Source of the DNA: an uncultured bacterium
GTDB lineage: Bacteria > Fidelibacterota > Marinisomatia > Marinisomatales > Marinisomataceae
Direction of reading: 5' to 3'
NCBI GenBank assembly: GCA_905182795.1
Contig: CAJJCZ010000004.1
Span: 68,506 to 132,505 of the forward strand
DNA length: 64,000 nucleotides
Shown: in pieces, positions 1-64,000 of the stretch
Numbering within the stretch: position 1 is the stretch's first letter
Layout of the letters: every line of letters begins with the position of its first letter
Program-made: the position numbers and the translations under genes
Notes under the pieces: model-generated
Told to the model about the DNA's origin: nothing
Databases searched by the model: none
What the model saw: only the letters and a program-made list of their open reading frames with translations

Positions 1-325
1 TATCACCTAATTTTCTACCATCTCTAGCAAAAAATACTTCGGTAACATCTCCAGCATCTATAGCCATATCACCTAAAGATAATTGATATCCATAGCCAGG
101 AGATAATTCTACTTCAATAGCTATATGATCAAAGTATTGGTTTTCAATAACCAATCGAGAAAGAGCTGGTAGATCTACATTATCTACTTCTATTTTATTC
201 TCATCATTAGCAATAGCTTCGATAAGCTGCATATCGTTCATCATATCTGCTTCCATATAAGACATATTGTCTTGACACGAAGAAATAAAGAACACCATTC
301 CAAACATTAATAATATTTTTTTCAT
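1..325 (-). CDS. Partial putative lipoprotein, possibly PepSY-like; runs off the window start
   Basis: Not in ORF track. ATG at 325 with AAGGA upstream. Manual translation MKKILLMFGMVFFISSCQDNMSYMEAD...DLPALSRLVIENQYFDHIAIEVELSPGYGYQLSL stays open to base 1; lipobox-like ISSC. Confidence 0.7.
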   Translation of the reverse strand, partial: MKKILLMFGMVFFISSCQDNMSYMEADMMNDMQLIEAIANDENKIEVDNVDLPALSRLVIENQYFDHIAIEVELSPGYGYQLSLGDMAIDAGDVTEVFFARDGRKLGD

Positions 326-364
326 TTTATAAAATCCTTTTTAGTTTATACGTTAGCAAAGTTA

Positions 365-934
365 TTATTTATTTCTGTTACTGTCAAAATCTCTTTTTGT
401 TCGATTTTGATCTTGAGGAGGAGGAGGAGTGCCTCTACGATCTCTCATAATCTTTCCCCAGGCTCCCAATGCTTCTTGGTCCTTGAAAGACATTTTTTTA
501 GATAGATTAGATTTCATTCTTTCTTCAAAGAATAGCAATTTCATACGTTGCTGTTCTGTTATAATACCTTTTGTATCTTTTAGAAATTTACTTTCCAATC
601 TGACTAAAGTACCTTTCATTCGTACTTTAGAATCTATTGCTGCATCAACATCAAATTTTGATCGATCATCTTTAGCAGCAGATCGTAATGTTCTTAATTT
701 TTCTTGATGTGCTTTTTTTGCCTCATCTGATCTTTTATGAAATTCATTTTGTAGCGGAAAGAACTTTTGAGCTTGCTCAGAAGTAAGATCTAAATGCTTT
801 GTCAGTGTTCCTATAACCCACGCTTCACGCTGCTCTTTTCCTTGCTCCATCTTTTTCATCATCACTTCTCTCTTGCCACTATCTTGAGCATATAGTCCAG
901 CAGTTAAAGCTAGTAGTATTAGCATATTTTTCAT
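365..934 (-). CDS. Secreted Spy/CpxP (LTxxQ)-like helical protein
   Basis: Signal peptide, LDLTSEQ motif, charged helical composition; downstream of an ECF sigma and anti-sigma-like gene. Confidence 0.6.
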   Translation of the reverse strand: MKNMLILLALTAGLYAQDSGKREVMMKKMEQGKEQREAWVIGTLTKHLDLTSEQAQKFFPLQNEFHKRSDEAKKAHQEKLRTLRSAAKDDRSKFDVDAAIDSKVRMKGTLVRLESKFLKDTKGIITEQQRMKLLFFEERMKSNLSKKMSFKDQEALGAWGKIMRDRRGTPPPPQDQNRTKRDFDSNRNK

Positions 935-1246
935 TTAAAACTCCTCGTTATTGCTTACAAACTCTATGTTATTGTCTGCAAATATGTTAATTAAGTCTAA
1001 TTCATCTAAATCATTAGAATCTTCTAAATAATCCATTTCAGCATATAAATTTTCTTCTGAAGCAATAACTCCAATAGGAATGAAAATATAAAAAAGAATT
1101 GCAATAGCTAAAGTAGATAATCCAATACCTGTTTTTCGTTTATTTGACGATTCTGAATCAATCCTATGATTAAGCTTATCTAAAAACTCATCAGTATCTA
1201 ATGATACATTAGTTTTAAAATGCTTCTGTCTAAAATGATCGCTCAT
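935..1246 (-). CDS. Single-pass membrane protein, putative anti-sigma factor
   Basis: Overlaps the ECF sigma stop by 4 nt; short N-terminal region, one TM helix, acidic C-terminus. Confidence 0.55.
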   Translation of the reverse strand: MSDHFRQKHFKTNVSLDTDEFLDKLNHRIDSESSNKRKTGIGLSTLAIAILFYIFIPIGVIASEENLYAEMDYLEDSNDLDELDLINIFADNNIEFVSNNEEF

Positions 1247-1770
1247 CTATTTGTATCCATAATTTTACGTAACGTTTTTAAACCATGACTATAATTGTTT
1301 TTTGCTGCATCTTCAGAAATATTTAAAACATCACCAACTTCCCTAAAAGACAAACCCTCTGAAACGCGTAGATTCATTACATTTCTCTGTTTTTTTGGTA
1401 ATGTTTTAATAGCATTCCATAGTTCTATACTTAATGCTTTTTTTTCATAATTATCATCAGAAACATGCAATTCTGGTACTTGATCTAAATGAAGGAATGA
1501 ACGCCATTTATTTTTAAAAAAATAAGAATTCAATGTATTTACCTTTATACGATATAAATAAGTGGTGAATGCAGCATCAAATCGGAAGTTCTTTAATGAT
1601 TTATACAGCTTGATGAATACGCGCTGTGTTAAATCGTCTGCTTCGAGCTCATCCCGAGTAATTGAATAGTAATAATTATATGTCATATTTATATGCTTTG
1701 TTACAAGTTTATCAAAAGCCTTTCGATCGCCATCATTAAACTGCTTTATTAGATCATGATCTTTCGGCAT
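1243..1770 (-). CDS. ECF-family RNA polymerase sigma factor
   Basis: 175 aa; region 2 (ADDLTQRVFIKLY...FTTYLYRI) and region 4 (IKTLPKKQRNVMNLR...GLSFREVGDVLNIS). Confidence 0.93.
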   Translation of the reverse strand: MPKDHDLIKQFNDGDRKAFDKLVTKHINMTYNYYYSITRDELEADDLTQRVFIKLYKSLKNFRFDAAFTTYLYRIKVNTLNSYFFKNKWRSFLHLDQVPELHVSDDNYEKKALSIELWNAIKTLPKKQRNVMNLRVSEGLSFREVGDVLNISEDAAKNNYSHGLKTLRKIMDTNR

Positions 1771-1806
1771 ACAAGTATGACTATTTAGAATTGAAAAAGT
1801 AAAAGA

Positions 1807-2175
1807 TTATTTTTTTCTTGCCTCAGTAAAAGATTGTACGCCCATGATAATAGCGCTCAAACATAGAACGAATGTGGTGAACTGCTCTACCGTAGCAAGA
1901 GGTCTTAATAAAGCGCCTCCACTGATTAGATAACCAAAAATAGCTAGTACAGATTTATAAGTAGATCCTACACCCATAGCCAATATAAATAAATTAATAT
2001 GTGCAAAGTGCCTGCTCTGATTTGGAAAACGATCAGATAGAAGAGTAAATCCACCTACAATTCCACCTAAAAAAGCTGGGATTAATGCTGTAATACTTTC
2101 AGCGCCTGTCATAATATAAAAAGCGCCTCCTAAAATCAATAAACTAATACTTACTTTTTTAAAAATATGATTCAT
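1807..2175 (-). CDS. Small multi-pass membrane protein of unknown function
   Basis: 122 aa with about four hydrophobic segments; 12 nt after tyrA. Confidence 0.65.
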   Translation of the reverse strand: MNHIFKKVSISLLILGGAFYIMTGAESITALIPAFLGGIVGGFTLLSDRFPNQSRHFAHINLFILAMGVGSTYKSVLAIFGYLISGGALLRPLATVEQFTTFVLCLSAIIMGVQSFTEARKK

Positions 2176-2187
2176 TTTATTCTCCTT

Positions 2188-2904
2188 TTAAGCGTTGCCT
2201 AAACTATCAACTATCTTTTTAAAACTTTCATTCAATTCTACAATCATCTTTTGAGTATAAGGATTATATTTCTGAATATCTTCAAATAATTCCCATGAGT
2301 CATTACAAGTCTGACTCACAAGCTTATGTAATGCTTTATAACCAACGGTATCAATATTAGTCTGTTGTGTTCCAAAATCATCAATCACTCTTCCTACCAA
2401 ATGAGTTAATCCTTGTGAGCGCGCTGCCATCATATCATGTTCTTCAGAAGAAATTTCTTCAATTATAATATTTTGACTTTCAAAGTAGGCTTTCCAGAAT
2501 TCATATCTGTCATGTATATCACGTACTTTTTCCATCATCATCACTGAATCACGCTCTTGAAGCGAGTCAGGTCCAAATAGTGGATGTGTAGCAATAATAT
2601 CTACCTCAGAAGGAAGATGATCTAACATTGCTTGCTTTGGATGAACTTTAACAGAACAGACATCAATTATAGTTTTTTTACCGCTTATTTTTCCAGATAA
2701 GCTGTCCATTAAGCCTTCAAAATCTCTAATTGGAACTGCAACAAATATTGTATCATTTTTTAATACATCTTCTAAAGATACAAAATTAATATCTGATTGA
2801 TTAATGGGATCGATATCAAACACGTCTACTTCAAATCCCTTGATAAGTAACTGATGGAGCATAGTTCCAAATCGTCCAAATCCAATAATGCTAACTTTAT
2901 TCAT
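2188..2904 (-). CDS. tyrA: Prephenate/arogenate dehydrogenase, minimal TyrA
   Basis: GFGRFG Rossmann motif, DVCSVK, HPLFGP, EEHDMMAARSQGLTH. ATG at 2904 preferred over the track TTG at 2913 (AAGGA at suitable spacing). Confidence 0.9.
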   Translation of the reverse strand: MNKVSIIGFGRFGTMLHQLLIKGFEVDVFDIDPINQSDINFVSLEDVLKNDTIFVAVPIRDFEGLMDSLSGKISGKKTIIDVCSVKVHPKQAMLDHLPSEVDIIATHPLFGPDSLQERDSVMMMEKVRDIHDRYEFWKAYFESQNIIIEEISSEEHDMMAARSQGLTHLVGRVIDDFGTQQTNIDTVGYKALHKLVSQTCNDSWELFEDIQKYNPYTQKMIVELNESFKKIVDSLGNA

Positions 2905-3472
2905 TGTTATCAATCCTTTCTACCGCTAAAAATAATGTTAAATTTTTCTTTAGATCATGAATATCGCTTTCGAGAATATTTAATCCATATTTCTCTGCAG
3001 AATTTTTACTTGCAATCACTGCAACATTATCTGAGAATCTTCCTTCTGAAAGATCTTGTGCTGCTTTAGCAGTATCATCCTCTTCCACAAGTTTTTTGGA
3101 CCAAAATTTCTCTGCTAAATAGTCTTTACACTGCTTTAAAGCTTGTTCATGAGAATGAATTTCTTCAATATCTCCTAGAGAAATATTATCTTTTGCTAAT
3201 AAATTTTGGCTAATCTCAACATAGAACATATCTATGATCTTACACTGATTTTTAGCAAGCGCTTCAACACTTTCAATTACAACGCCTCCTTGTGCATTTT
3301 CCATTGCAAAAATTCCAATATCAATCGTTTTTGATGTTAAGCTATTCAATACATTCATTGAGCTTACTAAGTAATCTAGCTCGAATTCTTTGATATCAAA
3401 TTTATTACAATAAGATCCTGCTGCTTCTTCACTAAAACTTCCCGCTATTCCTTGTATGCCAATCTTCTTCAT
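2897..3472 (-). CDS. pheA: Prephenate dehydratase, catalytic domain only (no ACT domain)
   Basis: GIAGSFSEEAA, ENAQGGVV, HSHEQALKQC, DTAKAA; C-terminal NLTLF in place of the canonical NxTRF. Confidence 0.85.
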   Translation of the reverse strand: MKKIGIQGIAGSFSEEAAGSYCNKFDIKEFELDYLVSSMNVLNSLTSKTIDIGIFAMENAQGGVVIESVEALAKNQCKIIDMFYVEISQNLLAKDNISLGDIEEIHSHEQALKQCKDYLAEKFWSKKLVEEDDTAKAAQDLSEGRFSDNVAVIASKNSAEKYGLNILESDIHDLKKNLTLFLAVERIDNNE

Positions 3473-3897
3473 TTTTTCTCCAAAATATGCTTAATTGCTG
3501 TAATATACCCATGCTTACCTTCGCCATAATACTGAGCCAAACAAACACCCTTTATTACTGATATTTTTCTAAAATTTTCTCGATTATGAATATCAGATAA
3601 ATGTACTTCAATTGCCTTTAGTTGCGTTGCGACAATAGCATCTCTTAATGCATATGAATAATGAGTCAATGCGCCTGGATTGATAATAAGATAATCTATA
3701 TCTCTACGCTTTGAATGAATAAAATCAATAATAGCGCCTTCAGAATTAGAATGAAAGAATTCTAAGCTCAAATTAGCACATGCTTCATGATTTTCTATCC
3801 AAGAATTAACCTCTGACAATGATTCAGAGCCGTATATTTCAGGCTCTCTTTCTCCTAATAAATTCAAATTAGGACCATTTACAATAATAATATTCAT
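3469..3897 (-). CDS. aroQ: Type II 3-dehydroquinate dehydratase
   Basis: NGPNLNLLGEREPEIYG, INPGALTHYS, EVHLSDIHNRENFR. Confidence 0.97.
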   Translation of the reverse strand: MNIIIVNGPNLNLLGEREPEIYGSESLSEVNSWIENHEACANLSLEFFHSNSEGAIIDFIHSKRRDIDYLIINPGALTHYSYALRDAIVATQLKAIEVHLSDIHNRENFRKISVIKGVCLAQYYGEGKHGYITAIKHILEKK

Positions 3898-4961
3898 AAG
3901 ACTCCTAAACTTTCTTCAATGTGATTTAATGTTATATTTTTACTAACAATAGCCTTTCCAATTTCTGAAATTAATACAAATCTTATTTGTGATTCTCTAA
4001 ATTTTTTATCTCTTTTTACAAATTCAATAATCTCAGCTTTGTCTTTAACATCAATAGAAGGTAATGTAAAAGCAGATAAGGCTTTCAACCCTTTATGATA
4101 ATCTTTTTCATTCAAACTACCAGCAGTATGTGAAAGATATAATCCACACTTCATTCCATATAGAATTGCTTCTCCGTGAAGCAATGTTTTATACTGAAAA
4201 TAACCTTCAAGAGCATGCCCAATAGTATGGCCAAAATTTAAAATCATTCTCAAGTCATTTTCATTTACATCCCGACTTACCACTTCGCTCTTAATTTGAC
4301 AGGATCTCAAGATAATTTTTTTAAGAATTGTATCATTTTTATTATTGAGGATATCGGACATATTTTTTACGATATAGTCAAACAAATCTCTGTCATAAAT
4401 AAATCCATATTTAATTGCTTCAGCTAATGAGGCATTTATTTCTCTTTCAGGTAATGTAGATAAAAAAGATGTATCGATAATAACTGCTTTTGGTTGATGT
4501 ATTCTTCCTATTAAATTCTTTCCACTTTTTAGATTTACGCCAGTTTTTCCTCCAATAGAAGAATCAATCATAGCCAATAATGTAGTAGGATATTGTATGT
4601 AATTAATGCCTCGCATGAAAATAGAGGCTACAAAACCGGCTGTATCACCGACTACGCCACCGCCTACTGCAAAAATAGTGGAAGAGCGATCATATTGCAT
4701 TGCAGTCATCTTATCACAGATTTCTACTGCCGTCTCAATCGATTTCGCTTCTTCTCCTTGATCGATAAAATGAAATTCTACATTTGGCAAAGATTTTAAC
4801 ACAGAAAATTTATCTTCAAATGCCTCATAGATTACTTCTTGAGTAACAAACATACACTTCGAAGAAGTTGCTATCAACGCAATAGCAGATTCCACAAAAT
4901 TATCATCAAAAATAATATCGTAACTATCTTTTCCAAGATCTACCTTTACTGTATTATTCAT
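3894..4961 (-). CDS. aroB: 3-dehydroquinate synthase
   Basis: GGGVVGD, PTTLLAMIDSSIGGKTG, LNFGHTIGHALE. Confidence 0.97.
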   Translation of the reverse strand: MNNTVKVDLGKDSYDIIFDDNFVESAIALIATSSKCMFVTQEVIYEAFEDKFSVLKSLPNVEFHFIDQGEEAKSIETAVEICDKMTAMQYDRSSTIFAVGGGVVGDTAGFVASIFMRGINYIQYPTTLLAMIDSSIGGKTGVNLKSGKNLIGRIHQPKAVIIDTSFLSTLPEREINASLAEAIKYGFIYDRDLFDYIVKNMSDILNNKNDTILKKIILRSCQIKSEVVSRDVNENDLRMILNFGHTIGHALEGYFQYKTLLHGEAILYGMKCGLYLSHTAGSLNEKDYHKGLKALSAFTLPSIDVKDKAEIIEFVKRDKKFRESQIRFVLISEIGKAIVSKNITLNHIEESLGVL

Positions 4962-5463
4962 TTATATATTCCATTATCATTTTACAACTATCATCAATAT
5001 TTATATTGTCTGTATTCACATTAAGCTTAGATAGTGATTTATATCTTTCTTCTCTATCATTAAAAATATCTCTCATTAAATCTTTTTTATTTCCTACCGA
5101 CAGCAAAGGTCTACTATTATCATTTTTAATTCTTTTATGAAGAGTCTCAAGTGATGTATCTAAATAAACGCAAAAAGATTGATCTAGAATTCTATAGTTC
5201 GAATCTTCTAGCACAATACCTCCACCTGTTGCACAAACAATATGATCTTTTAATACTATTTGTTCTAATTTCTCTGTCTCATAAGTGCGAAATTTATCTT
5301 CTCCATTTTTGAACATATCATTTATTGAAAGACTATGATCTTTCTCTAGTTCTGTATCAATATCTATAAAGGTCCAATCAAGCTTATCTGCTAAGATAGA
5401 TCCTATAGTAGATTTTCCTGATCCCATCATTCCTATTAAGAAAATTTGCTTAATATTTTCCAC
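4954..5463 (-). CDS. aroK: Shikimate kinase
   Basis: GMMGSGKST P-loop, ATGGG, RPLL. Confidence 0.96.
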   Translation of the reverse strand: MENIKQIFLIGMMGSGKSTIGSILADKLDWTFIDIDTELEKDHSLSINDMFKNGEDKFRTYETEKLEQIVLKDHIVCATGGGIVLEDSNYRILDQSFCVYLDTSLETLHKRIKNDNSRPLLSVGNKKDLMRDIFNDREERYKSLSKLNVNTDNINIDDSCKMIMEYINE

Positions 5464-6610
5464 TAGCTTTTATATGTTTTTTAAGTTGATCTAAGCTGTC
5501 TCCGCCAAATTTTTCTAATAATGCATCTGCTAAAACAATAGCTAACATAGCTTCACCAATAATTGAAGCTGCTGGTACAGCACAAGAATCTGTTCTTTCT
5601 TTATGCGCTAACTTTGGCTCCATAGTATTTAAATCAATAGATCGTAATGGCTTTATAAGCGTTGAAATAGGCTTCATACTTACTTTTACATGAATTGGCT
5701 GAGCATTGCTCATTCCACCTTCAATACCTCCGGCATTGTTGCTTGCACGCGTTATTTTACTATCCTCATATAAGATTTCATCATGCAATTCGCTACCAAA
5801 TACAGCTGAAGAAGCAAATCCTGCTCCTACCTCTACACCTTTAAATGCATTTACGGACATCATAGCTTGTGAAATTCTTGCTTGAAGCTTCCCATCTGCA
5901 TTGATATAAGTTCCTAATCCATATGGTAGTCCTTTTGCTATTACCTCAAAAGAGCCTCCAACAGAGTCACCATTAGTTCTAGCTTCATCAATTACATCCA
6001 TCATCTTTTTCTCTGCATCTTTATCAAAACATCGTACAGGTGATGCATCTACTGTATCGTTTAATTCTTGTAAACTCATATCATTAGAAACAGCAGTATT
6101 ATCTACTACATTATGGATTTGATATACACGACTTCCTACCGTAATACCTACCTCCTCTAATAACTTTCTACAAACAGCTCCAATTGCTACACGCATTGCT
6201 GTTTCTCTTGCAGAAGAACGCTCTAATACATTTCTGATATCATCTAATCCATACTTCATTACTCCTGCTAAATCTGCATGTCCAGGACGAGGCATTGTTA
6301 CTTTTCTATGCTCTTTTTTTGGCTCTCCAATAGCCATTCTATCTTCCCAGTTCACCCAATCAAAATTTTTAATCAATAGAGAAATTGGTGACCCCAAAGT
6401 AACAGTATGACGTACTCCAGAAAATATTTCTGCATGGTCTTTTTCGATCTTCATACGACCGCCTCTACCATGCCCTTGCATTCTTCTAATTAAATCTTTT
6501 TCAATATACTCTTCTGTAATATTCATTCCAGCTGGTATACCTTCAATAATTCCAATTAATCCTTTTCCATGGGATTCTCCCGCAGTCATATATGATATTT
6601 TCTTTAACAT
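5450..6610 (-). CDS. aroC: Chorismate synthase
   Basis: TAGESHG, RPGHAD, ERSSARETA, MKPISTL. Confidence 0.98.
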   Translation of the reverse strand: MLKKISYMTAGESHGKGLIGIIEGIPAGMNITEEYIEKDLIRRMQGHGRGGRMKIEKDHAEIFSGVRHTVTLGSPISLLIKNFDWVNWEDRMAIGEPKKEHRKVTMPRPGHADLAGVMKYGLDDIRNVLERSSARETAMRVAIGAVCRKLLEEVGITVGSRVYQIHNVVDNTAVSNDMSLQELNDTVDASPVRCFDKDAEKKMMDVIDEARTNGDSVGGSFEVIAKGLPYGLGTYINADGKLQARISQAMMSVNAFKGVEVGAGFASSAVFGSELHDEILYEDSKITRASNNAGGIEGGMSNAQPIHVKVSMKPISTLIKPLRSIDLNTMEPKLAHKERTDSCAVPAASIIGEAMLAIVLADALLEKFGGDSLDQLKKHIKASGKY

Positions 6611-7431
6611 ATTACTTTCTCCAATTGTTTTTTAATGGAATCCAATTTCTGGTCCACATTATAGGTAGTTTCTGTCCAAATTTCAATAGACTTGATGGCT
6701 TGAAAAATAAGCATTTCTAGTCCATTGATTGATTGTTTTACTCGATCTTTATATTGATTTAAAAATAACGTATGATTTGAAATATAAATCAGATCAATAA
6801 GTATGCTATCTTTATCTACTGGGATATCAAAAAAGCTTATATTGTCTTTCTCTTGATACATTCCTAGCGGTGTTGTATTGATTGCAATATCAAATTTGTT
6901 ATCAGATCCAGTATAAAGCTCAATATTTTTAGCACCTAATTTTTGAGCATATAATTGTATTTCTAATGCATTGTCAATTGACTTATTTTTAATTGTAATT
7001 GACTCAGCTCCTTGATCAATTAATGCCTTAACAATAGTTCTAGCTGAACCACCTGCGCCTAATACAAGACAGCGACTTGAATGAACATTAATATTATTTT
7101 TTTCAAGAAGCATTTTAAACCCATATAAATCTGTATTATATCCTGTTAAGATATCTCCTACTCTTTTAATGCAATTTGTATTACCTAATATCTTTACGTT
7201 GTCATCAATTTCATCTAAAAATTTTAATCCTGTTTTTTTATGTGGAATAGTGATATTTATTCCATCAAACTTTCCTTTTTTAAATCTATCAAAGAAAGAA
7301 GGGAGATCGTCGGAGGCAACATGATGTTTTTCATATGTACAATTATCCAATTCTAATTCTTTAAATAGAATTCTTTGCAATTCAGGGCTAATGCTTTTTT
7401 CTACTGGACTACCTATCAATCCTAGATTCAT
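6604..7431 (-). CDS. aroE: Shikimate dehydrogenase
   Basis: SISP, NITIPHK, NTDLYGF, GAGGSAR, NTTPLGM. Confidence 0.95.
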   Translation of the reverse strand: MNLGLIGSPVEKSISPELQRILFKELELDNCTYEKHHVASDDLPSFFDRFKKGKFDGINITIPHKKTGLKFLDEIDDNVKILGNTNCIKRVGDILTGYNTDLYGFKMLLEKNNINVHSSRCLVLGAGGSARTIVKALIDQGAESITIKNKSIDNALEIQLYAQKLGAKNIELYTGSDNKFDIAINTTPLGMYQEKDNISFFDIPVDKDSILIDLIYISNHTLFLNQYKDRVKQSINGLEMLIFQAIKSIEIWTETTYNVDQKLDSIKKQLEKVIC

Positions 7432-8678
7432 GCTTGTATCTCCTTCAATATGTTAAAAAATCCAGGCAAAGAAATATTGATACAGTCTGTATTGTCAATA
7501 TGGTATTCCTTAAATGCTACTATACTTAATATGATAAATGCCATTGCTATGCGATGATCATCAAAAGATAAAATTTTAGCCATCTTTGTTGGTTTTCCTC
7601 CCTCTACTACTAGATTATTTCCCTCTTCATATGCATTGATACCAAATAATTGTAAATTCTTTATGATAGCATCCAATCTATCGCATTCTTTAAATCTCAA
7701 TTCTTCTACTTCATAAAATATAGTTTTGCCTTCTGCAAATGCTGCAATTACTGCTAAGATAGGAATTTCATCGATTATAGATGGAATCATATGGGCTGGG
7801 ACATCGCAGCTTTTAATGTCAGAACCAATAAATTGTATATTTCCACAAGATTCTCCATTATTTATTGTTGGATTAGATACCAAGCCTTGCACTCCCATTT
7901 TTTCAAGTACGTCAATAAAGCCAGTACGTGTAGGGTTTAATAAAATATTTTCTACAGTAAGACTAGAGCCTTTTAATAAAGCTGCTAATGCAATAAAAAA
8001 GGATGCAGATGATGGATCGGCGGGAATATCCATAGTAAATGATTGTAAAGCAGACGAAAGTGGGTTTACCTCAATATTATCACCATCTACTTTAATATCA
8101 GCTCCCATACTTTTTAGCATGATTTCTGTGTGATCTCTAGAATGTTTTAACTCTGTTACTAGACATGAATCTTTTGATCCTAAACCAGCTAACAATATCG
8201 CTGACTTGACTTGAGCGCTTGCAATAGGCATTTTATAATTAATTCTATCTAAACCGTTCGATGCATCAATGTGTAGTGGCAACAATCCATCATTTGATCT
8301 AATCGTACATCCCATTTCAGTTAATGGTGTAATAACCCTATTCATAGGTCTTTTAGATAGTGACGCATCTCCTATTAATGAGAACGAAAGGTGTTGTGAA
8401 GATAATAATCCTGTTAATAATCTAGAAGTTGTACCAGAATTTCCACAATCAATTGGTTCTATAGGATTTTCTAAAGTTGACCCTGTTACTAGAATAGTAT
8501 CACCTTCTTTTTCTATTGAGACTCCACATGATTGCATTGCTTTAATGGTAGATTGTAAATCTTCTCCATCATTTAAATTTGTAATACAACTTACTCCACT
8601 TGCAATGGAAGCTAACATGATTGATCGATGCGAAATTGATTTATCTCCCGGTAATGAAATAGTAGAATTAATAATCAT
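7428..8678 (-). CDS. aroA: EPSP synthase
   Basis: PGDKSISHR, GNSGTT, SAQVKSA, RDHTE, LRFKECDR, DDHRIAM. Confidence 0.97.
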   Translation of the reverse strand: MIINSTISLPGDKSISHRSIMLASIASGVSCITNLNDGEDLQSTIKAMQSCGVSIEKEGDTILVTGSTLENPIEPIDCGNSGTTSRLLTGLLSSQHLSFSLIGDASLSKRPMNRVITPLTEMGCTIRSNDGLLPLHIDASNGLDRINYKMPIASAQVKSAILLAGLGSKDSCLVTELKHSRDHTEIMLKSMGADIKVDGDNIEVNPLSSALQSFTMDIPADPSSASFFIALAALLKGSSLTVENILLNPTRTGFIDVLEKMGVQGLVSNPTINNGESCGNIQFIGSDIKSCDVPAHMIPSIIDEIPILAVIAAFAEGKTIFYEVEELRFKECDRLDAIIKNLQLFGINAYEEGNNLVVEGGKPTKMAKILSFDDHRIAMAFIILSIVAFKEYHIDNTDCINISLPGFFNILKEIQA

Positions 8679-10018
8679 TATTTTGCTATTTCCTCTGCAA
8701 TATTAAATGATAGTTCTAATGCTTGATTTGCATTCAACCTTGGATCACAATGAGTGTGATATCTAGAATTTAAATCATCATCACTTAACTTATATATACC
8801 ACCCGTGCATTCTGTTACATTTTGACCTGTCATTTCTAGGTGAATTCCACCAAGATGACATCCTTTAGATTTTAAAACATGAATCGCTTTTGTAGTTTCA
8901 TTTAATAACGATGAAAAATCTCTCGTTTTAAGACCAGAAGAGGATTTTACAGTATTCCCATGCATTGGATCAGAGATCCATAACACAGATTTTTTATGCT
9001 TATTAATCGTATCTATTAGTTTAGGTAAATGTGCTTCAATATTATCTTCTCCATAACGGAAGATTAATGAAATTTTACCTGGTTCATTACTTGGATTAAT
9101 TACATCAATAATCTTAATTAATTCTTCTGGGTCTAGTGAAGGTCCACATTTAATTCCGATAGGATTGCTAATACCTCTACAATACTCTACATGCGCACTA
9201 TTAACAAAACGTGTTCTATCTCCAATCCAAATAAAATGTGCTGAAGTGCAATAAATATCGTTAGATAAAGAATCTTTACGAGTTAATGCTTCTTCATAAG
9301 GAAGATGTAATCCTTCATGGCTCGTATAAAAATCTACCGTATTTAGGTCAATTACTTTCTCAGTATCAATACCTACAGCATCCATGAAATCTAAATATTC
9401 TGTAATTTTATTTGCAATTTCTTCATATTTCTTTCCCTCTTTACTCGCCTTTACAAATCCCATATTCCAGGAATTTACTTTACGCAAATTAGCGAATCCT
9501 CCTTGAGCAAAAGATCTTATCAAATTTAATGTAGATGCTGATTGTGAATATGCATGCAATAATCGCGCAGGATTAGGATTTCTATCTTTTTCTGTAAATT
9601 CTATTCCATTAACTGAATCTCCGTAATAGCTATTCAATGTTACGCCATCAATTGTTTCAGTCTCAGACGATCTTGGCTTTGCAAATTGTCCTGCAATTCT
9701 ACCTAACTTGATAACGGGTACTTTCATTTTTGATGTAATGACTGCGCTCATTTGCAAAATGACACGAAAAGAATCTCGAATATTGTTGGCATTAAATTCT
9801 TTAAAACTTTCAGCACAATCTCCTCCCTGCACTAGAAAAGCCTTACCTTTCACTGCTTTTGCTAATTCTAACTTAAGGTTTTTACATTCTCCAGCAAATA
9901 CCAATGGTGGAAATGTACTCAATCGCTCTAGCGCTTCGTCTAACTCGTTTTGATCTTTGTATTCAGGGATATGCTTTATATCAAAATTCTTCCATGAATC
10001 TTTTGTCCATTTACTCAT
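8678..10018 (-). CDS. Class II DAHP synthase
   Basis: 446 aa; LVQGGDCAESF, GRIAGQFAKPRS, WIGDRTR, DPMHGNT, GIHLEMTG, CDPRLN are class II hallmarks. Confidence 0.96.
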   Translation of the reverse strand: MSKWTKDSWKNFDIKHIPEYKDQNELDEALERLSTFPPLVFAGECKNLKLELAKAVKGKAFLVQGGDCAESFKEFNANNIRDSFRVILQMSAVITSKMKVPVIKLGRIAGQFAKPRSSETETIDGVTLNSYYGDSVNGIEFTEKDRNPNPARLLHAYSQSASTLNLIRSFAQGGFANLRKVNSWNMGFVKASKEGKKYEEIANKITEYLDFMDAVGIDTEKVIDLNTVDFYTSHEGLHLPYEEALTRKDSLSNDIYCTSAHFIWIGDRTRFVNSAHVEYCRGISNPIGIKCGPSLDPEELIKIIDVINPSNEPGKISLIFRYGEDNIEAHLPKLIDTINKHKKSVLWISDPMHGNTVKSSSGLKTRDFSSLLNETTKAIHVLKSKGCHLGGIHLEMTGQNVTECTGGIYKLSDDDLNSRYHTHCDPRLNANQALELSFNIAEEIAK

Positions 10019-10278
10019 TATTTCTCCTCAACTTTTTTTGACTCTGTAATAATCGATTGATAGATATGCTTTAAGAAGTCTCCTTCTATTGCTGAAAATT
10101 TGGCATCAATTCTTGCATAAATTCTATCTTCTCTATTTTGATCTAATACCGGCAGTCCTTCTTGTTTTTTAATATATCCAATGGTTGTCACGGCATCTAA
10201 TCTATCAATTAACAAATCAAATACTTGGTTATCAATTGTATCAATTCTGTCTCTATTTTTTTCTATGTCTTTATTCAT
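10018..10278 (-). CDS. Monofunctional AroQ-class chorismate mutase
   Basis: RDRIDTIDNQVFDLL..R...IGYIK, DQNRE. GGAGG lies inside the track's MEVM codons, so the real start is probably ATG 10278 (or 10281). Confidence 0.88.
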   Translation of the reverse strand: MNKDIEKNRDRIDTIDNQVFDLLIDRLDAVTTIGYIKKQEGLPVLDQNREDRIYARIDAKFSAIEGDFLKHIYQSIITESKKVEEK

Positions 10279-10294
10279 CATTACCTCCATATAA

Positions 10295-10324
10295 CAAAAA
10301 ACCCTAGCGAGTTATGCTAGGGTT
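10295..10324 (-). terminator. Intrinsic terminator of the aro attenuator
   Basis: Minus strand AACCCTAGC-ATAACTC-GCTAGGGTT-TTTTG: 9-bp stem, 7-nt loop, U tract. It lies between the leader ORF and the first aro gene. Confidence 0.9.
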
Positions 10325-10351
10325 CGTGTAGTTTTTTATATAGTCCTATTA

Positions 10352-10408
10352 TTAGGCCTCTACAGTCTCCCTGCTTCTAAAATAATAATAGTCGAAAAAG
10401 TTCTTCAT
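10352..10408 (-). CDS. Phe/Tyr-rich leader peptide MKNFFDYYYFRSRETVEA
   Basis: ATG AAG AAC TTT TTC GAC TAT TAT TAT TTT AGA AGC AGG GAG ACT GTA GAG GCC TAA; 6 of 7 consecutive codons are Phe/Tyr; directly 5' of the terminator and aro operon. Confidence 0.85.
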   Translation of the reverse strand: MKNFFDYYYFRSRETVEA

Positions 10409-10415
10409 TTTATAG

Positions 10416-10445
10416 AGTTTAAACATAGGTGAATACAGTTAGCAA
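10416..10445 (-). promoter_or_regulatory. Putative sigma70 promoter of the aro leader
   Basis: TTGCTA-N18-TAAACT, 7 nt before the leader ATG; no SD seen. Confidence 0.45.
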
Positions 10446-10455
10446 GATAAATTAA

Positions 10456-12876
10456 TTATTTCACAAAAATCAATTTGCGCATTCTATTATCTGCTCTAAT
10501 AGCAGACTCTGAGAATTTAAATGACTTAAACTCTCCTTTGTTATAAAGAGATGTTTGATCAGTGTAATGCGGTGATTTGAATACACCAGATTGGCCTGTT
10601 GGAAGAATACTTAAACCGTTATCAAAATTAGAAAAGTCAATAACTCTTCTCATAGAAGATCCTGCTCTGACATCAAATGGATCACTAACGGAATAACTAG
10701 CAGCTCTTGGTGTCATTCCAGATCCAGCCATTGGAAAAGGACCTGTACTGAAATTAATAAATCTTTTTACTAATGGATCTCTATCCAATCGATGACGATA
10801 AGTGACTTGATGCACGTCTCCCCATGTCAAGTCTCTAGGGTTGCCATAACTTTTAGTTAGAAAGTCATGCGCATCTTCAAAAGACTGATTAACAATATCA
10901 TTCAACGTTTCTTTTTCACTTGATGAAACATTATCTATCCATAAGGTCGCCTTTCCATCAAAAATACTACGAATAGCTAACGAACGGATATATTTTAAGC
11001 TATAAAAAGTATCAAAAGAATCACTACCAAAACTTTGCAATTCATCTTGAAACAAATTTTGGACCAACTGAATGTAGATAGCATGAAAAACTACGGTAGC
11101 ATTTGAGTCTAGAGACTCAACGCCATCCCATCCATTTAAGATATTATACATTTCATCTCCCTTAGCAGAAAAACCTTCAGTATAATTGTTATAGAATAAT
11201 TTTGAGTACTCTTGAGCAAATGGTGACGTAATCTCATTCAAAATAGATTTCATATCTTCCACTCCTAACTTAGAATCCACTCTTAGTCTTCTATCAATTT
11301 GCTCTCCTCTACTAGGATCTGCCCAATATCGAGAAATATAATAAGGGTAGTCGTCATCGATTGTTTTGTTATTACCATTCGATATATATCCTTTTTCAGG
11401 ATTATATACATATGGCATCTCATCAAAAGGAACATATCCTTTCCAATCATGCTTACTTGTACTGCCATCAAAAGGTATTAATTGTTCTGCTCCCAATCTA
11501 ATTGGGATTTTAGCATTAGGTCTCCATCCAATATTTCCATTTTTATCTGCATAGGTCCAATTTTGTCCAGGCGCTCCAAATAATTTAGATGCTTCTGAAA
11601 ATTCATCCCAATTGGTTGCCTGAGCTAGCTTAAATAAAGCCGTTGTCTCATCAAATGCATCGAACTCAGTCCACTGAAAAGAAATGGCTTTGCTTCCCCC
11701 TTTGGCATCAGGATGAATATCGCTCACAATAGGGCCTCGATGAGTAGATCTAATGGTTATAGTTTTGGTATTACCAGACTTTAGATACAGTACTTCTTCT
11801 TCAATCTTTAAATCTTTCCATTCTCCATCAAGCATATACTGCGTTTTATCATCATTTAATGTTTCAATATAAAAATCCATGTCATCCGTCATCACATTGG
11901 TAAAACCCCAACCAATATGATCGTTATGCCCTATAACAGGCAATGGGAATCCGTAGAGACCATACCCTCCAAAATTATAATTATCGCTCTTTAGTCTAAT
12001 CTCATACCACCAGGGAGGCTGACCATAGCTCAAATGAGGATCATTCGCTAAAAGTGGGAGCCCTGTATCAGTTTTACTTCCTGAAACTACCCATGCATTC
12101 GATCCATATCCATCTCTGTCTGTTTTAAGTATTTCTCTAATTCTTTTGGTATCGCTGGCAAAATCTTGATAACTCTTTAGCAAGACATCGTTTGAAGCAA
12201 TGGTAATAAAATTATCATCATAAGCTGGTAAGATTTCGTTTAAATATTCTGAACCTAATTGTTCATTCACAGCACCAAAAAATAGCTCTGAATCCCATCC
12301 ACCCTGCAATTCCCATGCCATCATTGTTGACAAGGCAACTATATCTAGTGGTCTAAAAGTTGGTAATTTTTCTATACCTAAAAGCTTAAATTCTAACGGA
12401 TAATCTGACGGAGATAGGGTTTCCACATAAGTATTAATACCAAAACATGTATCTTCGAGATGTTGTAACGTTTGAGCTGGAATTGTCGCTAAACTCTTTT
12501 GAGCAATTTTTTCAAATCCTAGTGTACGTAAAAATTTGTCTTCTCGAAACAGTGAGTCATTGAGCACTAAGCTAAGTTCGCCTTTATATGCATATGTCAT
12601 AAATGCCATTTGGAACAGTCGATCTCTAGCTCCTACATACCCAGCCACTTTAAACATATCAGAATCATTTGAAGCAAAAATACTTGGGACACCATACTCA
12701 TCAAAATAGACATCAACGGTATCTTGAATATCTAAATTACTAATTTCTCCCTCGTAAGGAATATCAGTAGGCTTTAAAAAAGACTTGACTGAAAAACCAA
12801 TAAAAGCAACCGTAATAAAAACAGCTATTGGTAAATACCTACTTAATAAAATGAATGTTTTAGATTGTTTCCCCAC
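10456..12876 (-). CDS. Penicillin acylase family Ntn hydrolase (peptidase S45)
   Basis: N-terminal TM anchor, DEYGVPSI, GSNAWVV nucleophile, ANDPHL; GTG start. Confidence 0.93.
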   Translation of the reverse strand: MGKQSKTFILLSRYLPIAVFITVAFIGFSVKSFLKPTDIPYEGEISNLDIQDTVDVYFDEYGVPSIFASNDSDMFKVAGYVGARDRLFQMAFMTYAYKGELSLVLNDSLFREDKFLRTLGFEKIAQKSLATIPAQTLQHLEDTCFGINTYVETLSPSDYPLEFKLLGIEKLPTFRPLDIVALSTMMAWELQGGWDSELFFGAVNEQLGSEYLNEILPAYDDNFITIASNDVLLKSYQDFASDTKRIREILKTDRDGYGSNAWVVSGSKTDTGLPLLANDPHLSYGQPPWWYEIRLKSDNYNFGGYGLYGFPLPVIGHNDHIGWGFTNVMTDDMDFYIETLNDDKTQYMLDGEWKDLKIEEEVLYLKSGNTKTITIRSTHRGPIVSDIHPDAKGGSKAISFQWTEFDAFDETTALFKLAQATNWDEFSEASKLFGAPGQNWTYADKNGNIGWRPNAKIPIRLGAEQLIPFDGSTSKHDWKGYVPFDEMPYVYNPEKGYISNGNNKTIDDDYPYYISRYWADPSRGEQIDRRLRVDSKLGVEDMKSILNEITSPFAQEYSKLFYNNYTEGFSAKGDEMYNILNGWDGVESLDSNATVVFHAIYIQLVQNLFQDELQSFGSDSFDTFYSLKYIRSLAIRSIFDGKATLWIDNVSSSEKETLNDIVNQSFEDAHDFLTKSYGNPRDLTWGDVHQVTYRHRLDRDPLVKRFINFSTGPFPMAGSGMTPRAASYSVSDPFDVRAGSSMRRVIDFSNFDNGLSILPTGQSGVFKSPHYTDQTSLYNKGEFKSFKFSESAIRADNRMRKLIFVK

Positions 12877-12919
12877 ATAATAACTTAAATATTATTCTTT
12901 TATATAATTAGTAAAAAAA

Positions 12920-13915
12920 CTAGAGTTGTAGATATTTAGTAAAAAATTCTGCCGAAAATTTGAATGATGCTTCACGTGCTTCAGTATTTCCTCCCATACT
13001 AGGACCTCGATCAGCACAGGTTAATAATGCTAACTTTTGTCTTAGAGGTGTATTGATAGGTATTTGCCAATATTCACTCAACCAGAGCGTTCCTTCTCCA
13101 TTCATTGGAAAGCGACAATCACCTAATGTATATCCATCTTCGCTCACTGTAACTTCCGATACTCTATCGAAAGAATGATGCGCATTTTTATAAATCGTAA
13201 TATCAATATTAATTGGAAGTTCGCTCGCATACATTTTATCTATCAATTCAGTGCAGGCTTCTGCAGGTACCCAATTATCTAGTTCTCCAATAAGAATATG
13301 AATCGGAGCTGTACTGAATTGCATATTTTCGCTTGGATATGGATATGCCATACATGGTGGGTAAACGGGCAAATGGGCAGCAAACATAAACTCTCCGCCA
13401 TTAATTGCATCAATCAATGGGAGCCACGCGGAGTATAACGATACTCCCCCTCCAAGACTCCACCCTGTAATCCCTGCACGATTAGTATCAATATTGGGAT
13501 GGGTGCTAAGTGTCTCTAAAGCGCGATAACTATCTAAGATAACCATAGCTGTTGTCACTTCTGTCTGAGTACCAACTGTTGATTGGATATCACGACTATC
13601 AAAACTTTGTAATTGAAAAGTTGCAAACCCCATTTCTTGAAACATTTTTAAGTATTTTAGATGATGAGTACCCCAATTTAGACTTCCTGCTACTCCTATA
13701 ATTAAAGGATACTTGATATTTGGATCAAAGTCTTCAGGTAGTGTTAAGATACCTGAAACATCTTGAACAGGCTCATTGTCTAAGTTCATAATAATCTCTT
13801 GAAAAGAGAATGGATTTGCACTTTTAAAAGTGACGACTTCTTGATTCCATATAAGATCTTGTCCAAACAGATAGGAAGATCCTATAACAGCAATAACATA
13901 TATATATAATTTCAT
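12920..13915 (-). CDS. Secreted dienelactone-hydrolase-like alpha/beta hydrolase
   Basis: Signal peptide, GWSLGG nucleophile elbow, GELDNW, AHHSFD. Confidence 0.8.
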   Translation of the reverse strand: MKLYIYVIAVIGSSYLFGQDLIWNQEVVTFKSANPFSFQEIIMNLDNEPVQDVSGILTLPEDFDPNIKYPLIIGVAGSLNWGTHHLKYLKMFQEMGFATFQLQSFDSRDIQSTVGTQTEVTTAMVILDSYRALETLSTHPNIDTNRAGITGWSLGGGVSLYSAWLPLIDAINGGEFMFAAHLPVYPPCMAYPYPSENMQFSTAPIHILIGELDNWVPAEACTELIDKMYASELPINIDITIYKNAHHSFDRVSEVTVSEDGYTLGDCRFPMNGEGTLWLSEYWQIPINTPLRQKLALLTCADRGPSMGGNTEAREASFKFSAEFFTKYLQL

Positions 13916-14406
13916 TTTTTCTCCAAAAGTTGTAAATAAGATTTAAATAAAAGGCCTCCGCCTCCACTATAACCAACCAATTCACCACTACTACCTACTA
14001 CCCTATGACAAGGAATAATAATAGGAATACGATTAGAACCGCTGGCTCTTCCAACTGCTCGTGCAGCTTTGGGTTTTTTGATCTTTTCTGCTACTTGTTT
14101 ATAGCTTTTTGTTTTACCATAAGGAATTTTAGAAATCTCCTCTAAAACACTTTTCGTAAAATCACTAGCCTCAACATGCAATGGAATATCAAATTTCTTT
14201 AATTTTCTTTTAAAATAGTGATTCAATTGACTTTGTATATCTTTTGCAAACTTAGAAGGCTTTCCTTCGTTTATCTTTAATGATAGCTGAGGATTAATTA
14301 GATCATTTTTCTGATCAGAGAAAGTCAATCTATATAAAGTATCATCTATATAGGATATTTTGAAGTAAAAATGTAACTGATCAACTTGAAATATTTTATG
14401 GTCCAT
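13912..14406 (-). CDS. ogt: Methylated-DNA--protein-cysteine methyltransferase
   Basis: IPYGKTKSY, ARAVG, PCHRV active site. ATG 14406 preferred because the track start overlaps ybjQ by 47 nt. Confidence 0.92.
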   Translation of the reverse strand: MDHKIFQVDQLHFYFKISYIDDTLYRLTFSDQKNDLINPQLSLKINEGKPSKFAKDIQSQLNHYFKRKLKKFDIPLHVEASDFTKSVLEEISKIPYGKTKSYKQVAEKIKKPKAARAVGRASGSNRIPIIIPCHRVVGSSGELVGYSGGGGLLFKSYLQLLEKK

Positions 14407-14413
14407 AAGATTC

Positions 14414-14728
14414 TTATGATAGCCTAACAGCGGTACCATAGATAAAGATTTCAGATGCACCCGCTTGTAGCATAGATGTAGTAAATCTTATACAAACAAT
14501 CGCGTCTGCATTTAATTCTTCCGCTTGAGACTTCATTCTATCCATCGCTTGTTCTCTTGATTCGGCCATCAACTTTGAATATTCTTTAATTTCTCCTCCA
14601 ACGATATTTCTCAATCCAGCTATAATATCTTTTCCTATATGCCTTGCTCTAATTGATTGACCGCTAACAACTCCCAATACTTCGGCTATATTTCTATTTT
14701 CAACTTTCTCTTGTGTGGTAATAATCAT
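14414..14728 (-). CDS. YbjQ/UPF0145 family protein
   Basis: RARHIGKDIIAGLRNIVGGE, ADAIVCIRF, YGTAV. Confidence 0.92.
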   Translation of the reverse strand: MIITTQEKVENRNIAEVLGVVSGQSIRARHIGKDIIAGLRNIVGGEIKEYSKLMAESREQAMDRMKSQAEELNADAIVCIRFTTSMLQAGASEIFIYGTAVRLS

Positions 14729-14928
14729 TTGTGAATCTCCTTAGAATAGTAATCATCTTCTTTATTATTTAATCTTTCTTTTATGACTTTGATAAGGAGT
14801 ACAAATAGTCCACTATATACTAGGAGTATTAATATACCTTCGGGGTAAAAATTTTGGATTTCTTGTAAGGCTAGATATAAAGTAAGAAGGTAAAAAGCTG
14901 TAAGTAATATGTATCCTATTTTTTCCAT
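14725..14928 (-). CDS. Small two-TM membrane protein
   Basis: Two hydrophobic segments; 4-nt overlap with ybjQ; ATG 14928 preferred over the track TTG at 14949. Confidence 0.6.
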   Translation of the reverse strand: MEKIGYILLTAFYLLTLYLALQEIQNFYPEGILILLVYSGLFVLLIKVIKERLNNKEDDYYSKEIHK

Positions 14929-14993
14929 ATTTAGAAGATGTTTTAACAAATTTAACTAGTTTTTTAGAATAAACTACAATATTATCAATCACT

Positions 14994-15611
14994 ATGAGCA
15001 AAAAAAACTTATACTTAATTATAGGCTTAATGGTTATTGCTCTTTCTTATTTATCTTACGAACAATACAAGCTAAATAAAGAACTTGACGAATGGAAAGG
15101 TTACTATAAATCAGTAGCTATTTCGTATGTGCAAGAAATAATGGAAGCGCCAGAACTAAAGGCGCCAACTCTAGAAGAGATGGGTACAACTTTAGTTGAT
15201 TTCGATGCAAATTTATTACAATTCGAAGATTTGGAAGGATCTCAATTCTCTTTACGTGATTTTAGGGGCAAAATATTATTTATTAACTATTGGGCAACTT
15301 GGTGCAATCCTTGCTTGGCAGAAATGCCATCAATGGTTGAATTGTATAATCAGTATAAAGATAATAAGGATATTGTTTTCTTATACTTATCCAAGGAAGA
15401 TAAAAACACTATTATTGACTACATACCTAAAGATGAAGCTTTGGCACAATTACCACTATATAAGATAATTAGTGACGATGAACTATTTAGTACTCGCGGC
15501 ATTCCGACTACATTTATAATAGATACTTCAGGTGAAATAATAGTAAAAGATGTAGGCTCTGCAACATGGAATGATCAATCTGTAATAGATTATCTTAATG
15601 ATGTACTATAA
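14994..15611 (+). CDS. TlpA-family membrane-anchored thiol-disulfide oxidoreductase
   Basis: N-terminal TM, NYWATWCNPC (CxxC), GIPTTFIID cis-Pro loop. Confidence 0.9.
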   Translation: MSKKNLYLIIGLMVIALSYLSYEQYKLNKELDEWKGYYKSVAISYVQEIMEAPELKAPTLEEMGTTLVDFDANLLQFEDLEGSQFSLRDFRGKILFINYWATWCNPCLAEMPSMVELYNQYKDNKDIVFLYLSKEDKNTIIDYIPKDEALAQLPLYKIISDDELFSTRGIPTTFIIDTSGEIIVKDVGSATWNDQSVIDYLNDVL

Positions 15612-15616
15612 ATAAT

Positions 15617-17239
15617 ATGAAGCAAAATATTATTATTAAAACAGATAAAAATTTTCCTTATTTAGGAGAAGGAATTAGCTTTAATGAAACATGCTTCAAT
15701 CTAAAATTTGATTCATCTATAATACAAAAAACATCTGAATTAATTTGGCAACCTAATTCAACATTGCCTTACAGTACACTAAAGCCTCTACCGCACCCTT
15801 TTTCTAGTATTAGCGACCTTGCAAGTGAGATGGCTGTACATAATCATGGAAAAACTGGTCTTATTGGTAAGAAACAATTACTAGATGAAGTTCTCCTATT
15901 AGATGATAGCTTAATGGATCATTTTATATTACATGTCAAGAAACACATTGACGAACCTACTAGAGAGTCTGCGCAACTTATTGCAGACATCAGATGTTGG
16001 ACTTCTTGGTTAGCAAACGGTATTAAAATTGAACCAATTTTTAATGGAGAGAAAAAAGCATGCTCTTTTATCCCTTGGCCACTATCTGGATTATTATTAT
16101 TGTCATCAAGAATTACAGGACAACAAGCTGAATTTGAATATGCTGCAGATTATGTTTTACGATCAGGGATATTACCAGAATATACCTTAGATAACTTTGA
16201 TAATATGAAAGATAGTATTGATTATATTAGATCAATTAAGCCTGTAGTCTCATTCCATGATTTTGATGGAAATGAGCAAGGATTTAGAATGACACACCTC
16301 GCAATGGAACGAACATCAAACATGATGATTCAAAATTCACTAGATGCTATTGATGGAAAAGATATATCTGACAATCTCGAAAAAATAGAAATGGCTTTAA
16401 AGCAATCAAATCAGCTTTTTAATTGTATGTGGAATGTGAGCGAACCACTTCTTTACAATAAGGAAGTACGTATCTTTATTCAAGGACTCTATGGAAATCA
16501 AGGAAGTATTTATGCTGATAAAGGTTTGTTCTTTGAAGGATGTGGAGAGACCCATAGTAAAACATATGATAAAAAGGGTCTTTATATTGGAAAGCTTCAT
16601 GGACAAACTGGCGCTAATAGCTCTTATCACCCCATTGCAGACGAAATAACTGGAGTAGGTGCACATACTAATGCATATGTATGCGATTGTGAGATAGATG
16701 CATGTATTATTGAGAATATTCTAAGTAAAGGATTTATAGCAGATGAAGACTTGCCACATAATTGTGAAATTGATTCACTTACCAAGCTTCTCAAATCATT
16801 TAGAGTGGGCTATAGACCTCCTGCACATCATGCAATGATTGTAAAAACTCGAGAAAAGCTACAAAACTCCTCCTACTTTAATAGAATTGAATCAGATCCA
16901 AATTTAAAGAAGAGTCTTGCTAGTTCTGTTCGATGGATTATTCAACATCGTATAGATCACTATAAAATGGTTGTTGGATATATTCTAAGAGCACCCGATC
17001 CATACAAACATCAAACAAAAGCTAAAGGTACAGGTGGATCCCCTACACCGTCATTCCTTCCAAAAATGTTTACTAATACTATTGATAGATTAAACGAGTT
17101 GGTGGGAGATGCTGACATAGCTTGGGCAGATGAATTAATTGATATTACGAATGGACACAAAGATTCTATGGAGCAGTTTAAAAAGATTGCGCTACAAGCT
17201 GAAAAAAAGGATCACCAAAAAAATCAATCTCTATCGTAG
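15617..17239 (+). CDS. Indoleamine 2,3-dioxygenase (IDO)-family heme protein
   Basis: Ordered IDO-like motifs: FEYAADYVL, GFRMTHLAME, EVRIFIQG, GQTGANSS, YRPPAH, HRIDHYKMVVGYI (proximal His), GTGGS..FL. Confidence 0.8.
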   Translation: MKQNIIIKTDKNFPYLGEGISFNETCFNLKFDSSIIQKTSELIWQPNSTLPYSTLKPLPHPFSSISDLASEMAVHNHGKTGLIGKKQLLDEVLLLDDSLMDHFILHVKKHIDEPTRESAQLIADIRCWTSWLANGIKIEPIFNGEKKACSFIPWPLSGLLLLSSRITGQQAEFEYAADYVLRSGILPEYTLDNFDNMKDSIDYIRSIKPVVSFHDFDGNEQGFRMTHLAMERTSNMMIQNSLDAIDGKDISDNLEKIEMALKQSNQLFNCMWNVSEPLLYNKEVRIFIQGLYGNQGSIYADKGLFFEGCGETHSKTYDKKGLYIGKLHGQTGANSSYHPIADEITGVGAHTNAYVCDCEIDACIIENILSKGFIADEDLPHNCEIDSLTKLLKSFRVGYRPPAHHAMIVKTREKLQNSSYFNRIESDPNLKKSLASSVRWIIQHRIDHYKMVVGYILRAPDPYKHQTKAKGTGGSPTPSFLPKMFTNTIDRLNELVGDADIAWADELIDITNGHKDSMEQFKKIALQAEKKDHQKNQSLS

Positions 17240-17240
17240 C

Positions 17241-19457
17241 TTAATTTTGATCACTATTAGATAAGTGCTCAATTAGGAAGCTAGATATCTTATTATATAC
17301 ATGCTTATAGTTTGCTCGACCATCAACTTTAGTCTCTTCAGATGTTAAAAAATTGTTATTTCTGACGCCATGATTTGCATTAGAGTATATAAACATTTCC
17401 ATATGCTTACCTTTTTCTGCATATGCTTTAGCTAATTTGAGCGAATGTTGATGATGTACGTTATCGTCTGCATTTCCATGAATCTGAAGTAAAAAACCTT
17501 TTGCCTTATCAACATGAGTTAAAACAGACGTGTTCTTATAGCCTTCAGGGTTTTCATCAACAAGACCCATATATCTTTCTGTCCATATTGTATCATATAA
17601 TAAAGGATCTACATTTGGAGCAACAGAGACACCTGCTTTAAAATAGTCACTACCTAAGGTCATACACATATTTGTTAAATAACCACCACCGCTCCATCCC
17701 CATACCCCAATATTATCTCCATCCACATAAGTCAAACTTTGTAAATATTTAGCTGCAGCAATATGATCTATAACAAGATATTTTCCATAGTCCCCATAAG
17801 CAAAGTCTTTAAAAGCTTTTCCTCTGCCTCCAGTTCCTCTATTATCAAATGAGAAAATGATAAATCCTCTTTGTGCAAAATATTGATGGAAAGAATGGTT
17901 TCCAGCTCCCCATCTATTTTTTACCATTTGAGATCCAGGGCCTCCATAATTATAAAGAATAACTGGATACTGATTCATCGAATCAAAATTATGTGGCAAT
18001 GTAATAATACCATTCAATCTAGTACCATCGTCGGTAAATAGATTTACATGTCTAGGATATGTAAATCCATAATCATCAAACTTACTCTTATCTGTAGTTG
18101 ACAATGTACGTTTAATTGCACCGGAATTTGATCTTAAAACAGTTTTCGGAGTTCTCGTAAAGCTAGAATGAGTATTGATAAAATAATTTTTTGTTTGAGA
18201 GAAAGACGCAGAATGACTGCCTTCTTCTTTTGTAAGCCTTTTTAGTCTTGAGCCATTAAATTTCACAGAATAAACATGGTCTTCCATTTCAGACTCTTTT
18301 TTTGCATTGAAATAGATAATTTCATTTTCTTCATCAATAGCATTGATTCCATTGACCTCCCAATTACCTCTTGTAATTTGATTGATAAATTTTCCATCTG
18401 TACGACTTCTATAAATATGCTTAAATCCATCACGTTCAGACATCCAAATAATTTCTCCATTATTTAATATATCAATATTGAAAACACCTGACATTCCAAA
18501 AAAATCAAACGCATCAATCCAGGTATCATTTTTATCATTTAATACTAAGGTGTTTTGATTGGTATCAATATCATGCCTATATAATTTCCAGTCATTTTGT
18601 TTCCTATTTAACGTAGTAACAAAGAAATTATTACTATTTCTTTGCCATAGTATATTTGGAATGTAGTAGGAATCTTTTGGTAAAGTACGAATATCAGCCT
18701 GTTGATTAATAACATCTATCAAGCCAATTGAAACTTCCGGATTATCTTCTCCTGCCTTAGGATAGCGTATATATTTTACTGTAGGATATTTGGTTTCATA
18801 GTCAATAAGTGGATACTTTTTCACCATAGATTGATCTTCTCTACAAAAAGCTATATACTGACTATTTGGACTCCATCTATATGCATCATAACTACCAAAC
18901 TCTTCTTCATAAACCCAACCAAAATGACCATTTAGAATAGTTTCACTACCGTCAAAGGTTAATTGTGTCTGTTCGAGACTGGCTAATGAATATATATAAA
19001 GATTGTTATCATTTCTTACATAAGATATATAATCACTATTAGGAGAAAATTTTACATTACGTAAACTATCAGGCTCATCGGATACAGACTGAATGCTTTC
19101 GGTCTTAATATCATAGACGTGATAAGTTCCATAAGAAGAATGTCTCCATATTTGAACACTATTTGTTTTTAATAATAGTTTTGTTTGGTCATTGTTAAAC
19201 GTTGAACTAAATCGATCTATTGTATCAGTATCAATTGAGAAAGCCTTCGTAGTATCATCTGAAGCTAGATTATATTTATAAAAATGTTTTCCATCTGAAT
19301 CAGATTCAGAAAAATAGTAAGCATCTTCTCCGTTTACCCAATCAAATCTTCCAATACTTGATGAACTAAAATCTCCATTAAAGATATTGTCTAATTCAAT
19401 TGTCTTATCTTGAGAAATGACTAGTGTCGATAGCAATATGATTAGTAAAAAACGCAT
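17241..19457 (-). CDS. Dipeptidyl peptidase IV-like S9 serine peptidase
   Basis: Signal peptide, NGHFGWVYEEEF, YPKAG, GWSGGG nucleophile, HGNADDNVH, ANHG. Confidence 0.93.
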   Translation of the reverse strand: MRFLLIILLSTLVISQDKTIELDNIFNGDFSSSSIGRFDWVNGEDAYYFSESDSDGKHFYKYNLASDDTTKAFSIDTDTIDRFSSTFNNDQTKLLLKTNSVQIWRHSSYGTYHVYDIKTESIQSVSDEPDSLRNVKFSPNSDYISYVRNDNNLYIYSLASLEQTQLTFDGSETILNGHFGWVYEEEFGSYDAYRWSPNSQYIAFCREDQSMVKKYPLIDYETKYPTVKYIRYPKAGEDNPEVSIGLIDVINQQADIRTLPKDSYYIPNILWQRNSNNFFVTTLNRKQNDWKLYRHDIDTNQNTLVLNDKNDTWIDAFDFFGMSGVFNIDILNNGEIIWMSERDGFKHIYRSRTDGKFINQITRGNWEVNGINAIDEENEIIYFNAKKESEMEDHVYSVKFNGSRLKRLTKEEGSHSASFSQTKNYFINTHSSFTRTPKTVLRSNSGAIKRTLSTTDKSKFDDYGFTYPRHVNLFTDDGTRLNGIITLPHNFDSMNQYPVILYNYGGPGSQMVKNRWGAGNHSFHQYFAQRGFIIFSFDNRGTGGRGKAFKDFAYGDYGKYLVIDHIAAAKYLQSLTYVDGDNIGVWGWSGGGYLTNMCMTLGSDYFKAGVSVAPNVDPLLYDTIWTERYMGLVDENPEGYKNTSVLTHVDKAKGFLLQIHGNADDNVHHQHSLKLAKAYAEKGKHMEMFIYSNANHGVRNNNFLTSEETKVDGRANYKHVYNKISSFLIEHLSNSDQN

Positions 19458-19515
19458 GAAACAATAATACCGAGTTTTTTAAACAAAATCACCTAAATAC
19501 TTTATGTAAATAGTT

Positions 19516-19544
19516 TTGCTTTCCCATGTATGCTTATATAAATT
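19516..19544 (+). promoter_or_regulatory. Putative sigma70 promoter of the PPIase gene
   Basis: TTGCTT-N17-TAAATT, 8 nt before ATG 19553. Confidence 0.5.
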
Positions 19545-19552
19545 CCATGCTT

Positions 19553-21415
19553 ATGGGTATTATTACAAACATGCGTAATCGAATGCAAGTAGTGATGTGG
19601 ACTATTTTAGTTCTCTTCGTTACAAGCATGGCTATTGGTGGCCTTGTAGGTGGAGCTAGTATTGGCGATATCTTTGGTCAACAGAACGGAAGTCATGTTG
19701 GATCATTAAATGGTAAACCAATTTTATATGAAAATTTTAATCGTTTAGTTAGTGACGAAATTATCAGATTACAATCTCAATCAGCTCAAGATATAACTGA
19801 TGAAGACAGAGAGTATATTCGAGCAGTAGTTTGGGAAAGGATCATACAAGACTTATTGATTCAAGAACAAATTGAAAAGAACAACATTGTTATAAGCGAT
19901 GAAGAAGTTCTTTATCAACTAAAAAATAATCCTCCTCCATTCTTACGAGCAAGCACTGCCTTCCAGACTGCTGGAAATTTTGATTTAGAAAAATATATGG
20001 ATGCAATTCTCAATCCAGGCGAATTAGATTGGCGTCCAATTGAAGAATTTATGCGTGATGTATATCTTCCAAATTATAAACTTCAACAATTAGTCGTTAA
20101 TAGCGCATCTACATCAAAACAAGATGTTATAGATAGCTACAGGTCACGATTTATAAACTATAAAATTGAGATATTGCACATCACAGATAAAGCTTTAGAA
20201 GATAATGATTTCTTTGACGGCATGATGGCGGGTCGCCCTACTGATCAAGAATTGAATGAATTATACAATGAAAATATTGAAGATTATAAACAATCAGAAA
20301 TGCGTTATATGAAATATGTTAAATGGCCTATAGTTTCTAGCTCTAACGATTCATTGCGTACAAAACTTGAAGCTGAAAATTTAATGTATCGTATTAATCA
20401 AGGCGAAAATTTTGAGAGTATAGCAAATATGTATACCGAAGATCCTAGCAATAGTATGGGCGAAGATGCACCAAAAGGTGGAAGTCTTGGATGGTTCAAT
20501 AAAGGTATAATGATATCTGAATTTGACAAAGCAGCTTTTGAAGCTGAATCCGGTGACTTAGTTGGTCCTGTAGTAACAAATTTTGGTTATCATATTATTA
20601 AAGTAAATGATAAAAAAATATTAGAAGATGGAACAGAGCAAGTTAATGCTTCTCACATTCTTTTGACTGTATCTCCTGGAAAAGACACTGAAAGCAATTT
20701 AAGTGATACCGCTAATATTTTCTCCTTAGATGCTAAAGAGAGTGGATTTACTCAGCTAGCAGATTCTTTAGGTATGACTATCGGTGATGCAAATGGAGTG
20801 CAAAAAGAATCAATCTTTATTCAAGATATTGGAGTAGCAAGAGATGCTGTAAGATTCGCATTTAATAGTAATCCTGGTGATATCTCTGACGCAGTAAGTA
20901 ATGATAATTATATTCTTATCTTCTATTTAGACTCTATATCAGAAGAAGAAACAATAAATTTTGAAGAAGTTGAAGAAGAATTGAAGATCCAGTATTTAGC
21001 AGAAACTCAAAAAAGAAATCTTAAAAATATTGCCCAAGATATTTCGAAAGAACTTAACAATGAAACAACAACATTTTCTGATATAGCTAATAACAATTCT
21101 AGCTTTGAATATATTGCAGAAGATAGTGGAAATTTAGTAGGAAGCTTTGAGTCAATTGGAAAAAGTAATTATGTATCAGGTGCATTACTTAATGCTAATG
21201 CGGGTGATATATTTGGCCCACTTCCAACATTAAGGGGTCAAACATTTATTAAAGTGTTAGAGATAGATCAAATCAATGAATCAGATTTTGAAGAAAAGAA
21301 AGAATCGTTAAAGTTTAGCTTAATCATTCAAAGACAAAACTTAATTTGGGGTCATTGGTTGCAAGCGCTTCGTGATGAGTCTGAAATTGAAGATTATCGT
21401 TTTGATTTCTATTAA
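19553..21415 (+). CDS. PpiD/SurA-like parvulin peptidyl-prolyl isomerase
   Basis: N-terminal TM, SurA-like domain, KGGSLGWF...FDKAAF...GPVVTNFGYHIIKV rotamase motif. Start refined to ATG 19553 (track gives 19526). Confidence 0.85.
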   Translation: MGIITNMRNRMQVVMWTILVLFVTSMAIGGLVGGASIGDIFGQQNGSHVGSLNGKPILYENFNRLVSDEIIRLQSQSAQDITDEDREYIRAVVWERIIQDLLIQEQIEKNNIVISDEEVLYQLKNNPPPFLRASTAFQTAGNFDLEKYMDAILNPGELDWRPIEEFMRDVYLPNYKLQQLVVNSASTSKQDVIDSYRSRFINYKIEILHITDKALEDNDFFDGMMAGRPTDQELNELYNENIEDYKQSEMRYMKYVKWPIVSSSNDSLRTKLEAENLMYRINQGENFESIANMYTEDPSNSMGEDAPKGGSLGWFNKGIMISEFDKAAFEAESGDLVGPVVTNFGYHIIKVNDKKILEDGTEQVNASHILLTVSPGKDTESNLSDTANIFSLDAKESGFTQLADSLGMTIGDANGVQKESIFIQDIGVARDAVRFAFNSNPGDISDAVSNDNYILIFYLDSISEEETINFEEVEEELKIQYLAETQKRNLKNIAQDISKELNNETTTFSDIANNNSSFEYIAEDSGNLVGSFESIGKSNYVSGALLNANAGDIFGPLPTLRGQTFIKVLEIDQINESDFEEKKESLKFSLIIQRQNLIWGHWLQALRDESEIEDYRFDFY

Positions 21416-22356
21416 AACTCTCTAAAAACACCCAACTTATTATACCTAGCTACTCTAGAATCTAAATAAGTCATACTATCATCTTTTTTAAAAGAATCAA
21501 TTTCATCAATAACGGCGTTTTTCACAATCAAAAGAGTTTCATCAAAATGACGATGTGCCCCACCCACTGGCTCATGAATAATCATATTACAGATATCATG
21601 CTCCATAAGATCTTTAGGTCTGAGTTTTAAGGCTTCAGCTGCTTGTGGAGCTTTTGAAGAATCTTTCCATAAAATTGAAGCGCAACCTTCTGGGCTAATT
21701 ACTGAAAACCAAGTATTTTCTAACATTAACATTTTATCACATAAACCAATACCTAAAGCACCGCCACTAGCACCTTCTCCAATTACTACAGATAAAATTT
21801 GTGTATCTATAGAAGCCATTTCTATCAAATTATTAGCAATAGCAAATCCCTGACCTCTCTCTTCTGCCGCAATACCTGGATCAGCTCCTGGAGTGTCAAT
21901 CAAGGTAACAATAGGTAAATGAAATTTTTCTGCAATTTTCATTACACGCAATGCCTTGCGATAGCCTTCAGGTTTCATCATCCCAAAATTTCTATATAAA
22001 TTTTCTTTTGTATTTCTACCTTTTTGCTGTCCTATAATAGCAACTCGATGCTTACCAATTGTACCGATTCCTGCTACTACAGCATGATCATCAGCAAATG
22101 CCTTATCACCGTGCAGCTCAATGAAATCATCGCACCAAGCGTCAATATAGTCTAAAGTGTAGGGTCTATTAGGATGTCTAGCAATTTGTACTGTTTCCCA
22201 TGCACCTAATTCAGAAAAAATCTCTTTTTCTTTCTGACCTCTCTCTGCTTTTAATTGATTTAGTTTATCAGATTCAGAATCAATAGAAATTAAATTTTCA
22301 ATGTCTTGATCCAAATCTTTTAAAGGTTTTTCGAAAGTTAAGTAATATTTTTTCAT
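21412..22356 (-). CDS. accA: Acetyl-CoA carboxylase carboxyltransferase alpha
   Basis: ARHPNRP, ELHGDK, PEGYRKALR, DTPGA, GEGASGGAL, SVISPEGCASILW. Confidence 0.97.
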   Translation of the reverse strand: MKKYYLTFEKPLKDLDQDIENLISIDSESDKLNQLKAERGQKEKEIFSELGAWETVQIARHPNRPYTLDYIDAWCDDFIELHGDKAFADDHAVVAGIGTIGKHRVAIIGQQKGRNTKENLYRNFGMMKPEGYRKALRVMKIAEKFHLPIVTLIDTPGADPGIAAEERGQGFAIANNLIEMASIDTQILSVVIGEGASGGALGIGLCDKMLMLENTWFSVISPEGCASILWKDSSKAPQAAEALKLRPKDLMEHDICNMIIHEPVGGAHRHFDETLLIVKNAVIDEIDSFKKDDSMTYLDSRVARYNKLGVFREF

Positions 22357-23067
22357 CTATTTTTTTAGTTTAAATAATCTCCAAAATCCAAATAACCATA
22401 CCTTAAAAATTGCTTCAATCATTACATTTTTACTCATTTTAGATTCGCCAATAGTGCGATCTGTAAATACTATTGGATGTTCGATTAATTTGCAAGCTTT
22501 TTGATAAGCTCGAAATGATGTTTCAATCTGAAAACAATAGCCTTGGGATGAACTTTCATTAAAGTTAATTAAACGTAACGTTTCAGAATTCCATGCTTTA
22601 AAACCAGCAGTCAGATCTTTAACGGGCACTCCTGTAATTATTCTTGCATAAAGATTAGCAAAATAACTGATATAAAGTCTACTAATTGGCCAATTTATGA
22701 CTCTTAATCCACCATGATATCGACTACCTATAACCAAATCATACTCATTCAATAAACCAAACATAGCGGGGACCTCATTCGGATCATGAGATAAGTCAGC
22801 ATCCATTTGAATAATTTTATCATATTTATTTTTTAATCCCCAGTTAAAACCGTGTATATACGCAGAACCTAAACCACTTTTTTCTGCTCGTTTTTCTATG
22901 AAAACATTATTACTATTATAATCTTTTGCAATACGAGCTGTATTATCTGGAGAACTATCATCTACAATCAAAATATCTAGATCTATATCTAAATTTAAAA
23001 GCATATCCATAATATTAATAATATTTTTTGATTCATTATAAGTGGGAAGTATGACTAATTTTTTCAT
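22357..23067 (-). CDS. Polyprenol monophosphomannose synthase-like GT2
   Basis: PTYNE, VDDSSPD, GLGSAY, MDADLSH, GSRY. Confidence 0.9.
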   Translation of the reverse strand: MKKLVILPTYNESKNIINIMDMLLNLDIDLDILIVDDSSPDNTARIAKDYNSNNVFIEKRAEKSGLGSAYIHGFNWGLKNKYDKIIQMDADLSHDPNEVPAMFGLLNEYDLVIGSRYHGGLRVINWPISRLYISYFANLYARIITGVPVKDLTAGFKAWNSETLRLINFNESSSQGYCFQIETSFRAYQKACKLIEHPIVFTDRTIGESKMSKNVMIEAIFKVWLFGFWRLFKLKK

Positions 23068-24083
23068 TATTTTGTTTTTAATGTTTTAGAGAATAGTTCC
23101 ATCTGTTTCATATAAAATGCTTTTCTTCCACCTGGATTGAAAATCATATAAGTCACATAAAATGTTTTATCAGATGCATAGTCATAAAATAAATATCCCA
23201 CAAACGGACCGCCTTTTGCCTGATCAATAGATTCCCACAGTCCAGATAATCTATAAGCTACATCATCTCGATAGTCTACCCAATCAATTGACAAAAATTC
23301 TTTATTATACTGCTGTGACTTAAAATATGTTTGAGGAAAATGAGCTCCTAAGTCAATTGCATTTTCTTCGGAAAAATGATTTCCATCTTTCCACTGTACG
23401 GCCATCCATCTAAATGGCATTTCTTGACCAATCCATACAAAATTTGAATCTGGATTATTTCTTATCATCTCCCAGCCCCAGGGTAAATTAATACTCCATC
23501 CATAATCTGATAACAATTGAGCTTCTATATCTTCCTGTCGCTTAGATTCTAAAAAATATTGAGACTGTTTTTTATCAAAATTCTGATCAAATTTATTCTT
23601 AATTGAGTCTCCATTTTTTAATAAATATTCTCTGATATCGCTTTCTTTAGCACCGCTTAATATCATAAATAATTGGTTCTTAGCAAATTGATCTCTAGAT
23701 AAAACAACTGGATTATTTTCTAAGGTATTTTCAAATGCTTTTTTCCCTAATAATTTTCTAACAAGCTTAGTTGCAGGATTTAGCTCATAATCTCCAATAG
23801 AGGCAATAATTAAGTTTGTCTGGGTCTTTAGTGCTTCATAACTACTCGGATCTGCAAACTTTACATTATAAAATGGTTCTGGAGCCGGCGTTAAAAGAGT
23901 ATCATTAAATACTATAGACAACAAATTTCGTATATCGTTTCTATCTTCTTTAGCAGCAAGAACAACTAAATCGTCATTTGCTCCGATTGCATCCTTTTTT
24001 ATATCACAACTAAAAATTGCTATACAAAAAATAAAGATTGATAAATATTTAATTATGCGTTTTTTTTCTATTAGATAGTTCAT
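23067..24083 (-). CDS. DUF4837-like lipoprotein
   Basis: Lipobox IFSC; C-terminal GLW...GGPF..Y typical of this FCB family. Confidence 0.7.
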   Translation of the reverse strand: MNYLIEKKRIIKYLSIFIFCIAIFSCDIKKDAIGANDDLVVLAAKEDRNDIRNLLSIVFNDTLLTPAPEPFYNVKFADPSSYEALKTQTNLIIASIGDYELNPATKLVRKLLGKKAFENTLENNPVVLSRDQFAKNQLFMILSGAKESDIREYLLKNGDSIKNKFDQNFDKKQSQYFLESKRQEDIEAQLLSDYGWSINLPWGWEMIRNNPDSNFVWIGQEMPFRWMAVQWKDGNHFSEENAIDLGAHFPQTYFKSQQYNKEFLSIDWVDYRDDVAYRLSGLWESIDQAKGGPFVGYLFYDYASDKTFYVTYMIFNPGGRKAFYMKQMELFSKTLKTK

Positions 24084-24780
24084 ATAAAAATACCAGTACT
24101 AAAGTTAATAATAGGAAAATAGCCATTGGTTCCCACGTTAAAAAGGGATACCTAACAAATCTTTCGCTTGCAGTAGTTGGTGCCTCTAGAGATGTATTCT
24201 CAGTGCTTATATTAGCAGCATACTGAATAGATGTAAAGCCATGCGGGTTATAATAACTAAAAAATAGTGCTTTCTTACCAAATTTTGAATAATTGCTATC
24301 TATACCCTGCATAAATGTCAGTCCATTTTGATCACGAATTTTTTCTAATTTGGTATCTCCGGCATCAGCAAGAAAGTCTTTTGCGGCAAACGGTACTTGG
24401 AAACTGAATATTAATGCATCTACATCTGTAGCAGACTCAAATAAATATAAAAAATCTCTAGGACCTGGATCGTTAATAAATTTTTCTAGAAATAGATAAA
24501 TAGTATGATTACCACTTTGCTTTATCGTAGTCAAGATATTGTCATTTATTTCTACAATTTTTTCGAATTCAGACTCATTGCTTGATATTGTATACAATAC
24601 AGAATCAATTCCACTAGGTATTTGAAAATCATATTGTGATACCGAATCTGTATCAAATTTATATTCTATTGCTACTCCGGGATATGAAAACTCTGGATAG
24701 ACAGTTACAGATAGCGTGTCAATGACAGACTGTCCAAAAATTGATCCCGAAAACAGGATAAAAAACATTAGTTTTCTCAT
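24049..24780 (-). CDS. Hypothetical exported protein with C-terminal membrane anchor
   Basis: Signal peptide plus C-terminal TM; coupled within the operon. Confidence 0.65.
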   Translation of the reverse strand: MRKLMFFILFSGSIFGQSVIDTLSVTVYPEFSYPGVAIEYKFDTDSVSQYDFQIPSGIDSVLYTISSNESEFEKIVEINDNILTTIKQSGNHTIYLFLEKFINDPGPRDFLYLFESATDVDALIFSFQVPFAAKDFLADAGDTKLEKIRDQNGLTFMQGIDSNYSKFGKKALFFSYYNPHGFTSIQYAANISTENTSLEAPTTASERFVRYPFLTWEPMAIFLLLTLVLVFLYELSNRKKTHN

Positions 24781-24783
24781 ATC

Positions 24784-25488
24784 TTAAGTTAACTGAAAAA
24801 TAACAAATATATCATAAAATGAATGGGTAATTGCTGTAATGCCAAAACCTCTATTTATGTATAAAAATCCTAGTAATATTCCAGCAATAAATCGAACTGT
24901 AAATGCATCTTGAGTAAATGGTTCTGCGCCTATAAAATGAAATAAAGAAAATAAAATAGCTGATAAGATTAAGGCAAAGAACTGTGAAGAAAAATTACTC
25001 ATTGACTTGAATATGAATTTCATTAATTGATAAAAAATATAAAGTGAGAATACTCTGAATATTAACTCTTCATAGATTCCGGCTCCTAATGACAGGATTA
25101 TATTAAAATATGTATTCGCAACAGAACCATCCATCAGATAGAGACTCATGTTTCCGAGCATAAAAAATAGCAATAAAGCATAAAAAAAAGATTCTACTAA
25201 CATTATCAATAAGTATGATTTGTATATCTTGAAAGAATCATAATTTTTTTTCTGATAATAGACTACACTAAGAAATACTAATACAAATAAAGTAGATACT
25301 ACGTAGAAAATATCAAATCCTAAGGTAGAGATAGCTTCCTCTATTAGAACGTCAGCGCCATTTTTAATATAACTAAATTCAGTATCTCTCATTAAAAAGA
25401 TTCCTAATTCATATATTAGGAAAATAGGTAAAGTAATAACAAAGCTATAGAAAGAGGACTTAGATTTTTTCAGGTAATCTTGAATCAT
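24784..25488 (-). CDS. CPBP/Abi family intramembrane glutamic endopeptidase
   Basis: Multi-TM; EELIFR, FSLFH, THSFYD motifs. Confidence 0.85.
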   Translation of the reverse strand: MIQDYLKKSKSSFYSFVITLPIFLIYELGIFLMRDTEFSYIKNGADVLIEEAISTLGFDIFYVVSTLFVLVFLSVVYYQKKNYDSFKIYKSYLLIMLVESFFYALLLFFMLGNMSLYLMDGSVANTYFNIILSLGAGIYEELIFRVFSLYIFYQLMKFIFKSMSNFSSQFFALILSAILFSLFHFIGAEPFTQDAFTVRFIAGILLGFLYINRGFGITAITHSFYDIFVIFQLT

Positions 25489-25489
25489 A

Positions 25490-27271
25490 TCAAATTTTTA
25501 GAACAGCTAATAATGCCTCTTGTGGAACTTCAACTCTTCCAATCATCTTCATTCTCTTTTTTCCTTTTTTCTGCTTCTGTAATAATTTATTTTTTCGAGT
25601 TACATCTCCCCCGTATAGTTTTTCAGTTACATTTTTTCTAAATGGGGCAATATTAGTACGTGCAATTACTCTAGTTCCAATGGATGCTTGAATTGGAATT
25701 TGAATTTGATGTCTAGGAATTAGTTCTTTCAGCTTTTGACAAAGCGCTAATCCTCTATGATAGGAGTCTTTCTTTGAACAAATCATTGATAAAGCATCTA
25801 CTGGCTCCTTATTGATAAGAATATCAAGTCTATCTAATTTTCCTTCTCTATATTCTTTAAAAGCGTAGTCAAACGAAGCATATCCTTTTGATCCAGATTT
25901 AATGCTATCATAAAAATCAAATAATATTTCGCCTAAAGGTAGCTCATAGATTAATTGAACCTTAGAACTAGAAAGATAAGAGGTAGATTTATATTTTCCT
26001 CTTTTCTCTTGACAAATTTTCATTATATTGCCGATATAGTCTACTGGAGTTAAGATTTCTGCAGTAACAATTGGCTCCATAATACTTTCTAATATCTTTG
26101 GTTCTGGCAGTAAGGCAGGTCGCTGTACTTCAATTTGACTTCCATCTCTAAGATTTGCTAAATACTTAACATTTGGACTAGTAGTCACAATTGAAAGGTT
26201 GAATTCTCTCTCCAGTCTTTCTTGTATAATTTCCATATGTAGCAATCCTAAGAAACCACATCGATATCCAAAACCTAATGCATCACTTACTTCAGGTTCA
26301 AATGACAGAGAAGCATCATTTAATTTTAATTTCTCAAGTGCTGTACGTAAGTCATCATATTCTGCTGAATCAGCTGGAAATAATCCCGAAAATACCATTG
26401 GTTTAATTTTTTGAAAACCAGGAAGCGCCTCTTTGCACGGTTTGTTAACATTTGTTATTGTATCGCCTGGCAAAACATGCTCTATATCTCTCACATTTGC
26501 AATAATATAGCCTACTTCTCCGGCTTTCAAAGAATCAGACTTCTTTCTATCAATCACAAAATGACCAACTTCATCAATATCGTAATAAGTATTATGAGAA
26601 AAAAATTTAATCTTACTACCTCGACTTATAGACCCTTCATAAACACGAATATAGGCGACAACGCCGCGATATTTATCATAAATTGAGTCAAAAATTAATG
26701 CTTTAAAAGCATCATTTTTTGGAGGTTTTGGTGGAGGAATTTTATCAATTATTGTATCAATTATTGATTGGACACCTTCTCCGGTTTTAGCACTAGCAAA
26801 TAATATTTCTTCTTCTTCGCAACCTGTAAGTTCAATAATTTGATTGGTTACATTCTCAATATCTGCATTAGGCAGATCTACTTTATTGATTACTGGAATA
26901 ATTGTTAAATCACTACCTAAAGCTAATAAATAATTAGTTACAGTTTGAGCTTCAATACCTTGTGCGGCATCAACAATTAATAATGCTCCTTCACTAGCAG
27001 CTAATGTCCTAGAAACTTCATAGGTAAAATCAACATGTCCTGGAGTATCAATAAGGTTTAATATGTAGTCTTTATACTTAATTCGAATTGAATGACTTTT
27101 AATTGTAATGCCTCTCTCGCGCTCTAGCTCCATATTATCTAGAACCTGATTTTTCATATCCTTTTTAGAAATGGTACCCGTATCCTCGAGCAACCTGTCT
27201 GCTAAAGTTGATTTCCCATGATCGATATGGGCAATAATACAAAAGTTGCGAATTAAACTGATATCACTCAT
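25490..27271 (-). CDS. lepA: Elongation factor 4
   Basis: AHIDHGKSTL, ERERGITIK, DTPGHVDF, GFRCGFLGLLH, GGDVTRK. Confidence 0.98.
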   Translation of the reverse strand: MSDISLIRNFCIIAHIDHGKSTLADRLLEDTGTISKKDMKNQVLDNMELERERGITIKSHSIRIKYKDYILNLIDTPGHVDFTYEVSRTLAASEGALLIVDAAQGIEAQTVTNYLLALGSDLTIIPVINKVDLPNADIENVTNQIIELTGCEEEEILFASAKTGEGVQSIIDTIIDKIPPPKPPKNDAFKALIFDSIYDKYRGVVAYIRVYEGSISRGSKIKFFSHNTYYDIDEVGHFVIDRKKSDSLKAGEVGYIIANVRDIEHVLPGDTITNVNKPCKEALPGFQKIKPMVFSGLFPADSAEYDDLRTALEKLKLNDASLSFEPEVSDALGFGYRCGFLGLLHMEIIQERLEREFNLSIVTTSPNVKYLANLRDGSQIEVQRPALLPEPKILESIMEPIVTAEILTPVDYIGNIMKICQEKRGKYKSTSYLSSSKVQLIYELPLGEILFDFYDSIKSGSKGYASFDYAFKEYREGKLDRLDILINKEPVDALSMICSKKDSYHRGLALCQKLKELIPRHQIQIPIQASIGTRVIARTNIAPFRKNVTEKLYGGDVTRKNKLLQKQKKGKKRMKMIGRVEVPQEALLAVLKI

Positions 27272-28907
27272 CAAAATGATTCACAATCGGCATTCTTCTA
27301 CCCATTCCAAAGGCTTTCTTACTTACGCGCAACACTGGTGCTGCTTGCCTTCTTTTATGTTCATTATGATTGATTTTTTTAGAAATATCTCCTAAGTCAT
27401 TATTAATAATATCATCTGAAGCATCTTCTCCCAATACCATCTTATCAATTAAAGGACTAATTAAATCGTAATCAAAAGGATCTACTTGATTCGGAGCTAA
27501 TTCTGCAGATGGCGGTTTTTTAATAGAATTTTTAGGGATAATATCGTTAAGCTCATTTATACGATTAGCAAGATTATAAACTTCATTTTTTGATAAATCT
27601 CCTATGGCAGAAAGACCTCCGCTCATATCTCCATAAAGCGTACAATAACCTAATGCCAGCTCTGTTTTATTTCCTGTAGACAATACCAAGGAACCAAACT
27701 TGTTTGATATAGCCATTAATATATTTCCTCTAATTCTAGATTGTATATTCTCTTCTGCAACATTACTCTTTAATCCCTTAAACTGAGATGATAGTACATC
27801 TAGATATTTCTCAAATAAACTATCAATATCAATTGTATCAAAATGCGCATTTAAATTTTCTGCAAGTTCTTTTGCATCAGCTTTACTATGATCGCTTGAA
27901 TACCTAGAAGGCATAGACACTAAATAGACATTATCTGAACCTAAAGCATCAACTGCCAAACAAGCTACAAGAGCAGAATCTATTCCACCACTCAATCCAA
28001 TAACTGTCTTTTTATGACCTGTTTTATAAAAATAATCCTTAATACCAAGCCTGAGAGCATTTAAAATATTATCTTCAATAACATTTGAATGACTCATAGA
28101 GCGTCCCATAGCTTCAGGCATCATAAAATCTTCCATAAGATCAGGAGATGACTCTATATCTAAATGCTGAACTAGAATATCTTCCTCAAAACTTGCTCCT
28201 TGATTTATTAAATTCATACCAGGAGAAAATATCATTGAATTTCCATCAAATATAAGTTCATCTTGACCGCCAATAAGATTACAATAAATGAAAAAAGATT
28301 TTGTGTTTTTGAACTTCTCTTTAATTAGCGCCTTTCTATCATTTTCGCGATTTTTGCAATAAGGAGATGCTGATATATTTATAATAATATCCGGATTTAT
28401 TTCAACAATTTCCTCTGACAACTTTCTATCATGATTATCTTCCCATAAATCTTCACATATTTGCATTACACAGCTATAATTTTTACCATTAATATTAATA
28501 TCGACAAGGCCGACATCTGAACCGCTTTCGAAATAGCGTCTTTCGTCAAAAACATCATAATTTGGTAAGAGAATTTTATGATAAACTTTAACTATTTTTC
28601 CATTTTGACATAATGCAGCAGCATTAAATAATTTTCCATCCTTTTCATCAATAAAACCTAGAATACATGGGGAAGAAACTATTTTAGAGAAATTATCTAA
28701 TACTTCTAAATTTCTTTTAATAAAAGATTTTGAAAAAAGTAAATCTTGTGGTGGGTATCCTGTAATAACCATTTCAGGAAATACTATTAGATCTGCACCT
28801 TTTTTTAAAGCTGTATTGTAACTATCAACTAATTTCTGATAGTTATATTCAAAATCTCCCAGGATAGGATTAATCTGACATGTAGCGACGTTTATTGGCT
28901 TAGACAA
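27264..28907 (-). CDS. nadE: Glutamine-dependent NAD+ synthetase
   Basis: N-terminal nitrilase domain (FPE, K, ICEDLW) plus GLSGGIDS, ENIQSRIRG, TGNKTE. Confidence 0.96.
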   Translation of the reverse strand: MSKPINVATCQINPILGDFEYNYQKLVDSYNTALKKGADLIVFPEMVITGYPPQDLLFSKSFIKRNLEVLDNFSKIVSSPCILGFIDEKDGKLFNAAALCQNGKIVKVYHKILLPNYDVFDERRYFESGSDVGLVDININGKNYSCVMQICEDLWEDNHDRKLSEEIVEINPDIIINISASPYCKNRENDRKALIKEKFKNTKSFFIYCNLIGGQDELIFDGNSMIFSPGMNLINQGASFEEDILVQHLDIESSPDLMEDFMMPEAMGRSMSHSNVIEDNILNALRLGIKDYFYKTGHKKTVIGLSGGIDSALVACLAVDALGSDNVYLVSMPSRYSSDHSKADAKELAENLNAHFDTIDIDSLFEKYLDVLSSQFKGLKSNVAEENIQSRIRGNILMAISNKFGSLVLSTGNKTELALGYCTLYGDMSGGLSAIGDLSKNEVYNLANRINELNDIIPKNSIKKPPSAELAPNQVDPFDYDLISPLIDKMVLGEDASDDIINNDLGDISKKINHNEHKRRQAAPVLRVSKKAFGMGRRMPIVNHFDE

Positions 28908-29350
28908 TTTTTTACTTCCGTTATTAATGAATCAACAGAATTCGCATTAATAGATTTTGGTATATCCCAACTATTATATGCAATCAAAGGTTTATCTTGT
29001 GCTAGAGTGAATGCTATTTCACTTAAGGTTCCATAAGCTCCAGAAATTGCTACTCCAACATCACAATTATAGCTGATTAAAGCGTTTCTTGTGATATCAA
29101 GGCCTGTTGAAATCGGAATAGATAAAAAATCATTACCAGATTTAAAATCTTTATCTTTAAGAATTCCAATACATACACCATTATTCATTGAAACTCCTTT
29201 GGCAATAGCTTCCATTACTCCTTCGCCTCCACCGCAAAACACTAGCCAATTTTCATCTGCCATCCTTTTACCAATTTCTACCGTGTCTTTATAAATTGAT
29301 TCGGTAATGACTCTTCCTCCGAAAACAGCAATTCTTCCTTTAAATTTCAT
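28892..29350 (-). CDS. LOG/SLOG superfamily protein (TIGR00725-like)
   Basis: CGGGEGVMEA, TGLDITRN, GAYGTLSEI. Confidence 0.85.
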   Translation of the reverse strand: MKFKGRIAVFGGRVITESIYKDTVEIGKRMADENWLVFCGGGEGVMEAIAKGVSMNNGVCIGILKDKDFKSGNDFLSIPISTGLDITRNALISYNCDVGVAISGAYGTLSEIAFTLAQDKPLIAYNSWDIPKSINANSVDSLITEVKNCLSQ

Positions 29351-30639
29351 TATGGCTCTAACCTTCCCATAGTTCTAGGAAAAGGGATAGTTTGTCTAAT
29401 ATGATCAATCCCGCAAACCCAAGATACCAGCCTCTCTAATCCAAGACCAAAACCTGAATGAGGAACTGAACCATATTTTCTTAAATCAAGATACCATTTG
29501 AAGGCATCTATTGGAAGGTTATGTTGTTCAATGCGCTTTACAAGAACATCATAATCATCTTCTCTCTGTGCGCCACCAACAATTTCTCCATAACCCTCAG
29601 GAGCTATAACATCAACTCCCAAAGCAAACTTATCAGATTTATCTCTTTTCATATAAAATGCTTTTGTTTCATGAGGCCATGAATGGACCATTACTGGTTT
29701 ATCAAATTGTGCAGCTAGTACTTCTTCATCTGGTGCTCCAAAATCGCTACCATATTCAAATTCATGTCCTTCTTTAGCTAATATATCAACAGCCTCATCA
29801 TATGATATACGAGGAAATGGAGCTGATATATTTTCTAGTTTTGAAACATCTCTTTCTAAAATTTTTAATTCATCAGAACAATTATCTAAAGTATCTTTAA
29901 TTACATAAGACATAAACTCTTCAATAATATCCATATTCTGATTTATATCACAGTATGCCATTTCAGGTTCTACCATCCAAAATTCTGTTAAATGCTTTCT
30001 AGTCTTTGATTTTTCTGCTCTAAAAACTGGTCCAAAACAATATGTTTTACCGAAAGCCATTGCTCCTGCCTCTTGATATAACTGTCCACTTTGAGATAAA
30101 TATGCAGAGCGATTAAAATAATCTGTCTCAAAAAGTGTTGTAGTCCCTTCAACTGCATTTGCTGTAAAAATAGGCGAGTCAAGCAATACAAAATCTCTAT
30201 CATCAAAAAAATTTCTTATCGATCTAGTTAGTCGCTGTCTAATTTTCATTATCGCAAATTGTTTTTTAGATCTTAACCATAAGTGTCTATTATCCATTAA
30301 AAAGCTAACTCCATGCTCTTTTAACGAGATAGGATATTCATCTGCTATATGAACTACATCTATATCAGTAACGAGTATTTCAACTCCAGTATCAGACCTG
30401 GTATCTGCTTGGACCGTTCCTTTAATTTTTAATGAAGACTCTTGGGTTAATGTATTTTCTAGTTGAAAAACTTTGTCTGACACATCGTTTTTTGTTACTA
30501 CGCATTGCACATAACCTGTACCGTCTCTAACAATTACAAACCAAATTTTTCCAATTGATCTAATATTGTATACCCATCCATTAACTTGGACTTCTTTTCC
30601 GATAGAATTTTTTAAATTTTTAATGCTTATTTCGATCAT
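29350..30639 (-). CDS. asnS: Asparagine--tRNA ligase
   Basis: OB domain, LSQSGQLY, FRAEKSKTRKHLTEFWM, PHSGFGLGLER. Confidence 0.96.
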   Translation of the reverse strand: MIEISIKNLKNSIGKEVQVNGWVYNIRSIGKIWFVIVRDGTGYVQCVVTKNDVSDKVFQLENTLTQESSLKIKGTVQADTRSDTGVEILVTDIDVVHIADEYPISLKEHGVSFLMDNRHLWLRSKKQFAIMKIRQRLTRSIRNFFDDRDFVLLDSPIFTANAVEGTTTLFETDYFNRSAYLSQSGQLYQEAGAMAFGKTYCFGPVFRAEKSKTRKHLTEFWMVEPEMAYCDINQNMDIIEEFMSYVIKDTLDNCSDELKILERDVSKLENISAPFPRISYDEAVDILAKEGHEFEYGSDFGAPDEEVLAAQFDKPVMVHSWPHETKAFYMKRDKSDKFALGVDVIAPEGYGEIVGGAQREDDYDVLVKRIEQHNLPIDAFKWYLDLRKYGSVPHSGFGLGLERLVSWVCGIDHIRQTIPFPRTMGRLEP

Positions 30640-30643
30640 AACT

Positions 30644-31213
30644 TTACCATGTTGAAAGAACTGTGTTCACAATATCAACTGCAATTTTATTAATTGCAAC
30701 ATTAATCGCCAATTCTCTTGAATCTCCAAATTCATCACTATCATCTCCATCAATAATACCATCATTGTCATTGTCTAGCCCGTCAGAAGAAGGGTCATTA
30801 TCAATACTATATGTTCCAAATGCAGAAAATGTTTTTTCAAATAATTTGCTGTCATCATCATTATCAATCCAAGAGACTTTTACAGATAGTGAAAATCTAT
30901 ATTCACTAACTTGTTCATTATTATTAAATGCATAAGGACCATCTGATACAGAGATTACTGTACCGTTAATAACGCTATCACTATCGATATCATTTGTTAT
31001 TTTTATAACATTTTGGCTACTAATTTGCTGAACAATCTCTGATGTCAATTTTTCAGATAATTCAAACTCTGGCGTATCATTGATGAACAATGGGATAGAA
31101 ACATTGTTAATATTTACAGGGATTGATCCCGCCATAGAATAGTAAGCGCACCCAGATAATAAAAAAATTAAATGAAGGCTAATTATCTTTGTTAATCTTT
31201 TTTTCAATTCCAT
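30644..31213 (-). CDS. LptE-like lipoprotein with an Asp-rich insertion
   Basis: Lipobox LSGC; LptE-like pattern and position after the sigma54-type ATPase as in FCB genomes; DGLDNDNDGIIDGDD insert. Confidence 0.7.
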   Translation of the reverse strand: MELKKRLTKIISLHLIFLLSGCAYYSMAGSIPVNINNVSIPLFINDTPEFELSEKLTSEIVQQISSQNVIKITNDIDSDSVINGTVISVSDGPYAFNNNEQVSEYRFSLSVKVSWIDNDDDSKLFEKTFSAFGTYSIDNDPSSDGLDNDNDGIIDGDDSDEFGDSRELAINVAINKIAVDIVNTVLSTW

Positions 31214-32384
31214 AATCGTTTATTTTTCTATAAAGAGTTCTTTCGCTCATATCTAATGATTTTGCAGCAGCTCTTCTATTGTTATTAAAGTGTTCTAATG
31301 TACGAATAATCATCTCTTTTTCTAAGTCTCTAGTATTAAAAGCACCAATAGCATCTCCTTTGATCAAATGATCATTATCGGAATTACTAATTTCGTTATC
31401 TTGAATACGATTTTCAAAATTTGTATTTATATTTCTAGGAGAATTTAAGGTAGAAAAATCAGATTGTTTTAGCAATAATTTCAGGTCTTCAACATCTTGT
31501 CTTAAGTACAATAACTGTCTTAAGATTAATTCTCTTTCTGCTTGATCTGGATCTCGATTGATTAAGACAGGTAATGCGGCATTGTCAGAGAAATTAGTCA
31601 TATTTTCATTTTCTAACTGTCTTTCAATAATTTCACCTGTAATTCTTTCACCTTTTTGTAGAATCAATACGCTTTCAACAAAATTTCTTAATTCTCTTAC
31701 ATTTCCAGGCCAATCACACTTTTGCATAACTTTGATTGCTTCCGGAGTAAATCCTTTATACTTAATATTATTTGTTCTGCTAAACTGTAATGCAAATCTA
31801 TCAACCAATAGTCGGATATCGCTCTTCCTTTTTCTTAATGGAGGCAAATTAATTGTAACTGTTTTAAGTCTATAGTAAAGGTCTTGTCGAAACTTTCCCT
31901 CTTTAACAAGTTTTGCTAAATCTTTATTGGTAGCAGCTATTACTCTAGTATCTGTTTTTTTAGATACAGAGTCTCCTACTCGCATATATTCTCCAGTTTC
32001 TAGCACTCTCAATACTTTAACCTGAGTTTCTAAAGGCATATCTCCAATTTCATCAAGGAATATTGTTCCTTTATCTGCTGTCTCAAAATAGCCTTTTCGA
32101 GATTCGTTGGCATCTGTATAAGCGCCTTTTTTATGACCAAATAACTCGCTTTCAATAATACCTTCTGGAATAGCTCCACAGTTAACAATAATTATTTGCT
32201 TAGATGATCTTTTGCTCCCTAAATGTATTGCCTTACTTATAAGCTCTTTTCCTGTTCCAGATTCTCCGTTAATTAAAACAGAAATATCTACATCTGCAAC
32301 CTGACTAACCATATGCAAAACATGCTTAATCTCATCGCTTTCACCGATAATTCCTGCTTTTTGTTTAATTAATTCAATATTCAT
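31179..32384 (-). CDS. Sigma54-type AAA+ regulator with Fis HTH and no sensory domain
   Basis: GESGTGKE, ESELFGH, FLDEIG, RQDLYYRL, WPGNVREL, C-terminal RTLYRK; GAFTGA loop reads GAYTDA. Confidence 0.92.
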   Translation of the reverse strand: MNIELIKQKAGIIGESDEIKHVLHMVSQVADVDISVLINGESGTGKELISKAIHLGSKRSSKQIIIVNCGAIPEGIIESELFGHKKGAYTDANESRKGYFETADKGTIFLDEIGDMPLETQVKVLRVLETGEYMRVGDSVSKKTDTRVIAATNKDLAKLVKEGKFRQDLYYRLKTVTINLPPLRKRKSDIRLLVDRFALQFSRTNNIKYKGFTPEAIKVMQKCDWPGNVRELRNFVESVLILQKGERITGEIIERQLENENMTNFSDNAALPVLINRDPDQAERELILRQLLYLRQDVEDLKLLLKQSDFSTLNSPRNINTNFENRIQDNEISNSDNDHLIKGDAIGAFNTRDLEKEMIIRTLEHFNNNRRAAAKSLDMSERTLYRKINDYGIEKKINKDN

Positions 32385-32394
32385 AGTTAACCTC

Positions 32395-34395
32395 TTAGCT
32401 GCTTATTCTAATTTCTTTGTCTAATTTTTTTATTTCATCTCTTAAATTTGCTGCTTTTTCAAATTCTAAATTATCAGCAGCCTCTAACATTTCCTGTCCA
32501 AGCATTTCTAGAACAACTTTTTTATCTTCATTTAAGAATCTATCTGTTTTGATATCTCTTTTAATTTCAATTTCGCCATCTCTAAATGATTCAGCTACAC
32601 TCGTAGCTTTCATTATTTCATCAATTGATTTTTTAATTGATTTTGGAATAATATTATTCTTTTTATTGAAAGCTAACTGGATCTCTCTTCTTCTGTCGGT
32701 TTCATCAAGCAAATGCTGCATTGAATCTGTAATTCTATCAGCATACAAAATAACCTTGCCATCTATGTGTCTAGCTGCCCTACCAGAAGTCTGAACGAGA
32801 GAACTTTTAGATCTCAAAAAACCTTCTTTATCTGCATCCAAAATTGCAACAAGAGAAACTTCCGGTAAATCAAGACCCTCTCTTAATAAGTTAATTCCGA
32901 CCAGCACATCAAAATCTCCCAAACGCAGATCTCTTAAAATTTTTACCCTTTCAATAGTTTTTATCTCAGAATGAAGATATCTAACTCTGACTCCCTTAGT
33001 ACTTAAGTATTCAGATAAATCTTCTGACATTTTTTTAGTTAAGGTAGTAACTAGGCATCTCTCCTTTTTTGCAGCGCGAATTTTTATTTCGTTAATTAAA
33101 TCATCAATTTGACCAATAGATGGCTTTACTATAACCTCAGGATCAACTAGGCCTGTTGGACGATTAATTAATTCAGTTACTGTTCCGGAAGATAATTCCA
33201 ATTCTTTTTGCGCTGGTGTTGCAGAAGCATAAATTACTTGATTTTGAATTGCTTCAAACTCTTCAGATTTGAGTGGCCTATTATCATAAGCAGCTGGCAA
33301 TCTAAATCCATGCTCAATTAAATTTTCTTTTCTTTTTCTGTCTCCCTTATACATTCCTTTTATCTGTGGAAGAGTTACATGAGATTCGTCAATGACAGTT
33401 AGAAAATCTTTAGGAAAAAAGTCTATTAACGTTGAAGGTCTTTCTCCTTCTTTTCTTCCATCAAAATATCTAGAATAGTTCTCAATACCTGAACAATAAC
33501 CTATCTCATCAATCATTTCTATGTCAAAATTAGTACGCTGAGTTATGCGTTGCTCTTCTAAGAATTTTTCATTTTTATTAAAAAATGCTACTCTATCTTT
33601 TAGATCTTTTTTTACCTCTTTAATAACTTTTTTATTTTTTGATTTATCTGATACAAAGTGTCTTGCAGGAAAAAGATTTGATTCATTAACTTCTTCTATT
33701 TCTTCTCCTGTCAATGGGTCAAAAATCACAATAGACTGGATAGTATCTGAAAAAATATCAACTCGAACAGCTTTTTCTTCATATGCTGGAAATATTTCAA
33801 AAATATCTCCCATAATTCTAAAATTACATCTTTCTAAAACTTGATCATTTCTCTTATAGTATATATCAATTAGAGCCTCTGTAAGACCTCTGCGACTTAT
33901 TGGATTATTTTTTTTCAAATTAACTACTTGATTCTTCCATTCTTTGGGAGAACCTAGTCCGTAAATGCATGATACTGAACTGACTACGATAACATCCTTT
34001 CTTTGAAGCAATGAACTCGTAGCTTTTAATCTTAATCGATCAATTTCTTCATTCATTGAAAAATCTTTTTCTATAAAAGTATCCGTAATCGGCATATATG
34101 ATTCTGGCTGATAATAATCATAGTAACTAATAAAATACTCTACCGCATTATTAGGAAACAAGCTTTTAAACTCACCATAAAGTTGTGCTGCTAAAGTTTT
34201 ATTATGAGAAATAATTAGTGTAGGTTTTTGAATTTCTTCAATCACTTTTCCTACAGTATAAGTCTTACCAGAACCAGTAACTCCCAATAATGTCTGATGA
34301 TTTAAATTCTTTTTTATACCATCGACAAGTTCATCGATTGCCCCAGGCTGATCACCTGATGGTTGAAAATCTGAAACTAGTTTAAAGTCTGCCAT
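32395..34395 (-). CDS. uvrB: Excinuclease ABC subunit B
   Basis: GVTGSGKT, YYDYYQPE, IDESH, GINLLREGLD, C-terminal UVR domain. Confidence 0.98.
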   Translation of the reverse strand: MADFKLVSDFQPSGDQPGAIDELVDGIKKNLNHQTLLGVTGSGKTYTVGKVIEEIQKPTLIISHNKTLAAQLYGEFKSLFPNNAVEYFISYYDYYQPESYMPITDTFIEKDFSMNEEIDRLRLKATSSLLQRKDVIVVSSVSCIYGLGSPKEWKNQVVNLKKNNPISRRGLTEALIDIYYKRNDQVLERCNFRIMGDIFEIFPAYEEKAVRVDIFSDTIQSIVIFDPLTGEEIEEVNESNLFPARHFVSDKSKNKKVIKEVKKDLKDRVAFFNKNEKFLEEQRITQRTNFDIEMIDEIGYCSGIENYSRYFDGRKEGERPSTLIDFFPKDFLTVIDESHVTLPQIKGMYKGDRKRKENLIEHGFRLPAAYDNRPLKSEEFEAIQNQVIYASATPAQKELELSSGTVTELINRPTGLVDPEVIVKPSIGQIDDLINEIKIRAAKKERCLVTTLTKKMSEDLSEYLSTKGVRVRYLHSEIKTIERVKILRDLRLGDFDVLVGINLLREGLDLPEVSLVAILDADKEGFLRSKSSLVQTSGRAARHIDGKVILYADRITDSMQHLLDETDRRREIQLAFNKKNNIIPKSIKKSIDEIMKATSVAESFRDGEIEIKRDIKTDRFLNEDKKVVLEMLGQEMLEAADNLEFEKAANLRDEIKKLDKEIRISS

Positions 34396-34406
34396 ATTGT
34401 CTATTA

Positions 34407-34435
34407 AATATAATATCTATTGATATAAAAAACAA
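34407..34435 (-). promoter_or_regulatory. Putative uvrB promoter
   Basis: TTGTTT-N17-TATATT, 11 nt before the ATG. Confidence 0.4.
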
Positions 34436-34458
34436 TTTATAAAGTATGACAATAAGTT

Positions 34459-35010
34459 TTATTTCTTAGAGTCTAACGTAAAGAAGAAACGTAAATAATC
34501 TAACAAGCTAAGAAAGAGTAGAATGGCAGAAATTAAAATTAAATGATCTGTTAAGTAGATAAATTGTGTGAAGCCTAAAGTATGTATTGATAAAGCAACA
34601 CCAAGAAAACACACCCCTATCTTACCTACTATATTAGAACCATATATCTTCTCTATTTTTGGTAAATATATAAGAGAAAATATTAAAATTGTTATTTGTC
34701 TAGCAAAATAGAAAATGCAAAACCAATCAGCGATGTCTCCTCTTCTGTTTAATAAAATTATAAATGCAAATAAAGTTGTTCCATCTGCAATAGGATCTAA
34801 TGTTTTTCCCAGCTCTGAGTGTTGATTTAACTTCCTCGCAGCTAATCCATCTAAAAAATCTGATAATAAAGAAATAAATAATATCACATAAAAATAGACT
34901 TTCATATCAAGATTAAAGGTGATAATCATTGGAGGAATTAATAAAAACCTTACATAAGTGATTAAATTCGGAACAAGAAAAATGTCTTTATATTGAAATA
35001 ATTTACTCAT
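34459..35010 (-). CDS. CDP-alcohol phosphatidyltransferase (PgsA-like)
   Basis: PNLIT..R and DFLDGLAARKLNQHSELGKTLDPIAD signature. Confidence 0.9.
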   Translation of the reverse strand: MSKLFQYKDIFLVPNLITYVRFLLIPPMIITFNLDMKVYFYVILFISLLSDFLDGLAARKLNQHSELGKTLDPIADGTTLFAFIILLNRRGDIADWFCIFYFARQITILIFSLIYLPKIEKIYGSNIVGKIGVCFLGVALSIHTLGFTQFIYLTDHLILISAILLFLSLLDYLRFFFTLDSKK

Positions 35011-36281
35011 GCTAGTATCTTCGACAATAATTTGCTTGTAGATCCTATATTATTCTCCATAACATTTCTCGCAGAAGTACTTGCTAAATCATATATACTT
35101 ATATCATTAAGTTTCTCGAATACTTCTATTAATTCTAAATCAGAATTTATTGTAAATGCTGCCGATGTAGACAACAACTCTTCTGCTTCTGAAAAATTTC
35201 CATTTGAATAATTTGGTCCAAAAATTATTGGATTAGATGCTACAGCTGGCTCCATAATATTATGTATACCATTTTTTGAAAATCCTCCACCTATATATGA
35301 TATATGAGCTTGCCAATATAGCTTATATAGAATACCTACTGTATTTATAATAATAATTTGCTCTTTCAGTTTTGATAAATCAATATAGTCCTCTACTACT
35401 ATAGAAGATAAATTGTTTCTACTAGCTTGCTTTTGATAGTAATTAATCGATCTATCTGATAACTCATGTGGAATAAGAATAATTTTAGCACTATGATTAT
35501 TTTTTAATAAATCAAAAATTCTAGGAAAAAGTATTGAATCGTCTTCAGGCCATAAGCTGGCAAATAAGAATAATCTGTTCTTTAGTTTATAATCTATATC
35601 AAACTTAACATCAACATTAGACTCTCTTCTTAGTGCAATATCGAAACGCGGATTTCCCATAGCCTCAATTATCTTATCTGGAACAATTAATTTGATATTT
35701 TCTAAATCCTGATTATTCACAGTAAATATTTGACCAATAAGACTATATATAGCTTTATAAATACTCTTTCCCAATCTTCCCAACTTAAAACTATCATTAT
35801 GAATTCTTGCAGAAATTAATATTGTATCAATATTTAAAAAACGTGCAATAAGGACGATATTTGGCCAGATATCATATGAAGCAAAAATAATTTTTTTAGG
35901 TTTAACTAATTTTAATACCCTAAAAATAGACCAAGCAAAATCAAATGGGAGATATATCTTACAATCAATATTGTCATCATTAACATTGCTATATCCAGAT
36001 GGAGAAAAAAATGATACTATAATTCTAACATTATCATTACTATTTTTTATACTAGAAATAATTGATTCTATCTGTTGAAATTCTCCAAAAGACGAGACAT
36101 GAAACCAATATATATCCGAAGAAGAGTTCATACTTTTAAAATATTTTAATTTTTTTAAAGAATAATATCTTCCTAAGAAACCAGCTCGAATTTTATGGTT
36201 AAATGGACATAACAATACAGCTACTATAAAGAACGCAGGATAGAGAATAAGATTATAAATACTTAGCCAGAATAATTTCAT
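35007..36281 (-). CDS. waaA: Kdo transferase
   Basis: WFHVSSFGEF, YLPFD, YIGGGF, HNIMEPA, GPN. Confidence 0.88.
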   Translation of the reverse strand: MKLFWLSIYNLILYPAFFIVAVLLCPFNHKIRAGFLGRYYSLKKLKYFKSMNSSSDIYWFHVSSFGEFQQIESIISSIKNSNDNVRIIVSFFSPSGYSNVNDDNIDCKIYLPFDFAWSIFRVLKLVKPKKIIFASYDIWPNIVLIARFLNIDTILISARIHNDSFKLGRLGKSIYKAIYSLIGQIFTVNNQDLENIKLIVPDKIIEAMGNPRFDIALRRESNVDVKFDIDYKLKNRLFLFASLWPEDDSILFPRIFDLLKNNHSAKIILIPHELSDRSINYYQKQASRNNLSSIVVEDYIDLSKLKEQIIIINTVGILYKLYWQAHISYIGGGFSKNGIHNIMEPAVASNPIIFGPNYSNGNFSEAEELLSTSAAFTINSDLELIEVFEKLNDISIYDLASTSARNVMENNIGSTSKLLSKILA

Positions 36282-37279
36282 AAGGCAAGAGACCTTTTAA
36301 CATGTTCAAATACTTTTTCACTATCAATTTCTGACATACAATACTGCTCTTTTCGATAGCATGGTCTACTTCCATTCTGAGAGCAGGGTCTACACCATAA
36401 GCTTTTATTCTCAATAATCTTAGATTCAGGCAAAACAATTCTTGCGCCAGTTTCTAATGATGTAGGACCAAGAATCATTGTTACTGGAGTACTTAAGGCT
36501 TCAGAGATGTGAAGTAATCCAGTATCGCTACCAATAGTATGTTGAGAAGACTTCAAAATGCCCATTGCCATCCTTAGGCTAGTTTTATCTTTTAAATTTA
36601 CAATTCTATCATGCTTAATGATTTGATCGCATATAATATCATTTGTTGCTCCCAAAATTATAATCGTTGCATCAAATGAATCCATCAGTCTTTTAATTAA
36701 GTTATTATAATTATCAATAGACCATTGTTTTTGACTCCATGCTGCGCCGGGTACTATTGTGATATAATTTTGATCAATATTGTTGTCTAATAAATAATTT
36801 TTTGTTTCTTCTATCTCTTGATTAGATAAGTATAATTTTGTTTTTGGAAATGAATCAGTTTTATCTAACAATGAATGGTACATTTTGATATGACTAAAAT
36901 TTTTCTCAAAAAAATTCTGATAACTATAAAAAAGTAGAAATCGTCGAAGACGAGGCTTCTTTATTTGTTTGAAAAGTCTCTTTTTTAGAAAAAATGATAA
37001 CACTCTGGTTCTAAACACGCTATGAATATCATAAACTATATTATAGTTATTAGATCTAAGACTCTTTCCAAGCCCTATTAACCCTCTAAAACCATCTATC
37101 TTCTTAAAAGTAATCAAATCATCGATTAAAGGATTATGGCGCATAATATCAGCAAATTCTGACTTAATAAGGAAATCAATCTTAGAATCTGGAAATTTTG
37201 TTTTGACTGACTGTAAGAAAGATGTAGATAGGACAATATCTCCTATCGAGCTCATTCTTATAATAAGAATTTTTTTCAT
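36278..37279 (-). CDS. GT9 LPS heptosyltransferase (WaaF/WaaC-like)
   Basis: RMSSIGDIVL, PGAAWSQKQW, DTGLLH. Confidence 0.88.
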   Translation of the reverse strand: MKKILIIRMSSIGDIVLSTSFLQSVKTKFPDSKIDFLIKSEFADIMRHNPLIDDLITFKKIDGFRGLIGLGKSLRSNNYNIVYDIHSVFRTRVLSFFLKKRLFKQIKKPRLRRFLLFYSYQNFFEKNFSHIKMYHSLLDKTDSFPKTKLYLSNQEIEETKNYLLDNNIDQNYITIVPGAAWSQKQWSIDNYNNLIKRLMDSFDATIIILGATNDIICDQIIKHDRIVNLKDKTSLRMAMGILKSSQHTIGSDTGLLHISEALSTPVTMILGPTSLETGARIVLPESKIIENKSLWCRPCSQNGSRPCYRKEQYCMSEIDSEKVFEHVKRSLAL

Positions 37280-38007
37280 TATGAATCTTGATTGAATAGT
37301 TTATTTGCAAACCATGAAACAAAAATACTAATCTCATAAAGAATAATCATTGGTATCGACATGATAATCAAACTTATAGGGTCTGGAGGTGTAATAATGG
37401 CAGATAAAATAACTGTACCCATTATTGCTTCCCTTCTATACTGTCGTAAAAATTTAGGATTGATTAGACCAATCGATGAAAAAAGAAAAGAAGCGACCGG
37501 TAATTCAAAAATTGCTCCTGAACCAATAATCAGTGCCAGCACAAAATTAAAATAATAATTAATAGAAAAATTATTCTCAATACCTCCTGTTATCATCGAT
37601 GCAAAGAAATCTAACGAAAATGGCAGTATTACCTTATATGCAAAGAACCCGCCTAACATGAAACAACCAAAAGCAGTCAAAATAAGAGGTAAAAGTATTT
37701 TTCTTTCTTTATCGTATAATCCAGGAGATAGAAATTTCCAAATTTGTACTGTAATAATAGGCATTGAGAATATAATTCCTCCAATAATTGCTAAGTTCCA
37801 TTTTAGCATAAACATACCCTGAATAGTAAGAACTTGGAGATTCATCTCTCCGCTAATTTGATTTGCTGGAGCAATCAATAGATCTACTAAATGATTAGCA
37901 AAATTAAATGTAACAATTGACATAAACAGTATTGCGCCAAGAGATTTGAGTATTCTCCATCTAAATTCTTCTAGATGATCAATTATTGACATATCATTAT
38001 TACTCAT
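37279..38007 (-). CDS. tatC: Twin-arginine translocase subunit C
   Basis: HLEEFRWR, FLSPGLYDKE, FELP, AIITPPD. Confidence 0.95.
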   Translation of the reverse strand: MSNNDMSIIDHLEEFRWRILKSLGAILFMSIVTFNFANHLVDLLIAPANQISGEMNLQVLTIQGMFMLKWNLAIIGGIIFSMPIITVQIWKFLSPGLYDKERKILLPLILTAFGCFMLGGFFAYKVILPFSLDFFASMITGGIENNFSINYYFNFVLALIIGSGAIFELPVASFLFSSIGLINPKFLRQYRREAIMGTVILSAIITPPDPISLIIMSIPMIILYEISIFVSWFANKLFNQDS

Positions 38008-38945
38008 TTCAACTTCTTCATATTATCTACAATTTCATAAGGAGACTTAAACTTGATATCTTCTTTATTCAAGCTTTCAATAAACTTTAGCCTATCTTCA
38101 GACCAAAATTCTTTTATAATATCCTTCTCTATAATCTTTCTCATTCTACGAGAAAAACGTGATAATTGGCGATCTTTAATCTGGTCATTGTCTTGCATAG
38201 ATTTATGATAAGAAACAAGTGCTGTTGCAAACTCTTCAATTCCGTCTCCTGATTTACAACTAGTCTTAAAAATAGGTACATTTTTAATATTTTTTTTAGT
38301 GGCAGAAATAATATTATTAATTGATCTAACCAAAAGATTTGCATCTTTTCTGTCTGACTTATTCACTACAAATACATCTGCTAACTCTAGTATGCCAGCT
38401 TTCAATAATTGAATTTCATCTCCAGACTCAGGAACAAATACTAGCGTAGTTAAATCTGTAATTTCAGATACACTATACTCTGATTGTCCTACGCCTACTG
38501 TTTCAATAAAGATGATATCTTTACCGCTAAAAGCTAGAATATCGCTAAAATCTTCTGCTAAATCTGTAACACCTCCAAGTTCAGCTCTAGATCCCATACT
38601 TCTTACAAAAACCTTATTATCATCAATCGCATTATTAATACGAACTCTATCACCTAAGAAAGAACCACCTGTAATAGGACTAGATGGATCAATGGCGATA
38701 ATACCAACAGATAAGTTTTTTTCTCTTATTTTTGGAATTAACTGGTTCATCAGCGAACTTTTACCTGCCCCAGGAGGACCTGTAATACCTATTTTAATTG
38801 AATTAATAGAGTGCTTAAGAATATGACTTGAAACTTCTCTCCTTGACAAAACTCCCGTCTCAATTCCTGTCATTAAGTCTGAAATTGCTATAAAATTATT
38901 CGCTTGTGCATCTTTTAGAATCTTCTTTAAATTTTTTGAACTCAC
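38004..38945 (-). CDS. meaB: Methylmalonyl-CoA mutase-associated GTPase
   Basis: GPPGAGKSS, DPSSP.TGGSFLGDRVR, ETVGVGQSE, NKSD; GTG start. Confidence 0.92.
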   Translation of the reverse strand: MSSKNLKKILKDAQANNFIAISDLMTGIETGVLSRREVSSHILKHSINSIKIGITGPPGAGKSSLMNQLIPKIREKNLSVGIIAIDPSSPITGGSFLGDRVRINNAIDDNKVFVRSMGSRAELGGVTDLAEDFSDILAFSGKDIIFIETVGVGQSEYSVSEITDLTTLVFVPESGDEIQLLKAGILELADVFVVNKSDRKDANLLVRSINNIISATKKNIKNVPIFKTSCKSGDGIEEFATALVSYHKSMQDNDQIKDRQLSRFSRRMRKIIEKDIIKEFWSEDRLKFIESLNKEDIKFKSPYEIVDNMKKLK

Positions 38946-38997
38946 ATTCTAATTTAATTGCTATAATTTTAAAACAATAATCAAAACTAGAAATTTA

Positions 38998-39026
38998 TTG
39001 ACATCGCATTTTTAATAGAATAAGTT
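38998..39026 (+). promoter_or_regulatory. Putative rpsT promoter
   Basis: Perfect TTGACA-N17-TAAGTT. Confidence 0.7.
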
Positions 39027-39039
39027 GCGTACGCTATTT

Positions 39040-39297
39040 ATGGATAGACATAAACAACAAATTAAACGAGATCGACAAGATTTGAAACGTAGAGCAGTCA
39101 ATGCTCAGAACAAATCTAAGATGAGAACATTGATTAAAAATGTTATGTGTCAAGACGATGCTAAAAAAGCAACAGAGCCTTATGCTAGTGCGATTTCTTT
39201 TATTGATAAGATGGCAAGCAAAAATTTAATTCATAAAAATAACGCTGCTAGACAAAAATCAAGACTTACTAATTATCTGAATTCCTTAAGTGCATAA
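39040..39297 (+). CDS. rpsT: 30S ribosomal protein S20
   Basis: KSKMRTLIK, IDKMASKNLIHKNNAARQKSRL. The track TTG at 39025 falls in the -10 box, so ATG 39040 is preferred. Confidence 0.93.
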   Translation: MDRHKQQIKRDRQDLKRRAVNAQNKSKMRTLIKNVMCQDDAKKATEPYASAISFIDKMASKNLIHKNNAARQKSRLTNYLNSLSA

Positions 39298-39301
39298 ATA
39301 T

Positions 39302-39814
39302 TTATTCAAACTTATCTTTAATAAACTCAGCCCAGCTAGCTAATCTTTCTTCTGTTAATTCTTCTTCATTATCATTATCAATACCTAGACCTAAAAATTT
39401 GTCTCCTTCAAGCGCTTCAGATTCATCAAATTCATATCCTTCTGTAGACCATTTACCTATTAGCTTACCACTGTTTTCCATAAATGGTTTAGCTAGCAAA
39501 CCAACAGCATCTAAATAATTGAAACTATATGATATTTGATCTCCAGCACCAAAAAATGCTCCAGTAATATTGGTAAAGTCTAGCTTGCGATATTCTAGAA
39601 ATACCTCTTCCCAGTCTTCTTGCAATTCACCTACATTCCATGTTGGGCAACCAATAATAAGATTTGAATATTCTAACATTTTAGATAGATCAGTTGATCT
39701 AATATCATATGAGTCTACTTCATAGCCCGCTGCTTCCATATGCTTTTGAATTAACTCAGCAGCTTCTTCTTGATTTCCTGTTGTACTTCCCCAAAACAAA
39801 CCTATTTTTTTCAT
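39302..39814 (-). CDS. fldA: Long-chain flavodoxin
   Basis: GSTTGN, GCPTWNVGELQEDW, FGAGDQ..Y..NYLDAVG, FLGLGIDNDN. Confidence 0.93.
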   Translation of the reverse strand: MKKIGLFWGSTTGNQEEAAELIQKHMEAAGYEVDSYDIRSTDLSKMLEYSNLIIGCPTWNVGELQEDWEEVFLEYRKLDFTNITGAFFGAGDQISYSFNYLDAVGLLAKPFMENSGKLIGKWSTEGYEFDESEALEGDKFLGLGIDNDNEEELTEERLASWAEFIKDKFE

Positions 39815-39873
39815 GATATTGTGGATCTCCCCTAATTATTAGTGGCGTAATTTAAGTATACTTTTATTGATTG

Positions 39874-39902
39874 TTGAGATTAAATCTCAATAATTATCAT
39901 TT
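39874..39902. promoter_or_regulatory. Fur-box-like inverted repeat upstream of flavodoxin
   Basis: Perfect palindrome TTGAGAT-TAA-ATCTCAA (39874-39890), overlapped by AATGATAATTATT on the minus strand. Confidence 0.5.
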
Positions 39903-39921
39903 TTTTTATTTAATAATTATC

Positions 39922-41388
39922 TTATTTATCATGACCTTGATAATTAGGCGCCTCTTTGATGATACTAACTTCATGGGGATGACTTTCTCTGCCAGCTGCT
40001 GCTGATATTTGAATAAACTTTTTATTTTTATAGAATAAAGATAGGTTTTGAGCTCCACAATATCCCATAGATGATTTTAATCCACCAATTAATTGAAATA
40101 TTGTATTATTTACAGGACCCCTAAAAGGGACCATGCCTTCAATGCCTTCAGGCACTAGTTTCAATTCATCTTTTTCTTTTTGGAAGTATCTTTCACCACC
40201 ACCTTCTTTCATAGCAGCTAAAGAACCCATACCTCTATATGATTTATATCTTCTTCCTTCATAAACAATAGTTTCTCCAGGGCTTTCATCCATACCGGCT
40301 AACATACCGCCTAACATTACGACGCTTGCGCCAGCAGCTAATGATTTTGCAATATCGCCACTATAGCGTATTCCACCATCAGCAATAATTGGAATATTAT
40401 ACTTTAAACCAACTTTAGCACAATCAATGACTGCCGAAAGTTGAGGGACTCCTACTCCAGCGACAATTCTTGTTGTACAACTAGATCCTGCACCTATACC
40501 GACTTTAACACAATCAGCTCCTGCTTTAATTAAATCTTCGGTTGCTTCGGCTGTAGCAACATTACCAGCTATTAAATCTAACTTAGGAAATGCTTTTTTA
40601 ATCTTTTTGACTAAGTCTAAAACATACTGTGAATGACCATGTGCGGTGTCTACCACAACTGCATCAACACCAACAGAGTCAAGTGCACTAATTCTATCCG
40701 CCCAGTCATCTCTGACGCTTACCGCTGCTGCAACTCTTAATCTTCCATTTTTATCTTTTGAAGAATTAGGAAATTCTTCTTTCTTGATCAAATCTTTTAC
40801 TGTAATTAAACCCGCTAGATTGTCTTTATCGTCTACTACTAACAATCTTTCTATTCTATGTTTCTGCAATATTTTTTTTGCTTCTTCATTAGTAGTATTC
40901 GATTTAACGGTCACTAAATTTTTTGATGTCATTCTATCTTTCACCAGTACATTTAAATCTGATTCAAATCTGATATCTCTTTTCGTAATAATACCTACTA
41001 ATTTTCCTTTTGCTAATACTGGCAAACCACCAATTGAATACTGTTCCATTAATTGCTTTGCATCTCCAACTGGCTTACTTTGATCTAGAGTAATAGGATT
41101 TTTAATCATTCCACTCTCATAGCGTTTCACCTTATCTACCATTAGAGCTTGTTGCTCTATACTCATGTTTTTATGAATAACACCAATTCCTCCCTGCCTT
41201 GCAAGAGCAATGGCCATATCAGACTCTGTTACAGTATCCATAGCTGCACTCATTACAGGTATATTTAATTTTATATTTTTTGTAAGAAAAGTAGAGCAAT
41301 CAACTTCTTTAGGTAGTACAGATGATTTCTGAGGCACCAAAAGCACATCGTCAAATGTTAATGTTTTTTGAATAGTATTTTTAGACAT
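39922..41388 (-). CDS. guaB: IMP dehydrogenase
   Basis: [12 protein letters not shown] pair, [26 protein letters not shown]. Confidence 0.98.
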
Positions 41389-41508
41389 AAAAAGCTCCGA
41401 GCGTAAGGGTTGGAATGGTTAGTGTGATAAAACTCTTAAGATAAAAAGTTTTTATTAAGGTTAACATTGAACAATTTAATACAAAAGATAAGAAAATCCA
41501 GCAGATTA

Positions 41509-42285
41509 TTAATCGCTATCAAATTTTAACCAATTATACTTTTTATTGGTTGTGAAGTAATAGTAAGAATAAAAAAATATAAAATATCCTAGACCTAGAA
41601 CTCCAAACCATAACTCTTTAGTGGACAAGAATATAAATAGAATAAATGGTAAATATTTTTGAGCATAATAAAGATACTCTTTTGACTTAAATAACAATGT
41701 AGTAATCAAGAACGGTAGATATACCATCGAACTAGTAGATAAAATTGGTTCATCTTGATATATAGATAGTATTAATGCGATAAGGGTTAGCAATAAGGAT
41801 AAAAACTTGCTACGCATACTATCTGAACGATATAATGAATATAGTACTAGCAATAACAAGCATAATCCAATCATCATCTTTCCAAAAATTAAAATACCGA
41901 TAAAAGAATAGAGTGATAAAAATAGTAAAAAATTTGTTTGGAAATCTATTTTTACGCTACGAAATGGTCCAAAAGACTCAAATTTATTCATTAGCCATAA
42001 AAATAGAATAGACTGGAATAGGATATTTATGACACTAATCCAGTCTTGAGAAATCATTGAGAATATATAGTACCTATCCAAATCACTTCCTATCACTATA
42101 TCGTAAAAAATGCTATTATTGAAGATTGTGTCATAAGATTTGATTAAATAGTGTTGAAAAGCAAGCATAATCCACATCGGAAAGAATATTTCTAATCGAT
42201 CGATTATATCTACATCAATTCTTTGAAAAAGATTCTGAATATGCTTATATCGAGAAGATTCAGAAGGAAAAAATCTTTTAAGCAT
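41509..42285 (-). CDS. Hypothetical multi-pass membrane protein
   Basis: 258-aa ORF with several hydrophobic helices, in operon context; no family recognised. Confidence 0.65.
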   Translation of the reverse strand: MLKRFFPSESSRYKHIQNLFQRIDVDIIDRLEIFFPMWIMLAFQHYLIKSYDTIFNNSIFYDIVIGSDLDRYYIFSMISQDWISVINILFQSILFLWLMNKFESFGPFRSVKIDFQTNFLLFLSLYSFIGILIFGKMMIGLCLLLLVLYSLYRSDSMRSKFLSLLLTLIALILSIYQDEPILSTSSMVYLPFLITTLLFKSKEYLYYAQKYLPFILFIFLSTKELWFGVLGLGYFIFFYSYYYFTTNKKYNWLKFDSD

Positions 42286-42290
42286 TTAGC

Positions 42291-43676
42291 TTAAATCCAT
42301 CCCAATACATATAAGAATACAAGAAAAATAAGTACCGGACTCAAATATCTAATTAAGAAAGAAAATACGCTCTTAAAAGAAGAAGATTTGAATATTGAAT
42401 TTCCGAAATATACTGATCCAGAATCTCCTATTAATAAATTTCTAACAACTTCATCTATACCCCATACATATCCTGCAAAAATAGCAAGAAAGAATCCACC
42501 AAGAGGCAATAAGACATTAGAGGCAAGGAAGTCTGCCGCATCAAAAAAAGTAAGGCCTGTACCTAATAATGTCACATCTGACCATAAATTAAAAGATAAT
42601 GCACATGGAATAGCAGCAAGATACACTAGCATTCCCATCGTTAAAGTTGCTTTTTTCCTAGAATATTTTAATTCATCTACTAGGTAAGCAACACTAACCT
42701 CTAAAATTGAGATTCCAGATGTAACTGCAGCTATTGTAAGTAGTAAAAAGAATAACAATGCAAAAATATAACCCCCTACCAATTGTGCAAGCAATGGTGG
42801 TAATACATGAAAGACTAAGCCAGGTCCTGCAGCAGGATCGTAGCCCGATGAAAATACCACTGTAAATATAGCAACTCCTGCTAATATAGCAATGACAGTA
42901 TCAAGAAAAGCAACCATATATGAGGCATTCACTACGTCGTCTTTTTCAGACAAGTAACTACCATAAGTCATCATTGCACCCATACCTAAACTTAGCGTAA
43001 AGAAAGCATGTCCTAACGCAAGTAGAAAAGTTTGTGGATTAATCTTTGACCAATCTGGAGAAAAAAGAAATGATACACCTCCATCTGCACCAGGCAACAT
43101 CAATCCTTGTACTACTAAAATCATTAAAATTCCAAATAAAACTGGCATTAAAAATTTACTCGCTTTCTCTAAGCCTGCTCTCACTCCAGATAAAATAATA
43201 CCAACAATCATCAAAAAGAAAACTGTATGCCAACCAATAACCCACATAGGGCTGCTATTTTTTAAATTAAAGAAATCTGCAGCCATCTGAGGATTATCAA
43301 AAGAAGAGAATGTTCCCTTTAATGCTTCGAATGTATAAGCAACTGACCAACCACCAACAATACTATAAAAAGATAAAATTGTAAAACTAGCAAAGACACC
43401 TAATGCACCTACATACTTCCAAAAAGGCTTGTCTGTTAACGTCTTAAATGCACCTACGGGATTTTTTTGTGTTGCTCTTCCTAAAAGAATCTCAATATTT
43501 AATATTGGTAGACCAACCAATACAATACAGATAAGATAAATAAACAGAAAAGCTGCTCCACCATTTTCACCTGCTATATATGGAAATTTCCAAATATTTC
43601 CCAGACCTACTGCTGAACCAGCAGCAGCTAAAATGAAACTTGCTTTTGAACTCCATTGTTCTCTGTTATTACTCAT
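42291..43676 (-). CDS. Neurotransmitter:sodium symporter (NSS) family transporter
   Basis: REQW, GSAVGLGNIWKFPY, GGAAF, FFTLSLGMG. Start refined to ATG 43676 (track gives 43736). Confidence 0.93.
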   Translation of the reverse strand: MSNNREQWSSKASFILAAAGSAVGLGNIWKFPYIAGENGGAAFLFIYLICIVLVGLPILNIEILLGRATQKNPVGAFKTLTDKPFWKYVGALGVFASFTILSFYSIVGGWSVAYTFEALKGTFSSFDNPQMAADFFNLKNSSPMWVIGWHTVFFLMIVGIILSGVRAGLEKASKFLMPVLFGILMILVVQGLMLPGADGGVSFLFSPDWSKINPQTFLLALGHAFFTLSLGMGAMMTYGSYLSEKDDVVNASYMVAFLDTVIAILAGVAIFTVVFSSGYDPAAGPGLVFHVLPPLLAQLVGGYIFALLFFLLLTIAAVTSGISILEVSVAYLVDELKYSRKKATLTMGMLVYLAAIPCALSFNLWSDVTLLGTGLTFFDAADFLASNVLLPLGGFFLAIFAGYVWGIDEVVRNLLIGDSGSVYFGNSIFKSSSFKSVFSFLIRYLSPVLIFLVFLYVLGWI

Positions 43677-44103
43677 TTTTTTCCTTAGTGTTGTTTGAGG
43701 GATCACTTTCTTTAACAATCTCATCAAAGTTATCAAGATGCGCCTCTACTACTGCATCAAGGACGCTATAAAAATATAAACCAATTGCAATCCATGCAAA
43801 ACGATTTCTTTCTCTTAAATAATAATCTTTAGAATTTGCATAAGAATCTTCATAATTATTATATTTTTTTCTATTCTCATTAAAACTCCACAATGCTAAA
43901 ACTTCACCAGCCATTAATGCATAGCCTTTAATTTTTTGATCATTATAAAGCTGTCCAGATCCTGGAATTGTCAACGATCGTTTCAAAGCAATTTTAGGAT
44001 CTTTTAACTGCTCTTCTTCCGTACGAAAATCTACTTTTTGTTGAGACAAAAGATTTGAAAAAATAATAGCACTAAAAACGAATATTTTTATTAACCTAAA
44101 CAT
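43669..44103 (-). CDS. DUF5683-like protein
   Basis: ALKRSLTIPGSGQLYN...K and SVLDAVVEAHL. Confidence 0.7.
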   Translation of the reverse strand: MFRLIKIFVFSAIIFSNLLSQQKVDFRTEEEQLKDPKIALKRSLTIPGSGQLYNDQKIKGYALMAGEVLALWSFNENRKKYNNYEDSYANSKDYYLRERNRFAWIAIGLYFYSVLDAVVEAHLDNFDEIVKESDPSNNTKEKNE

Positions 44104-44465
44104 TCAATTTCTACTCTTGCTCCCATTGGTAAGCCTGCTACCTGAATTGTAGAACGTGCTGGATATTCTCCTTTGATTCTTTTCTCAATTTGAGCATTTA
44201 CTAATGGGGTATAACTCAAGTCCATTAAAAATACAGTAAATTTTTTTACATCTTCTAAAGTTTTATTATTATCAGCAAGTACAGCTTCAATGTTATCAAA
44301 TACTTGATTGACTTCATCTTCAACTGTATCATTATTTAATTGTCCAGATGAAGGATCTATAGGAATTGATCCTGCCATAACCCAGTTACCAATGGGAGCA
44401 AGAGTAGACAAATATCTAAACATTGAATATGGTCCAACGGGGGTAGGTGCTTTTAAATTAGTCAT
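44091..44465 (-). CDS. RidA/YjgF family deaminase
   Basis: APTPVGPYS, PARSTIQVAGLPMGARVEIE. Confidence 0.9.
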   Translation of the reverse strand: MTNLKAPTPVGPYSMFRYLSTLAPIGNWVMAGSIPIDPSSGQLNNDTVEDEVNQVFDNIEAVLADNNKTLEDVKKFTVFLMDLSYTPLVNAQIEKRIKGEYPARSTIQVAGLPMGARVEIECLG

Positions 44466-44477
44466 TATTATATCCTT

Positions 44478-44906
44478 TTAAATTTTACAAAGACTTAGTG
44501 TAGCTAATCCAATATCTTCATTAAGTACTCTGTGTGTTTTATCTTTAAAATCATGTATTATAAACTCTCCTACTGCAGCTACTTCCATTTCAAAAAGATG
44601 TCCTCCTGAAACCTCCATATCATGATTACCTAAAGTAATATGAGCATGTATAAAAGGCTCGTCATCTTTAATTGCTACATTACCTTGAAATGAAAGCAAT
44701 TCAAGTATTGAATCAAAAATCTTATGAATATATTCTTTTGAAGTAATATTATATGCTCCGATATCAACATTCTTAACTGCTCCTATTCCAGAAAGCTGAC
44801 CCGAAGTAATATTACGATCAATACAAAATTGAGTAAGTGTGTCCATCACTTTTTCACCCTTCTCTACGTGTACTATGTACGAATTATCAATTTTTTGAAA
44901 TTGCAT
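44478..44906 (-). CDS. PPC-domain (DUF296) protein
   Basis: SGIGAV, ELLSFQGN, HAHITLG, GGHL. Confidence 0.9.
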   Translation of the reverse strand: MQFQKIDNSYIVHVEKGEKVMDTLTQFCIDRNITSGQLSGIGAVKNVDIGAYNITSKEYIHKIFDSILELLSFQGNVAIKDDEPFIHAHITLGNHDMEVSGGHLFEMEVAAVGEFIIHDFKDKTHRVLNEDIGLATLSLCKI

Positions 44907-47443
44907 TATAATTTCTCCATTTCAGATGTTATGAGTTCTTTAATTTTGTTTTTAATATCGGTTAAAGAGAAGTCTGTAGATGCTCCAGCTGTAGCAAAAT
45001 CATCCTTACCTCCACCCCCACCATCTAGCTCTTTTCCAATAAGTTGTGCCAAAGAAGATGCAGATACAGATTTTTTAATCAAATCTTTTGATACGCTAAT
45101 CGAAACCGTCGGTTTTTCATTAATTATTGCTGAGAAAATTGCAATACCTGAATGAAATGCTGTATTTAATTTTGTATTTAATTTTTTCAAATCATTCTTA
45201 GAACCTAAAGTGACTTCTTCATTTATAAATGGAATATTATTGATATGTTTTTGATTTTCAATCATTTTTTCAATATCAATAACATCTAACATGTTTAATT
45301 GATTCTTCTTATCAATTTCTCTTTTTTCAGATGCTTCTTCTAGACGATTAATGACATCCAATCGATCCTGAAGATGAACTTCAACATGTTCTCCGGTAAG
45401 AGCATGTATTCTTCTAACTCCGGATGCAATAGCTTTCTCATTCTTTATAATAAAATTATTGATTTCTCCTGTTGATGCAACATGCGTACCTCCGCATAGT
45501 TCTTTTGAAAAAGAATCCATAGTTACTACCCTTACTCTTTCTCCATATTTCTCTCCAAACAAAGCAGTGGCACCTTCTTTTTTTGCATCTTCTAAGCTTT
45601 TTATATTTGTTTCTACGGATATATTTTCAGCAATTTTATCATTCACAAGTAATTCAATTGCATCGATATCTTTTTGATCAATTTTAGAAAGGTGGGTAAT
45701 ATCCAATCGTAGGTAGTCTGGATGCACCAAAGAACCTGCTTGATTGATATGATCACCTAGAATATCTTTAAGAGCTTGATGTAGCAAATGTGTTGCTGAA
45801 TGATTGATTTTGATATTTTTTCTTCTCATTGAATCTATTTTACAAGATACATCCATATCTGTTGATATATCTCCTTTTGTCAGATTGCATATATGAATAA
45901 TAAAATCTCCATTCTTTTGCGTATCTACTACTTGAGCAGAAAAATCTTTATTCTTAATAATTCCAATATCTCCAATTTGACCACCTGATTCAGCATAAAA
46001 TGGAGTGTTATCTAATACGATATATACTTTATTATCAACGTCAGCCCAATTTACTATTTTGCTAGAGCTATTTTCTTCGCTATATCCAATAAAATTTGAA
46101 TGCGGCAAATCGTTGCTTAGCTTCCATTTAATATCTGTGCTATCCATAATAAATTTTTGACTCTTCTTAGCAAGCTCTTTTTGTTTTTTCATTTCGCTTT
46201 CAAAGCCTTTTTTATCTACCGTCTTTCCTTTTTCAGAAGCCATTAATTCTGTTAAATCCAAAGGAAATCCATAGGTGTCATATAGCTTAAAGGCATCAGA
46301 ACCATTAATATTATCAGAAGAAGAATTTTTGATTATTTTTTCAAATTGAATAATTCCTTTTTCTAGGGTAGCCAAAAAAGATTCTTCTTCGTTAAAAATA
46401 GTCTGCTCTACATGCTTTTGTTTATCTTTTAACTCTGGATAAGCATCTGACATTGTAGAAACAACCGATTGAACTAATTTATATAAAATTGGCTCTTTAC
46501 TGTTGAGATTCATTGCAAATCTTGAACCCCTCCTAAGAACTCTTCTTACAACATAACCTCTGCCTTCGTTTGATGGCAAAACTCCATCTGCTATTGCAAA
46601 TGATAACATCCTAATATGATCGCATATCACATGATATGAAACTTCATTATCTTTATAACTTGTCTTAGATATTCTTTCTAAGTCAGATATAGTTTCTGCA
46701 AATAAATCAGTTTTATAATTTGAATTTTTATTTTGTAGTACCGAGCAAATTCTTTCAAGTCCAGCTCCAGTATCTACATGTTTTTTTGGTAAATCTTCAA
46801 AGGTTCCATCTTTTAAACGATTACTCTGTATAAATACTAAATTCCATAATTCCCAATATTCATCAGAATTATTTACATGCTTAGATTGTTGATTGCCTGG
46901 ATCATCTCCGATATAATAGTGAATTTCAGAGCATGGACCACAAGGACCTGTTTCTGCCATTTCCCAGAAATTATCTTTTGCGCCAGATCTTACAATACGA
47001 CTCTTATCAATATCTGTTGTTTTTTCCCATAATTCATAAGCTTCATCATCATCTTCAAATACCGTAACCCAAAGACGTGATTTATCCAACTTCCAAACAT
47101 CAGTAAGTAGCTCCCATGACCATTGAATAGCTTCTTCCTTATAATAATCTCCAAAAGACCAGTTACCAAGCATTTCAAAGAATGTATGGTGAAAGCCATC
47201 TCTTCCTACCTCTTCTAGATCGTTATGCTTTCCACTTACTCTAATACATTTTTGACTATTTACTACTCGCAAATGCTTTGGTTTTTCTGTATCTAGAAAA
47301 ATTGGTTTGAATTGATTCATTCCAGCATTTGTGAACAGAAGTGACTTATCACCGTAAGGCAATACAGGGGCACTGGAAATTTTATGGTGGTTTTTACCCT
47401 CAAAAAATTTAATAAACGATTCTCTAATTTCTTTGCTTTTCAT
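44906..47443 (-). CDS. alaS: Alanine--tRNA ligase
   Basis: TNAGMNQFK, HHTFFEMLGNWSFGDY, HSATHLLH, ELCGGTHV, GGGGK. Confidence 0.98.
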   Translation of the reverse strand: MKSKEIRESFIKFFEGKNHHKISSAPVLPYGDKSLLFTNAGMNQFKPIFLDTEKPKHLRVVNSQKCIRVSGKHNDLEEVGRDGFHHTFFEMLGNWSFGDYYKEEAIQWSWELLTDVWKLDKSRLWVTVFEDDDEAYELWEKTTDIDKSRIVRSGAKDNFWEMAETGPCGPCSEIHYYIGDDPGNQQSKHVNNSDEYWELWNLVFIQSNRLKDGTFEDLPKKHVDTGAGLERICSVLQNKNSNYKTDLFAETISDLERISKTSYKDNEVSYHVICDHIRMLSFAIADGVLPSNEGRGYVVRRVLRRGSRFAMNLNSKEPILYKLVQSVVSTMSDAYPELKDKQKHVEQTIFNEEESFLATLEKGIIQFEKIIKNSSSDNINGSDAFKLYDTYGFPLDLTELMASEKGKTVDKKGFESEMKKQKELAKKSQKFIMDSTDIKWKLSNDLPHSNFIGYSEENSSSKIVNWADVDNKVYIVLDNTPFYAESGGQIGDIGIIKNKDFSAQVVDTQKNGDFIIHICNLTKGDISTDMDVSCKIDSMRRKNIKINHSATHLLHQALKDILGDHINQAGSLVHPDYLRLDITHLSKIDQKDIDAIELLVNDKIAENISVETNIKSLEDAKKEGATALFGEKYGERVRVVTMDSFSKELCGGTHVASTGEINNFIIKNEKAIASGVRRIHALTGEHVEVHLQDRLDVINRLEEASEKREIDKKNQLNMLDVIDIEKMIENQKHINNIPFINEEVTLGSKNDLKKLNTKLNTAFHSGIAIFSAIINEKPTVSISVSKDLIKKSVSASSLAQLIGKELDGGGGGKDDFATAGASTDFSLTDIKNKIKELITSEMEKL

Positions 47444-47454
47444 CGATAAAGTGT

Positions 47455-47483
47455 TTCATATGAATCTAAACAAATAATATATT
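47455..47483 (+). promoter_or_regulatory. Putative promoter giving a leaderless transcript
   Basis: TTCATA-N17-TATATT then 6 nt to ATG 47490. Confidence 0.45.
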
Positions 47484-47489
47484 CATTAG

Positions 47490-48098
47490 ATGAAAAATAA
47501 TCTAATAATAACTGCTTTATTTCTATTTTTTTCTTGTTTTACTTTTGGACAAGAAAACACAATCAATAATATTGAAATCGATTCTAGAGAAAATGGAACC
47601 TTAATTAAGATAGGTGGTACTAAAAAAATTAACTTAAAAGATGTAACCGCTTGGTACTCATCAGAATGGTTTTATCTTACAATATATAACGCACAAGCTG
47701 ACAGTACAAAATTAGTAAATCAAAGCTCTAATGAAGGCGTTGCTAAGATTGAAATAGCAAATAATGAAGAATCTACTCAAGTAGCTTTAAAACTAAGAAA
47801 AGAAATTGAATCTTTTGAAATCACAAATCCTACAAGAAAAAATATCTCATTTCTTTTAAGACTATCTCAAGAAGAAGCTAAAAAAAGTATTGCGATGGAT
47901 AAAAATATACAAGAATTCTCTGAAGAAAATAGTAAACCAATTAAGGCTAAAAAATCCAGAAATAAAAATTTATCTCAAACAACTGATAGGACTTTAGAAC
48001 TGTCTATGTTGGGAGTAATTGTTGCTATTAGCGATATTGCTAATCCAAGCACTTTTCTTGTCGGAGCAATGATTGCATTATCTACTATATTTTTTTAA
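47490..48098 (+). CDS. Hypothetical exported protein (possible AMIN-like domain, C-terminal hydrophobic tail)
   Basis: Signal peptide; beta-rich N-terminal domain resembling AMIN repeats; tentative. Confidence 0.55.
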   Translation: MKNNLIITALFLFFSCFTFGQENTINNIEIDSRENGTLIKIGGTKKINLKDVTAWYSSEWFYLTIYNAQADSTKLVNQSSNEGVAKIEIANNEESTQVALKLRKEIESFEITNPTRKNISFLLRLSQEEAKKSIAMDKNIQEFSEENSKPIKAKKSRNKNLSQTTDRTLELSMLGVIVAISDIANPSTFLVGAMIALSTIFF

Positions 48099-48099
48099 T

Positions 48100-49044
48100 C
48101 TATAGCTTCGAAAACTTATCTGTATACTCAATAAGCTTATCTTTGATTCCTTCTTCAGACATTGCATGTCCTGAATCTGGAATAATATGTAAATCTGCCT
48201 CTGGCCATGCTTTATGAAGCTCCCAAGCATTTTCAACTGGACAAACTACGTCATATCTACCGTGAACTATCACTGTCGGGATATGTCTAATTTTATCTAC
48301 ATTCTCAATTAAGTAATTATCGGTATCAAACCATCCATTATTTGTAAAATAATGGCATTCTATTCTTGAAAATGCTTCCGCAAATCTTGAATCAGAAGAG
48401 TGCTCTATTAATGCTTTATTTTGAATTAATTTTACCGTACTACCCTCCCAAATACTCCATGCTTTTGCTGCTTCCACTCTTTTAGAGGAATCTTCATGCG
48501 TAAGCAGTTCGTAATAAGCTTTAAGAAGATTATCTTGTTTTGCTTTAGGTATCGGCTCTAAAAATTTTTCCCATGCATCGGGAAATATTTTACTTGCTCC
48601 CTCTTGATAAAACCAACGAATCTCTTTTTTTCTTAGTAGAAATATACCTCTTAAAATTAATGCCTTACATACAGATGGATGTGTTTGACTGTAAGCTAAC
48701 GATAAAGTACTCCCCCAGCTTCCACCAAATACTACCCAAGACTCAACACCTAAATGTTTTCGTATCTTTTCAATATCTGCTACTAAATCCCATGTAGTAT
48801 TTTCATGCAAATCAGCAAATGGGGTACTTTTACCACACCCTCTTTGATCAAACATAATAATACGCCATTTCTCAGGATTAAAGTATTGCCTATATGAAGG
48901 ATCAATTCCTCCTCCAGGCCCTCCGTGAAGAAAGATAACGGGCTTTCCATTTTTATTACCTGACTCTTCAACATATATATTATGAATATCAGATACAGGT
49001 AGGTGGAAAGAGTTAAATAGTTCAGCAGTTGGATATAAATTCAT
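48100..49044 (-). CDS. pip: Proline iminopeptidase (S33)
   Basis: HGGPGGG, DQRGCGKS, GGSWGSTL, GRYDVVCP, SGH. Confidence 0.96.
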   Translation of the reverse strand: MNLYPTAELFNSFHLPVSDIHNIYVEESGNKNGKPVIFLHGGPGGGIDPSYRQYFNPEKWRIIMFDQRGCGKSTPFADLHENTTWDLVADIEKIRKHLGVESWVVFGGSWGSTLSLAYSQTHPSVCKALILRGIFLLRKKEIRWFYQEGASKIFPDAWEKFLEPIPKAKQDNLLKAYYELLTHEDSSKRVEAAKAWSIWEGSTVKLIQNKALIEHSSDSRFAEAFSRIECHYFTNNGWFDTDNYLIENVDKIRHIPTVIVHGRYDVVCPVENAWELHKAWPEADLHIIPDSGHAMSEEGIKDKLIEYTDKFSKL

Positions 49045-49139
49045 GGCCTAACTTAATTAATATAAATTATATTTTTAATACATAATAAATTTGTTGATGA
49101 TTAATAAGAATTGTGTAATTTTACACCGTCCTAACTGAT

Positions 49140-50261
49140 ATGAAAATTGGCGTATTAAAGGAAAACAAAGCTGGTGAACAGAGGGTTGCAATTATACCTT
49201 CTACAGTTTCAGCCCTCACAAAAAAGGGTTATTCATTCTTCGTACAAAAAAATGCTGGTCATGCATCAAATTATTTAGATAATCTTTATGTAGAAGCTGG
49301 TGCAACAATTGTTGAAAAAAATGAAGTTTTTAAATGTGATATTATAGCAAAAGTCAGTTCTCCTACCAAAGAAGAGATTGAACTATTAAATAATAACTGT
49401 TTATTAATATCCCTATTTCAAACAATTAAGAATATTGAATTAGTCAAAGAATTACAAAATGCTAAGTGCTCTGCATTCTCTTTAAACTTACTACCAAGAA
49501 CTACTTTAGCTCAAAAAATGGATATTCTAAGTTCTCAAGCCAATATTGCTGGCTATAAATCAGTATTAATTGGAGCAAATCATATTGGGAAATATATGCC
49601 ACTTCTAATGACTGCAGCAGGAACTATTTCGCCATCAAGAGTTCTAGTTATTGGAGCAGGTGTTGCTGGATTGCAAGCAATTGCAACAGCAAAAAGATTG
49701 GGAGCTCAAGTACAGGCATTTGATGTAAGGCCTGAAGTTAAAGAACAGGTAGAAAGTTTAGGGGCAAAATTTGTAGAAGTAGAAAATGATAGTGATGATG
49801 GAGTAGGATCAGGCGGGTATGCTAAAGAAACTAGCGATGCATATAAATTACGCCAACAAGAAGCTATGAAAGAAAGAATTTCAAAATCTGATCTAGTTAT
49901 TACTACAGCTCTTATCCCTAATAGACCAGCACCAGTACTTATTCTAAAAGAAATGGTTGAAGCTATGAAACCTGGTTCTGTAATTATGGATTTAGCATCA
50001 GAGAATGGCGGAAACTGTGAATTAACAAAAGCAGATGAAATAGTATATCATAACAATGTATTAATTGATGGTAATACTAATTTTCCAAGTACGATGGCAA
50101 CAGATGCTAGTCAGTTGTTTTCAAAAAATATTCAAGCGATTATTGAACACTGCCATGGTGAAGATGGATTTAAACTTAATAAAGAAGATCAAATTATAGA
50201 TGGAATGCTATTTATTGAAAATGGTGAAATCAGACACCAGCCAACCAAAGAGGCTCTATAA
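49140..50261 (+). CDS. pntA: NAD(P) transhydrogenase alpha-1 (dI)
   Basis: EQRVA, MDILSSQANIAGYK, GAGVAGL, GSGGYAKE, ITTALIP. Confidence 0.95.
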   Translation: MKIGVLKENKAGEQRVAIIPSTVSALTKKGYSFFVQKNAGHASNYLDNLYVEAGATIVEKNEVFKCDIIAKVSSPTKEEIELLNNNCLLISLFQTIKNIELVKELQNAKCSAFSLNLLPRTTLAQKMDILSSQANIAGYKSVLIGANHIGKYMPLLMTAAGTISPSRVLVIGAGVAGLQAIATAKRLGAQVQAFDVRPEVKEQVESLGAKFVEVENDSDDGVGSGGYAKETSDAYKLRQQEAMKERISKSDLVITTALIPNRPAPVLILKEMVEAMKPGSVIMDLASENGGNCELTKADEIVYHNNVLIDGNTNFPSTMATDASQLFSKNIQAIIEHCHGEDGFKLNKEDQIIDGMLFIENGEIRHQPTKEAL

Positions 50262-50542
50262 TGGAAGTAAATATTATCAATCTAATAACAATTTTTATAT
50301 TAGCCGTATTTGTAGGTAATGAAATAATTAATAAAGTACCTCCTACTCTTCACACCCCTTTAATGTCTGGTTCAAATGCGATATCAGGTATTGCTATTGT
50401 GGGAGCCTTATTGGCAATCACTATGGATGGAACGCTTGGTACCTATCTTGGATTAGCTGCATTAATTTGTGCTACTATTAATGTTGTAGGTGGATTTTTA
50501 GTAACTGATAGAATGTTAAAAATGTTTAAGAAAAAACGATGA
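50261..50542 (+). CDS. NAD(P) transhydrogenase alpha-2 (membrane part)
   Basis: VPPTLHTPLMSGSNAISG, NVVGGFLVTDRML. Confidence 0.95.
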   Translation: MEVNIINLITIFILAVFVGNEIINKVPPTLHTPLMSGSNAISGIAIVGALLAITMDGTLGTYLGLAALICATINVVGGFLVTDRMLKMFKKKR

Positions 50543-51909
50543 ATCAAACTGACATACAAAATTTATTATATCTGATTTCTGCAATTGGATTTATTGTTGG
50601 AATCAAACGTCTTTCCCATCCAAGAACTGCAAGAAGTGGAAATTTCTTAGCATCGCTTGGGATGTTGGTTGCTATAATAGCAACATTAACATCTGGAGCA
50701 GATTTTGATTGGAAACTAATTGGCTTAGGTGTAGGAATTGGTTCAATATTAGGTGTTATGATTGCTGTACGTGTTCAAATGACTCAAATGCCTCAAATGG
50801 TAGCCATATTTAATGGATTAGGTGGAGCAGCTTCTGCATTTGTTGCATCAGCAGCATATATTTCAGGATCAGATAGTTCATATATCATTATGTGTATGAG
50901 TCTTTTCATTGGAACATTAACTTTTTCTGGAAGCTTTATTGCATTTGGAAAACTTCAAGGATTTATATCTGGAAGAGCTATCACTTTTACAGGACAGCAA
51001 GCTATGAATGCATTAATTTTTGGTTCTATAATTGCGCTATTGATTGCTCACAATTTGAGCTTATTGCCAAATGATACCATATTTTATACTATTACAGTTT
51101 TAGCTCTCATGCTTGGTATTGGTCTGACCATTCCAATTGGAGGTGCTGATATGCCCGTAGTCATCTCACTATTAAATTCATATTCTGGGATAGCAGCTGC
51201 AGCCACAGGCTTCTTACTTGATAATAATGCACTTATTATTAGCGGCTCTTTAGTTGGTGCTTCTGGACTAATCTTAACAAATATTATGTGTAAAGGAATG
51301 AATAGATCTTTAGCTAATGTAATTTTTGGGGCTGTTGGTGCAGTGTCTAGCATTGACAATTCAGACCAAAAAGAAATGAATATTAAGAGCTATTCTACGA
51401 CAGAGGCAGCTATGATTCTTGATGCTGCTGAAAAAATTATTATTGTACCAGGTTATGGATTAGCTGTAGCGCAAGCGCAACACGTTGCAAGAGAAGTAGC
51501 TGATACCTTGGAAGCTCAAGGTAAAAAAGTCTTATATGCTATTCATCCTGTGGCTGGTAGAATGCCAGGACATATGAATGTACTATTGGCTGAAGCCAAT
51601 GTACCGTATGATCTACTTAAAGATTTAGATGAAATAAATCCTGAATTTGAAGATTGTGATGTTGCATTAATTCTTGGAGCAAACGATGTTGTTAATCCTG
51701 CAGCAAGACATGATAAATCTAGCCCTATATATGGTATGCCTATCTTAAATGTAGATAAATCTCGTACTGTTATTATCAATAAAAGAAGTATGAATCCTGG
51801 CTTTGCTGGTGTCCAAAATGAATTGTTTGGTTATGATAATTCTATAATGGTATTTGGTGATGCAAAAGACATGCTCAATGATCTTCTAAAAGAAATCAAA
51901 GAATTATAA
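50539..51909 (+). CDS. pntB: NAD(P) transhydrogenase beta
   Basis: TQMPQMVA, GGADMPVVISLLNSYSG, HPVAGRMPGHMNV. Confidence 0.97.
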   Translation: MNQTDIQNLLYLISAIGFIVGIKRLSHPRTARSGNFLASLGMLVAIIATLTSGADFDWKLIGLGVGIGSILGVMIAVRVQMTQMPQMVAIFNGLGGAASAFVASAAYISGSDSSYIIMCMSLFIGTLTFSGSFIAFGKLQGFISGRAITFTGQQAMNALIFGSIIALLIAHNLSLLPNDTIFYTITVLALMLGIGLTIPIGGADMPVVISLLNSYSGIAAAATGFLLDNNALIISGSLVGASGLILTNIMCKGMNRSLANVIFGAVGAVSSIDNSDQKEMNIKSYSTTEAAMILDAAEKIIIVPGYGLAVAQAQHVAREVADTLEAQGKKVLYAIHPVAGRMPGHMNVLLAEANVPYDLLKDLDEINPEFEDCDVALILGANDVVNPAARHDKSSPIYGMPILNVDKSRTVIINKRSMNPGFAGVQNELFGYDNSIMVFGDAKDMLNDLLKEIKEL

Positions 51910-51934
51910 TAGTCCCTATCATATAACCATACTT

Positions 51935-51955
51935 AACAAGTAGTGCCTACTTGTT
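51935..51955 (+). terminator. Hairpin after pntB, possible terminator
   Basis: AACAAGTAG-TGC-CTACTTGTT 9-bp stem; U tract is weak. Confidence 0.4.
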
Positions 51956-52006
51956 GAAATACATATTTTTAAATAAATTAAACCTAATTAAATACGAGGA
52001 AAAATA

Positions 52007-53020
52007 ATGGAATATAAGAATACACAATTGCTTTTAGATAAAAGACCAAAAGGAATGCCAGAAGATGATTGCTGGAAGATCAACAATGAAGTAATAGTAT
52101 CTTTAGAAGATAATGAAATTCTTATTCAAGTTAAGTATCTATCAATTGATCCATATATGAGAGGTCGAATGAATGACGGCTCTTCATATGCCGAACCAGC
52201 TAAAATTGGAGAACCTATGACAGGTGAAACTATCGGCGTTGTTGTTGAAACTAATTCCAGCTCATATGCAATTGGTGATAAAGTATGTGCTCATAAAGGT
52301 TGGCAAACATATGTAAAAGCAAAAGATACTGATCCTGGTTTATATAAAGTGCCTGAATCTAATATACCATTATCTACTTATTTAGGAACAGTGGGAATGC
52401 CTGGAAGGACTGCTTACTTTGGTCTAAACAGAGTTGGAAAGCCTAAACCTGGAGAAACCGTAGTTGTTTCAGCGGCATCAGGAGCTGTCGGAACTGTTGT
52501 TGGACAATTAGCAAAGTCTTATGGATGCTATGTAGTTGGTATAGCTGGTGGTCCAGAAAAGTGTTCTTACGTAAAAGATACTTTAAAATTTGATGAATGT
52601 ATTGACTATAAAGCAGGCAATTTAGAAGAAGATCTTAAAAATGCTTGCGACAAAGGAATAGACATTTATTTTGAGAATGTTGGTGGACCAGTAACCAGAG
52701 CAATTGCCCCCCTATTGAATGAAGGTGCAAGAGTTCCAATTTGTGGGTTTATATCTCAATATAATGTAGAAGATATGTCTAAGATGGAAACGCCTTTTCA
52801 TATCTTAGGTGCACTTAATCCTAAACCCGAACATAGATTCTTTGTAGTAACAGAATGGATGGATGAATGGGCAGAAGCAACCAATGAACTATCTAAATTG
52901 ATTTCAGAGGAAAAACTACTTTATAAAGAAACCATCACAAAGGGTTTTGAAAATGCTCCTCAAGCTTTAAGAGATGTTTTAACAGGTAAAAATTTTGGAA
53001 AACAAATTATAGAAATTTAA
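52007..53020 (+). CDS. NADP-dependent oxidoreductase (PTGR/CurA-like MDR)
   Basis: LSIDPYMRGRM, GMPGRTAYFG, SAASGAVG, YFENVGG, NFGKQ. Confidence 0.92.
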   Translation: MEYKNTQLLLDKRPKGMPEDDCWKINNEVIVSLEDNEILIQVKYLSIDPYMRGRMNDGSSYAEPAKIGEPMTGETIGVVVETNSSSYAIGDKVCAHKGWQTYVKAKDTDPGLYKVPESNIPLSTYLGTVGMPGRTAYFGLNRVGKPKPGETVVVSAASGAVGTVVGQLAKSYGCYVVGIAGGPEKCSYVKDTLKFDECIDYKAGNLEEDLKNACDKGIDIYFENVGGPVTRAIAPLLNEGARVPICGFISQYNVEDMSKMETPFHILGALNPKPEHRFFVVTEWMDEWAEATNELSKLISEEKLLYKETITKGFENAPQALRDVLTGKNFGKQIIEI

Positions 53021-53058
53021 ACTATACATATTCTGAATTACCTGTTTATATCTATTCC

Positions 53059-53091
53059 AAAAATACTCTGATTATTTCAGAGTATTTTTTT
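53059..53091 (+). terminator. Intrinsic terminator, probably bidirectional
   Basis: AAAAATACTCTGA-TTATT-TCAGAGTATTTTT 13-bp perfect inverted repeat followed by more T. Confidence 0.8.
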
Positions 53092-53103
53092 ATATATTAA
53101 TCT

Positions 53104-53595
53104 ATGTCATTACCTAGTCTATACGAACTTGCAGATGAATTTCAAGAAGCACTAGAAAGTTTAACAGATTTAGATGATCAATCAGTAAAAGACACCTTAG
53201 AGTCTATCGAGGGTGAATTTCAACTTAAAACCACTAATGTAGCTAAATATATTAAAAATTTAGAACATACTGCTAATGGCATTAAAGAAGTCGAATCTAG
53301 ACAACATAAAAGAAGAACATCAATTGAATCTAAAATAAAACATCTAAAAGAATATTTGAGATATAATTTAGAAAAAACTAATACGCAGAAAGTAGAGAGC
53401 TCTGAAATAACTATCACTATTCAGAATAATCCACATAAAGTTGTTATTACTAATGAAAAAGATATCCCAAATGAATTTCTTGAAACAAAAGAAACACAAT
53501 CAATTGATAAGACTAAGATTAAAGAGGCCTTAAAAAATGGAGAAGATGTTCCAGGCTGTGAATTAATTCAAGAAAAGCGCGTTTCAATTAAATAA
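53104..53595 (+). CDS. Siphovirus Gp157 / Gam-like protein
   Basis: SLYEL N-terminus, long coiled coil (K..NVAKYIKNLE...LKEYL), and C-terminal IPNEF...IDKTKIKEALKNGEDVPGCEL. Confidence 0.85.
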   Translation: MSLPSLYELADEFQEALESLTDLDDQSVKDTLESIEGEFQLKTTNVAKYIKNLEHTANGIKEVESRQHKRRTSIESKIKHLKEYLRYNLEKTNTQKVESSEITITIQNNPHKVVITNEKDIPNEFLETKETQSIDKTKIKEALKNGEDVPGCELIQEKRVSIK

Positions 53596-53621
53596 CAACT
53601 CAATGAGATAAATAGAAAATT

Positions 53622-54224
53622 ATGGTAGCAAAAAAAAATCTTTTGGCTAAAAAAAGAATTGCTGTATTAAGACTGTCTATCCTTTTAATAATTGTATTTA
53701 TTATTCTTGATAATAATTTTTCTGCTTACAGTCTAGATATAGATCTGAATACATCAATTTTATTGACTTGTGTGGGTTATACACTTGTTGTCCTTGGAGG
53801 ATTTGGAAGAATATGGTCATCGCTTTACCTAGAGGGATTTAAAACAAAAAAATTGATTAAAGACGGCCCCTACTCAATGGTCAGAAACCCTCTATACTTC
53901 TTTAGTCTGACAATATTATTAGGAATATGTTTTGCAATTAAATCTATACCTATCTCAATCGCTCTACTGTTGGTATTTATCCTATTTCACGTTCCAACCA
54001 TAGTAAACGAAGAAAAAGTCCTTTTAAGTACCCATGACGAGTCTTATAAAGCCTATTATGAATCTACACCGCGATTGTTACCAAATATCTTTAAATATAA
54101 GAAAACAAGACCTGAAGATAGAATTGAAGTGAAGATTAAAAGTGTAAATAGTGTATTATGGGAAATAATGGGTTATTTATTCTTATTTACACTAATAGAT
54201 TTTTTCTATTTTATAGGATTATAA
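53622..54224 (+). CDS. Isoprenylcysteine carboxyl methyltransferase / PEMT-family membrane protein
   Basis: LIKDGPYSMVRNPLY, EEKVL, Y..YYESTPR. Confidence 0.85.
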   Translation: MVAKKNLLAKKRIAVLRLSILLIIVFIILDNNFSAYSLDIDLNTSILLTCVGYTLVVLGGFGRIWSSLYLEGFKTKKLIKDGPYSMVRNPLYFFSLTILLGICFAIKSIPISIALLLVFILFHVPTIVNEEKVLLSTHDESYKAYYESTPRLLPNIFKYKKTRPEDRIEVKIKSVNSVLWEIMGYLFLFTLIDFFYFIGL

Positions 54225-54231
54225 GAAATAA

Positions 54232-55179
54232 TTATTTTTCTTTATCGCCATCTGGTAATAACAAATCTAGCGATTTTTTTAATTTCTTATTTCTAGTAGT
54301 AGTAATATCTTGATAACTCTTACTCACTGCCTCAATCTGATTTTCGTGTTTTTCTAGAAGAGCTTCTATTTTTGTCCACTCTACTTTAAACTGACTGAAA
54401 TTAGTTTTAAAATCATCGACTTTAGTGCTTAGAGTAAAATTATGGACTGATGTCTTTAACATTTGTAACATCGCAAACAATTCAGGTGTTCCAACTAAAA
54501 TTACTTTCTTTTTCAGGGCATCTTCCCAAATAGTATAAAATTCTTTTCTAATAAAGTTTAGTACGCTTTGACTCGGCACAAACATTAACACAAAATCTAC
54601 ACTACCCTTTGAAACGTCTACATAACCATCTTTTTGCATTTCTTTGATTCGATCTTTTACATCTTTTTCAAAAGCTTTTTTTTCAGATTCTTTTTCAAAT
54701 TCTCCCTCAGCATTTACCATATTTTTGTAATGCTCTAAAGGAAATTTTGAATCAAGATTTATATAGACTTGATCGGGAAAATAAAACGTATAATCTGGTC
54801 TAGCACTACCATATGACTGCTGAGATTTCCAGTGTACATTTTCTTGTAATCCAAGATTTTCGAGTAGTTGCTCCACTCTATACTCGCCCAAACTACCTCT
54901 TTCTTGTGAGCTTCTGAAAATTAGATTGAATTCATTGAGAGATTTAGTGACTTCTTTTTGACTATTTTGATAGGTAGTCTCTAGAGCTGACTTTGTTTCT
55001 GATAATTTATCGCGTAAGTCATTGATATTTTTTTCTGAACCAGCAAATAGCTCACCTATAGCAGCAAATTGATCAATAATTTCATCATCTTGTCCTATTG
55101 ATTTGAATTTTTTATCTATATAAAAAACAAGAAATATAACCACAGCAATTAAAGCGATAAGTAAGTATGTATTTATCAT
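54232..55179 (-). CDS. rmuC: DNA recombination protein RmuC family
   Basis: N-terminal TM, coiled coil, RGSLGE..VEQLLE, RPD...P...LDSKFPL, DFVLMFVPS. Confidence 0.85.
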   Translation of the reverse strand: MINTYLLIALIAVVIFLVFYIDKKFKSIGQDDEIIDQFAAIGELFAGSEKNINDLRDKLSETKSALETTYQNSQKEVTKSLNEFNLIFRSSQERGSLGEYRVEQLLENLGLQENVHWKSQQSYGSARPDYTFYFPDQVYINLDSKFPLEHYKNMVNAEGEFEKESEKKAFEKDVKDRIKEMQKDGYVDVSKGSVDFVLMFVPSQSVLNFIRKEFYTIWEDALKKKVILVGTPELFAMLQMLKTSVHNFTLSTKVDDFKTNFSQFKVEWTKIEALLEKHENQIEAVSKSYQDITTTRNKKLKKSLDLLLPDGDKEK

Positions 55180-55889
55180 ATTAATTCTTTTTCTCTTAAC
55201 ATATTTATCAATTCTTCTTCATGATAATTTACAGGAAAAATTTCATATCTATTTTCTTTTAAATGAAAAAGAGTTTGACTGCCAATATTGATACCATAAT
55301 AACGCTCTAAAAGATATCTATAAAATGAAAGCTGTAAAGAGTAATGATTAAAATTACAGTCCTGCATATGTTGTGTAGAGCTTAAAATACCTACCTTCTT
55401 TTTGTAGGATGTTTTATCAATACGTTTGTTTGTTTTCCAATCAACGAGATGGTATGTATCTTGTTTTTTATTATATACTAAGACATCAATTGTTCCAGCA
55501 ATCCCCAATTCTTTAGAATAAATAATAACCTCAGAAAAAAATGTATTATCAGGATCTTTTTGCTTTTCTTTAATCCATTCGGCTCCTATGATAGACATCT
55601 CATGTTCTGGTGTAATATCATCCTTAATAAATGCCTCTAATTCATTGTGAACAATAGTTCCTCTTATTGCACCCTTACCCCACTCTTTAATGACTCCATC
55701 AACTGTTTTACCGCTGTATTTTGGATGAGTATTAATTAATTTTTGAGCAATACCAACTTGGTCAAATTTTTCAAAAAAATGATGGATAAATTCAGTTACA
55801 CTAGAAAAGTGAAAATCAGGATTATCACTTAATTCGTATTTATGATTTTCTTGATCGAGAGAAATATCATCTATGAATAATTTATTCAT
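55176..55889 (-). CDS. PD-(D/E)XK family exonuclease (RecB/Cas4-like fold, no Fe-S cysteines)
   Basis: SSVT, RGTIVHNELE, SE, GIAGTIDVL, VDWKT, QLSFY. Confidence 0.85.
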   Translation of the reverse strand: MNKLFIDDISLDQENHKYELSDNPDFHFSSVTEFIHHFFEKFDQVGIAQKLINTHPKYSGKTVDGVIKEWGKGAIRGTIVHNELEAFIKDDITPEHEMSIIGAEWIKEKQKDPDNTFFSEVIIYSKELGIAGTIDVLVYNKKQDTYHLVDWKTNKRIDKTSYKKKVGILSSTQHMQDCNFNHYSLQLSFYRYLLERYYGINIGSQTLFHLKENRYEIFPVNYHEEELINMLREKELI

Positions 55890-55896
55890 TCTTTAT

Positions 55897-56121
55897 TTAT
55901 CCCTCATGTAAAACATTTTTATTATCATTTTTTCTCAATTTATTCACTCTTCTTCTTGTAATTCTACGCTGAGCAAACCCTAGAGTCCAAACACAGATTA
56001 ATAAAACTGGAATAACAACTCTCTCTGGAGTATCTGAATTAACAGTAAAATAAAGTAAAAATAATGCTGTGAGGAGCTGTAAAGAATACTGAGCAGTGTT
56101 AATAATTTTTAACTTATTCAT
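55897..56121 (-). CDS. Small two-TM membrane protein
   Basis: Two hydrophobic segments and a basic tail; 1-nt overlap with the pepA stop. Confidence 0.55.
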   Translation of the reverse strand: MNKLKIINTAQYSLQLLTALFLLYFTVNSDTPERVVIPVLLICVWTLGFAQRRITRRRVNKLRKNDNKNVLHEG

Positions 56122-57548
56122 TAAGCATCAATTAAATCAAGAACAAGCCTAACTACCTGTCCTGAAGCGCCATCTTTTTGGATATAGCTTCTATTTTCTA
56201 CGCCCCAAGATGTTCCAGCGACATCAAAATGAGTCCAAGGAATATCTTTTCCTACAAACGCTTTCAAAAATGCTGCTCCAGCTATCGTTCCAGCTTGTCC
56301 GGGTGAGCCTAAATTTTTGACATCAGATATATTAGATTTTACTTGATCGCAATACTCATCCCATAGAGGCAATTCCCATACAAGTTCGCCAGTATTTTTA
56401 GATGATTTTTCAATGCTTTTGATAAGGTCGGGATTATTTCCAAGTATAGCCGTTGCAATATGTCCAAACGTTACAACGCAAGCTCCTGTCAATGTAGCAA
56501 AATCAATCATAAAAGCAGGGTCATAGTGTTTACTTGCATAAGCAAGTGCATCTGCAAGAATTAATCTTCCTTCTGCATCCGTATTCAATATCTCAATTGT
56601 TTTTCCGTTATATGCTGTTAGAATATCGCCAGGTAAAAAAGCAGATCCACCTAACATATTATGCGTTGACGGAACAATAGCTACAATATTCTTTTTTGGT
56701 CTTAAGTCTGCAACAGCATTCATCGCTCCAAGCACAATCGCAGAACCACACATATCAAATTTCATTTCATCCATTTTTGCTCCTGGCTTTAATGAAATTC
56801 CACCTGTATCAAATGTCAATCCTTTACCTACTAACACTACAGGCTTCTCATCTTTTGAATCTGCACCAAAATATTCCATAATGATAAATTTTGGAGGTTC
56901 ATTAGTACCTTGTGCAACACCAGCAAAAGCACCCATCCCCATCTTTGTAAATTCTTCTCTATCAAATACTGTTACTTTCATATCGCCTCTTTTACCTACC
57001 TCTTGGGCAAATTCAGCTAAACGTGAAGGTGTACTCACATTTGGTGGATTATTGGCCAAATTTCGAGCCTCACATACAGCATTTGCTATTGTAGCTCCTT
57101 TTTTAGATGCATCAGCACAACATTCACCAACCATTGTAATTTTTTCTAAATGATATTTGCCTCTTTCATCTGTAAAAAAGTCTAAAAAGCGATAGCTTCC
57201 CAGTACGAGCCCTTCTGAGAATGCTTGACAAAAATAATCATCATGACTATCCGATTTAGGGCATTGCACGGAAACGGAAGAATATTTATTACTAATAATA
57301 AATGTCATTACTGCCCCTGCTGCTCTTCTCAAATCTTCAGGAGTTGCTTTATCAGATTGTCCTAATCCAAAATAAAGCGTTTTTTGGTTATCATTGAAGT
57401 CGTAAGCAAGTTCTCCCACTTTACCTTTAATTTGACTTTTAACTAAGTCTGAATCGTTCTTATCTTGGTAGACACCTACCGCTAAAATATCGCTATCTTT
57501 AACATTATCCATGTTAGTATCGTAATCTAATTTTTTAATGTGGGCCAT
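56121..57548 (-). CDS. pepA: Leucyl aminopeptidase (M17)
   Basis: GKGLTFDTGGISLKP, MKFDMCG, NTDAEGRL, ATLTGA. Confidence 0.96.
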   Translation of the reverse strand: MAHIKKLDYDTNMDNVKDSDILAVGVYQDKNDSDLVKSQIKGKVGELAYDFNDNQKTLYFGLGQSDKATPEDLRRAAGAVMTFIISNKYSSVSVQCPKSDSHDDYFCQAFSEGLVLGSYRFLDFFTDERGKYHLEKITMVGECCADASKKGATIANAVCEARNLANNPPNVSTPSRLAEFAQEVGKRGDMKVTVFDREEFTKMGMGAFAGVAQGTNEPPKFIIMEYFGADSKDEKPVVLVGKGLTFDTGGISLKPGAKMDEMKFDMCGSAIVLGAMNAVADLRPKKNIVAIVPSTHNMLGGSAFLPGDILTAYNGKTIEILNTDAEGRLILADALAYASKHYDPAFMIDFATLTGACVVTFGHIATAILGNNPDLIKSIEKSSKNTGELVWELPLWDEYCDQVKSNISDVKNLGSPGQAGTIAGAAFLKAFVGKDIPWTHFDVAGTSWGVENRSYIQKDGASGQVVRLVLDLIDA

Positions 57549-57551
57549 TAC

Positions 57552-57959
57552 CTAATTCTCCTTTTCTAAAGAAATATTGTGATCAAATTTTACAAATTCA
57601 TTATTTTCATTTTTAATGACTGCAACAAAAGTAAAGTTTGCTGTACAAGCTAAACGCTTACCATGTACTTTACTTTCTGCATAAGCTTTTACCGCAATTT
57701 TAATAGAAGATTTTCCAGCTTCATACACAACTGCTTCGCAATTCACCCAATCTCCCAAAAAGACAGGTTCTTTAAATTCTACACTATCCATAGCTCTTGT
57801 TACTGCACTAGAAGCTTCTGTTTCTTTTAAAAAACGACTCGATGCTTTTCCTGCAGCCAAGTCTAGCCATGCTAACATATAACCCCCAAATAGGGTGTTC
57901 ACACTATTAATATGTTGATGCTGAACTAGCTCTGAATAGTTGGTTATTGGATTACTCAT
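57552..57959 (-). CDS. Acyl-CoA thioesterase (hotdog, YciA-like)
   Basis: HINSVNTLFGGYMLAWLD, VEFKEPV..G, FTFVA. Confidence 0.88.
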   Translation of the reverse strand: MSNPITNYSELVQHQHINSVNTLFGGYMLAWLDLAAGKASSRFLKETEASSAVTRAMDSVEFKEPVFLGDWVNCEAVVYEAGKSSIKIAVKAYAESKVHGKRLACTANFTFVAVIKNENNEFVKFDHNISLEKEN

Positions 57960-58027
57960 TACTTCAATTTAAAAGAATTGTTTTTCTATTGATAGTTATT
58001 TATTCAAATAATAACTATAAAAACTTC

Positions 58028-59305
58028 TTAGAATTGATCTTCTTCTGTTGATCCTGACATTGCACTAGTTGAAGATTCTCCAGCGATACAATTATTTACT
58101 GCATCAAAATAGCCAGTACCTACTTCTTGTTGATGCGCTGAAAATGTATAACCTCTATCGTGATCAGCAAATTCTTTCTCTTGAAGCTCCACATATGCAG
58201 TCATGCCATCTTTAACGTATTTTTTAGTTAAGTCAAACATACCATGCCACATAGAATGAATTCCTGCTAGTGTAATAAATTGAAACTTATATCCCATTGC
58301 ACCCAGTTCTCTTTGAAATTTTGCAATCGTAGCATCATCTAAATTTGCCTTCCAATTAAAAGAAGGAGAGCAGTTATATGCTAACATCAACTCAGGATGA
58401 TCTTTTTTAATAGATTCTGCAAATTTCTTTGCTTCTTCAAGATTTGGTTTACCAGTTTCACACCATAATAAATCAGAATATGGCGCATATGACAGTCCTC
58501 TAGAGATTGCTTGATCAATACCTGGATTTACGCGATAAAAACCTTCTGAAGTTCTTTCTCCGGTGACAAATTTAGCATCTCTTTCATCTATATCTGATGT
58601 TAGTAGATCTGCTGCATTAGCATCAGTTCTTGCTACAATTAATGTTGGGACATTAGAAACATCTGCAGCTAATCTTGCAGCAACCAATTTATTGATAGCT
58701 TCTTGCGTTGGTACTAATACTTTCCCGCCCATATGACCGCATTTTTTAACACTGGCAAGCTGATCTTCAAAATGCACTCCAGCAGCTCCTGCTTTGATCA
58801 TTGCCTTCATTAGTTCAAATGCATTTAACACACCACCAAATCCTGCTTCTGCATCTGCAACAATTGGAGTAAAAAAGTCAACTTTTGGATTACCATTTGA
58901 GTTCATCCATTCAATTTGGTCAGCTCTTTTAAATGAACTATTAATTCTTTTAACAAGAGACGGTACAGAATCAACAGGATACAGGGACTGATCTGGGTAC
59001 ATAGCTCCAGCGCTATTACCATCTGCGGCAACTTGCCAACCTGAACAATAAATAGCTTTTGCGCCAGCTTTTACCCCTTGAATAGCTTGTCCGCCGGTTA
59101 ATGTACCTAGACAATGGACATAATCTTCCTCTTTTAGCATCTTCCAAAGCTTTTCTGCTCCAAGTCTGGCTATTGTATATTCTGGTTGGAGTGAACCTCT
59201 CAACCTTACTACTTCCTCTGCGGTATAAGGTCTTTTAACGTAAGACCATCGTTTATTCATTTCCCAATCATTCTTTAAATCTGAAATTTGTTTTTTTATA
59301 TCCAT
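58028..59305 (-). CDS. aceA: Isocitrate lyase
   Basis: [37 protein letters not shown]. Confidence 0.98.
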
Positions 59306-59306
59306 T

Positions 59307-60878
59307 CTATAATTCCCCGTATGCTTTAATTGTTAAAAAATCTTCTAAGTTTTCTGATAAAGTAATTTCTTCTAAAATAGATCTTGCTCTACTAAAATTA
59401 CCATTATGAAAAGTATCTTTGCCAACTTCATTCTCTACATTTTGAAATTCTTCATCTAAACAAGACAAAAATAAGTTTTTATCAACAATCTTTCCATTAT
59501 CTAACTTGTTTTTATGTTTTATCCATTGCCATATAGATGCTCTAGAGATTTCTGCTGTAGCAGCATCTTCCATCAATCCATAAATAGCCGTACATCCTAC
59601 CCCACTAATCCATGATTCGATATACCTCAAACTAATTCTAATGTTTAAACGTAAACATTCTTCTGTGCTAACTCCGCTATATCCAGATAGTAAATCTTGA
59701 GCACTAACGATATCTTCTGTCATAAAATCTAACTGATTGGTTTGTGATTGCTTAAAATTTTTATGAAAAATTTCATTAACAAAATCAGCAAGTCCGGGAT
59801 GCGCTATCCAGGTTCCATCATGTCCATTTTCAATTTCAAATAACTTATCTTTTCTTACTTTATTCAAAATTTTTCGATTCTCTTCGTTGTCTTTAGAAGG
59901 AACAAACGCAGCCATTCCACCCATTCCAAATGCTCCTCTTTTATGACATGTGTTTACTAGTAAAGTGGAGTACGATGATAAAAATGATTTATCCATTGTA
60001 ATTAGTTGTCGATCAGGTAATACTTTGTCTGGAAACGCTTGTAATGTTTTGATATAACTAAAAATATAATCCCATCTACCACAATTCAATCCCACAATAT
60101 GATCTTTTAAATAATATAAAATCTCTTCCATTTGAAAAACTGCTGGTAAGGTTTCTATCAACAAAGTTACTCTTACTGTACCTCTATCAAGATTGAGTTC
60201 ATCTTCACAAAAACATATTATCTTACTCCACAACTCTGCTTCTTTGTAAGATTCTAATTTTGGAATATAAAAATAAGGTCCTGTACCAAAACTTTTTAAT
60301 GCTTGATGATTGTGGAATAGATACATCGCAAAATCTACCAAAGCCCCATACATGGGTGTACCATCTGCAATAATATGTTTTTCTTTCAAATGAAGCCCCC
60401 TTACTCGACACATTAGAGTAGCAGGATTTGAATTTAAGTTATACTTTTTTAAAGTAACGCGATGTTCAAATGATATAGTTCGATGCGCAGCATCTCTCAT
60501 ATTAACCATTCCATTTTGGATATTTTCCCAAGTTGGAGATAGTGAGTCTTCAAAATCTGCCATAAATACATTTACATTTGCGTTCAAAGCATTGATTATC
60601 ATTTTTCTATCAACAGGCCCTGTGATCTCTAATTTTCTATTAAGCAGATCTATTGGAATGTCTCTGACCTTCCACGCAGACTCACGTATTTCTTTAGTTT
60701 CAGGATCGAATCCAGGTAAGATTCCAGAGTCTACCAACCCTTGATTACTTTTTCTTTCACTAAGAACGTCATCAATTTTGGTATTAAAAATTTTATGAAG
60801 TTTTTCGAGTAGTAATTGCGCATCATCAGGAAAGATATCTGACGCTTGACTTGAAATTTCTTTTAAAAAATGTAGAAT
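59307..60878 (-). CDS. aceB: Malate synthase A, inferred ATT start
   Basis: [49 protein letters not shown]. The frame stays open upstream of the track start (60737) with homologous sequence; SD AAGGGGAG lies 7 nt before ATT 60878. Start position is less certain than the product. Confidence 0.93.
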
Positions 60879-60944
60879 AACTTGTCTCCCCTTAAGTTAA
60901 ATCTAAATAATTGTACACCTTAAAATACTACAAAATATGACAAC

Positions 60945-62234
60945 CTATGATAATTTTTTAGCCATGGCTTCACCTTCAGCCAAATCCACCTTAGAAAATA
61001 CATAAGCACCTAATACAAGAAGTATAATAATAGATTGGAATCCAATGCGAGCCGCGAGCTGTTGATCTGCAATAGCATTATTTATTAGTACTGTAACCGA
61101 ACCCATAAGTAGAGGTCCAAATACTGCCGCAAACTTACCCCACATATTGAAAAAGCCAAAAAACTCAGCAGATTTATTCTCAGGAATAATACGAGAATAC
61201 AAACTTCTACTAAGTGTTTGAATTCCACCTTGAAAACAACCAATTAATCCTGCTAAAATATAAAAATGCCATGCTTCTGTAACAAAATATCCACCCATAA
61301 TAATAAAAATATATGCCATAATAGCTGTATAGATTCCATTCTTTATACCTACTTTATCTGAAAATTTTATATAAAGTAGTGTAGCAAAAAATGCAACAAA
61401 TTGTACAAGAACGAGCGCTCCCATAATAGCCGTTTGATCGAAACCAAGATTAATACCAAAATTTGCCGCCATTCTTACTGTTGTATCTACCCCGTCAATA
61501 TAGAGCCAATAAGCTAGCAAAAAAGTAGCTACTACTTTTAAATTTTTTATTTCATCAAAGGTAGATTTAAACTGAGTGATTCCTTCTTTAACTGCATCAA
61601 CAATACCTTTTTTTTCAGAGTCTTTTTCTTCGTCCACAAATAAAATAAGAGGTATAGAAAATAATGCCCACCATATTCCAACAGATATAAAAGACCATTG
61701 AATTGCAGCAGTACTATCTGCTAAGCCAAAAGATTCAGGATAGGATAACATTAAAAAATTAATTACAATGAGTATCCCTCCCCCAAGATATCCTACAGAA
61801 TATCCTAACGCAGAAACATAATCTACTGTCTTTTCATTACTAACACTCGGCAACAAAGAGTCATAGAAGGTGTTAGCGCCTGAAAATCCAATAGTAGCAA
61901 AGATATAAACCAATAAAGCTATCGGCCACATACCTTGAGCAACAAAGCCTAAACCTACTGTCATTACAATACCCAAAAATGCAAAAAATATTAAAAATCT
62001 TTTCTTATAGCTTCCTCTATCTGCAATTGCACCAAGAAACGGTGCTAATAATGCAACGACAATAGATGCTATAGAATTTCCTAGCCCTAAGTAAAAAGTA
62101 CTAATTGATAGGTTATTTGGATCTGACCAATATTGAGAGAAAAAAATTGGAAAAAATCCTGCCATAACAGTAGTGGCAAATGCAGAATTTGCCCAATCAT
62201 ATAAAGCCCAACTATAAACTTTTTTTTGAATAAT
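60945..62234 (-). CDS. MFS transporter (UMF1/Atg22-like), inferred ATT start
   Basis: The conserved family N-terminus SWALYDWANSAFATTV lies upstream of the first ATG (62165); also GAIAD, YDSLLP, QTLSRSL, FFGFFNMWGK. Confidence 0.88.
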   Translation of the reverse strand: MIQKKVYSWALYDWANSAFATTVMAGFFPIFFSQYWSDPNNLSISTFYLGLGNSIASIVVALLAPFLGAIADRGSYKKRFLIFFAFLGIVMTVGLGFVAQGMWPIALLVYIFATIGFSGANTFYDSLLPSVSNEKTVDYVSALGYSVGYLGGGILIVINFLMLSYPESFGLADSTAAIQWSFISVGIWWALFSIPLILFVDEEKDSEKKGIVDAVKEGITQFKSTFDEIKNLKVVATFLLAYWLYIDGVDTTVRMAANFGINLGFDQTAIMGALVLVQFVAFFATLLYIKFSDKVGIKNGIYTAIMAYIFIIMGGYFVTEAWHFYILAGLIGCFQGGIQTLSRSLYSRIIPENKSAEFFGFFNMWGKFAAVFGPLLMGSVTVLINNAIADQQLAARIGFQSIIILLVLGAYVFSKVDLAEGEAMAKKLS

Positions 62235-63553
62235 TATCCCTTCCTAACAGACAACTTAATTGTTATACCATCTAAATCAAAAGATTCTCTAATCTGATTA
62301 TGTAAATATCGCTTATAAGCAACAGTAATCAGCTTAGGATAATTACAAAAAAAAGCAAATATTGGTGGCAAGAATTGTACTTGATCTACAAATTTTAGCC
62401 TAATTGACTTTCCTTGCAATGCTGGAGGTGGATATTTTCTGACTGCTTTTACAAGCCATTCATTTAATGCTTTTGTACTAATTTTATCTCTTTGTTTTTG
62501 GAATACAGCCCATGTCTCAGATAATACATTCGATATACGTCTTTTTGTTAAAGCAGATACAAAAAGTATAGGATAATATTGCATTAAATGAAATTCATGA
62601 ATCATCTCTTCTTTGAACATCTCTGCAGAAATATTTTTATTAGCAGTTAGGTCCCATTTGTTTACTAGTATTACCATCCTTTTTCCTCTACGGATAATTT
62701 CGCTAGCAATAGTTTTTTCTTGTTTTGTGAAGCCTTTTTCTGCGTCAATAACAAGTAAAACAACATCAGATCGTATTAGTGAGTCTACTGCTCTTAATGA
62801 ACTATAATATTCAATATCATCATCAATCTTACTCCTTTTTCTAAGTCCTGCAGTATCTACAATTTTAATAGAATGTCCATGCCATTTTATGTGAGTATCA
62901 ATAGAGTCTCTCGTCGTTCCAGCAATATCAGAAACAATGGCTTGTTCTTTTTGAATTAAAGCATTCAGAATAGACGATTTTCCAACATTAGGCATTCCAA
63001 CAATTGATATGGACATAGATTCTTCATCCATATCGTCAAAATCTTGTCCTTGAAGATCTTCATGCGCAAATAAAGTATCTAATACATCTCCAACGCCTGC
63101 TCCATTTAATCCTGAGATAGGTACAGGCTCTTTTAATCCTAGACTAAAGAAAGGGAGTATGCGATCACTATGATCTGGGGTATCGCACTTATTAACTGCT
63201 AAAACATAATTTTTACTAGAATGTCTCACCATCTTAGCTAGATGACCATCATTTGGATTCAAGCCATTTTTTCCATCTACCATAAAAATGATGCCGTCAC
63301 ATTCATTTAATGCTTCTATAATTTGTTCTTTAATTTTTTCATTAAAAATATCCTCATTCGAACTAACAAATCCTCCCGTATCAATAATATCAAATCCCTT
63401 ATTAAGCCACTCTCCCGAGGAATAGATTCTATCTCTTGTGACTCCTTCAACTTGATCAACAATAGATGTTCTTCTACCTGAAAGTCGATTAAAAAGTGTT
63501 GATTTCCCGACATTTGGTCGTCCTATTATGGCAATTTTAGATTTTTTATTCAT
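62234..63553 (-). CDS. der: Ribosome biogenesis GTPase Der
   Basis: Two G domains (GRPNVGKSTL / DTGG and GMPNVGKSS / GTTRD / DTAG) plus KH-like C-terminus. Confidence 0.97.
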   Translation of the reverse strand: MNKKSKIAIIGRPNVGKSTLFNRLSGRRTSIVDQVEGVTRDRIYSSGEWLNKGFDIIDTGGFVSSNEDIFNEKIKEQIIEALNECDGIIFMVDGKNGLNPNDGHLAKMVRHSSKNYVLAVNKCDTPDHSDRILPFFSLGLKEPVPISGLNGAGVGDVLDTLFAHEDLQGQDFDDMDEESMSISIVGMPNVGKSSILNALIQKEQAIVSDIAGTTRDSIDTHIKWHGHSIKIVDTAGLRKRSKIDDDIEYYSSLRAVDSLIRSDVVLLVIDAEKGFTKQEKTIASEIIRRGKRMVILVNKWDLTANKNISAEMFKEEMIHEFHLMQYYPILFVSALTKRRISNVLSETWAVFQKQRDKISTKALNEWLVKAVRKYPPPALQGKSIRLKFVDQVQFLPPIFAFFCNYPKLITVAYKRYLHNQIRESFDLDGITIKLSVRKG

Positions 63554-63600
63554 GTTGTTGAATTATACAAATAAGGTAGTTGTGGTGCTATAAAATTTAT

Positions 63601-64000
63601 TTAGCGGGAAATGTGAATTAATAACTCTAACCAAAGTGCTAGAGAAGCCATAAAGGCAACTTGAAAAATAGGAGCTCTTCTTGAAAGTTTTGGATTTGTG
63701 GATCTAATAATAAAATGAATTATTCTAAATGCCGTATAAAGCCAAGCAAGTGCAAGGGTGAATAATGTTACATGTCCTACTGTAAATGCTAAAATACAGT
63801 AACAATAAAAAATTAATGGTGCTTGATGTAAATTCTTATATAACTCCCTAGAAGACTGGACATTATCAGGGATTGCTTGCCATGAAGGCATATACTTTAG
63901 CCATCTCCAATCAAGCTCTTTACTCTTAATTGATTCTCGTAGAGTCATTGCATTCATTGCTGTATGTAAATGCGTCAAAAGGATGATAGGAAAAATTGGA
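63601..64000 (-). CDS. MAPEG-family membrane protein, 5' end beyond the window
   Basis: Y.NL.Q.P.IFY and LAWLYTAFRIIH motifs; frame stays open past the track TTG (63978) to the window end (..PIFPIILLTH..). Confidence 0.75.
   Translation of the reverse strand, partial: PIFPIILLTHLHTAMNAMTLRESIKSKELDWRWLKYMPSWQAIPDNVQSSRELYKNLHQAPLIFYCYCILAFTVGHVTLFTLALAWLYTAFRIIHFIIRSTNPKLSRRAPIFQVAFMASLALWLELLIHISR

Follow-up and report, generated by a model that had tools for sequence, protein, structure and literature searches.

Several described leader-peptide attenuators resemble the element reported here. The E. coli pheL-pheA leader (Rfam Phe_leader) likewise combines a short leader open reading frame (ORF) of aromatic codons with a terminator and an antiterminator, and controls a chorismate mutase/prephenate dehydratase. 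It differs in that its ORF, which is led by a Shine-Dalgarno (SD) sequence, carries Phe codons only and in that one terminal bifunctional enzyme is controlled. In E. coli trpL, the 5′ strand of the antiterminator is hidden under a ribosome that has reached the stop codon and becomes free when the ribosome stalls at the regulatory codons, a logic that the locus under study appears to share; region 2 of trpL is common to the 1:2 and 2:3 helices. In the classical model, the protector helix ensures that RNA is terminated when it is not translated, and keeps ribosome and polymerase in step. The multivalent E. coli attenuators, i.e. the ilvGMEDA leader with Ile, Leu and Val codons and the thr leader with Thr and Ile codons, are alike in that one leader carries codons for several end products of a branched pathway and thus brings about multivalent repression. 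They differ in that they belong to other pathways and are proteobacterial; in view of the missing Rfam match, the present element is not homologous to them. pheL itself is found mostly in gamma-proteobacteria, with few cases in Bacteroides (PMC3082878), and 5′ elements upstream of pheA and hisG, not characterised in detail, have been reported from Flavobacteriaceae, which are FCB-group relatives of Marinimicrobia (PMC9723704).

The closest counterpart is Corynebacterium glutamicum aroR, which likewise is a leader with Phe and Tyr codons (F-Y-F) placed 5′ of an operon that opens the common aromatic pathway (as described in PMC11802643 and PMC4046766). Control of the DAHP synthase gene aroF by aroR relies on ribosome stalling and a choice between terminator and antiterminator, as reported by Neshat et al. 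2014 according to PMC11802643 and as predicted in PMC4046766. In the account given by PMC11802643, Phe limitation alone is effective, and the Tyr codon is without measurable role. For the C. glutamicum ilvB leader, synthesis of the leader peptide without a ribosome-binding site is cited in PMC4046766. A literature search on Marinimicrobia/SAR406 leader peptides or Tyr-codon leaders returned nothing relevant.

The window analysed here is a 64,000-nucleotide stretch of DNA from a genome of 32% GC that an earlier note, made from the sequence alone, had called FCB/Marinimicrobia-like; a check of the lineage in this analysis identified the host as a member of the Marinimicrobia. These bacteria (SAR406) are abundant in the ocean, have to our knowledge no cultured representatives, and we know of almost nothing on their gene regulation. 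The ten-gene shikimate operon with chorismate mutase in first position, which the note had also proposed, was confirmed in its gene content by Pfam. A chorismate mutase (CM; CM_2) is followed by class-II DAHP synthase (DAHPS), EPSP synthase (aroA), shikimate dehydrogenase (aroE), chorismate synthase (aroC), shikimate kinase (aroK), DHQ synthase (aroB), DHQase II (aroQ), prephenate dehydratase (PDT) and prephenate dehydrogenase (PDH). Each of these ORFs overlaps or abuts its neighbour, and the interior of the operon contains no terminator-like site on the minus strand that matches the quality of the leader terminator; the ten genes are presumably co-transcribed. The true start of CM is likely the ATG at 10278, because CM of L004/L005 begins at the equivalent MNKD. 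Upstream of the leader lies a penicillin-amidase gene with its stop at 10456. A search for mini-ORFs ahead of terminators revealed no further attenuator across the window, and no tRNA genes were found in it. The promoter-like pair, the 18-codon ORF, the three helices, the U tract and the GGAGG motif that had been read from the minus strand are all present at the positions originally given (Table 1).

Table 1. Features of the candidate attenuator and of the operon behind it, in window coordinates
Feature	Positions	Strand	Basis
-35-like hexamer TTGCTA	10440..10445	-	consensus match only
-10-like hexamer TAAACT	10416..10421	-	18-nt spacer from TTGCTA; 7 nt to ATG 10408
Leader ORF, 18 codons + TAA, MKNFFDYYYFRSRETVEA	10352..10408	-	read from sequence
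Regulatory codon run TTT TTC GAC TAT TAT TAT TTT (FFDYYYF)	10379..10399	-	sequence and comparison
Candidate protector 5′ arm CUAUUAUUA, Tyr codons	10383..10391	-	full-length MFE of window
Antiterminator 5′ arm GCAGGG (10374-10369) ... UGUAG (10364-10360)	10360..10374	-	truncated folds and compensatory changes
Candidate protector 3′ arm UAAUAAUAG, includes leader stop codon	10346..10354	-	full-length MFE of window
Antiterminator 3′ arm CUACA (10331-10327) ... CCCUAGC (10322-10316)	10316..10331	-	folds, comparison, duplex energy
Predicted intrinsic terminator AACCCUAGC/GCUAGGGUU, 9-10 bp stem, 7-nt loop, U tract	10295..10325	-	terminator scan and comparison
Shine-Dalgarno GGAGG of chorismate mutase	10284..10288	-	read from sequence
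Putatively regulated operon, 10 genes	2188..10290	-	Pfam and ORF spacing

The leader ORF MKNFFDYYYFRSRETVEA is encoded as ATG AAG AAC TTT TTC GAC TAT TAT TAT TTT AGA AGC AGG GAG ACT GTA GAG GCC TAA, with three Phe and three Tyr within seven codons and no Trp. Four F/Y-dense 7-mers occur in the window as compared to 1.1 ± 0.8 in shuffles, which is not significant in an AT-rich genome. The rarity of a lone F/Y run was dropped as an argument, and the significance of the leader hence rests on its position and conservation. As a whole, the leader RNA folds more stably than shuffles (z = -2.96). In 13 of 15 lineages, TTGnnn is followed at 17-18 nt by TAnnnT, and the distance from this -10-like box to the leader ATG amounts to 7-8 nt in WIN, L001-L005, L016, L027, L030 and L035 and to about 6 nt in the L006 clade. 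An SD is absent from this gap in most lineages; CM has its GGAGG. Because the ATG follows 6-8 nt past the -10-like box without an SD in most lineages, the transcript is probably leaderless or near-leaderless, with promoter and start site deduced from the sequence. The near-leaderless start that the note had suggested is strengthened by this.

A predicted intrinsic terminator follows the leader ORF and precedes the first structural gene. With ten pairs, five of them G-C, it ranks first among the terminator-like sites of a 14-kb scan; 98.9% of the cells in its stem are paired across 30 distinct sequences, and three pairs exhibit compensatory changes in which both sides are altered. This hairpin (10325-10295) would end transcription. 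The 5′ arm of the competing antiterminator lies within the 3′ part of the leader ORF, 6-20 nt 5′ of the stop codon (0-20 nt across all lineages), while the 3′ half of its 3′ arm doubles as the terminator 5′ arm. Compensatory changes were found at alignment pairs 49-85, 42-93 and 47-87 (GC<->AU), among them G49A/C85U in the L006 clade and G42A/C93U in L081; the core is ~100% paired vs 24-44% for slid-register controls, and RNAalifold independently recovers both terminator and antiterminator. The duplex of the ORF 3′ segment with the terminator-side arm reaches -13.6 kcal/mol in the window, compared to -4.2 ± 2.5 for random windows. An unusual complementarity of this segment to the terminator 5′ arm is seen in 11/11 lineages, with an empirical p of 0.001-0.043 each, and since the lineages share descent, combined statistics across them overstate independence. 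The GGACUAUAU-A-rich loop (10346-10332) between the two antiterminator arms is nearly invariant.

In full-length thermodynamic folds with ribosome-footprint masks, the terminator prevails in every state; the switch must therefore be kinetic, as in other attenuators. These folds being uninformative, they were replaced by folds of RNA truncated before the terminator 3′ arm. Here, the antiterminator forms with a ribosome on the F/Y codons and is lost with a ribosome on the stop codon. The masked folding that had been proposed as a check hence came out in two ways: the truncated RNA switches with ribosome position, the full-length RNA does not. For free RNA, the truncated consensus fold is the antiterminator. 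The geometric margin is tight, as the leading edge of a ribosome on the last regulatory codons would already overlap part of the GGG arm, and the L004 clade can still fold a shorter, alternative terminator hairpin beside the antiterminator. Nonetheless, compensatory pairs, RNAalifold recovery, complementarity in all 11 lineages and the loss of pairing with a ribosome on the stop codon together bear out the antiterminator of the earlier note.

The protector helix that the note had placed ahead of it (helix 1, CUAUUAUUA/UAAUAAUAG) did not hold up in the same way. It appears in the full-length MFE of the window; pair counts across relatives contain no compensatory change, the UAU repeat renders its register ambiguous, with 74% of cells still paired after a slide by +3, the RNAalifold consensus does not recover it, and the stability of pre-decision folds is not above that of shuffles (z = -0.79). 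The protector is a possibility without statistical support and is not established. Unlike region 2 of trpL, it shares no bases with the antiterminator and would exclude it topologically by enclosing its 5′ arm.

Comparison with relatives, which had likewise been proposed as a check, turned out in favor of the attenuator. Related MAGs derive from, among others, Saanich Inlet, Tara and Red Sea samples. Among relatives with CM-DAHPS order, the F/Y mini-ORF and the terminator are kept in 6/6 genome loci and in 33/33 metagenome loci with upstream DNA, and stem covariation is seen. In distant Marinimicrobia (DAHPS 57-62% identical), the gene order is PDT-PDH-DAHPS-aroA..., and the F/Y mini-ORF with its terminator is located directly 5′ of the new first gene. 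Overall, the unit was found behind eight different upstream neighbours, one of them divergently oriented. The leader ORF comprises 14-22 codons over all lineages. Phe and Tyr together were counted 76 times in the ATG frame over 13 lineages vs 13 and 23 times in the other frames, and TAT/TAC as well as TTT/TTC swap synonymously between lineages. Each of the 13 lineages has at least three Tyr, often as YYY, and at least one Phe in its leader, with freely reshuffled order; Phe is down to one in L014 and L020, and Tyr is the more constant residue. The N-terminal and C-terminal parts of the peptide are not conserved; conservation is confined to the F/Y run and there to its composition, and in L023 the 3′ part of the leader RNA is read in another frame.

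A covariance model trained on the window clade alone matches distant leaders end to end (L023, 2.8e-5; L020, 3.4e-4; L027, 3.5e-3; L016, 4.1e-3; L022, 7.5e-3). Among these distant leaders, an nhmmer sequence profile with the same training detects L023 only, and the covariance model is needed for the rest. No convincing leader was found in the intergenic region of L017. As controls, 44 unrelated CM loci, some of them equally AT-rich, and about 50 Pelagibacter/alphaproteobacterial DAHPS loci yielded no F/Y leader matches.

Conservation, covariation, complementarity and the in silico dependence on ribosome position make it very probable that ribosome-mediated (leader-peptide) attenuation of transcription governs the aromatic amino acid operon. 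The central proposal of the earlier note, a trpL/pheL-type attenuator with Phe and Tyr codons before the aro operon, thus gains support from comparative as well as folding tests. In the proposed mechanism, transcription would start at or beside the A of the leader AUG, and a ribosome would read the 18-codon leader as RNA polymerase makes the next ~60 nt. With both Phe-tRNA and Tyr-tRNA charged, translation would proceed to the UAA, where the footprint of the ribosome would cover the G-rich GCAGGG...UGUAG within the final third of the ORF. This would leave the C-rich AACCCUAGC free for GCUAGGGUU, and the resulting terminator hairpin with its U tract would stop transcription before CM. When one or the other charged tRNA runs short, the ribosome may stall in FFDYYYF and leave the G-rich segment exposed, which could pair with the newly made CUACA...CCCUAGC, sequester the terminator 5′ arm and allow the polymerase to read the ten genes. 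As a scarcity of either tRNA would stall the ribosome in this run, repression would require both amino acids and a shortage of either would de-repress. For the helix that the Tyr codons may form with the region of the stop codon, a role in terminating transcripts that are not translated, or as a pause, is conceivable.

Concerning known families, an Rfam scan of 9800-11000 with E up to 10 detected no Phe, Trp, His, Leu or Thr leader family, and a gathering-level scan of the whole window gave no family matches. Membership in the pheL, T-box or riboswitch families was rejected on the grounds that no Rfam family matched locally or window-wide; in the case of the T-box, the Rfam model is without match and the element spans ~113 nt as compared to the ~200-nt multi-stem T-box architecture. 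The note had taken a sensor of two amino acids over the common pathway to be undescribed. Going by PMC4046766 and PMC11802643, aroR upstream of aroF is such an element; mixed Phe/Tyr codons had thus been described for the common pathway before the present case. aroR belongs to the Actinobacteria, and the likeness of the Marinimicrobia leader to it is a functional one by the descriptions in PMC11802643 and PMC4046766. Compared with aroR, the Marinimicrobia leaders are denser, with 5-7 F/Y and usually YYY, and the operon behind them unites the full common pathway with the enzymes of both the Phe and the Tyr branch.

That no lineage lacks either codon type suggests that Phe and Tyr are both sensed. 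Conceivably, all these leaders form one Marinimicrobia-wide RNA family with a leaderless transcript, a true two-input sensor of Tyr (usually YYY) and Phe over the common pathway and both branches that stayed at the 5′ end of the operon amid gene reshuffling, while some lineages gained a Trp codon (L014, L030) or replaced the sensor by a trp-gene fusion; this comprehensive reading is put forward tentatively, at a little short of even confidence. Instead, the element could be a genuine leader-peptide attenuator that senses only one of the two amino acids, with the other codon type being tolerated or helping to slow the ribosome. Transcription controlled by the F-Y-F leader aroR, as reported in PMC11802643, is raised by Phe limitation only and not by that of Tyr, and the greater constancy of Tyr, with at least three per leader and often YYY against a single Phe in L014 and L020, would suit a single input as well. 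However, both residues occur in 13/13 lineages despite the free reshuffling of their order, the operon carries the enzymes of both branches (PDT and PDH), and any slowly decoded codon 5′ of the antiterminator arm should act alike geometrically. A single input is regarded as unlikely.

Competition of a terminator with an antiterminator is common to all such mechanisms and would equally fit a ligand-, protein- or tRNA-binding RNA switch (riboswitch, T-box, TRAP-like), in which the bound factor decides and the ORF is incidental. The nearly invariant loop between the antiterminator arms might be seen in this light, and Tyr T-boxes control aromatic genes in Firmicutes (PMC1262725). Against such a switch, which we consider highly improbable, stand the lack of an Rfam match in either scan, a size below that of T-boxes, and the nature of what is conserved phylum-wide, namely the in-frame F/Y run, the ATG and the stop beside the antiterminator arm rather than a core resembling a ligand pocket. 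Even less credence is given to a functional micropeptide or a TnaC-like arrest peptide that senses free aromatic amino acids instead of tRNA charging. Aromatic-rich nascent chains can contact the ribosomal exit tunnel, and the ORF would be translated from the extreme 5′ end of the transcript, but peptides of this kind are normally conserved position by position, whereas only F/Y composition persists here, not the order or either terminus, and L023 uses another frame in the 3′ part. The hairpin might finally be the terminator of the penicillin-amidase gene, since no other terminator is present from the amidase stop (10456) to 10325, with the mini-ORF having arisen by chance in AT-rich intergenic DNA; 7-mers dense in F/Y are no rarity at 32% GC (4 in the window vs ~1 expected). 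Such an origin can hardly be reconciled with the occurrence of the ORF-terminator unit behind eight unrelated upstream genes, one of them divergent, and always before the first aro gene, with the frame-specific F/Y enrichment, with the complementarity of the ORF 3′ segment to the terminator arm in 11/11 lineages and with control loci devoid of matches; we regard it as practically untenable.

As a leader-peptide attenuator, the element would offer a concrete regulatory mechanism for a central pathway in Marinimicrobia and carry the mixed Phe/Tyr codons of the aroR type over into another, distant phylum, here in front of a whole operon of ten genes. General understanding of attenuation is left unchanged by it. 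The leader family appears to be new and, having no Rfam match, un-curated; the covariance model, ~40 natural variants and several natural compensatory mutants constitute a resource for its study. If the two-input sensor is true, a response to tyrosine would be demonstrated for an attenuator for the first time, and the element would offer a compact model of how streamlined marine genomes regulate a branched pathway without protein regulators. In addition, the ratio of leader to operon reads in metatranscriptomes could indicate aromatic amino acid limitation of SAR406 in situ.

As minor observations on the locus types, the type C loci, with PBPT01000023.1 and CAZCHA010000001.1 as examples of such genomes, harbor a trpA-PDT fusion and were covered only up to a point inside the trp genes, and the leaders of L014 and L030 contain a Trp codon.

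On the minus strand of the window, a 165-nt intergenic region follows the stop codon of an amidase gene, and rereading this strand confirmed all coordinates and sequences that the earlier note had claimed for the leader (see table), including the A-rich stretch between leader ORF and terminator. In a consensus scan, the hairpin ranked first among the terminator-like sites of the first 14 kb, and the leader RNA was computed to fold more stably than dinucleotide shuffles (z = -2.96).

Features of the leader region in the window
Feature	Position	Strand	Remarks
Penicillin-amidase-family gene	12876-10456	minus	Pfam; upstream neighbour of the leader region
-35-like TTGCTA	10445-10440	minus	consensus match; 18 nt to next hexamer
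-10-like TAAACT	10421-10416	minus	consensus match; 7 nt before leader ATG
Leader ORF	10408-10352	minus	ATG AAG AAC TTT TTC GAC TAT TAT TAT TTT AGA AGC AGG GAG ACT GTA GAG GCC TAA = MKNFFDYYYFRSRETVEA
Terminator	10325-10295	minus	AACCCUAGC-AUAACUC-GCUAGGGUU, then UUUUUUG
GGAGG, then chorismate mutase gene	10288-10284	minus

Downstream of the leader, Pfam assigns a chorismate mutase (CM; CM_2), class-II DAHP synthase (DAHPS), EPSP synthase, shikimate dehydrogenase, chorismate synthase, shikimate kinase, DHQ synthase, type II dehydroquinase, prephenate dehydratase (PDT) and prephenate dehydrogenase (PDH). Since every pair of adjacent reading frames overlaps or abuts and a terminator scan found no internal terminators in the operon, we infer that the ten genes are co-transcribed. 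The closest relatives of the DAHPS (92-96% identity) stem from Marinimicrobia/Neomarinimicrobiota MAGs and single-cell genomes. At the start of CM (region 10275-10290, minus), the mechanically called ORF begins at ATG 10290, a codon that overlaps the Shine-Dalgarno sequence (ATGGAGG); the true start is probably ATG 10278 (MNKD...), 5 nt past GGAGG, which agrees with the CM start in loci L004 and L005. Beyond PDH (365-2175, minus), a 122-aa ORF without Pfam match, an ECF-type sigma factor gene (1770-1243) and two further ORFs without Pfam match follow with small gaps and no predicted terminator, and the transcription unit may extend past the ten aro genes. Elsewhere in the window, a perfect 13-bp A/T-flanked hairpin (AAAAATACTCTGA...TCAGAGTATTTTT; 53059-53089, both strands) resembles a bidirectional intrinsic terminator.

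In the six frames of the window (32.3% G+C), at least six Phe/Tyr within seven residues occur four times vs 1.1 +/- 0.8 in shuffles, and by this count the run of the single window sequence is by itself not beyond chance. Hence, the case for a leader rests on position and conservation. As the reading of the earlier note would predict, F/Y-rich mini-ORF and terminator recur in relatives: all six genome loci with CM immediately 5' of DAHPS carry an ATG-initiated ORF of 18-19 codons that contains an F/Y run, and a terminator behind it. A metagenome search, using a CM alignment led by a clade-balanced consensus to keep clones of the window from filling the top matches, gave 34 more CM-DAHPS loci (CM identity 62-89%), and the leader is kept in 33 of the 33 with upstream DNA, with peptide variants including MKNFFNYYYFRSRGTVEA, MKSNNNFYYYFNGRGYVGT, MKSNNNFYYYFRSRGTVGA, MKNFFNSYYYFRSRGTVGA and MKNFNYYYFYFRCRGTIGA. 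Applied to about 50 DAHPS loci (Pelagibacter or alphaproteobacterial) and to 44 unrelated CM loci, of which several have 28-31% G+C, the same leader scan gave no matches.

The element also occurs in distant Marinimicrobia (DAHPS 57-62% identical) with the rearranged order PDT-PDH-DAHPS-aroA-aroE-aroC-aroK-aroB, where an F/Y-rich mini-ORF and terminator lie directly 5' of PDT (two loci: of PDH). The gene preceding the leader varies (penicillin amidase, amino-acid kinase, TrpA, chorismate mutase, a divergent radical-SAM gene, class-IV aminotransferase, short-chain dehydrogenase or HAD hydrolase by Pfam); thus, what the leader accompanies is the aro operon's 5' end, not a particular neighbour. 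With a window-clade sequence profile, the leader of L023 is found (E = 4.7e-4), and matches of the corresponding covariance model span the distant leaders in full length, from ATG to U tract (see table). Within the window, the leader is the sole significant match of this model. Judged by these matches, the window-clade and distant leaders look like one RNA family.

Leaders of rearranged operons and their E values with a covariance model trained on the window clade alone
Locus	Leader peptide	E value
L023	MNIEKFYNFYGYFTHAGEM	2.8e-5
L020	MATKYYYQTYFNDGLRVSP	3.4e-4
L027	MKIFFYYFKYAIEGLKNCP	3.5e-3
L016	MNYIITKNYYSSYFFFTRERVL	4.1e-3
L022	MATNYYYKFFMNNGLRIRP	7.5e-3
L035	MLNTFYFYYFAKTRGNT	about 0.2
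L030	MIKLTAEQFTIFYWYYGSGGLE	about 0.2
L014	MFNYYYWNYRKSGG	about 0.2

Several loci deviate in detail. In L014 (3153-3197) and L030 (3096-3164), the operon begins with PDH, no PDT is found within 4 kb, and a Trp codon lies within the F/Y run (MFNYYYWNY... and ...FTIFYWYYG...), a hint that some lineages might sense three amino acids. A CM_2 gene is situated just 5' of the leader and outside the attenuated unit in L016 (2271-2501) and L014 (2808-3107), unlike in the window clade, where CM is the first attenuated gene. Among the loci whose first aro gene is preceded by an intergenic region, only L017 (3000-3260) shows no convincing F/Y leader or terminator; it has just a TTG-initiated ORF of nine codons (MISDFKNFY) and lacks a G+C-rich hairpin. 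L017 may have lost the element or retain it in degenerate form. In ten further loci (L007, L008, L010, L011, L013, L019, L021, L024, L026, L043), a gapless series of a 210-aa, a 402-aa and a TrpA-like ORF precedes PDT, i. e. the aro operon is joined to the tail of trp genes without its own leader, and any leader would lie 5' of the examined DNA.

What is conserved in the ORF is its Phe and Tyr content. Lineages swap TAT with TAC and TTT with TTC and differ in the order of F and Y. Together, 13 lineages hold 76 Phe and Tyr codons in the ATG frame vs 13 and 23 in the alternative frames, both of which are interrupted by stops. In all lineages, the leader measures 14-22 codons with at least three Tyr and at least one Phe. 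Alternatively, the ORF might encode a functional micropeptide. The C-terminal part of the peptide is unconserved, and L023 retains GCAGGGG...UGUAG and ACUACAC...ACCCC at the RNA level, yet with a different reading frame and with UAG within UGUAG as stop codon. Both observations argue against a micropeptide and fit a sensor ORF.

The three helices proposed in the earlier note fared differently in alignment A3, which comprises 30 distinct leaders of the window clade. Terminator and antiterminator are supported. For the terminator, 98.9% of cells are paired (slid-register controls 18-66%), with compensatory changes at three pairs (UA<->CG, GC<->AU, CG<->UA). The antiterminator (columns 38-52 with 82-97) is paired to 85.9% overall and about 100% in its core (slid registers 24-44%), with compensatory changes at 49-85 (GC<->AU, six sequences), 42-93 (GC<->AU, L081) and 47-87 (CG<->AU). 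In L081, a G-to-A change in the ORF arm is paralleled by C-to-U in the terminator 5' arm, which survives in the terminator only as a G-U wobble. Unguided RNAalifold predicts both the terminator and the long-range helix UGUAG/CUACA, and adds GGGG:CCCY once the alignment is cut before the terminator 3' arm. The protector helix, involving the Tyr codons, did not hold up: 87.8% of cells are paired without any compensatory change, the UAU-repeat sequence gives 74% pairing in the +3 slid register, RNAalifold does not predict it on the leader alignment, and RNA present before synthesis of the antiterminator 3' strand folds no more stably than shuffles (z -1.2 to +0.8). This helix is a possibility only. 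The loop between the antiterminator arms (GGACUAUAU, then an A-rich run; 10332-10346, minus; A3 columns 66-81) is near-invariant in the window clade and belongs to none of the supported helices; it could serve as pause signal, spacer or protein contact. In L004, L005, L082 and L091 (e. g. L004:1284-1312), a second CCCC lies within the terminator loop, and with the first CCCC in the antiterminator a shorter hairpin of 7 bp (AACCCCA/...GGGGUU) can still form before the U tract. Anti-termination may be leakier in this subclade.

The terminator prevails under every mask in full-length thermodynamic folds, as expected for a kinetic device. The masked folding that the earlier note had suggested is informative when the RNA is cut just before the terminator 3' arm: with the RNA free or a 28-nt ribosome footprint on the F/Y codons, the G-rich last third of the ORF captures the terminator 5' arm, while with a footprint on the stop codon this pairing collapses, leaving around -3 to -6 kcal/mol and, for the consensus fold, 0.0. 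Nearly all lineages show this switching in silico. In an independent control, duplexes of the terminator 5' arm with the ORF segment that runs from the last F/Y codon up to the stop reach -9 to -20 kcal/mol vs -3.5 to -6 for 1000 random windows of the same locus (empirical p = 0.001-0.043 in each of 11 lineages, which are related, so that p values are not fully independent). In the proposed mechanism, charged Phe-tRNA and Tyr-tRNA would let the ribosome reach UAA and cover GCAGGG...UGUAG, upon which the terminator would form and transcription end before CM. If either tRNA is scarce, the ribosome would stall within FFDYYYF, and the exposed G-rich arm could pair with CUACA...CCCUAGC, preclude the terminator and admit polymerase into the operon. 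The outcome would be multivalent repression across the common pathway and both branches. Conservation, covariation, complementarity and footprint folds, all computed, support the attenuator reading of the earlier note, and we consider a functional ribosome-mediated attenuator very likely; that both Phe and Tyr are truly sensed seems somewhat favoured.

The suggestion of a nearly leaderless mRNA also gained support from consensus matches. TTGnnn, 17-18 nt, TAnnnT and an ATG after 7-8 nt recur in the window clade, the L004 clade, L016, L027, L030 and L035, with a gap of about 6 nt in the L006 clade. Since this short gap contains no Shine-Dalgarno sequence (CM, by contrast, has GGAGG), the mRNA is probably leaderless; L020 and L022 are exceptions with 20-nt leaders. 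A precedent for a leader peptide without ribosome-binding site is C. glutamicum ilvB, as cited in PMC4046766. An in-frame upstream ATG at 10426 (minus; region 10409-10426) would give a 24-aa leader (MFKLYKM...), yet is an unlikely start because it lies inside the -10-like region and is restricted to the window subclade.

The proposed switch follows the logic of trpL and pheL. Leaders of the pheL type were reported chiefly from gamma-proteobacteria and a few Bacteroides (PMC3082878), structured 5' regions without Rfam matches precede pheA and hisG in Flavobacteriaceae (PMC9723704), and a survey of Actinobacteria did not detect RNA elements at Phe or Tyr genes (PMC1262725). In C. glutamicum, aroR was identified later; stalling at aroR, according to PMC4046766 and PMC11802643 (citing Neshat et al. 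2014), raises transcription under Phe but not Tyr limitation. Leaders that combine Phe and Tyr regulatory codons at the first common-pathway enzyme are thus already known, contrary to the earlier note's suspicion that such a two-amino-acid sensor was undescribed. Literature searches found nothing on leader peptides or shikimate operons in Marinimicrobia or SAR406, nor on Tyr-codon leaders, and neither the leader region nor the whole window matched an Rfam family for this element. While the principle has a direct precedent in aroR, the predicted Marinimicrobia leaders constitute a new, phylum-wide family with a Tyr-dominated F/Y run, probably leaderless and probably controlling a complete ten-gene aromatic operon.

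Follow-up and report, generated by a model that had tools for sequence, protein, structure and literature searches.

The malate synthase gene aceB in the window, the name used here for the whole 64,000-nucleotide stretch of DNA that was analyzed, appears to be translated from an AUU codon. This start is probably ancestral to the aceB genes of the genus, is positioned by a Shine-Dalgarno (SD) sequence, and would be used inefficiently and in an IF3-sensitive manner, with malate synthase made at a level below isocitrate lyase. The probability of this statement as a whole is estimated at roughly 0.7, and the start site alone, AUU at 60878, is considered highly probable from the sequence comparison. 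An earlier, sequence-only reading of the window had proposed the non-canonical start, and the comparison strongly supports it, as ATT or ATA is present in all relatives that could be read.

The source genome (G000) has a size of 0.95 Mb in 24 contigs, with 98.5% completeness and 32.7% GC. The GTDB family to which it belongs contains a single genus, for which there are 38 species genomes of 0.4–1.1 Mb, where the sizes are rounded and the smallest are incomplete assemblies. Three genes follow each other on the minus strand of the window: an Atg22-like MFS transporter gene (60945–62234, likely start ATT 62234–62232) lies upstream of aceB (59307–60878, 523 codons plus the TAG stop at 59309–59307), which is followed by the isocitrate lyase gene aceA (58028–59305, Pfam ICL E = 1.4e-108). 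The ATG of aceA is located 1 nt past the aceB stop here, and most relatives have a TAATG overlap. The aceA SD, GGGGAA at 59313–59318 (minus strand), lies inside the 3′ end of aceB, and either GGGGAA or GAGGAA is conserved at this place throughout all species compared. The aceB–aceA junction is conserved across all relatives and provides the glyoxylate-shunt context.

The aceB protein scores 714.6 bits against TIGR01344 (cut-off 594.5) and covers positions 1–510 of the 511 in the model. The Pfam domains MS_N, MS_TIM-barrel, and MS_C all exceed their cut-offs, and MS_N matches residues 9–69 of the stop-to-stop translation with 30.8 bits (cut-off 23.5). The structure of E. coli malate synthase A (MSA), 3cuz, aligns over residues 12–528 with E = 1.4e-194 and about 60% identity. 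The block CRVRGLHL and one further block are identical in this alignment, and both are taken here to be catalytic-site motifs of malate synthase A. By every test applied, aceB is predicted to be a malate synthase A gene, and a functional one.

The proposed initiation codon, ATT, occupies 60876–60878 of the minus strand. It is preceded by the SD AAGGGGAG (60886–60893), from which it is separated by the 7-nt spacer ACAAGTT, and the frame is bounded upstream by an in-frame TAA (60897–60899). Several statements of the sequence-only reading could be checked directly. The 7-nt distance between AAGGGGAG and the ATT and the 523-aa product both hold on the minus strand, and there is indeed no in-frame ATG, GTG, TTG, or CTG from TAA 60899–60897 to TTG 60737. 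The other frames were said to be without ATG, and the search of 60880–60950 found zero in any frame. The out-of-frame starts upstream of the ATT comprise one GTG and two TTG, each of which runs into a stop within 1–8 codons.

With TTG 60737 as the start, the 46 N-terminal codons at 60738–60875 (minus strand) would be lost. These codons were said to encode the N-terminal part of malate synthase, which is confirmed by the MS_N match and the alignment with E. coli MSA. Relative to the ATT, the E. coli MSA structure begins to align 3 residues downstream and the B. anthracis one 11 residues downstream. Across species, codons 1–47 show dN/dS values of 0.07–0.40 and a mean pN of 0.20 vs a pS of 0.54, while the rest of the gene is tighter, with dN/dS of about 0.05–0.08. 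Selection on the 46 N-terminal codons is purifying and far from neutral. Moreover, the open stretch ahead of the first canonical start measures 53 codons in aceB, the fourth longest of 839 long ORFs in the G000 genome, and is beyond chance given the median of 4 codons in the same set.

The possibility of a faulty sequence was addressed with independent data. All sampled words of the aceB locus are contained in 14 DNA runs (2017–2024), and contigs of 2017 and 2024 runs, either of which may be the source sample, have zero differences over 3.2 kb. A contig from a metatranscriptome library spans 60823–61211, covers both the ATT and the SD, and is identical to the window. The identical contigs of independent runs, the RNA-library contig, and 34 related sequences together exclude the assembly artefact that the sequence-only reading had left as a doubt. 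A sequencing or assembly error, or a pseudogene with a lost start, has nothing more than the missing canonical start in its favor and is already refuted by the exact match of these contigs to the window, the same codon class in 19 species genomes and 15 metagenome contigs, and the low dN/dS of the full-length ORF.

The start codon was compared across 19 distinct orthologous aceB loci with 70–96% amino acid identity. Of the 19 species in this set, all from the genus, 18 have ATT at the aligned codon and one has ATA. Metagenome contigs from JGI, ENA, GOS, and Tara-type projects gave 15 readable and independent sequences, with ATT in 14 and ATA in one. The ATA lineage is represented by a long-read MAG, and ATA recurs in an independent ENA contig. 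ATG was found at this codon in none of the 34 related sequences (19 loci and 15 contigs). Hence the observation that could have overturned the earlier claim, an ATG in the relatives, did not appear, and the relatives, the independent DNA contigs, and the RNA-library contig give ATT or ATA throughout. Measured from the ATT/ATA codon, 18 of the 19 orthologues are 522–523 codons long.

The aceB of G007 (L014/L019, G007:C2) has 556 codons from its ATT, and its match is split into residues 5–78 and 77–529. This suggests either an insert of about 33 codons or a faulty assembly around codon 78.

The frame is also closed from the upstream side. In several species in-frame stops are present 1 to 4 codons upstream of the ATT, for example at position −1 in L024 and at about −4 in L038, L032, and L141-143, and a 96%-identical sister species has an in-frame stop immediately before GTT ATT. 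A start further upstream is therefore impossible in those species. The nearest homologues outside the genus belong to a SAR86-like clade, which includes a protein named Gammaproteobacteria bacterium TMED112; they are 523–526 aa long with about 60% identity, and their Met start falls within one residue of the aceB ATT position. The environmental genus member P0004 (90% identity) has a Met exactly at the ATT codon, and judged by this protein call it seems to have regained a canonical start. The protein of the 67%-identical outlier P0037 begins with LNF. Neither lineage turned up among the metagenome contigs scanned or in a genome search across the order. From this distribution, the ATT/ATA start would date to the common ancestor of the genus aceB genes, with one change to AUA. 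The aceB gene has coding sequence upstream of its canonical start codons and a conserved, stop-bounded AUH codon at SD-compatible spacing, and at the sequence level it can be placed in the AUU-initiated class of infC, pcnB, and ebpA.

Translation from a downstream canonical codon, which here is TTG 60737, would turn the upstream stretch into an untranslated leader. Gene callers do not allow ATT and pick such downstream codons, which explains why the public malate synthase predictions in the genus range from 401 to 533 aa. This reading is highly improbable, since the first canonical in-frame codon wanders among the species (codon 21, 23, 24, 37, 47, 53, 70, 77, 88, or 92) and the only one that is conserved, at codon 92, is an internal Met within a conserved motif. 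Purifying selection acts on the skipped codons, which also match MS_N and the N-terminal ends of both MSA structures, the 53-codon open stretch is extreme for the genome, and TTG 60737 lacks a properly spaced SD.

It is also very improbable that translation begins at a different near-cognate codon nearby, either the ATC just before the ATT or an ATT/ATC at codon 8. Roughly half of the species do have the pair ATC ATT, and Ile at codon 8 is widespread, but GTT, GTC, or AAC stands at −1 in the species without ATC, and codon 8 sits 29–31 nt from the SD. All aceB orthologues have a G-rich purine run upstream of the start, the G core of which ends about 5–7 nt before the ATT/ATA codon, and this conserved spacing exists for that codon only.

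As a control of the method, the same start comparison was carried out for the MFS, patatin-like, infC, and ddl genes, and together they show that it separates old, recent, and absent non-canonical starts. The MFS start changed from TAATG, which overlaps the stop of der, to TAATT only in G000 and its 96%-identical sister (window 62232–62236, minus strand), and it is ATG in all 16 other species. The patatin-like phospholipase gene (G000:C4:64239-65054, plus strand, about 4.2 kb to the left of the window; L043/L075) opens with 80 codons lacking a canonical start and has an ATC, following an ATT, where its relatives have ATG. In G042, the patatin-like gene has ATT at the shared codon and a new ATG four codons upstream.

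The infC gene (G000:C9:110950-111459, plus strand; L044/L105) starts with ATT behind (A/T)AGGAGAG in 28 of 28 aligned genus genomes. The infC region of G052 (L134) contains several stops and may be a broken copy or a misassembly. The ddl gene (G000:C9:25680-26621, plus strand; L042/L045), judged D-Ala-D-Ala ligase-like solely from its N-terminal motif, has its start at one shared codon that lies 5 nt past AAAGGAG and reads ATT in 15, ATC in 13, and ATG in 2 of the sequences from G000 and 29 relatives; in one species an in-frame stop directly precedes it. By this comparison, ddl is a second predicted genus-wide non-canonical start.

The SD of aceB has a duplex energy of −8.2 kcal/mol with the genome's own 16S tail, which places it in the top 5% relative to 676 ATG genes. 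The other genes with non-canonical starts have −7.8 (infC), −8.9 (ddl), and −6.9 kcal/mol (MFS), and the patatin-like gene, whose start mutated recently, has no SD. SD use in the genome is low: 18% of the 676 ATG genes reach −6 kcal/mol or below, compared with 9% of mid-gene control windows. The genes with conserved AUH starts rank among the few strong-SD genes in G000. The 16S tail is canonical (CCUCCUUUC; 16S rRNA end ...GGAUCACCUCCUUUC), as is the initiator tRNA with its three G-C pairs in the anticodon stem.

The initiation region of aceB folds less stably than its shuffles (−6.2 vs −11.9 kcal/mol, z = +2.2), and RNAalifold gave essentially no consensus structure for it. The aceB initiation site is an open, SD-anchored site with a weak codon. 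An RNA switch was considered and rejected, as there was no Rfam match at E ≤ 1 and no consensus fold. Delivery of ribosomes by a frameshift or an upstream ORF was likewise rejected, because the GTG and TTG codons upstream lie in other frames, stop early, and are unconserved, and so was termination–reinitiation, as the MFS stop lies 66 nt away and is too far. Scanning for the sigma-70 consensus gave no minus-strand promoter in the interval from the MFS gene to aceB. The RNA-library contig bridges the two genes, a kind of evidence that cannot prove co-transcription. Conserved blocks also occur upstream of the SD, about 35–40 nt before the ATT (window 60895–60950), namely cTTACAATT in one clade and TTTCACTAGGTTT in the other.

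In the proposed mechanism, the strong SD 5–7 nt upstream and the unstructured, A/U-rich region would place the 30S subunit on the AUU. This codon would then be read by fMet-tRNAfMet with a third-position mismatch, and the protein is therefore expected to begin with Met and not Ile, the predicted N-terminus being M-LHFLK in this species and M-LNFSK in the larger clade. As in E. coli, initiation of aceB would be inefficient and IF3-sensitive. Such weak, IF3-sensitive initiation is likely, as the genome has a canonical initiator tRNA, a canonical 16S tail with its anti-SD, and a canonical infC with an AUU start. Reporter assays in E. coli put the output of AUU, AUA, and AUC at about 1–3% of the AUG level (10.1101/063800). 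Moreover, AUU-started mRNA is a poor competitor of AUG mRNA, and nutrient limitation and ppGpp inhibit non-AUG mRNAs more strongly (PMC5499595).

Malate synthase synthesis would by this mechanism be set well below that of isocitrate lyase. The sequence-only reading had spoken of translational damping of the glyoxylate shunt, an extrapolation from E. coli data; since aceA has its own SD and ATG, damping would hit malate synthase and not the whole shunt. On the other hand, the close spacing or overlap of aceB and aceA could couple their translation or cause polarity, and in that case isocitrate lyase may not be spared. The expected efficiency and IF3 sensitivity are taken from E. coli and applied to a lineage that is distant from it and seldom uses SDs.

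Efficient reading of AUU, without any damping, would follow if SD-anchored initiation in this lineage discriminates start codons differently from E. coli. The low genome-wide SD use is compatible with this, as are the strong SDs (−7.8 to −8.9 kcal/mol) of all three genus-wide AUH genes, infC, ddl, and aceB, two of which are essential housekeeping genes. In addition, context modulates the in vitro effect of rare start codons, and infC achieves good expression from its AUU (PMC5499595). The canonical initiator tRNA and anti-SD, and an AUU-started infC that bears the signature of IF3 autoregulation, argue against it, and AUH starts are rare, with about 5 detected among about 840 long ORFs. Efficient reading is accordingly regarded as unlikely, and weak initiation at the aceB AUU is preferred.

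Whether the weak start serves a purpose is a separate matter. The AUU start may be real and have no regulatory role, having arisen by a near-neutral ATG-to-ATT change under AT-biased mutation in a streamlined 33% GC genome, with the strong SD keeping output sufficient. This is a distinctly possible origin, and the other AUH starts in the genome and genus, together with the ordinary third-base conservation of the aceB codon, make it a serious alternative. The recent changes from ATG to ATT in the MFS gene, shared with the sister species only, and from ATG to ATC in the patatin-like gene, seen in this species only, are in line with it, as is the variation of ddl among ATT, ATC, and ATG within the genus. 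The same is true of aceB itself, with its ATA in one lineage, the canonical start apparently regained in P0004, and the presence of aceBA in only 18 of 38 species, as befits an accessory pathway. Among 30 invariant Ile columns of aceB, 6 are at least as uniform in the third base as the start codon; as its third base is no better conserved than that of ordinary Ile codons, the ATT itself carries no sign of extra constraint. However, none of the 34 sequences has ATG although a single T-to-G change would restore it, ATT/ATA persists across lineages with near-saturated synonymous sites (pS up to 0.7), and the SD is conserved although SDs are rare in this genome.

A more far-reaching idea is that SD-anchored AUH starts are a recurrent device for tuning expression in this low-SD, streamlined SAR406 genus, found genus-wide at infC, ddl, and aceB and still newly arising at other genes, and that the weak AUU of aceB, beside a normally initiated isocitrate lyase, deliberately limits malate synthase to spare part of the glyoxylate for glycine where serA and serC are missing. 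We consider this improbable. The genome has glyA and a gcvP-like gene, and searches of it found neither serA or another D-2-hydroxyacid dehydrogenase nor a serC/AGXT-type class-V aminotransferase, the only class-V member being SufS. No candidate glyoxylate aminotransferase was identified in G000, which, together with the lack of aceBA in half of the species, keeps the glyoxylate-to-glycine idea speculative. The serine/glycine gene set of G000 resembles that of SAR11.

SAR11 is a streamlined marine heterotroph without the phosphoserine pathway. Tripp et al. (2009) reportedly described a glycine riboswitch that lies upstream of the malate synthase gene of SAR11 (Pelagibacter). This riboswitch partitions glyoxylate between malate and glycine. 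It resembles the aceB case as a post-transcriptional control specific to malate synthase, and serA was likewise not found in G000. In contrast to the ligand-sensing RNA of SAR11, aceB has no riboswitch or conserved structure, only a weak start codon. If the idea of deliberate limitation were true, the AUU of aceB would be a hard-wired analogue of the SAR11 riboswitch.

Three known systems come closer to the start codon itself. The infC gene of E. coli and most bacteria has an AUU behind an SD that is conserved in its orthologues, as in aceB. However, the AUU of infC is the sensor of an IF3 autoregulatory loop, whereas aceB encodes a metabolic enzyme without such feedback and would be only a passive target of the IF3 level. 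The E. coli gene pcnB, for poly(A) polymerase I, is like aceB a non-translation gene held low by AUU, in a different gene and a different phylum, and is one of only two confirmed AUU cases in E. coli (10.1101/063800). In Enterococcus faecalis, the annotated downstream ATG of ebpA is wrong and the true start is an upstream ATT, which lowers EbpA expression relative to an engineered ATG (PMC4447247). The ebpA start was demonstrated by mutagenesis and reporters, whereas the case for aceB is one of comparative genomics.

Among the papers searched, none links malate synthase to a non-canonical start. A genus-wide AUU on a central-metabolism gene is unusual, and aceB would be a stable addition to the very short list of conserved non-canonical starts in bacteria. 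For SAR406, an abundant ocean group, metabolic reconstructions and protein databases carry truncated or extended malate synthase models. The same annotation problem affects ddl, and the MFS transporter and the patatin-like lipase in G000. The pairing of conserved AUH starts with strong SDs in an SD-poor genome also offers a testable idea on start-codon selection. If the damping is true, it would set the ratio of isocitrate lyase to malate synthase and hence the fate of glyoxylate in a streamlined heterotroph.

The origin of the gene was followed with a quick maximum-likelihood tree that was midpoint-rooted. The genus aceB genes and P0037 are sister to the SAR86-like clade (SH-aLRT 97), followed by Vibrionaceae, while the aceB genes of other families in the same order form a distant clade with 46–51% identity. 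This position suggests that aceB was exchanged horizontally with gammaproteobacteria, in a direction that the midpoint root does not fix.

A further ORF in the genome (G000:C9:75113-75985, plus strand) runs for 23 codons without a start, contains an ATT preceded by a moderate SD of −7.0 kcal/mol, and may be another non-canonical start.
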